The notes: generated by a model not told the origin, from the sequence alone. A DNA stretch of 32,000 nt from an uncultured archaeon (GCA_964426185.1 CAYRPF010000017.1:3158-35157), one strand, 5' to 3'. Shown: positions 1 through 32,000, counted from the first letter of the stretch. Made by a program: numbers and translations.

Positions 1-21
1 AACTTTCATTTTTTTCCATTT

Positions 22-77
22 CCGTGTTGAGGGCCTACCTTGATTCTCACGCCGAATATAACAATCTCTCAACACGG
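22..77 (-). promoter_or_regulatory. Stem-loop in the probable 5' leader of a minus-strand gene that runs off the left edge
   Basis: Perfect 10-bp inverted repeat CCGTGTTGAG (22-31) / CTCAACACGG (68-77); minus-strand ATGs at 19 and 9; TATA-like TTTATAT at about 121-115. Confidence 0.45.
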
Positions 78-122
78 CTTCTTGTTTTTCCGTTATTACA
101 CAAGTTAATTTGCATATAAATA

Positions 123-725
123 TTATTGGTGCTTAAATCTAACCATGCGCCAATCAAAATGATTTTGAAGTTTTGCAAGCAAATTAGGATAATATTTTTT
201 GTATTTATTTGCAAGAATTTTATATTCTTTAACGATATTCTCAATTTGTTCGATTTCGTTCTTTGATAGACTCCCGTTTTCCGAATTCTGATTATGGAGG
301 GGACATACAGAGGTAATCATAAGGTTATTTTGAAACCACACATATGGAAACAATTTACAAGTTAATGGTTTATAATCTTGGAGTAAACAGCCATCTGGGA
401 ACAAAAAGGGGCATTTTCCCCGCGTTTTAGGTAATGCTGCGATTTGATAAATTCCCTTTTGATCAGGAACCGTTAAGTCGATCAATAGATTATTACCAAA
501 CCAGTGTTGCCAAGTTTTAGAAGCCGCATTTAGATCGTGAGATTTTACTTCATAAATCACAATATCAGTAAGAAGATGAAGATATTGAGGAAGATCAATC
601 GCTTTTAAAATATAATAAATAGTATAATAATCTAAAACAATTGTGGGAACATCGTTACAGCACTTTTTACAAGTTTTACAAATAGTTATGGGCATTTCTA
701 AAAGAAATTTCGGTGTTAAATTCAT
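123..725 (-). CDS. YkgJ-family (CxxCxxCC) Zn/Fe-chelating cysteine-cluster protein
   Basis: Motifs CKTCKKCC, CPFL..GC, KPLTCKLFPY, CP; ATG at 725 overlaps the upstream stop (ATGA), so it is preferred over 737. Confidence 0.8.
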   Translation of the reverse strand: MNLTPKFLLEMPITICKTCKKCCNDVPTIVLDYYTIYYILKAIDLPQYLHLLTDIVIYEVKSHDLNAASKTWQHWFGNNLLIDLTVPDQKGIYQIAALPKTRGKCPFLFPDGCLLQDYKPLTCKLFPYVWFQNNLMITSVCPLHNQNSENGSLSKNEIEQIENIVKEYKILANKYKKYYPNLLAKLQNHFDWRMVRFKHQ

Positions 726-1108
726 ATTCCTTCCCAATCTGAAGCTTTCGAAGGAGGATTTTTAGATTTTAGTTCATTATATTTTTTTAATAATTCGTCA
801 TAGGAATCTTGCAAATCTTGCAGTTGTTGAGTTAAAAAGGAAATCATTTTTTGGGCGTCTTCCATTGATACAATGTTTCCTTCAGCATTTTGAAACATAG
901 TCTCTACATGTCGAATTTCGAGATTTTTGTCAATGTAAAGCATGGTTAAAATATCTCTTCCAGTATCAGGAGAATATGATTTAGGTGAATATTTATGAAT
1001 AAAAGAGTGTACAAATGGATAAGATGCCCTTCCTTCTGCAAAATCTTTAGGAAATTTAACTGTATGCTTGGTTTTGCATAATGGGCAATTATATGTCTTT
1101 GTAATCAT
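722..1108 (-). CDS. Hypothetical protein with N-terminal CPxC/His metal-binding motif and C-terminal coiled coil
   Basis: CPLC..H..YPFVH..H..LYIDKNLEIRHVE then heptad LTQQLQDLQDSYDELLKKYNEL; start 1108 or 1129; translationally coupled to the YkgJ gene. Confidence 0.7.
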   Translation of the reverse strand: MITKTYNCPLCKTKHTVKFPKDFAEGRASYPFVHSFIHKYSPKSYSPDTGRDILTMLYIDKNLEIRHVETMFQNAEGNIVSMEDAQKMISFLTQQLQDLQDSYDELLKKYNELKSKNPPSKASDWEGI

Positions 1109-1363
1109 TTTCTTAATCTCATAACACATTTAATTCCGATGATTTTAAAAGATATGGATATCGACACCTATTGCAGCATATTCCCTCCCTAATCAATATC
1201 ATCATAAAAAAGATCACCAAGGGATTGGCAGACAGCATTGTATTATAAAGTAATATGGAATGGGTTAAATTGTTCGGCATTACCACGTTCACGGATCGAA
1301 AAAATGGTGTTTTGTGTAAGAAAAAGAATAAAAACAAAAAATTCACTTTGAGATTTCCTAAAA

Positions 1364-2545
1364 TTACAACCGCTCCACAATCATGGCTTCGCCCATTCCG
1401 CCGCCAACACAGAGTGTTGCCAACCCATAGGTAGATTGTCGTTTCATCATTTCATACATAAGTGTAACTAAAATGCGCGCACCGGAAGCACCAATAGGAT
1501 GACCAAGTGCGATAGCACCACCATTAACATTAGTAATTTCTGGATTCAAGCCCAACTCTTTAATGACACAAAGGGATTGAGAAGCAAATGCTTCATTAGC
1601 TTCAACTAAATCAATTTCATCTAAGGTCAACCCTGTATTTTTTAAAACTTTTCGGCTGGCAGGTATAGGTCCTGTTCCCATGATACTCGGATCAACTCCA
1701 GCAGTCGCGTGGCCCACGATTCGAAAGAGTGGTTTTAATCCCAATTCATCTGCCTTTTCTTTACTCATAACAACCACCGCTGCGGCACCGTCATTAATTC
1801 CGGAAGCATTTCCAGCAGTGACGGTTCCATCTTTCTTAAAAGCAGGGCGGAGTTTAGATAATTTTTCAATTGTGGTCCCATCTCGGATGAATTCATCGGT
1901 ATCAAAGAGAATGGGTTCTTTCTTGCGTTGTGGAATTTCTACAGGCACAATTTCATCTTTAAATCGACCAGAATCGCGGGCTTTTGCAGCGCGCTGCTGA
2001 CTGGTTAATGCAAATTGATCTTGGTCATCTCGAGATATGTTCCATTGTTCCGCAATATTTTCAGCCGTGATACCCATGTGGTAATCATTAAACACTTCCC
2101 ATAATCCATCTTTCACCATTGTATCATATAATTCCCCATTACCCATTCGATACCCGAAACGAGCTTTCTTTAATACGTAAGGTGCCATTGACATATTTTC
2201 CGTACCGCCTGCAATAACTATATCATTATACCCAGATATGATAGTTTGATATGCTAATGATATAGATTTCAATCCAGAACCACAGATCATATTGATTGTA
2301 GTAGCTGGAGTTTCAACGGGAATTCCTGCATGGATAGATGCTTGTCGAGCCACTCCTTGGCCATATCCAGCTTGAAGTACGCATCCCATGAAAACTTCAT
2401 TTACAAGCTTTGGATCTAAAGAGATTCTGTCCATGGCATTTTTGATGACAATTTTGCCTAATTCAACGGCAGATATATTTTTCAAACCTCCCCCAAAAGA
2501 TCCAATAGGGGTACGAACAGCACTTACGATAACAACTTCCTTCAT
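1364..2545 (-). CDS. atoB: Acetyl-CoA C-acetyltransferase (thiolase II, bacterial type)
   Basis: [18 protein letters not shown]-terminus; catalytic TINMICGSG; NEAFA; [14 protein letters not shown]; CVGGGMG. Confidence 0.95.
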
Positions 2546-2628
2546 GATATGAAAATGAATTAAGAACTCTTTATAAATGAAGTGAGAATTCAAAATAAGG
2601 AAATGAAAAAAAAAAATGCAAAAATAAC

Positions 2629-3462
2629 TTAATTGATATAATTATTACACTGTAGGCAAAATTTCTGATCTTTTTTGAGATAGGCTCCACAATATGGACA
2701 TTTTTTCATAGTATTTGGATCAAAATTGGAAGTATTTGAATCTGGAATGGAAATGGTAGGTTCATAAGTTCCAAAATCATCATCCTTATCTTTCTTTTTC
2801 TTCTTTCCTTTCTTCTTTTCTTTTTTGGGACTCTTTTGCTGAATTCCCTTCATTTGATATTCTACATCTTTTCCTGGTTTATACTTTAGAGCTCCAAAAA
2901 GAGCACCGAATGCACCGCCAATTAATCCGCCTTCCAAGCATGCTAAAATTATAGCTAAAACAGGATGTAGATCGGTTAACCCTCCAAATAAACCATTAAC
3001 AATTCCCAACCCAACAGTGCCGCTTAATACGACTGCAATAAGGATATAAATAATAATCCCCCATATAATATAGCCTACGGCTAACCATACTCCAATCATC
3101 AATCCTTGCTTCGCAGATTTTGCAAAAAGCAAAGCGGAAATTCCAATAGATAGAATCCAAGGAATAGCCAATGCTAATGCCATACCAGCTTCATCAGGAC
3201 GATAGATTAACATCCAATGAATCGGGAAAATCAAAACACTGAAAATACTCATTAATCCACCTAAAAGAATTGATCCAAACGCCCCTGCAGTCTCATTTCC
3301 AGTTACTAAGGAAAATATTCCACTTAATGCACTACCTACATTAACAAAAAGACTACCCGATATTGCATTAGTTAAATCGAAGAATGTAAAACTAATTCCA
3401 GCCATTAGCACTAAGCAACAAGATGTTAAACAATTTTGAAAACATTTTAAACAGAATCCCAT
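2629..3462 (-). CDS. Multi-pass membrane protein with Lys-rich linker and C-terminal zinc ribbon
   Basis: About 5-6 Gly-rich hydrophobic segments; [11 protein letters not shown] tract; terminal CPYC..FCLQC; RBS-like AAGGA upstream. Confidence 0.8.
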
Positions 3463-3574
3463 AAATCCTTCTTAGTGTTTAAAGTAAAAAAGTTTTGTAT
3501 GGCTATTTTAAAATGTGCTAACATCCCGCTTAAAACCTTCTGTTAGTTCGTTAGGGCTTTTTACTTAACGTGAT

Positions 3575-3613
3575 GGTGTGTTAGACACCAAGAGTTTGGT
3601 GTTGGGGTGTCTA
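3575..3613. repeat. Nested short inverted repeats immediately after the galT stop
   Basis: TAGACACC (3582-3589)/GGTGTCTA (3606-3613); ACACCAA/TTGGTGT (3585-3602); GGTGT/ACACC (3575-3589). Confidence 0.4.
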
Positions 3614-4627
3614 TTTCAAAATATCTCTTAGTATCTGAGCATTTTTTTCCGGAAGAGCATCACTGATAAAATTATTTGTTCCCAATTCAACCCCAGCAAG
3701 GAATTTCCATTTATCTATACCTCTGAACGGCGTATAAAACTCGATATGGAAATGCCACAAATCTTTTCCCTCCAAATTGACAGGTGCGTTGAACATTGCC
3801 ATTACATAAGGCATTAGACGGCCGGAACCAATTAAAGCATCATATCGGTTAACAACAGACTTCATAATATATGCTAAATTATTGACTTGCTTTAAATTCA
3901 TCTCATTTATTGAAGAAAAGTGTTTTTTGGCAATAATATGCACTTCAAAAGCCCAATGAGCATAGAACGGAATCTCGGCAATAAAATCATCATTTTGTTC
4001 AATTATCCTAGATTGATCTTGCAATTCAGCTTTTATCACTTCACACATAAGACATTTTTGGTTAGAAGCATGATACTCCTTGAACGATTGCCATTTTTTC
4101 TTAATTTTCGGAGGTAAATAGGGAAAAGAATAGATTTGACCGTGTGGATGGGTCATAGAATTACCGATTTCTTTACCCCTATTTTCCATGATAAAGGGAT
4201 ACTTCATTTCCGGGAGTTTTCCTAATTCTCGAAATCTTTCCTGCCACAATTCAATTAAGGCTACTATATTATCATGAGAGAGTGTTCCAAAGGAGGCATA
4301 ATGATCTTGAGAATAAAGAATAACTTCACATTTTCCATAGTTTGATGCTTTTTTATAGATATTTCCCACAGTTTGAGGCATGAAAGGTAATGCATTTTCA
4401 TCTAAAGCCGCAAAACGATTGGGAAGTTGTTTTACTACCCAATTACCCGCACCTTCTGGGGCATCTGGGCAAAAAGGACAAGTCCAAGTTTTCTTGGGTT
4501 CTGATTCGAATTTTTTGCCTTGGAATGGCCTGATATTTCGTTTTGGTGAAAAAATTATCCATTCTTTTAGAAATGGATCCCATCTATGCTGAGGTTCGTC
4601 AAAACGATCAGATGGTTGTTGATTCAT
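3611..4627 (-). CDS. galT: Galactose-1-phosphate uridylyltransferase
   Basis: RWDPF..EWII.SPKR..RP, CPFCP, NRF, ENRG..IGNS.THPHGQ catalytic HxH motif, HFHIEF; likely start MNQQ at 4627. Confidence 0.95.
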   Translation of the reverse strand: MNQQPSDRFDEPQHRWDPFLKEWIIFSPKRNIRPFQGKKFESEPKKTWTCPFCPDAPEGAGNWVVKQLPNRFAALDENALPFMPQTVGNIYKKASNYGKCEVILYSQDHYASFGTLSHDNIVALIELWQERFRELGKLPEMKYPFIMENRGKEIGNSMTHPHGQIYSFPYLPPKIKKKWQSFKEYHASNQKCLMCEVIKAELQDQSRIIEQNDDFIAEIPFYAHWAFEVHIIAKKHFSSINEMNLKQVNNLAYIMKSVVNRYDALIGSGRLMPYVMAMFNAPVNLEGKDLWHFHIEFYTPFRGIDKWKFLAGVELGTNNFISDALPEKNAQILRDILK

Positions 4628-4791
4628 TTTTCTGCGTTCTCCAATAATATTTCTATGCAACTTGCTTTTTAAAAGATCATTCGCTATTTTCAATTTCAGA
4701 TGGAATAATGTAATGGAATATCCACATATCATCTAAATATTAATGGACTTGATTATGATTTTAACTATAGTTGATCCCAGTGGTCAAATAT

Positions 4792-6033
4792 ATGATTAGT
4801 AATTTCTTTGTCCTTAGAAATGGCTTACCAATTTCCAACATCACTATAGATCCCAAATATAATCTATCAAACGATGAAAATGATTTTACTCTAATCAGCG
4901 GATTTTTTCAAGCCATTACAAGTTTTGCGGATTCGGTAGAAAATCTGGGACAAATCGATGAAATTCAGATGACAGATATACTCTTCACTTTTCAGCGGAG
5001 ATCTTTAAAGGCTCAAAAGAGTGAATTGTTATTTATTTTGACCACTGAAGGATCTCTGGATAAGATCACCCGGAAAATCATTATTGAAGAAGCATCTTCC
5101 ACGTTCTTGCATATGTTTCGTAAAAAGCTCAAGCAAGAATGGAACGGCGATATAAAACCTTATCACAAATTTGATCAAGTATTTCGAGAAATTGTGGCCA
5201 AAGTTATGGAAAATTCAAAAATTGAGAGAGAAAAACCCAAAAATCAGAAAAAGAAACTGAAAAAGGAAAAAGCGAAGTACAAAATGCCGGAAATTTGCAC
5301 CACGGTCCCTCCAAATGTTTTTCTGACCATGACAAAATCTTCAAAATTTTCTGATAATAAATCTTTTACTTCCTCTCAAGTAAAAGCTCCAATTTTGCCA
5401 CCAGGAAAAATCAGCGATAGGTTTGAAAAATACCAAACAATTCAGTACGCCACCCGTGGACTCAAGCAATATCAAAATAGCAACACTATAGGCTTTAATA
5501 TTCGGACGAATCCTGCAAGATCTCATTTTTCAAATATCCAAGCCTTGCAAAAATTTACCCCTCAAGGTTTGATCGACCATCCTGTTGAACGATCTAATCA
5601 TATTTCACCCAATTATTATCAGTCTACCGGGTCTCAAATCCCTTATCAAGGTAATTTTAGCCCAAATCTTGGTTCTTGTTGCTTTCCATCCCAAACAATG
5701 CCTGAAATTAAAAATCGTCTAGTTTCTCCTAATAGAACTGATAATGAATTTTCAGCTGGATTTCAAAGAGGAATTCATAGTGGAGTTCAAAATGGATTTC
5801 AACAAGAACTCTATCGACCCACAGTTCAAAAATTAATCCCCTTAAAAAATCAAATTACTGCAGGAAAATTCCGACAAAACTTTCAGAACTCTTGGATTAA
5901 AGTATTAATGGTCGCCATTGACGGTCGAAAAACGCTTCAAAATCTGGCCGAATTGTTGGATATGCCTATGTCTGAAATAATAAATGCATGTCAATATTTA
6001 GAAGAGAGGGGTTATATTCGTTTTACCCGTTGA
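4792..6033 (+). CDS. Protein with N-terminal longin-like domain, disordered linker and C-terminal winged helix
   Basis: FFVLRNGLPI..LISGFFQAITSFA..IDEIQM..FTF..LFIL.. pattern of longin/roadblock-like domains; C-terminal IDGRKTLQNLAELLDM..IINACQYLEERGYI winged helix; ATG 4792 (frame open from TTG 4771). Confidence 0.7.
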   Translation: MISNFFVLRNGLPISNITIDPKYNLSNDENDFTLISGFFQAITSFADSVENLGQIDEIQMTDILFTFQRRSLKAQKSELLFILTTEGSLDKITRKIIIEEASSTFLHMFRKKLKQEWNGDIKPYHKFDQVFREIVAKVMENSKIEREKPKNQKKKLKKEKAKYKMPEICTTVPPNVFLTMTKSSKFSDNKSFTSSQVKAPILPPGKISDRFEKYQTIQYATRGLKQYQNSNTIGFNIRTNPARSHFSNIQALQKFTPQGLIDHPVERSNHISPNYYQSTGSQIPYQGNFSPNLGSCCFPSQTMPEIKNRLVSPNRTDNEFSAGFQRGIHSGVQNGFQQELYRPTVQKLIPLKNQITAGKFRQNFQNSWIKVLMVAIDGRKTLQNLAELLDMPMSEIINACQYLEERGYIRFTR

Positions 6034-7033
6034 GAATTGATCGAATCAAAGCAGGAATTATAATTGGATAATCGATTGTAGCAAAATATAGGCCTTGTAT
6101 GAGGTTTTTGTGTTTTAATTCTGTAATAAGAGGAGAATAATAATTAGTATTGATTTTATCGAACATTTTAGCCTTATTTTTCGAATTATCAGAATTTTGA
6201 GAGGCTATTTTATAAGCTTGTAAAAGTGATTTTGGAAACTTCACTCCAGGTAAAAAATTACTAATTTTCTTGGCGAGACTGTAATTATTTAATGGGACGA
6301 TTCCAGCCATAATCGGAATCTTCTCATGATGAAATTCTTTCAACAGGGGAATGACAGCTTCTGCTTGAAAAATTACTTGAGTTTGAATAAAATCAATACC
6401 TTCCGTTTTTTTCCTTTGAAAACGCGCCATTTCTATTTCTGGAAGAGAATTTTGTGGATTAATTACAGTTCCAACAACTAAACGAGGTGGAATAATACAA
6501 AAATCTTGGTCTGAATCTGCATTTTGACACAATTTATAATCAATACCTTGTGATTTTTCAAAATAATTCCCAAAGAGAGTTCCAGATTGATTAAATTCAT
6601 GGCAAAGGTGCAAAAGCTGAGTTGAATCCAAATCGAATACCGGTTTGCTGGAGGGAACACTTCCTAAAGAAGGGTGATCTCCCGTAACAAGAAGAAGGTT
6701 ACGAAATCCGAGAGAATAGGCGGTGATCAATCTAGTAGCCAACCCCAACCGATTAGTGTCCCGACATGATATACTTAATACTAAATCATATGGATACAGA
6801 GACTGAATTACTTGAGCAATGGCAATATTCGATAGAAAAATATTACTCCCGGGATTATCTGGAATAGCAAGCACAGAAGTATGCGATTTCAAGAAATTAG
6901 CTTGATTGCGATAAGTTTGAAGATCTAATGAAGTTGAATATTCGATTTCTCCTCCAAATACAAACTCTCCTTCTTGCATTCTACTCACGAAATGCTGTTT
7001 AGGTAAGTTCGAAATAGAATTGTTTACATGCAT
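6023..7033 (-). CDS. metF: 5,10-methylenetetrahydrofolate reductase
   Basis: PDNP, SCRDTNRLGL, NLLLVTGDHP, VFDLDS.QLL, DFIQTQ, IMAGIVPL; start ATG 7033 right after the metV stop with AGAGGTG RBS. Confidence 0.85.
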   Translation of the reverse strand: MHVNNSISNLPKQHFVSRMQEGEFVFGGEIEYSTSLDLQTYRNQANFLKSHTSVLAIPDNPGSNIFLSNIAIAQVIQSLYPYDLVLSISCRDTNRLGLATRLITAYSLGFRNLLLVTGDHPSLGSVPSSKPVFDLDSTQLLHLCHEFNQSGTLFGNYFEKSQGIDYKLCQNADSDQDFCIIPPRLVVGTVINPQNSLPEIEMARFQRKKTEGIDFIQTQVIFQAEAVIPLLKEFHHEKIPIMAGIVPLNNYSLAKKISNFLPGVKFPKSLLQAYKIASQNSDNSKNKAKMFDKINTNYYSPLITELKHKNLIQGLYFATIDYPIIIPALIRSILNG

Positions 7034-7035
7034 TT

Positions 7036-7350
7036 TTATTCCGCACCTCTGGGATAAATATGGCGCCAATCTAGGGGTGGGCAGTAACTGGAAAAATCTT
7101 TTTTGCGGTTTTGTTCTGCAAATCGGTAATAAATTTGAACCCAGATACATTCATTTTGGTATCCCCCAATTCTGCACTTGCCGTTTAGCATATCACTGCA
7201 TGGACCGTTTAGCATCGACTTTGGACATTGAACAAAGGGACAAATTCCCTTTGTTTCTTTTTTGAAACCTTCTGAACAGATCGTGCATCCATTTTGATTT
7301 AGGTCCAAGTTATCGTTTTCCTCCCGCTTACAGTGATACTGAAAAATCAC
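7036..7350 (-). CDS. metV: MetV-like (MTHFR C-terminal zinc-finger) partner subunit
   Basis: CTIC..GICP..QCPKSMLNGPC..GKC..ECIW..IY.R motif; directly upstream of metF; GTG start. Confidence 0.8.
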   Translation of the reverse strand: MIFQYHCKREENDNLDLNQNGCTICSEGFKKETKGICPFVQCPKSMLNGPCSDMLNGKCRIGGYQNECIWVQIYYRFAEQNRKKDFSSYCPPLDWRHIYPRGAE

Positions 7351-7422
7351 TTTATTTCAAAAATTTTTTCTTTTATAATCAAGAAATTTATGGGTAATCA
7401 CACATTTATCAATTTGAACACT

Positions 7423-8343
7423 ATGGAAGATACGGAAAAAAGTGCTTCAAAAATAAATTTAGAAGAAGAACTAACCCCTAACCATTTTAGTGAAGAAGTA
7501 AGAAAGATCCAAGCAAAATATAATATTATTGGTCGACGTAGAGAAATTCTTCTATTATTACTTGCATTACGGGCAAAAAAGCATGTTATTTTAGAAGGAG
7601 TCGTTGGAACGGGAAAAACTTACTTAGCGCGGGCTATTGCGGATTATGCCAATCACCACTTCTATCGAGTTGATGGTTCAGAAGATGTCCTAAGCCACAC
7701 TTTAACAGGCTACTATGATCCTCCAGCTGTTTTAAATCATGGTTATATCGAAGATTCTTTTCTTTTCGGTCCTTTGGCCTTAGCCATGAAAGAAGGGGGG
7801 TGTTTATTCATTAATGAACTCAACAGAATTCCTGAATCTACTCAAAACATCCTTCTTTCAGCATTAGATGAAAATACCTTGATTATCCCAAAGTTGGGAA
7901 AAATAGAAGCATCGGATAATTTCTTTACCATTGCCACCCAAAATCCAGAAGCTCATGTTGGTGTATCTGCTTTGGGCGAAGCATTAAAAGATCGATTTGT
8001 ATGGATAGAAGTAGATTATCAATCAGAAGAAGAAGAAATTGAAATTGTTAAATTAAATCTTGCTCCATCTGCCGTCCATCTTCAATTAATTTCTACTATG
8101 GCAGTTAAAATTACCGATATGACTAGATCACATCCTGATCTCAGACGAGGTGCATCCATTCGAGGGGCTATTGATTTAGCGAAATTAATTGAAGCATATG
8201 GAACAAAACCGGGGTTAAATTTTTGGAAACATGCAGCTATCATGGCCTTATATCCCAAAGTTGAATTAATGGATGGTTCTGATCGGAATATTAAAAAAAT
8301 TATTGAAGAAATCGTAGATACTGTATATACCCATTTTCACTAA
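7423..8343 (+). CDS. MoxR-family AAA+ ATPase
   Basis: IIGR..E, Walker A EGVVGTGKT, Walker B LFINELNR, ATQNP, LGEALKDRF, GASIRGAI; start could be 7390 or 7423. Confidence 0.9.
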   Translation: MEDTEKSASKINLEEELTPNHFSEEVRKIQAKYNIIGRRREILLLLLALRAKKHVILEGVVGTGKTYLARAIADYANHHFYRVDGSEDVLSHTLTGYYDPPAVLNHGYIEDSFLFGPLALAMKEGGCLFINELNRIPESTQNILLSALDENTLIIPKLGKIEASDNFFTIATQNPEAHVGVSALGEALKDRFVWIEVDYQSEEEEIEIVKLNLAPSAVHLQLISTMAVKITDMTRSHPDLRRGASIRGAIDLAKLIEAYGTKPGLNFWKHAAIMALYPKVELMDGSDRNIKKIIEEIVDTVYTHFH

Positions 8344-8483
8344 AGGCTGAGGATTCGAATTTCAATGAATCTAATGATGCCTTTCAGTCAATCGAAAGAT
8401 TAAGGCTTTCTAATTTAAAAGATCGTGACTTACTTAAATATGAGATACAACGAAAGTGCAGCTTCAAACGTCGGTATCAAAAA

Positions 8484-9455
8484 TTGGCTCAGAACTTAGG
8501 TTTTAAAGACATCAAGGATCTCACCCGGGTTTCAGCAGAATCAGATAATATTGAGGCTCTCATGGGGTTGGCCCGGACAAATATTTATGCAGTTACAGCC
8601 GAATTACAACAAACTCGATACTCACACTTTTTCAGCGAAAAATACAAGGAAAATAACACATCGTTTATTCCAGAACTATTTTTCATGGTTCGTTCTCATG
8701 CACCCCCATCATTTAAATTGATGTTACAGCGCTTAACTCGCTCAATTATACTCCGCTCTTCATTAAACATTTCAGGAAGGGGATCGAAAGGAAAATCACG
8801 TCATAGAATTAGGTATTTTCCAGGAATTCCTGAATTTGATTTAGATCAAACCCTTTTTAATTATATTCAAAACGGAAATAGATTAAATAATTATGATGAT
8901 ATTATCGGATTTGAGCGCCGTCAAAGAAAACGTCATGTTGTTTTGATGTTGGACACTTCAGGTTCGATGTTTGGAAAATTATTATTAAACGCAGCCCTAA
9001 CCACCTCTGTGCTTTCATATGCGATGGTTAAGGATTTTATCAGTATCATTTTATTTAATTCTGAACCGTATGTGATGAAATCGCTCACCGAGGAAAATCC
9101 ATTACCGAAACTAATTGATCAAATATTGGAAAGCGAAGCGGTTGGTTTTACAAATATTTCTTCTGCCCTGAAAAGAGGATTGAAGGAATTAAAAAAAATT
9201 CCCAATGGAAATCGAAAAATCGGAATTTTAATCACAGATGGCGATTACAATCGGGGAGACCATCCAGCAATTATTGCACGACAATTTCCAAGGTTACACG
9301 TGATAAACATGCCTTCAGAAATTCAAAAAGAGAGGATAACCCATGGCGTGTCAATTTGTCAACAAATTGCACAGGCAGGACGGGGGTTTTTTATACCAGT
9401 ATCAGATTTTAAGGAAATTCCACGGGCATTAATGAGGTTACTTTCTAAAATCTAA
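8484..9455 (+). CDS. von Willebrand factor A (vWA) domain protein, MoxR partner
   Basis: MIDAS LDTSGSM, GFTNIS.AL, ILITDG; frame is open from 8307, so the true N-terminus is uncertain (see findings). Confidence 0.85.
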   Translation: MAQNLGFKDIKDLTRVSAESDNIEALMGLARTNIYAVTAELQQTRYSHFFSEKYKENNTSFIPELFFMVRSHAPPSFKLMLQRLTRSIILRSSLNISGRGSKGKSRHRIRYFPGIPEFDLDQTLFNYIQNGNRLNNYDDIIGFERRQRKRHVVLMLDTSGSMFGKLLLNAALTTSVLSYAMVKDFISIILFNSEPYVMKSLTEENPLPKLIDQILESEAVGFTNISSALKRGLKELKKIPNGNRKIGILITDGDYNRGDHPAIIARQFPRLHVINMPSEIQKERITHGVSICQQIAQAGRGFFIPVSDFKEIPRALMRLLSKI

Positions 9456-9457
9456 CG

Positions 9458-11431
9458 TTACGATTCTTGCTTTAATATTTCAGGGAAGGCGGAATGAAAT
9501 ATATTTAAAAATCTTTGCAAGGTGTATTTGTTCATTACGTTGTTGGAATTAACTGAATTTTGAATTTTCTCCCAAAGCTCTTGGTTTTGCTCAATTTTAT
9601 CAATTAAAATAGTTAATCGCTTTTTTGCTGAATATGACGACCCAATATAAATATAGGCAAAAATCAATGGAGATTTCGGGATTAACATAATTGTATATCT
9701 CCCAAATTTTGCTCTATCAAACTTATGCTCTGTCATTTCGGCACAATAGGAATAAAAAGCACTCAATAACCCTCCGAAAAGTTGATCATTAACAACTATT
9801 TGTGGATTAAATTGTTGGGAAAAAATTAATGGCCCATTTTCGTTTAAAATGGAAAAAAATATGGGAATTTCTTGATTTGGGAGATTAGAATCAAGGTTTT
9901 GATTTTTAAGTATTCGCGGAAATTCCAAATCAATTCCGAGGAGATTTTGTAGTACTGCTCTATTTATTCGATTTTTCTCAATATGTTGAATTAGAGATTG
10001 TTTCTCTAATAGTTTGTCATGTTCAGCAGCAATTTGAACAGCAATCCTATCTAATTGATGATTCATAGCATAATTTTGTGCTTTTGTGAGGTAATTTCTT
10101 GCTTGATCAAAATTTAGGGCCAATAATGCAAAACGTGCCTTAATTAAATAAGTTTGAGCATGTAACAAGACTAAATGCTGTGATTCGGCGATATTTTCCA
10201 GTTCTGCCATTACAGATTCTAATTCTTCGAGTATTTCAGGCTTCATTGTCACCCGCATTTCATTATAAAGAAGATCGGCCAAATTCAACAGAGCAGAAAG
10301 GGTAACTTCATAATTTATCATAGGTCCAAAGGCAATTGATTGCAGTATTTCATGAGCTTGAAATTGATGACGAAGCTGTGGACTCCTTTTCCAAATTAAT
10401 GCTTGAATGATCTGAAAATGTTGAAAAATGCTTGGATTATCATCTACCAAACACAACATCTCGAATTCAGTTAAATATTTCTTGCATTTATCAACTTGAT
10501 CCATATCAAGATAGTTCTCAATCAAATGAAAGAGAATGACTGACATATCATGCGGATTTGCAATTTTCCGACTAAATTTTAAACTTTTTAGGTAATATTC
10601 AGTGGCTTCATCATATTGACCCATTTGATGATAAATTTTTCCTATACTATCTAAAACCTTTGCTTGTTTATACACATTACCCATTTGAGTCTCATAAACC
10701 AAACTTTTTTCACATTGAGAAAGTGCATCTGAAAGATTCCCCATCTGACTGTAAACTAGTGCGATATTATTATATAAACTGGCAATTTGACTTGAATTTT
10801 GCGCTTCCAACGCCTTTTTTAAGGCTTCATCCAAAAAATTCAATCCTTTCTCGAAATTTCCTTTAATACTATGTAAGATACCTAAACGTTTGAGTATTCT
10901 AATCTGGTTGGATATTTCTTCTGTATCCTTATAATTAGGAAATGTCTTTTCTAATAAATTAATGGCTAAATCAATTTTACCTGTTTGCCAAAAAATTCCA
11001 ACTTTTATTAAAATTAGATCCATCAAAAGATTTTTCCTGATTCTATCATCTAATTTAGAATTCTCTCTTAGCAAATCTAACCCTTCTTGGACATAACCCA
11101 AAGCTTCAGAAAAATTTCCCAGCTGGAAATAATTATCTCCCAACAAATTCAGAAGTTCGAAATATTGTCTAGTTTGGGATGAAAATGCAAAATGTTCTGA
11201 AAGATTCTTCAAAATTCTTAAAGAATCTTGGAATCTTCCCATTTTATTTGCTAATTGCGCCCGTAAAAGAAATATTTCATCTTGAACCTTAGATTCAAGA
11301 TCTCTTTGCTGTTCTAGCATATCAATGGCTTCTTTTGCTTTTGCGAATTGAGATGATTTAATATATTCTCGAATTTGATCAAATTTACTATCGAACCTAT
11401 CATCTAAACAACCGTCATTTCTTGAAACCAT
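9458..11431 (-). CDS. Tetratricopeptide-repeat protein with C-terminal longin-like domain
   Basis: Several TPR units (LGDNYFQLGNFSEALGY, NNIALVYSQMGNLSDAL, IGKIYHQMGQYDEA); C-terminal FSILNENGPLIFSQQF..DQLFGGLLSAF; start 11431 (ATG) or 11446 (TTG). Confidence 0.85.
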   Translation of the reverse strand: MVSRNDGCLDDRFDSKFDQIREYIKSSQFAKAKEAIDMLEQQRDLESKVQDEIFLLRAQLANKMGRFQDSLRILKNLSEHFAFSSQTRQYFELLNLLGDNYFQLGNFSEALGYVQEGLDLLRENSKLDDRIRKNLLMDLILIKVGIFWQTGKIDLAINLLEKTFPNYKDTEEISNQIRILKRLGILHSIKGNFEKGLNFLDEALKKALEAQNSSQIASLYNNIALVYSQMGNLSDALSQCEKSLVYETQMGNVYKQAKVLDSIGKIYHQMGQYDEATEYYLKSLKFSRKIANPHDMSVILFHLIENYLDMDQVDKCKKYLTEFEMLCLVDDNPSIFQHFQIIQALIWKRSPQLRHQFQAHEILQSIAFGPMINYEVTLSALLNLADLLYNEMRVTMKPEILEELESVMAELENIAESQHLVLLHAQTYLIKARFALLALNFDQARNYLTKAQNYAMNHQLDRIAVQIAAEHDKLLEKQSLIQHIEKNRINRAVLQNLLGIDLEFPRILKNQNLDSNLPNQEIPIFFSILNENGPLIFSQQFNPQIVVNDQLFGGLLSAFYSYCAEMTEHKFDRAKFGRYTIMLIPKSPLIFAYIYIGSSYSAKKRLTILIDKIEQNQELWEKIQNSVNSNNVMNKYTLQRFLNIFHSAFPEILKQES

Positions 11432-11567
11432 TCTGATTCCTACCAAATCTTCTTAGTTGTGAACGCAACAATTTCATTTCTAGAAATTGTCACACGTTTT
11501 GTTTGAAGTTTAATTACTGAATTTTACATCTCGAATAACTATAAAAAGACTCCCGACAAAAAAGTAC

Positions 11568-11619
11568 TTAAGCTCCATCCAACTTTTAGTTTTGCCTTAA
11601 AATAATTAAGCTCCATCCA
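11568..11619. repeat. 14-bp direct repeat TTAAGCTCCATCCA (two copies) in a divergent promoter region
   Basis: Exact copies at 11568-11581 and 11606-11619. Confidence 0.75.
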
Positions 11620-11715
11620 CTCAATTCATAAGTTTTATAGGTGCAAAAATCCAAAATATATCATAAGCACTTGAACTAATTTTTCACAAATAAATCATCA
11701 AAAGGTGGATTAACT

Positions 11716-11883
11716 ATGAGCGCTGATGAATTACGAAAAGAAATTGAAGCCATGAATAAAGAAAAACTCAAAAAAGTTCCCGAAGAACAAAAAGCCCAAA
11801 TAGAAGCTGAACGCAAAAAACGGGCTGAAGAATTAGAAAAATTGAAAGAAAAACTAAAAGCCGAAGGCAAATGGGAAGAGTAA
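11716..11883 (+). CDS. Small 55-aa highly charged helical protein (not in ORF track)
   Basis: MSADELRKEIEAMNKEKLKKVPEEQKAQIEAERKKRAEELEKLKEKLKAEGKWEE*; AGGTGGA RBS upstream; T-tract right after the stop. Confidence 0.8.
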   Translation: MSADELRKEIEAMNKEKLKKVPEEQKAQIEAERKKRAEELEKLKEKLKAEGKWEE

Positions 11884-11934
11884 TTTTTTGACCTTGTATT
11901 TTAAATTTAAACATTTTGGTTTTTTAGAATTTTT

Positions 11935-12651
11935 TCAAATATCCATCATTTTTTTTTTTGCTTTTTCAAATACTAACTTAGCGGGATTTGTGGTTGAAAT
12001 ATAACTACCGCCTTCAAAATCCGTCAAAATCACGGTAAAGGGTTTACTTCCTTCTTTACATGCAAGTAATCTTTTCAAAGCTTCATTTGCCTGTTCCCAT
12101 TCATGAGTGTCAGCAGGGGTGGTTTGCAGGAAAAATTGAATTTGTTTCTCCATTTTCAGCAGAATACCCTCTATATTAGTAAAATCAAAGTTCGCTGCCG
12201 GACCACGCTCAATAGTTACTCCTATTTCAGGGATCTCTAGATTTCCTGTAGCACCTCGAAAAATTTTTGAAGTAAAATCGCCGTCGTCTACAGTTAATTG
12301 ATATTTTCCCGGTTTAAAAGCGGTATAAACAGGAATTGTATCGGCCTTTCGATAACCGCAATGTTCACAGAGAATAACGAAAATAATTACCTCGTCTCCA
12401 TCTGGTAATGAATACAAAGTACGGGTAATTTCAACTTCTTTATTGCAAACGGGGCACCTAATATCTTTTTCTATGGGAGGTAATTCATACTGTCCGTTTT
12501 TCCTTTTCAAATCAATTTTTTCTTGCAAAGATTTGGGTTTTGATGAATTAGATGAAGTGGATGAGGTGGGTTTAGCGAATGATGAATCTTTAGAAGATGG
12601 TTGTGAAGAAGAGGGATGAGATGAATTAGGTTTTTCGTTACTCAAGTTCAT
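11935..12651 (-). CDS. ZPR1-type zinc-finger protein with Ser-rich N-terminal extension
   Basis: CPVC..Y.LP..V.IF...CEHCGYR, LEIPEIG..IE.GP, TNIEGIL, FTVIL.D..G.SYI. Confidence 0.9.
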   Translation of the reverse strand: MNLSNEKPNSSHPSSSQPSSKDSSFAKPTSSTSSNSSKPKSLQEKIDLKRKNGQYELPPIEKDIRCPVCNKEVEITRTLYSLPDGDEVIIFVILCEHCGYRKADTIPVYTAFKPGKYQLTVDDGDFTSKIFRGATGNLEIPEIGVTIERGPAANFDFTNIEGILLKMEKQIQFFLQTTPADTHEWEQANEALKRLLACKEGSKPFTVILTDFEGGSYISTTNPAKLVFEKAKKKMMDI

Positions 12652-12805
12652 ATTTTAAATAGGAAGCGGTAATTTTTGTTTTTTTTGGCAAACAACTAAA
12701 TGAAGCGAAAATGGGTAAAATAACCCTTTTCTTTATTAATATCATCTCACTTAAATAGGAATATATTTTTCAGATCATAACGATTTTTCATTTTGAGGTT
12801 TTAAA

Positions 12806-13420
12806 ATGATCGAAGATAAAATATTCGAAATCACTATGCACGGGCGAGGAGGACAAGGTGCCATCACTGCATCACTCCTTCTCTGTGAAGTTGCATATGC
12901 TGATGGATATACAGACGTACTGAGCATTCCTAAAATAGGTGCAGAAAGAAGAGGTGCTCCAATTAAAGCATTTGCAAAACTCTCTCGAAATAGAGAAATT
13001 AAAAATTATTCTGCCATTGAAGACGCTGATATAACTATAATTTTTGATGACTCGTTAATCCCTTTACCAGGAGTTGCAGATGCCATTAAACACGGAACCA
13101 TACTGATTAATACAAATCGAGAAATAGATATATCCAATTTTCCCGAAGCATGTAAAATTTATACGGTTCCCGTTACCAATATCGCTTTAGAACTAAACCT
13201 CACCACTGCAGGATATCCAATTTTGAATATCCCGCTATTAGGTGCACTAACGAAAATCAAATACTATGATGAAAGCGGAGAAACTGATTTAGGGCTTCAT
13301 TTAGAAACAATTGAAAAAGTGGCTTTGAAGAAATTCGGTTCTCGAGGGCATTTAAACTATGAAGCCGCGAGAAAAGCTGCCGAACAAGTTAAGGAGGTAT
13401 CACCAGGTAAGCAGGCTTAA
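12806..13420 (+). CDS. porG: Pyruvate/2-oxoacid:ferredoxin oxidoreductase gamma subunit
   Basis: HGRGGQGAITA, GAERRGAPI, N..LLGAL; first gene of a gamma-delta-alpha-beta operon; GAGG RBS. Confidence 0.9.
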   Translation: MIEDKIFEITMHGRGGQGAITASLLLCEVAYADGYTDVLSIPKIGAERRGAPIKAFAKLSRNREIKNYSAIEDADITIIFDDSLIPLPGVADAIKHGTILINTNREIDISNFPEACKIYTVPVTNIALELNLTTAGYPILNIPLLGALTKIKYYDESGETDLGLHLETIEKVALKKFGSRGHLNYEAARKAAEQVKEVSPGKQA

Positions 13421-13450
13421 ATGCATACCTCGTTTAAGAAGTGATGACTT

Positions 13451-13792
13451 ATGACAGAAAATAAAAATAATTGGGAAATAATCAGAAAATCCCGTGAAGA
13501 ACGCCCCAAAGTGCAATCATGGTCCTCTTTTTGGGATCTTCCGCCAGCTTCAGTATCCCTACCTGTAAAAGGATGCGCCGGTCATACTGGGGATTGGAGA
13601 ACTTTTCGACCCGTAATCAATCAAGAAGAATGCATTCAATGCTACCATTGTTATATGTATTGTCCAGAAGGCACGGTACTAATTGACGACGAAACCGGAG
13701 AGGTTAGTTTTGATTATGATTACTGTAAAGGCTGCGGGATCTGCGCAGAAATGTGCCCTAAAAACTGTATTGAGATGCAGAGAGAAGAATAA
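13451..13792 (+). CDS. porD: Pyruvate/2-oxoacid:ferredoxin oxidoreductase delta subunit (2x[4Fe-4S])
   Basis: TGDWRTFRP, CIQCYHCYMYCP, DYDYCKGCGICAEMCP. Confidence 0.92.
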   Translation: MTENKNNWEIIRKSREERPKVQSWSSFWDLPPASVSLPVKGCAGHTGDWRTFRPVINQEECIQCYHCYMYCPEGTVLIDDETGEVSFDYDYCKGCGICAEMCPKNCIEMQREE

Positions 13793-13832
13793 GGAAAAAA
13801 AAAGTGAAATGTAAGAAAAAAGGTGAAAAAAT

Positions 13833-15134
13833 ATGGTAGAACCAAAATTCTTTGAAGGTCCGCAGAAAGGTAATTTAGCCGCAGCATATGCGGCCATGGA
13901 CGCAAACGTTGATGTAGTTACAGCTTATCCCATAACCCCCCAAACCACAGTAGTGGAAGAATTAAGCCGATTAGTGGGGGAAGAAGAATTCCTCGCTCGC
14001 AATCAACACACGCAATTTATGCGGATGGAATCTGAACATAGTGTGGCTGCTGGGCTAGTAGGTGCGAGTTTTGCTGGAGCAAGAGTTTACTCGGCAACTG
14101 CAGGACAAGGCTTACTTTATATGACTGAAATGATCCACTGGATGGTCGGAGCCCGTTTACCAGTAGTTCTATCTATCGCAACCCGAGGAATAACCGGTGG
14201 TGGATGGAATATTTGGGCAGATTTCGGCGATATCATGGGATTACGTGATAGCGGAATAATGATTCAGTTGCTATCTACTCATCAAGAGATATATGATACT
14301 ATTTTAATGAGCTATAACATAGCAGAACATCCCGATGTGATGCTCCCTCTTTTTCCAGCTTATGGAGGTTTTGTGTTAAGTCATACTTCAAAGCCGGTAA
14401 AAAGAGTTCCGTGGGAAGAAGCGCAGAAATTCGTGATTCCAAAAAGAGATGAATGGGAACATATCTGGATAGATAGTAATAGACCGATAATGTCAGCAGC
14501 ATTGATTATGCCTCAAAGTTTTTATGCCGAATTTCGGATCAAAGCACACGAAGCCCAGATGAAAGCAATTCCCATTATTAAAGATACTATGGCCAAATTT
14601 AATAAGCAATTTGGTCGATCTTATGGAAATGGACTGGTTGAACCATACAAAGCCGATGACGCAGATGTATTAATGATCAGTTACGGAACAATTGCAAAAC
14701 AAGCCGAAGAAGTCATTGATATATTACGAAAGCAAGGCTACAAAGCCGGAGCTTTACGAATCCGAACTTATCGACCTTTCCCTGCTGCAGATATCCTGAA
14801 ATATATTAAAAACACTCCCGTGGTAGGTGTCATGGATCGGGCAATTTCCTTCGGCAATTATTCCGCCGGACCGCTGAGTTCAGATATTATGGCCGCTTGC
14901 CAACGCTACGAACCAACCCAGAACGCCAAAATTTTGCCATTTGTTGGTGGTTTAGGTGGCCGTGATGTAACTTTTGATGATCAAATCGAACAATTCAAAA
15001 TTCTCTTCGACCTAAAAGAAAAGGGCGAAGCACCCCATAAACCCTATAAGATGTGGGGAACCTACTGGACCGGCTTGATTACTGGCTCGGATAAGGTGCT
15101 ACAAGGAGAAGAAGAATATTTCGGAGATATATAA
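13833..15134 (+). CDS. porA: Pyruvate/2-oxoacid:ferredoxin oxidoreductase alpha subunit
   Basis: AYPITPQT, ESEHS, ATAGQGL, RPFP, GLGGRD; GGTGA RBS. Confidence 0.92.
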   Translation: MVEPKFFEGPQKGNLAAAYAAMDANVDVVTAYPITPQTTVVEELSRLVGEEEFLARNQHTQFMRMESEHSVAAGLVGASFAGARVYSATAGQGLLYMTEMIHWMVGARLPVVLSIATRGITGGGWNIWADFGDIMGLRDSGIMIQLLSTHQEIYDTILMSYNIAEHPDVMLPLFPAYGGFVLSHTSKPVKRVPWEEAQKFVIPKRDEWEHIWIDSNRPIMSAALIMPQSFYAEFRIKAHEAQMKAIPIIKDTMAKFNKQFGRSYGNGLVEPYKADDADVLMISYGTIAKQAEEVIDILRKQGYKAGALRIRTYRPFPAADILKYIKNTPVVGVMDRAISFGNYSAGPLSSDIMAACQRYEPTQNAKILPFVGGLGGRDVTFDDQIEQFKILFDLKEKGEAPHKPYKMWGTYWTGLITGSDKVLQGEEEYFGDI

Positions 15135-15147
15135 GGAGGAAAAAAAG

Positions 15148-16086
15148 ATGGCAAAAACTAAGATTAAAGATATCATAGCCAATCCCGAAACTAAAAGAGA
15201 ATACTTCCTACCCGGAAACGCCACCTGCCAAGGCTGCGGACTGGACCTGGCTCTGCGATGGGCAATGAAAGCACTCGGCCCAAAAACCGCCACCGTAAGT
15301 CCCGCCTCTTGTGCAAACGTGGTTACAGGTTTATGGCCCAAATCAGCGCCTGACTGGCCTTGGTTTAACATGGCCTTCGCCGCCTCGGCTGCCGCCGCTT
15401 CCGGTATGAAACATGGCTTAATTGCCAAAGGAAAGGGTGATTACAACGTGGTTGTATGGGCGGGTGATGGTGGGACCACAGATATCGGTATCCAAGGTTT
15501 GAGCGGTGCAGCCGAACGAAACGAAGATATCATATATGTATGTTATGATAACGAATCTTACATGAATACTGGTATACAGGCTAGTTCAAGTGCACCCCGT
15601 GGGACGGTTACGACCACGACACCGTATGGTAAGACGAAGAAGAAGAAGAACGTTCCTATGATTGTTGCGGCGCATAATGTGCCGTATGTAGCGACTTGCT
15701 CGGTCGGCAATCCGCTGGATTTGTATGATAAATTTAAGAAAGCGAAGGATATCAAGGGCTTTCGTTATATTCAAATTCTTTCACCTTGTCCTCCAGGTTG
15801 GCGTCATGATGGGAAGTATACCATTAGGCAGGCGCAGTTAGCGGTAGATACGGGCATTTTTCCTTTGTTCGAGATCGAGAATGGCATACTGACCTTAACA
15901 GGTAAGAGCAAAAGGCTGCATGATCCGACCAAACGTAAGCCCATAGGCGAATATTTCAGCAAGCAGAATCAAGGTCGGTTCAAATTGATTGATGAGAAGT
16001 TGCTGGAGCAGTTGCAGAAGGATGTGGATGAGTGGTGGTCTTGGATCGACCGTTATTTGGTTTATCAAGAGAATCTGGAGATATAA
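15148..16086 (+). CDS. porB: Pyruvate/2-oxoacid:ferredoxin oxidoreductase beta subunit (TPP-binding)
   Basis: CQGCG, GDGGT.DIG.QGLSG, YDNESYMNTG.Q, SPCP.GW; AGGAGG RBS. Confidence 0.92.
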   Translation: MAKTKIKDIIANPETKREYFLPGNATCQGCGLDLALRWAMKALGPKTATVSPASCANVVTGLWPKSAPDWPWFNMAFAASAAAASGMKHGLIAKGKGDYNVVVWAGDGGTTDIGIQGLSGAAERNEDIIYVCYDNESYMNTGIQASSSAPRGTVTTTTPYGKTKKKKNVPMIVAAHNVPYVATCSVGNPLDLYDKFKKAKDIKGFRYIQILSPCPPGWRHDGKYTIRQAQLAVDTGIFPLFEIENGILTLTGKSKRLHDPTKRKPIGEYFSKQNQGRFKLIDEKLLEQLQKDVDEWWSWIDRYLVYQENLEI

Positions 16087-16150
16087 ATCGATAAATAGAA
16101 AAAACGAGGGTTTTTTTCTTCTTTATTAATTTTTTTCAACTATATTCTAT

Positions 16151-17095
16151 TTATGTATCATGAAATTTCTGCATACATAAGACTCGCCACTTTTTCAGCC
16201 ATTTATACTGTTGATCGAGAAATTCCATGCTGATCTTATTATGTCCTCTCGCTTCAGCAATGGTAGCAATTAATTCAAAGTGCCGTACTGCTATGAAATA
16301 GAAAAGGCCTCTTAATTCTAAAGGGGAAAGGGATTTTCCATAACCTAAAAGAAATGCATCTACACGTTTTTGGGTATTCTCAAAAGCATTTTTTTCTAAA
16401 GCGTTAAAGTTGGTAGCATCACAAATGGTCGCAAAGTCAATCACTGGATGAACTTTAGAAGCAATATCAAAATCAAAAAGCATAAATTTTCCTGCTTCGG
16501 TTTTAAACATGTTACCCGTATGCAAATCGCCGTGGCAGAATCCAGTGGGAAGTTGTTCAATGGTTTCCCATAAAAATCTCCCGAATTGCTCAAACCAATC
16601 AATTTTGTCTGCCGAATAATTTTTTTGTCGCATTAAATCGATGAATCGGTCAATATAAAAATTCTCGCCTCGGGTTATCAAAGAGCGGGGATATTTTTCC
16701 ATCAAATCATGCAGTTGCCGGACTTGTTTTCCAATTTTTTGAATTTCGTTAGAGAGTTCTGGCACTTTACCTTCAATATATTCAAATACTGCTAATATTC
16801 TGGGTTCATTTTCAATAATTATATCGGAAAATAACTCTTTGTTTTGAGTCAAAATCGGTTTTACCACTGGATACTCGTTTAATCGGAGATATTGAATAAT
16901 TTCCAAAGATTGAATCGCTTGAGCCCGGTGAAAAGCTCTATAAAGTTTGATTACAAATTTATGGTTATTCGTGCGTGCAAAATAAACATGACCGATCATT
17001 TCTCGATGCAGTTGCAAGGAATTTATCGGCAGATTGTAATGAATGGTAACCCAATCTTTTAGTTTTGCATATTCTGAAGAGATTTGAAAGTTCAT
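16151..17095 (-). CDS. APH/choline-kinase-like phosphotransferase (homoserine kinase type II-like)
   Basis: FVIKLY, FEYIEG, Brenner motif CHGDLHTGN, LFDFD. Confidence 0.85.
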   Translation of the reverse strand: MNFQISSEYAKLKDWVTIHYNLPINSLQLHREMIGHVYFARTNNHKFVIKLYRAFHRAQAIQSLEIIQYLRLNEYPVVKPILTQNKELFSDIIIENEPRILAVFEYIEGKVPELSNEIQKIGKQVRQLHDLMEKYPRSLITRGENFYIDRFIDLMRQKNYSADKIDWFEQFGRFLWETIEQLPTGFCHGDLHTGNMFKTEAGKFMLFDFDIASKVHPVIDFATICDATNFNALEKNAFENTQKRVDAFLLGYGKSLSPLELRGLFYFIAVRHFELIATIAEARGHNKISMEFLDQQYKWLKKWRVLCMQKFHDT

Positions 17096-17190
17096 TGATT
17101 TACGCGTTATGGATTTATGGATTATTTATATTTTTTTGCAATATGCATCTTCTATTTTTGTCATAATGTTATGATTGGTAGTATTACTAA

Positions 17191-17229
17191 TTTTCCCGCT
17201 CTTTTTTCCCGCTCTTTTTTCCCGCTCTT
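17191..17229. repeat. Tandem repeat, 3 x 13 bp (TTTTCCCGCTCTT)
   Basis: Three perfect adjacent copies at 17191, 17204 and 17217. Confidence 0.9.
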
Positions 17230-17302
17230 AAGTAACATTCTATTCTTTTCTAACATTCTTCCTTAAATTATATATACTTATAAAAAGAAAAGAAACAAGA
17301 GG

Positions 17303-18070
17303 ATGGGAAACGAGATGGAACACCTTTTTGTAGGAGTAGATGGATGTCGTGCAGGATGGATAGTTGCAACAATCTATGAAAATTCTCTGATCAATTGGGA
17401 AATTTTTCCATCATTTAAGCATATTTGGTCAAAATTTGAAGAACCACCTTTACAAGCATCTCGAATTTTCATAGATATTCCAATAGGTTTAGTGACTAAG
17501 GGTTCTCTTCCCCGTCTTTGTGATCAACAAGCGAGAAAAGCCTTAGGGCGCCCCCGTTCCAGCAGTATATTTTCCCCACCTTGTCGAAATGCCTTATTTG
17601 CGAAAGATTATGCCCACGCTAACTTGATTAATCGGAAATATACAAAGAAAGGATTATCTATTCAAGCATGGAACATTAGCTCGAAAATTTTAGAAATAAA
17701 TAATTTTTTGCATCAAAATTTATTAATTAATCGAATTCTCTGGGAGAGCCATCCAGAAGTGTGTTTTTGGGCACTTAATAAGAAACAACGCATGATTTAT
17801 AATAAAAAAACAAAAGCTGGCTTCATCGAACGAAAGTCGCTTCTAGTTAATTTCATGGAAATAAATGATTTTTTCATTGAAGCAGACCTATCTTTTAATA
17901 AATTTTCGCCCCAGCAAGCTCAAAAGGATGATTATCTCGATGCTTGGGTACTCGCACTAACGGCTACCGGACGAGGGGGGGTTCTACGCACATTTCCTGA
18001 TCCACCTACCTTCGATGACTATAATATTCCTCAAAGGATCGCTTATTTAGAAGTGAGCGAGAAAATTTAG
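17303..18070 (+). CDS. DUF429-family protein (predicted RNase H-fold nuclease)
   Basis: VGVDGCRAGW, IDIPIGL, R.CD..AR, ESHPE, DD.LDA. Confidence 0.85.
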   Translation: MGNEMEHLFVGVDGCRAGWIVATIYENSLINWEIFPSFKHIWSKFEEPPLQASRIFIDIPIGLVTKGSLPRLCDQQARKALGRPRSSSIFSPPCRNALFAKDYAHANLINRKYTKKGLSIQAWNISSKILEINNFLHQNLLINRILWESHPEVCFWALNKKQRMIYNKKTKAGFIERKSLLVNFMEINDFFIEADLSFNKFSPQQAQKDDYLDAWVLALTATGRGGVLRTFPDPPTFDDYNIPQRIAYLEVSEKI

Positions 18071-18074
18071 CATA

Positions 18075-18310
18075 AGAAAGGGGCAAAATGGGTTTAAGGA
18101 GGTGAAGGTGGGAGTGGACTTCACCTCCAGGGAATTTTTCTCCATTTTTTTCCATTCACATTTATCATTCGAACCAACAAACCAATCACAACGTGGGAGA
18201 AAAACACCCTAATCGGAAACCATTGAGGGACTTTTTTCACTTTTTCCATTTTTCAAAGCGAACAGAGGGGGAGATGAGCGACGCATCAAATTTTCACTAT
18301 CTCTAACCAT
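18075..18310. ncRNA. Candidate structured non-coding RNA
   Basis: Perfect 10-bp stem GGAGGTGAAG (18098-18107)/CTTCACCTCC (18119-18128), further small hairpins, repeated GTGGGAG/GGGAG, no convincing ORF, minus-strand TATA at 18335-18328. Confidence 0.35.
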
Positions 18311-18509
18311 TATAAGGGAAATTCATCTATTTAAAATTTTACAATTATTTTAGTGATCTTGATGTATATCAGAATATTCACAATATTATTGACCTATGAT
18401 GAAAATTAGGCTTATTTGGCCCAAAATTTAAATTTAAAGATAAATGAAAATTAGTTAGAACCACTTTATTATTGCCAATAAATGGGTTCCTCTAATTTGA
18501 AATACTTGT

Positions 18510-18821
18510 ATGCTGTTGATATCATTGATGAAACAACATATGGCACATTCATTGGAGAAATTAACAGATAATAAACCTGTAATTGAGGTCGCTTTTAATT
18601 CTTATTTACCCAGTCCTTTGGTGCTTGATTCATTTGTAGAAATAATCCGAAAACGAAAAATTTCTTTCGAATCTAAACAAAAACAAATTGATTCGCATTT
18701 ATCCGAAGGGGATGTTGCGTATTCTGACTCAGAATTGGATGAAATAGATGAAAAAATAGAAAAAATTTTGAAACAGATTGATTGTGAACAAAAACAAGCC
18801 CGTGAAGCCTTATACATATAA
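18510..18821 (+). CDS. Small hypothetical protein (FxxYLPS motif, acidic coiled-coil C-terminus)
   Basis: 103-aa ORF with protein-like composition; start may be 18528 or 18540; resembles the ORF at 19294. Confidence 0.65.
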   Translation: MLLISLMKQHMAHSLEKLTDNKPVIEVAFNSYLPSPLVLDSFVEIIRKRKISFESKQKQIDSHLSEGDVAYSDSELDEIDEKIEKILKQIDCEQKQAREALYI

Positions 18822-18994
18822 CAGATCGAATTTCTTTTTTCTAATTCACACATAAAAATTCTAATAGTATAGCATCAAATTCAAAATTGGTGACTTAGAC
18901 TTCTACAGAGATAAGATTTATATCTGCGTATTTTTCTTCCTAGATTTGTAATGCGCGAGATTTAAATAGAATTTTCGCGATGGAGGTATAAAAT

Positions 18995-19180
18995 ATGAAT
19001 GAAACATCTAATAAAACCACTTTCAAATCAATGATTGCAGAAAAGCAAGCAGAATTTGAAGGATTATTACACAAGTTTGAAAATTTGGTCGATCCTGTTG
19101 AGCGCTATATTAAACGAATGGAAATGGCCAAAATTAAAAAATGGTTAGATCAATTCGACGTACACGTAGATATCCCGTAA
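18995..19180 (+). CDS. Small hypothetical helical protein (61 aa)
   Basis: GGAGGT RBS, TTTAAATA box about 25 nt upstream, T-rich terminator after the stop. Confidence 0.75.
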   Translation: MNETSNKTTFKSMIAEKQAEFEGLLHKFENLVDPVERYIKRMEMAKIKKWLDQFDVHVDIP

Positions 19181-19220
19181 TTTTTTTTTGAAATAATCTC
19201 CTTTTTTTTCTTTTCTTTTC
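19180..19220 (+). terminator. Oligo-T archaeal terminator
   Basis: T9 directly after the TAA plus further T-rich tracts. Confidence 0.5.
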
Positions 19221-19293
19221 TCATTCTATAATCAACTCATGAAATAAAATGCAAGCAATACTTTTATAAAGATAAAATGAAATTTATTTTTGA

Positions 19294-19470
19294 ATGATGA
19301 CAACGATCAATATTGATTTTGATATATATCTTCCATCAGTTAATACGTATTTTAACTATCTGGAGTTGCTTAAAGCCCATCATTTTATTCCTCAAAATCA
19401 ACACTTAGATTCGTTAATTAATTCAATGATTAAAGAAATAAATTCACCTCTTGATAACGAAAACGAATGA
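19294..19470 (+). CDS. Small hypothetical protein, 58 aa (not in ORF track)
   Basis: MMTTINIDFDIYLPSVNTYFNYLELLKAHHFIPQNQHLDSLINSMIKEINSPLDNENE*; TTTTATAAA box about 24 nt upstream (leaderless-type). Confidence 0.6.
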   Translation: MMTTINIDFDIYLPSVNTYFNYLELLKAHHFIPQNQHLDSLINSMIKEINSPLDNENE

Positions 19471-19494
19471 AAAAAACACACAGCTAATTTAAAA

Positions 19495-19689
19495 TTAGAT
19501 AGCAATACTTTGCAATTTCTCAAAAATTTTTTTTGCATCCCCATTTCCAGCATCAATCAATGGCTGTAGATTTCGTAAAAATTGCTCTCTTTCAAGTTTT
19601 AAAGAATTTAAGGCATCTTCTTTCTCTTCAGGAGTTCCATTTTCATATTTATCTATTAAATCTTCAATTACACCAAGAATCATTTCCAT
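19495..19689 (-). CDS. Small hypothetical helical protein (64 aa)
   Basis: Amphipathic-helix composition; GGAG upstream. Confidence 0.7.
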   Translation of the reverse strand: MEMILGVIEDLIDKYENGTPEEKEDALNSLKLEREQFLRNLQPLIDAGNGDAKKIFEKLQSIAI

Positions 19690-19774
19690 TTCAAAATTTG
19701 CTCCATTATATATTGGATGCCAGAATTTTTTAGGTTTTCCCCTTTATAAGGATAAAGGTGTTTAAAAATAAAAA

Positions 19775-20158
19775 TCATAGTAGAGAATTCTTTAATAGTT
19801 CTTGAATTTTCGACATCCACTCTTTATGATGGCGTACTGGTGTGGATTTAATCCAATCCAATAGTTCTTGGGGATTTTCCCTATCAAGTTGTGCAATTTC
19901 AAAATCAATGGGACGATCAAAATATTAAAAACGAATCCTAATAATTTGTCCCATCTCCCATATCATATAATAATTATTTCATAGAATTTTTGTAAGATTT
20001 GTCTCATAATCCAAAATAGCATAACAATTATCTTTAGAATCTTCATCGGAGGTTGAAATAGGTTCTTCAGAGAAGAGCAGTTCAAAAGGGAAGTTTATGG
20101 CTTGTAGATTTTGCACCAGTCCAATAAAACCATTAAAACTTTCCCTTTTATTTATCAT
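19775..20158 (-). pseudogene. Probable pseudogene: 128-codon frame with two internal stops
   Basis: ATG 20158; in-frame TGA 19981-19979 and TAA 19927-19925; protein-like sequence continues (..YFDRPIDFEIAQLDRENPQELLDWIK..) to TGA 19777-19775. Confidence 0.5.
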
Positions 20159-20259
20159 TCCTATTTTGGTGATGGATATATTTATGATTTTGCCTCATCT
20201 CTCAGCCATCATCAAATATCTACAAAAATTAATAGGGTAAAAAATAGAAAAGAAAATCA

Positions 20260-21798
20260 ATGAGAAATTTTCCAAGGATCTTGGAAATCAATACTTGGCC
20301 GTGGTTTCACTCTTTTCGCCGTAATCGTCAAGTTAATTCGCTGGAACATATCTCGATCACGGATTGGCAAGAACTGACGCACAATTTTGATACAATATGG
20401 TTAATGGGAATTTGGCAACGAAGTGAAACAAGTAAAAGAATCGCCCAAACCCATCCAGGACTTTTGAGAGATTTTCAACAAGCATTACCTGATTTTCAGC
20501 CAGTGGATATTGTAGGATCCCCATATGCAATAAAATCATATACTCTTGATCCTTTTTTTGGACCACCTTCAACCTTGGAAAAAATTAGTCAAACTTTTCA
20601 TCAACTTGAAAAGAAAATTATTGTGGATTTAATTCCAAATCATATTGCAATTGATAATGACTGGCTTATTAGTCATCCAGAATTTTTTTTGCATGGTTCT
20701 CCTGCAGATTTACTACATAATCCAGAAGATTTTTTTAAACCACCAATTGTAATTAATGAATCCGAAGATCCGCAAGAATCCGCTATTTTTGTGCATGGAA
20801 AAGATCCTTATTTTCCATCTTGGACCGATACTGCACAATTAAATGCGTTCTCTGCACAATACCGCCGTGAGATTATCAGCATTTTAAATGAATTAGCTCA
20901 ATGGGTTGACGGTGTAAGGTGTGACATGGCAATGTTGTTGACCGACCGAATATTTAAAGAAACTTGGAAAAATTTGGCAGGCAAACCGTTAGAAAGAGAA
21001 TTTTGGGTTGATGTTATTAGTGCAGTTAAAGAAAGACACCCACATTTCTTGTTTATTGCTGAAGTATATTGGGATATGGAATGGGAACTCCAACAACAAG
21101 GTTTTGACTTTTGCTATGATAAACGCTTATATGATCGCTTGATACATGCATCCGTGGATGGAATTAGAGCCCATTTGACCGCTTCATGGGATTATCAGAG
21201 CAAATTAGTTCGATTTATTGAAAACCATGACGAAAATAGAGCCCAGAAGACGTTTGGAGAAGAAAAATCAAAAACAGTGGCGACTCTTGCATTTACTTTA
21301 CCAGGAGCATATCTCCACCATTATGGGGAACAATTAGGGTGGAACATACGACTCCCCGTTCAACTGAGTCGATTTCCATTTGAAAAATTAAATCAAAACA
21401 TAAACCAATTTTATCAAAATTTATTCAATAAAACCTTTTTAAAATATCAATTTAAGGATGCAAAAAATGGAAAATCTCAATCTCAAAGTGAATCCATTTC
21501 ATGGGCATTCAATACAGAAATACCCGAGCCCCTTATTGGTTATATGTGGTATGATCAAAAAGAATGTGAATATTTTATAGTAAATTTCAGTTCTGTTCCT
21601 CAAAATTTAACTTCACTTTCCTTGAACTTTCAAAAAAATGGAATTCAGGTTAAATTTGATACAATTTCAAAAATCAACTGGCAATCCTTAACGAATTCAT
21701 CTCGCAGAAGTAGTTTTTTAATTGAGCAAGATATAACCGAAAGGGCTCTAGAATTTAACCCTTGGGAAGTTTTATTACTAAAATTCCATTATTGTTGA
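20260..21798 (+). CDS. Glycoside hydrolase family 13 (alpha-amylase family), cytoplasmic
   Basis: GSPYAI, DLIPNH, catalytic DGVRCDMA, FIAEVYW, ENHDE; no signal peptide visible. Confidence 0.92.
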   Translation: MRNFPRILEINTWPWFHSFRRNRQVNSLEHISITDWQELTHNFDTIWLMGIWQRSETSKRIAQTHPGLLRDFQQALPDFQPVDIVGSPYAIKSYTLDPFFGPPSTLEKISQTFHQLEKKIIVDLIPNHIAIDNDWLISHPEFFLHGSPADLLHNPEDFFKPPIVINESEDPQESAIFVHGKDPYFPSWTDTAQLNAFSAQYRREIISILNELAQWVDGVRCDMAMLLTDRIFKETWKNLAGKPLEREFWVDVISAVKERHPHFLFIAEVYWDMEWELQQQGFDFCYDKRLYDRLIHASVDGIRAHLTASWDYQSKLVRFIENHDENRAQKTFGEEKSKTVATLAFTLPGAYLHHYGEQLGWNIRLPVQLSRFPFEKLNQNINQFYQNLFNKTFLKYQFKDAKNGKSQSQSESISWAFNTEIPEPLIGYMWYDQKECEYFIVNFSSVPQNLTSLSLNFQKNGIQVKFDTISKINWQSLTNSSRRSSFLIEQDITERALEFNPWEVLLLKFHYC

Positions 21799-22077
21799 TA
21801 GTAATTTAACCAATTTTATTCATTTCATCAAGAATTAATATGATAATATTGATTTTTGGTTTTATTTCTTATTTTGCTTCGGCGGTCTGGCATTCTAGAA
21901 AAAAAATCCTTAAAAACCTTTAAATATTCAGCCTTCTTTGGATAAACCTATCTAAATTACCTCCAATATTGAAAAATAGGGTGATTTTTTATAGAAAATT
22001 TATCCGCTTTCATTTTTTTTTGTAAAGAAATATATCCATAAAAATCGGGGATTGTTGGATCTTAGGGGTGATTCAAT

Positions 22078-25000
22078 ATTATAAATAATGCTAGAGAAAA
22101 AAAAAAAAAAGAGAATGAAAAATTAAGTAAAGCCACCAATATTCTCTCTGGAATTGCATTTGGATTAATCTATATTTTTGCAATTCCAAGTATTTTTGGA
22201 ATTCTTACTGCAGGAATTACCGCGATTTTTTCTTCTGAGGAATTTCTTGCAGGAGAATATGGTATCGGCTTCTTTATTCTGGCTATTTTATTTGCCTTGC
22301 CATTTGGATTGGGATTCTTTTATCGAACGCGTACAAAATCATCTCATTGGGAGATATATGTCAAAAATTTTTCAAAAGGCATTATCTCTGCAGTAATGGT
22401 GGCCCTAATTCCTTTAATTCTAAGTAATTTTACTTTTTACATAATTTTTCAATTATTGAATTACGATTCTTTCGAGTTTATATTCCCTTTTATAAGCATT
22501 ATTCTTTTTACATTAGCAAATGGAGTGTATTGGCTTTTCTACCAGCTTGATTTTTCAACATCAACAAATTTTCTTTCAGATTCTACAATTCAAAAACAAA
22601 ATGAACCCCATGATGGTTTGGTATCAATTTACTTACAAAATAAATCAAGAAATTTAGTGCAAGAATTGTTCTTATTTTTCAGCATAAAATCTTTAATATC
22701 GGCAATAATTTTTTCGGTTTTTCATTCGATTTTGTTGGAGATCATCATAGATCTCTCCATTTTAACTATATTTATTCTAGGATTTTCCATTTTCTATCCC
22801 AAAATGAAGGCAAAATATCAAAATGAAGAGCATCAAAAACACCATCTACCATTTATTTTTCTTGATTTCATCAAGATCACGCTACTTATCCTACCTTTTA
22901 TTGGTTTAGTCCCCCAATTTAGGTATTTAAAACAATCTTTTGCTTTGATTTTACCTTTTTCTGTGTTTATGTTGATTAAAATAACTTGCGTGTTGCTTCT
23001 TAAATTTCGCGAAATTCGATTGAAGTATTTTCTTCCCATCATTGCTAAAACATTCTTGCAAGAAATAAGTATGGCTATTTCCTTGATTTCATCCATGATT
23101 ATCTTCATAATTGGGATAATTTCTACTTCAGATAGAATTCTAACCTTAATTTTGCTTACTACCATTTTCTTTGAAGGCTTATGTGAATATGCAATATTTA
23201 AAATTCCCACAAAAAAAATAGATCTCCAAAACCAGTTCTTATTCTTTATTGTAAACGTTTTTCTCAGCTTTATTATAATTCCGACTAGTTGGTATTTCCA
23301 ACTTTTGATATTTACGATACTCGCTCTTGTTGCAGGAAAATTTCTAAAAATGCATGATGAACGGCTGCAAAAATATCATAGACATCTTCAAACAATCATG
23401 TTTTTGATCCTTATGGTTGAGATTGGTTTATCATTAGCTATTTTTTCAACTGCTAACGATTGGCTGATAAATTCATTTCCTTTTATCAATTATATCTTCT
23501 TTCTAAACATCTCTCTTTTAAGTATTTTTATTCACCTCCAAAACGTGGAATATAATCGAAAACCTCCGAAAAGTTTAACTGTTTCAATCTTAGGAAGCCT
23601 TTTGATCCTGCAATTAGGATTATTTTTGCTTTTAATCGGTGGAATTCACCAAATTACATCTATATTTTTAGATTTATCCAGACAATCCTTCATATTTCAA
23701 CTGATTTTTCAAAAAGAAGGTTTATTAGATTTAACAAATACTAATAATTTCATTGGAGCAATTGGAAATTGGACGTCTCAATTCCATCTCCTTTTTCGAT
23801 CAAATCTATTATTCAATGAATTATTATCACTTTCTTTAAGCGCTATAACATGTATCTTCTTTTTCAATTTAATTGTTCAAATAAATGGTAAATTTGGTTT
23901 CTTACCAAGAAGCCTCCCACGAAAAATTCAATTCTTTGAAAATTTAGTTATAATTCAAATAATTTCACTTATTCCTTTCTTTTATTGTCCATCTTTAACG
24001 AGTTTTATAATTGGAAAATATCTCAGGAATTTTCTGATGATTAAATTTAGCAAGCGATGGATAAATGAATTCACAAAAGAAAATGAATCCGCATTAAAAA
24101 TTACCCTTATTTCGTTTTTCAAACTTGGAAATAATCTCATGCTTCTTCCGCTTACGACTTTCCTCTTAAGTGAATTTTTTGAAATGAATCTGGTTTTATC
24201 TCTCTTCATCGGTATTTTAATTGGATTTTTCGCATATAATTACTTCGAACCTATAATAAAATTACCTATACTTCAAAAAACTTGGAAAAAAGTAAAAATA
24301 TTCGATATCGGACGAATATGTTACCATTTCTTGATGATTTTAGTTTTTTCAGTCTATGGAATTCTTATAATAAGAATGTTAATAATTCAGTATTTAGAAC
24401 CCACTTTTGGATTTTTATTATCAATTTTAATCTTAGGCATTACTTTAAGAATGAATTTACGATTTCTAAAAACACCCTTGGAGATCTTAAATAATAACAA
24501 AATAATTTCTGATGAGAAGTATGTACGAACAAAATTTTCATCTTGGATCTTCTCGAATTTCATCGGTTGTGTGAATATTGGGATATTTTTGCAAATAATT
24601 CTCTTCTCTTCGATTAGAACTTATATTCTAGCCAATAAAATCTACGGAACAATCGTTTTCGAATTTTTACTGCCTATAATCCTTTATGTATTTATTTCCT
24701 TTCATTTTGGTAAACAATATAATAATTTCCTTCTTCATAAAAAATATCAGAAAAAGACCAAGGCTTTCAGCCTATTCAGCGAATTATTGTTAATTTTAGT
24801 AATTTGCCTCATCATAGAATTCTTTTTATACAATTATATATTTGGAATCTTCTTTTCTACAGCAGTTTTCATGAGTATCATGTATTTTCACTGCAAGAAA
24901 TTTTTGATAATCTATCCAAACAAAGAAAAACTTATTGAACAGATTAAATGTACTATAAAATTAGTCAACTCTCTGATGATATCCTTAGTAATTGCTTTCT

Positions 25001-28000
25001 TTATCCAAGAATTTTTACCAAGTTCGCCTTTTCTTTTAATTTTTATTTCTTCATTTCTGACTCTCATAATATTTGGTATCTTTCAAAGAAAACAACCTAT
25101 TTTAGCAGAAAACATTGCTGCTATAGGAAAAAGTTTAATTCTTCTCATAAATGCATTAAGCACCCTCGGAATTTTCTTTTTTTCCAAATTCTGGGATTTT
25201 TCAAGTATTTCAGCCAATTATAAAATAATATTCATTAGTATGGCTTGTAACTACATTATTTCAGTAATAATCTATGGGATTATCCAATTTAATAAATACA
25301 ACCTACTTTCAAAGCAATCTCTACCTATGATTCTTTTAATTCCAACTCAATTAGGCTTTTTCACTCTTTATATCTTCTTACTGGGCTTCTTTGGCATGAT
25401 AATTGCAGGCTTTTCATTAATTGGATTTTCATTATCTTTAGGAGCAGAAATTGCATTAAAAGGTTTTCTTCCCTCCTTATTTCTCTCTTTTATATCCAGA
25501 AATTTGAGTAAATTCAAAGTATTTAAACCATTACAGAGATATTCCACGATATTTAAATACCAAACAGTCATTTGGTGGAATATATTTGCTTTTTCGCAAG
25601 CATTAATGTTAATATTAATCAACCCATCCAAACCATTTTTGATTCTCCTGGCAATTATCTTCTTTACATCTACAATAATCCAAACCACGAAAGATTTAGC
25701 CAAGATATATGAAAAAATCACCCATAAAGCGAAATTTATCATAGATATGTTGTTGATTATAAATATTATTTTTAGTGCATCTTTCATTTTTGTACTTTGT
25801 AGAATTAATTTCAACTTAAGTCTTATTTTAACAACATTGATTGTCAGCATTTACTCAACCATCATGTTTTCGCGTGTTAATCTATTCTCTCACTATATTT
25901 TCCCTACAGTATATCAAATTGTGAAATTAATACTGCTAAATACTATTTTTGTTTCATTTTTTATCTTTTGCGCGCAGTTGGCGCAGATTTATTTTATAGA
26001 TGAAAATTCCATAGTTGAACAAAGAATTTATCTATATTACTCTATTTTACTTGGATTTCAATATTTTATACCTTTATTCAAACATAATATTAGAATTTTG
26101 AAAGAAATCAACATAATACCAGTTAGATTTTGGGAATCAATCCATTTTGGGCTTTTACATTTCCAATTTTATTCCATGATTTTGGCTGAACTTATGTTAT
26201 TAAGTCATATTTCAGGATTTTATTCTTTTTCTCTAATGAAATCAATGATTAATCCTACTTATTGGCTTTTCTTGGTTCCTTCCACTATGATTCTTCCAGG
26301 GATTTTGCTGTATCTAAATAGTAAGAATTCTAAATTTGACCAGAAAACACAATTCCAGCACGCATTCTTGGTCGAATTTTATATGTATTTCTTGAGTATC
26401 GTTATTTCCATAGGGATAGGTAACATTCTAATTACAGAATTTAGATGGGAGCTGTTAATTGGAATCATTTCAGTTATCAAACTATACTTGGTATTCACAT
26501 TAATCCGAATCAATCATATTTTATTAAAACTTGAAAAAATATTGAACCCGGTTATCTTGGCACTGAAAAGATTGATACTTTTGGAGATTGGTGGGTTTTT
26601 AGTAACACTTTTACATTACCAATTTGCAGTAAGATGGATTACAGCCGGGTTTTTCGGATTAGTTCTTTTAAATGCGCTTGTTTTGAGTATTTCTTTCTTC
26701 AAAGATTGTATTCCTGTGAGTTTATGGAATGAATTTTTAGGATTCATCGTTCTATGCACTGGATGGACATTATTCGCCGTTTTAATTCATTTCAGCCTTC
26801 CACTTGAAAACCAAATCTCCTATCTTCTATTCACATCCATCCTTATTGCCCCATTGAGTTTAACTTATCTAGCACTTTTAATCATACGAAATGGTAAAAT
26901 ACCTACAAAAATCACTTTTCATTTGCTGCAAGTTGTGTTTTTCTTAATTATCACAGATTTGATGTTTGTTGTCTATACTGGTATTAATCAAATTATTTCG
27001 CCAGTTTTCTTCCTAATTCCTATGGTATTCATTCTCAACAGTGCAATATTTTATGATAAAAAACATCTGATGCTTTTTATGAATAGAAAATTGGAATTAA
27101 TCACTTCTTCGTTAGTGTTTGTGTTTTCCTATTGTTCTCTTTCAATATTCATATCAGACTTAATTGCATTTAACTTAGAAACACAAATATTTGTGTTTTG
27201 CTTGGCGATACTACCAGGAATTTATTTGGGATTGAAATTAACTGAAAAAAATTATGCTAAATATATTGATCTATATGTTCTAACTAAAGAAAAGCAAAAA
27301 ACAAAAACCTCACATGATTTTGCCCTTATTGAAGATAGAGTAGTTGAAAAAGGAGTAACTAGAGAAGAACTTCTTGAAGAAAAGCAAGATACTGAATTAA
27401 GCAAAGAATTAGAGACAGGAAAAAAGCAAGAATTTGAACAAAAACAAGAAGTGAAATTCAATTCAAAGCAGGAATTTCAAAAAATTCCTTTAGGTTTTTC
27501 AATAATCGACTATTTGCATAGAAAATACACCTTGTTTTTTAAAAGTTGGATGATCTTTGCTGGACTTCTTCTTTCCTATTTTTGGATTCGACTTGCATGG
27601 TTGAATCATATATCTTTAGTATTTACAATCAGTGCCAGCTTATTGGGCTTGATTTTTGTCTCAAAATCAATCTATAAGGAAGATTTCAGATTATTAACCT
27701 TCTATTCCATAATTATTGGAAATATATTATATTACCTCATTATTGCATACATTCAGCCGCAAAATCTAACAATAAGCTTAATCCTTTCGATAATAATTCT
27801 AGGTGTTTTTCACAGATTAACAACCTCACTTCTCCCACAACCGAAAGAATTGCTGAATTTGGAAAATATTCTAATATTAAGTTTATACTGGAGTGCATTA
27901 TCCATTTTACCTTGGAACATCAGTTTAATTATCTTAATGATTACCAGTGTATTTCTTATCTTATCCCCGCGTAGTTATTTGAATTTGTTTTTTGTAACGG

Positions 28001-31000
28001 TATTTGTAGGGTCCATCATTTTCTTTTTTTACACTTTAATGACGTATTATGACATTTCTTGGTATCTCAGCCTCACTGGAAGTATAACAATTGGTGTGTT
28101 TGGAGAATGGATACTTTGCGGCATTTCCATAAGATGGAGAAAGAGTTTATTGAAAACTTTATTGGGATATCTTGCTTATAGTATAAGTTTGCTCTCCTTT
28201 GGCTCTCTTTTATATGATTATTTCTACTTCATGCGCTATATTGCCCCTGTTGTGTTTGGAGTCATTCTGGGTTTGGTCTATCTTCTCCAGAAAGCAACTC
28301 AATCTCCGAGGCAAAAAATATTTTTTACAGTATTAATTTTTGCCCATACTTTCTTACTTTTTCTCTCAATTGGATATTGTTATTTATTCTATTCTTTAGC
28401 TTATCTTATTCCTTTAAGCATAACTTTGGGTATAGGATTAACTCTCTTAATGTACTTCTTCTTTTTCGAGCATTTCAATTTACCAATCAACCCAAATATG
28501 GTTAAAGCAACCTTATTCTTAGCTGGAACAGGATTCTCATTAAATATACTTTTATTGTTAATCGAACCGACTTTAATTCAATTAGCATTAAAGATAGCCA
28601 TCCCTATTGCTTTAGATTTCTATATTTTCATATATTTTATCGGTGTAGGGTTATATCTTAAGCAATTTACAAAAGAAATTTGGAATAAAGGTGCATATGC
28701 ATGGCTTTTTGTACCAATTGTTAATTTCGTATTGATTCTTGAAGCAGTCACCAATATCGATGAATACACCTTAGCAATTCAGCTTTCAAAAATCTCTCTT
28801 TCTGGATCAATCGTTCTCTCAATATTGATAAGTTCACTATTATATTTGCCTTATCTCTTAACTAAATTGAAGAAATTCATAGATTATTTCGTATATGTAT
28901 TTTGGACGGAATTGTTATTGTTAGTTTATTGGGCTTCAGCGAATATATTTCCCATTAACTTTCTATTACAGATTCCCTTCGTAGGTTTGATTACTATCGC
29001 AGTAATTATCCCATATTATTATTTCAGGAAAAGATGGAATTTGCTCTTATATCTTTGGCCCGTTGCCTGCGCCTTAAATATAGTATTCTTTTCGTTATAC
29101 TTTACTTTCGGTTTGCAATGGGAGGTTCCCCTCAATTTCTTCATCGGTGCCCTTTATTTAGTGATATATGCTAATTTTCCTCCGATAAAAGAGAAAATTC
29201 CCATATTAAAACTGGTATTTACTATTTCAAGCTATTTAATCTTATTTGGGAGCCTATTTGCATTATTATATTCATTTATCGTTATAATCTTCTACGATTG
29301 GGTGATTTCTGCATCCATCAGCCTTATCATCATGAGTTTTGCCTTGATCCCTGGAAGATTTTTCCAAATTGACAAAAAAATCCTCAAACCAATTTTCTCG
29401 ATATTTTTAGCGATTGGCACAGGGTTGGTAATTTGGAGAACTTTCAGTTTAATTCAAGCTGCAGATTTTAACCTTTTTGGTGTTTTCTTAGGTATTGCCT
29501 TTTTCTGGGCTTTGATGCTGCTTTTCCAAGTAAAAGAATACCTGTTATCTAAATTTTATCAGATCTCTTGGGGTTTTATGGCTTTATCCTTCGGTTTGGC
29601 AGCATTTGAGATATTTTTAACCGTATTTAGAGTAGGAGAATGGGCTTCAACTGGTGTTTTAATTCTAGTTGCGACTTTCATAACTTTCCCCCTATCCAAA
29701 AAGCATTTAGTACTCCCATTTAGCTTTATTTGTATTGCTATTGCGTTAATTCTTAACCAAGCGATAATTATCATCTGGAATTTAGCTAAAGTTCAACCAG
29801 CTTTGACATTTGTCCATCTAACCTTAACTTTATTCTGGGGTTTGAGTTTTCTAGGTTATAAAATGATTCGTTTCGGTATTTTTGCAAATAAAATGAAAAA
29901 TTTCCTGGTTTATTTGGATATTTGGGGGCTATTTATCATTACTACCTCAGTAAATATTGTTCTTTCGATAAATTTGATGATTCCGCTAGATTGGTATAAT
30001 TTTGGTGGAATATTATGTAATTTATTATTATTTTTCTCAGTCGCTACCGCATATGCTCTAAAATCTAACGATATCATTTTGGATTCCACTAACTTGCAGA
30101 AGATCCTTAGCATTTTTAGAAATTATCTCATAGTTGGTCTTTATTTGATAAATTCCCTACTAATTTCTTTAAACGCTCCCGTTTTACTTCTAAATGAATC
30201 TGAAATATTAGGTATAGTCTTGTATCGAGCCAGCATATTCTTTGCAACCTTATATTTGGTAATTTTAGTCTTAGATAAATATATTATCAAGGCACTTGAG
30301 AGAAAGATCCAAAAAGAAATTCTTTGGGTTCTCGTTTTAGGATTCAGTTTGTTTATTTCTGCTTATTCGTTTATATCATGGCAAACATGGCAGCTGAGTT
30401 TGCTAATTTTTGCTTCCTTAAGCATATATACCCTATTCTTGGTTAGCAGGGTCCATCGATTGAAATTTCATATGAGTCTGGTCATAACCGATATTTTTCT
30501 GCTAAATGTGAGCCTATTCTGGGTTCTCTTTATTTCATTTGACATTACCAAAGTTGTTCATGAAAGAACTGGTTATTATATTTTACTGATCGGGTCGATT
30601 ACTGCTTTAATTGATTATCTACTAGTTCGTATCAAAGTTATTCCCCAGAAATCGAGGGTGTATTTCGCAGTTCAATTAAATGTAATTCTAGCCGCCTTTG
30701 CATGTGAAGCATTTAGGTTACAATTTAATCAATCTTATTCCGATATACTTGGATTGGCTAATATATTAGCAGTATTTGTTGGAACTTTGATTGTGACGAA
30801 CATCAAATTAATTAAAAGAAATGAATTGGTTTTAGCTTTTTGGATGAGTTTTTCCTATGCAATTGGAATGTTAATTTTCAATTCTGCCAAAATACTGTTA
30901 AATTCTTTTGGGTTGACTTTTCATATTCCGGAAGCAATCCTCTTCTTTGTAGGAATTTTGTTTTTCATTTTCCACATCTTTTTATCATCTCTAATGAAGA

Positions 31001-32000
31001 ATATAATTATTTTTACCACAAATGATGATTTCCAAAAAAAAGATGATAATTCTCCTGTTCTCAGCAGTTTTTCAAGAATAAAAATGAAAACAGCTAACTA
31101 TAAATCGATAAAACATTGGATTATCCCAAAATTGTCTTTTAATTTTCCACAAGATGCATTGAATATGGAATTATCCTATAAAATCTCCCAAGTAATTTTA
31201 TTGGGGGGGGTTGTTACTGCTGTGAATCACTTTTGGAACAAAATTTTTGTTCTAATCTTTAACCAAGGGCAGATCTCTTTAGCATTCCAAATAATACTGT
31301 GGTTCCTAAGCTTTATGGTTTTTATTACATTTGGATGGCTCTATATTTTAAATAATTTTGACAAAAATAACCTCACTCTTCAATTTAAATTAAATTTTCT
31401 CAAAAATAAAGCATTGATTCGTGCAATATCTATCTATCTATGTAGTGTTTCTCTTTTTTTCCATTTATGGCCAATTCTCAACCTTTCTGAATATATTGGT
31501 ACTCTGAAATTTGACAGATTGTTCCTTGATTTGTTGATTGTCAATCTTTTTCTTTTAGTAAGTAAGAAATCACTTCATATTGCACAAAAAATCTTCCAAT
31601 ACTTTAAATTATCAGCTACGCTTCTCTTTTCTTGCTATATTTTTGAAGTTCTGAGAATTTTCACCCAAATACCGTTGTTTTTAAATGTGGCATTAGTTTT
31701 TTTTGTATTTGCAGTGTTAAATATTCAGAACATCACAAATATTCTGCATGTATATCTATTTTGGGCATTCTTTACTAATCTTATCAGTTCTTTGGTCTAT
31801 CTGTTTATTTCTACCTTCATTATCCACTTAGAATCTTTGTTTAATATAATTATAACCAATTTGTTCATATTTGGAATAGTTTTCACCTTTATCACAGGTT
31901 TGATCACAGAAATTGAAATCCACAATCGGGATAAAATAGCACTCTCTTTGAGAGAAAGTTCAATGGCTTTTAGAATAAAGAAATCTATTCCACAAATCCT
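22078..32000 (+). CDS. Giant polytopic membrane protein (>3,300 aa, 3' end outside window; absent from ORF track)
   Basis: Frame 1 opens after TGA 22069-22071. No stop in the portions I translated, and the track lists no terminated ORF in this frame. Continuous alternation of about 20-aa I/L/F-rich segments with short or K/R-rich loops. Start uncertain (ATT 22078 after GGGGTGA, or ATG 22088 via slippage). Confidence 0.9.
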   Translation, partial: MINNAREKKKKENEKLSKATNILSGIAFGLIYIFAIPSIFGILTAGITAIFSSEEFLAGEYGIGFFILAILFALPFGLGFFYRTRTKSSHWEIYVKNFSKGIISAVMVALIPLILSNFTFYIIFQLLNYDSFEFIFPFISIILFTLANGVYWLFYQLDFSTSTNFLSDSTIQKQNEPHDGLVSIYLQNKSRNLVQELFLFFSIKSLISAIIFSVFHSILLEIIIDLSILTIFILGFSIFYPKMKAKYQNEEHQKHHLPFIFLDFIKITLLILPFIGLVPQFRYLKQSFALILPFSVFMLIKITCVLLLKFREIRLKYFLPIIAKTFLQEISMAISLISSMIIFIIGIISTSDRILTLILLTTIFFEGLCEYAIFKIPTKKIDLQNQFLFFIVNVFLSFIIIPTSWYFQLLIFTILALVAGKFLKMHDERLQKYHRHLQTIMFLILMVEIGLSLAIFSTANDWLINSFPFINYIFFLNISLLSIFIHLQNVEYNRKPPKSLTVSILGSLLILQLGLFLLLIGGIHQITSIFLDLSRQSFIFQLIFQKEGLLDLTNTNNFIGAIGNWTSQFHLLFRSNLLFNELLSLSLSAITCIFFFNLIVQINGKFGFLPRSLPRKIQFFENLVIIQIISLIPFFYCPSLTSFIIGKYLRNFLMIKFSKRWINEFTKENESALKITLISFFKLGNNLMLLPLTTFLLSEFFEMNLVLSLFIGILIGFFAYNYFEPIIKLPILQKTWKKVKIFDIGRICYHFLMILVFSVYGILIIRMLIIQYLEPTFGFLLSILILGITLRMNLRFLKTPLEILNNNKIISDEKYVRTKFSSWIFSNFIGCVNIGIFLQIILFSSIRTYILANKIYGTIVFEFLLPIILYVFISFHFGKQYNNFLLHKKYQKKTKAFSLFSELLLILVICLIIEFFLYNYIFGIFFSTAVFMSIMYFHCKKFLIIYPNKEKLIEQIKCTIKLVNSLMISLVIAFFIQEFLPSSPFLLIFISSFLTLIIFGIFQRKQPILAENIAAIGKSLILLINALSTLGIFFFSKFWDFSSISANYKIIFISMACNYIISVIIYGIIQFNKYNLLSKQSLPMILLIPTQLGFFTLYIFLLGFFGMIIAGFSLIGFSLSLGAEIALKGFLPSLFLSFISRNLSKFKVFKPLQRYSTIFKYQTVIWWNIFAFSQALMLILINPSKPFLILLAIIFFTSTIIQTTKDLAKIYEKITHKAKFIIDMLLIINIIFSASFIFVLCRINFNLSLILTTLIVSIYSTIMFSRVNLFSHYIFPTVYQIVKLILLNTIFVSFFIFCAQLAQIYFIDENSIVEQRIYLYYSILLGFQYFIPLFKHNIRILKEINIIPVRFWESIHFGLLHFQFYSMILAELMLLSHISGFYSFSLMKSMINPTYWLFLVPSTMILPGILLYLNSKNSKFDQKTQFQHAFLVEFYMYFLSIVISIGIGNILITEFRWELLIGIISVIKLYLVFTLIRINHILLKLEKILNPVILALKRLILLEIGGFLVTLLHYQFAVRWITAGFFGLVLLNALVLSISFFKDCIPVSLWNEFLGFIVLCTGWTLFAVLIHFSLPLENQISYLLFTSILIAPLSLTYLALLIIRNGKIPTKITFHLLQVVFFLIITDLMFVVYTGINQIISPVFFLIPMVFILNSAIFYDKKHLMLFMNRKLELITSSLVFVFSYCSLSIFISDLIAFNLETQIFVFCLAILPGIYLGLKLTEKNYAKYIDLYVLTKEKQKTKTSHDFALIEDRVVEKGVTREELLEEKQDTELSKELETGKKQEFEQKQEVKFNSKQEFQKIPLGFSIIDYLHRKYTLFFKSWMIFAGLLLSYFWIRLAWLNHISLVFTISASLLGLIFVSKSIYKEDFRLLTFYSIIIGNILYYLIIAYIQPQNLTISLILSIIILGVFHRLTTSLLPQPKELLNLENILILSLYWSALSILPWNISLIILMITSVFLILSPRSYLNLFFVTVFVGSIIFFFYTLMTYYDISWYLSLTGSITIGVFGEWILCGISIRWRKSLLKTLLGYLAYSISLLSFGSLLYDYFYFMRYIAPVVFGVILGLVYLLQKATQSPRQKIFFTVLIFAHTFLLFLSIGYCYLFYSLAYLIPLSITLGIGLTLLMYFFFFEHFNLPINPNMVKATLFLAGTGFSLNILLLLIEPTLIQLALKIAIPIALDFYIFIYFIGVGLYLKQFTKEIWNKGAYAWLFVPIVNFVLILEAVTNIDEYTLAIQLSKISLSGSIVLSILISSLLYLPYLLTKLKKFIDYFVYVFWTELLLLVYWASANIFPINFLLQIPFVGLITIAVIIPYYYFRKRWNLLLYLWPVACALNIVFFSLYFTFGLQWEVPLNFFIGALYLVIYANFPPIKEKIPILKLVFTISSYLILFGSLFALLYSFIVIIFYDWVISASISLIIMSFALIPGRFFQIDKKILKPIFSIFLAIGTGLVIWRTFSLIQAADFNLFGVFLGIAFFWALMLLFQVKEYLLSKFYQISWGFMALSFGLAAFEIFLTVFRVGEWASTGVLILVATFITFPLSKKHLVLPFSFICIAIALILNQAIIIIWNLAKVQPALTFVHLTLTLFWGLSFLGYKMIRFGIFANKMKNFLVYLDIWGLFIITTSVNIVLSINLMIPLDWYNFGGILCNLLLFFSVATAYALKSNDIILDSTNLQKILSIFRNYLIVGLYLINSLLISLNAPVLLLNESEILGIVLYRASIFFATLYLVILVLDKYIIKALERKIQKEILWVLVLGFSLFISAYSFISWQTWQLSLLIFASLSIYTLFLVSRVHRLKFHMSLVITDIFLLNVSLFWVLFISFDITKVVHERTGYYILLIGSITALIDYLLVRIKVIPQKSRVYFAVQLNVILAAFACEAFRLQFNQSYSDILGLANILAVFVGTLIVTNIKLIKRNELVLAFWMSFSYAIGMLIFNSAKILLNSFGLTFHIPEAILFFVGILFFIFHIFLSSLMKNIIIFTTNDDFQKKDDNSPVLSSFSRIKMKTANYKSIKHWIIPKLSFNFPQDALNMELSYKISQVILLGGVVTAVNHFWNKIFVLIFNQGQISLAFQIILWFLSFMVFITFGWLYILNNFDKNNLTLQFKLNFLKNKALIRAISIYLCSVSLFFHLWPILNLSEYIGTLKFDRLFLDLLIVNLFLLVSKKSLHIAQKIFQYFKLSATLLFSCYIFEVLRIFTQIPLFLNVALVFFVFAVLNIQNITNILHVYLFWAFFTNLISSLVYLFISTFIIHLESLFNIIITNLFIFGIVFTFITGLITEIEIHNRDKIALSLRESSMAFRIKKSIPQI
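22097..22110 (+). repeat. A14 homopolymer at the 5' end of the giant gene
   Basis: ATGCTAGAG-A14-GAGAATG. Confidence 0.9.

Follow-up and report, generated by a model that had tools for sequence, protein, structure and literature searches.

What is encoded by a single plus-strand reading frame that occupies the end of a 32,000-nucleotide stretch of DNA from an uncultured archaeon (GCA_964426185.1 CAYRPF010000017.1:3158-35157; in the following, the window), is it a genuine gene, and what could a protein that consists almost entirely of predicted membrane helices do for its host? The preliminary description had proposed one frame open for about 9.9 kb and running off the window, and machine translation bore this out, since 22072-31998 comprises 3,309 codons without a stop and is open to the window end. 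In the genome assembly the frame ends at contig C17 position 38110 (G000:C17:38110; L001:14111; window-equivalent 34953), giving 4,293 codons from stop to stop. The earlier figure of >3,300 aa therefore holds for the part in the window, and the whole protein is longer (~4,290 aa); likewise, the frame had been assigned correctly, but its proposed onset at 22072 is the first codon past a stop and not a start codon. The intact open reading frame (ORF) of 12.9 kb is the longest in the assembly and has the highest hydrophobicity among the genome's 70 longest ORFs (GRAVY of 0.92), with Leu, Ile, and Phe accounting for 43% of the residues in the window part. A shadow ORF or compositional artefact was ruled out by orthology along the entire chain. 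The gene is thus real and conserved, and homologues in Lokiarchaeia uphold the suggested Asgard origin of the DNA, i.e., a Lokiarchaeia-type archaeon. Its features are compiled in Table 1.

Table 1. Features of the giant gene and its product (window positions, or residues for parts located farther downstream)
Feature	Position	Strand	Remarks
Shine-Dalgarno-like GGGGTGA	22065..22071	+	in-frame ATT lies 13 nt and in-frame ATA 16 nt downstream
Giant ORF, window part	22072..32000	+	3,309 codons, ~98 predicted TM helices; rest beyond window
Probable non-canonical start	22078..22083	+	ATT 22078 or ATA 22081
N-cap	22078..23001	+	aa 3-310, 8 TM; in 9 related genomes a gene of its own, located upstream
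Out-of-frame ATG, then A14 tract	22088..22110	+	possible alternative entry by slippage
N-arm repeat array	23779..26751	+	aa ~570-1560, period of ~268 aa (8 TM)
Longest cytoplasmic loop	27235..27546	+	104 aa, highly charged, poorly conserved
Conserved core	27919..29931	+	aa 1950-2620, up to 80% identity with H. repetitus
Hub, TM64-69	28594..29091	+	aa 2175-2340; invariant W, P, N; D/N2182; E2280 in 65/87
C-arm repeat B1	30259..30996	+	8 TM, EExxR-type motif
C-arm repeat B2	31210..31908	+	
C-arm repeat B3	aa 3336-3564, beyond window	+	
C-cap	aa 3815-4293, beyond window	+	15 TM, amphipathic helix, terminal E...WR motif

Distribution of the family and start of translation

The closest homologue, K9W44_04180 of "Ca. 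Harpocratesius repetitus" (4,296 aa), belongs to the same genus as the source and shares 45% identity over the full length. More distant relatives with about 26 to 35% identity in the best-aligned stretches are DSAG12_00898 of Promethearchaeum syntrophicum MK-D1 (QEE15075.1; 3,940 aa) and two proteins of "Ca. Lokiarchaeum ossiferum," NEF87_003094 (4,905 aa) and NEF87_002906 (3,146 aa). All of these have caps, core, and repeats in common with the giant protein, differ in repeat number, and are unannotated or listed as hypothetical. A profile of the core detected the gene, nearly always in single copy, in 117 of the 154 genomes of this Lokiarchaeia order (MK-D1, L. ossiferum, and H. repetitus among them) and in one of seven genomes of sister orders; among 239 other Asgard genomes there was no hit save one weak, short match (E of 0.003). 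Nearly the same genome set was recovered with a profile of the C-cap, and several near-complete genomes of the order (e.g., G041, G039, G053, and G204) gave no match to these queries. Only 31 of 1.84 billion proteins searched gave a match, and those aligned were family members or fragments thereof. Complete members range from ~2,500 to 4,900 aa, and the long frame is open in more than 100 genomes and intact across 8 to 15 kb in the complete copies examined, which makes the case for a function. The search for Asgard orthologues that had been proposed for this locus was hence successful, and the proposed relevance to Asgard cell architecture is limited to one order and one sister genome, with gaps even within the order. 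In the openly searchable literature the family is undescribed and none of the homologues' locus tags is named. The protein is thus uncharacterised, as had been assumed, and the family is new as an architecture.

The N-terminal end of the frame is unusual, as no in-frame ATG, GTG, or TTG occurs ahead of codon 76. The first canonical in-frame start, TTG at 22297, is located downstream of the conserved TM1 and within TM2, and the residues T22 and P39 are conserved at 95 to 98% in 71 sequences, though both precede any canonical in-frame start. Across this genome, the spacing between Shine-Dalgarno sequence and start has its mode at 11 to 14 nt. In-frame ATH codons at motif spacing were present in 14 of 19 ORFs with a Shine-Dalgarno sequence and no early canonical start, compared with 42 of 199 comparable cases (P = 6e-6), and one of these cases is a gene whose conserved N-terminal motif, by which we take it to be MutL-like, lies ahead of any canonical start. 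Because of the Shine-Dalgarno spacing, the genome-wide ATH enrichment, and the conserved residues before canonical starts, a non-AUG start (ATT or ATA) is probably used here and is the likeliest solution. The database protein of the same contig (P0010; 4,185 aa) begins at residue 109 and accordingly lacks two helices.

It could be argued that the family is real but that this particular copy is switched off or phase-variable, given that the ATG at 22088 is not in the giant frame and has the A14 tract behind it. The sequence around this ATG, ATAAATA-ATG, recurs at the H. repetitus start, and the lack of a canonical in-frame start before aa 76 would be in agreement with a silenced copy. However, A14 is identical in three assemblies of the species, one of which has AAG in place of the ATG, albeit near its contig end; ATT and ATA are in frame at typical spacing and belong to a start type enriched in the genome; the orthologue P0004 is arranged alike without an A-tract; and the 12.9-kb frame is unbroken. 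A silenced or phase-variable copy therefore appears rather improbable.

The genomic context of the gene is variable. A conserved operon was considered and rejected, as neighbours are shared only within genera or one family and from group to group bear no relation to each other, e.g., Band 7/flotillin in Promethearchaeum, PhoU in the source clade, and glycosyl hydrolase 4 plus an aminotransferase in the sister family. Neither glycosylation nor secretion genes are linked to the giant gene, and its neighbourhoods are of the housekeeping type. For the MK-D1 homologue, the part of the expression table considered from PMC7015854 gives an RPKM of 152, which is among the lowest in a range of 109 to 375 that includes ribosomal protein L21e; this excerpt is nearly flat with 152 near its bottom, and the value was thus dismissed as proof of expression. 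The weak start codon suggests a low abundance, which would be unusual for a bulk structural protein.

Helix number and modular architecture

The preliminary description counted about 13 hydrophobic segments in the first 460 aa and extrapolated to 90 to 100 transmembrane helices. A Kyte-Doolittle scan likewise found 13 segments in aa 1-460, 85 to 93 in the window part, and, under strict settings, 110 in the whole chain (120 with a lower cut-off), compared with 78.6 ± 4.1 in residue-shuffled chains for the strict count. Family-averaged topology, i.e., the mean over four co-linear orthologues, predicted 126 to 132 helices in most settings; the model used has 127, with 98 inside the window. The extrapolation thus describes the window part well, but is exceeded by the total since the protein comprises ~4,290 aa. 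The lenient count (130) did not surpass that of column shuffles (129), and the helix number consequently rests on the alternation of Lys and Arg (K/R) in the loops and on the agreement with AlphaFold. With helices called without a charge prior, the K/R content of successive loops alternated strictly (lag-1 of -0.68, lag-2 of +0.68; the most negative of 2,000 permutations reached -0.34), and AlphaFold models showed ~19 to 20 membrane-length helices in the core and 15 in the C-cap versus 19 and 15 in the topology model. About 110 to 130 membrane crossings (our headline figure is ~128) are hence predicted, corresponding to ~1 helix per 33 aa. Inside loops have a median length of 18.5 aa with 3.9 K/R and outside loops one of 9 aa with 0.4 K/R, the longest outside loop measuring 64 aa. 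The short loops alternating with K/R-rich ones that had been noticed by eye are therefore a strict feature, with the basic loops inside. From the odd helix number and the positive-inside rule we infer that the chain starts on the inner and ends on the outer side of the membrane. The chain consists of hairpins from wall to wall and contains no soluble domain, in line with the initial remark that no soluble catalytic domain was seen.

The protein is not uniform, but composed of an 8-TM N-cap, a repeat arm, a conserved core, a second repeat arm, and a C-cap with an amphipathic helix. This helix (aa 4114-4152) comprises 39 residues and has a hydrophobic moment of up to 0.60 versus a 95th percentile of 0.41. 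Conservation is highest at the two termini and in aa 2100-2600, and the central core is far more conserved than the arms, which diverge rapidly (~27 to 55% identity within the genus). The caps may be detached, as the first 310 aa form a gene of their own, divided from the rest at one common site, in nine genomes of scattered lineages and branches, and one genome encodes the C-cap in a separate 803-aa frame.

At the DNA level no meaningful repeats are present in the giant gene, yet the protein contains degenerate 4-TM/8-TM units far above reversed-sequence controls (≤6 bits), which corroborates the notion of an ancient duplication without exact DNA repeats and provides the internal repeat unit that was sought. 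The periods amount to ~268 aa in the N-arm and ~300 aa in the C-arm; those of the sister families (~130 aa with 4 TM in the N-arm and 122 to 250 aa) identify four helices as the basic unit. Each C-arm repeat carries an EExxR-type motif, and B repeats number three in the current protein, five and one in the two L. ossiferum proteins, and two in MK-D1. A match to the C-arm repeat profile was also obtained for the end of the core, with an HH probability of 89%. A likeness between the C-cap and core profiles (32%) was discarded as no better than the reversed control (up to 31%). Arm lengths step by ~130 aa and are uncorrelated between the N- and C-arm, even among close kin (rho = 0.06, n = 48, with kin not independent); 4-TM or 8-TM units have been gained and lost independently by each arm. 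The idea of arms zipped antiparallel as a ruler was abandoned, since lengths are uncorrelated in the larger family and the correlation in the home family tracks kinship.

Across 87 sequences, the invariant residues of the core are W, P, F, and N, and there is no invariant acid, His, or Lys. Intramembrane enzymes of the rhomboid, MBOAT, or GT-C type would be expected to have an invariant catalytic His, Ser, or Asp within the membrane; in the core alignment S2246 (85/87), D2230 (77/87), and E2280 (65/87) are each kept in part of the sequences, and a non-standard site is conceivable. Mid-membrane polar residues (D/N2182, N2218, E2280, and N2336) and kinking prolines are clustered in the core, and buried polar residues (N, E, and D) are found along the whole chain, in arms and core alike. 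The AlphaFold model of aa 2050-2620 (pLDDT of 89, pTM of 0.62) has one small beta-hairpin besides its helices, and that of the C-cap (pLDDT of 91, pTM of 0.58) is almost purely helical; the combination of high pLDDT with a pTM of ~0.6 would fit an elongated assembly.

Database comparisons gave no assignment. Pfam did not match the window part (E ≤ 0.1) or the core and C-cap members, DUF2339 and DUF2157 included; NCBIfam and PDB sequence searches returned nothing significant; no PADLOC defence protein model matched; and Foldseek with the core and C-cap models found no match at E ≤ 0.001. In the VIA fold search these models reached best Z scores of 8.9 and 9.6, both with short hairpins, Atlas structure matches stayed below a TM score of 0.3 by query, and Atlas feature searches were weak or empty. 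For the two modelled regions, no Piezo chain is among the fold matches listed, which are filled with generic helical proteins; a new fold does not follow from these results. The previously noted lack of a transporter signature was confirmed, with neither a Pfam/NCBIfam match nor an ATPase or a periplasmic/soluble domain (MFS, RND, and Mrp/complex I subunits were considered).

Candidate functions

Quantised and independent arms, detachable caps, invariants of a structural type, and the lack of a soluble domain point to a modular solenoid with a hub rather than to an enzyme or classical transporter, and the free, stepwise arm lengths in particular would suit a structural spacer better than either. 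Our favoured, albeit tentative, proposal is a solenoid scaffold within the membrane, which it would organise or curve. About 64 helical hairpins, based on the degenerate 4-TM unit, would line up next to one another in the plasma membrane and form a ribbon, which might measure ~60 nm if extended (estimated at ~1 nm per hairpin). The short turns outside, the longer basic linkers inside, and the C-terminal amphipathic helix could hold on to anionic headgroups and act as a wedge in the inner leaflet, while the arms would enclose a membrane patch, stiffen it, or bend it, and the central hub and caps might bind a lineage-specific partner or further copies. The sequence, the topology pattern, the repeats, the freedom in arm length, the conservation profile, and the distribution are observations; the ribbon shape is inferred, and the scaffolding or curvature function and its site, e.g., protrusion necks and constrictions, are guesses. 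Several observations count against a scaffold: the central conservation with D/N2182, N2218, E2280, and N2336 in mid-membrane would also fit a pore or ligand site, the searches did not find the gene in a number of near-complete genomes of the order or in other Asgard lineages, no neighbour is conserved across families, and the abundance may be low, as noted above.

The polar, proline-kinked core would also speak for a mechanosensitive channel that resembles Piezo by convergence, in which the arms serve as curved levers and TM63-72, alone or as an oligomer, form a gated pore. The 4-TM repeat recalls the helical units of Piezo, and the variable or detachable distal parts have a parallel in the dispensable distal blade of PEZO-1 (PMC12951647). 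Nevertheless, such a channel seems unlikely, because the extracellular cap, the beam, and the cytoplasmic C-terminus are all missing, Piezo family models are unmatched, E2280 gives way to a hydrophobic residue in 22 of the 87 sequences, and the conserved part is located mid-chain with one arm on either side.

In about half of the helices an N, Q, H, E, or D is both buried and conserved, which, together with the EExxR-type motif of each C-arm repeat and the order-wide, nearly always single-copy occurrence, might indicate an intramembrane conduit or accessory machine. Its lateral groove could scramble or flip lipids or lipid-linked glycans, or guide polymers or large surface proteins that are being inserted or exported. 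A defined pathway would hardly be compatible with arms of freely varying length, transporter families are unmatched, and linked glycosylation or secretion genes are lacking, so that we give a conduit little credence. A signalling or defence sensor, whose ribbon monitors the membrane state or contact with a virus or partner and whose hub relays to a cytoplasmic effector, would explain the fast divergence and length changes of the arms and the patchy absence of the gene, but is very doubtful in view of the tiny outside loops, the absence of a signalling domain, the negative PADLOC result, and the housekeeping neighbourhoods. These proposals leave some room for a role of a kind not foreseen here.

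The boldest version of the scaffold proposal, which we regard as a long shot, is an intramembrane skeleton element, i.e., a ribbon of tens of nanometers that is joined via hub and caps into a closed collar or lattice and sets the curvature of Lokiarchaeial protrusion necks or constrictions, with the repeat number tuning the diameter. If true, a skeleton element of this giant-protein type would be without known counterpart. In the literature examined, no established shaping machinery was found for the protrusions, constrictions, and envelope (devoid of an ordered S-layer) of the cultured Lokiarchaeia. Cryo-electron tomography of L. ossiferum revealed a single membrane without an ordered S-layer and densities at necks and curved regions (PMC9834061); the neck densities are a place to look but provide no link to the giant protein. 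Most of the order to which the cultured Lokiarchaeia belong has kept the single-copy gene, and its role is directly testable as MK-D1 and L. ossiferum carry named homologues. Claims on eukaryote origins are limited by the confinement of the family to one order.

Comparison with Piezo and other membrane proteins

Piezo had been chosen as the yardstick for highly polytopic proteins. PIEZO has 38 TM helices in nine helical units and forms a trimer with cap, beam, and pore, and the distal blade of PEZO-1 is dispensable (PMC12951647). Very long polytopic chains, repeated 4-TM units (here with periods of ~130 aa, or 268/300 aa for 8 TM), and dispensable distal parts are common to both, an analogy that does not imply homology. 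The giant protein surpasses PIEZO threefold in helices, and the question arises of how a chain of ~128 densely packed helices inserts and folds. It has a conserved hub in mid-chain flanked by two arms and lacks the extracellular cap, beam, terminal pore module, cytoplasmic C-terminus, and any sequence match; its last two TM helices are joined by a basic loop of 16 residues, and the C-cap model is essentially all-helical. Since cap and sequence comparisons both failed, the giant protein is not a Piezo and shares only the logic of the 4-TM repeat.

While the giant protein clearly outnumbers Piezo, the record in predicted helices is held by giant proteins of Omnitrophota with up to 331 TM helices in 122,534 aa (bioRxiv 10.64898/2026.06.07.730766). 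These likewise exceed 100 predicted helices per chain, but are mostly non-membrane with ~1 helix per 370 aa, so that the giant protein is about tenfold denser. DUF2339 proteins (PF10101) are also multi-hairpin membrane proteins without an assigned function, yet they are much shorter, have no Pfam match to the giant protein, and their scores (Atlas feature score of 0.84, TM scores of 0.22/0.48) are at chance level. Stacked helical hairpins are moreover typical of alpha-solenoids such as TPR, HEAT, 14-3-3, and Nup170, which populate the weak structural match lists; unlike the giant protein they are soluble, and with Z below 9 and no E below 0.001 these are matches of a generic kind. A likeness in mode, without homology, exists to reticulon- and caveolin-like proteins, whose combination of hairpins with a cytoplasmic amphipathic helix is also found in the giant protein.

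Split and partially duplicated copies of the giant gene

A separate gene, lying upstream of the main giant gene and adjoining or overlapping it, encodes the first ~310 aa of the giant protein in nine genomes spread over several branches. A second split point is present in genome G014, where a 2,068-aa main frame is followed by an 803-aa frame of its own carrying the C-cap. A 92-aa duplicate of the N-terminus lies just upstream of an intact copy in genome G019. The C-terminal end also occurs in copies that are broken or stand alone, either adjoining intact genes or apart from them, which suggests frequent partial duplication of the gene. The sole homologue found outside the order that holds nearly all others (2,615 aa; genome G183) matched the core profile and gave no match to the C-cap profile.

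Coordinates of genes, copies and candidate starts
Feature	Location	Strand
Separate N-terminal gene	L103:5446-6384	
Separate N-terminal gene	L073:5581-6519	
Separate N-terminal gene	L074:14198-15139	
Separate N-terminal gene	L084:3042-3971	
Separate N-terminal gene	L060:4894-5835	
N-terminal duplicate	L066:15179-15454	-
C-cap frame	G014:C32:13418-14812	
C-terminal copy	G226:C10:70386-71426	
C-terminal copy	G236:C62:5004-5345	
C-terminal copy	G245:C266:4891-5262	
C-terminal copy	G192:C73:18398-18688	
Homologue outside order	L127:851-8695	-
Band 7/flotillin gene	L016:2207-3439	+
PhoU-domain gene	L001:14214-15266	+
ZPR1-family gene	window 11935-12651	-
Oxidoreductase operon	window 12806-16086	
ATT/ATA start	G000:C28, near 4582	+
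ATT/ATA start	G000:C125	
ATT/ATA start	G000:C24	
ATT/ATA start	G000:C127	

Neighboring genes and published expression

A PhoU-domain gene lies directly 3' of the giant gene, beyond the window, and likewise at the loci of the homologues P0002 and P0004, where DNA methyltransferase and mutS genes follow. In Promethearchaeum, a Band 7/flotillin gene precedes the giant gene on the same strand, an arrangement not kept outside this genus. Elsewhere in the window, a ZPR1-family zinc-finger gene adjoins a 2-oxoacid:ferredoxin oxidoreductase operon. For strain MK-D1, low RPKM values provide no citable proof of transcription, since the values in part of the published table are nearly flat (109-375 across ~115 consecutive genes; PMC7015854, Supplementary Table 3).

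Probable noncanonical start codons

In the source genome, 14 of the 19 ORFs with a Shine-Dalgarno motif and without an early canonical start have an in-frame ATT or ATA start candidate; one is a MutL-like gene. Such starts thus appear to be used regularly behind Shine-Dalgarno motifs, as in the tabulated examples, and truncation of the respective proteins by gene callers is to be expected.
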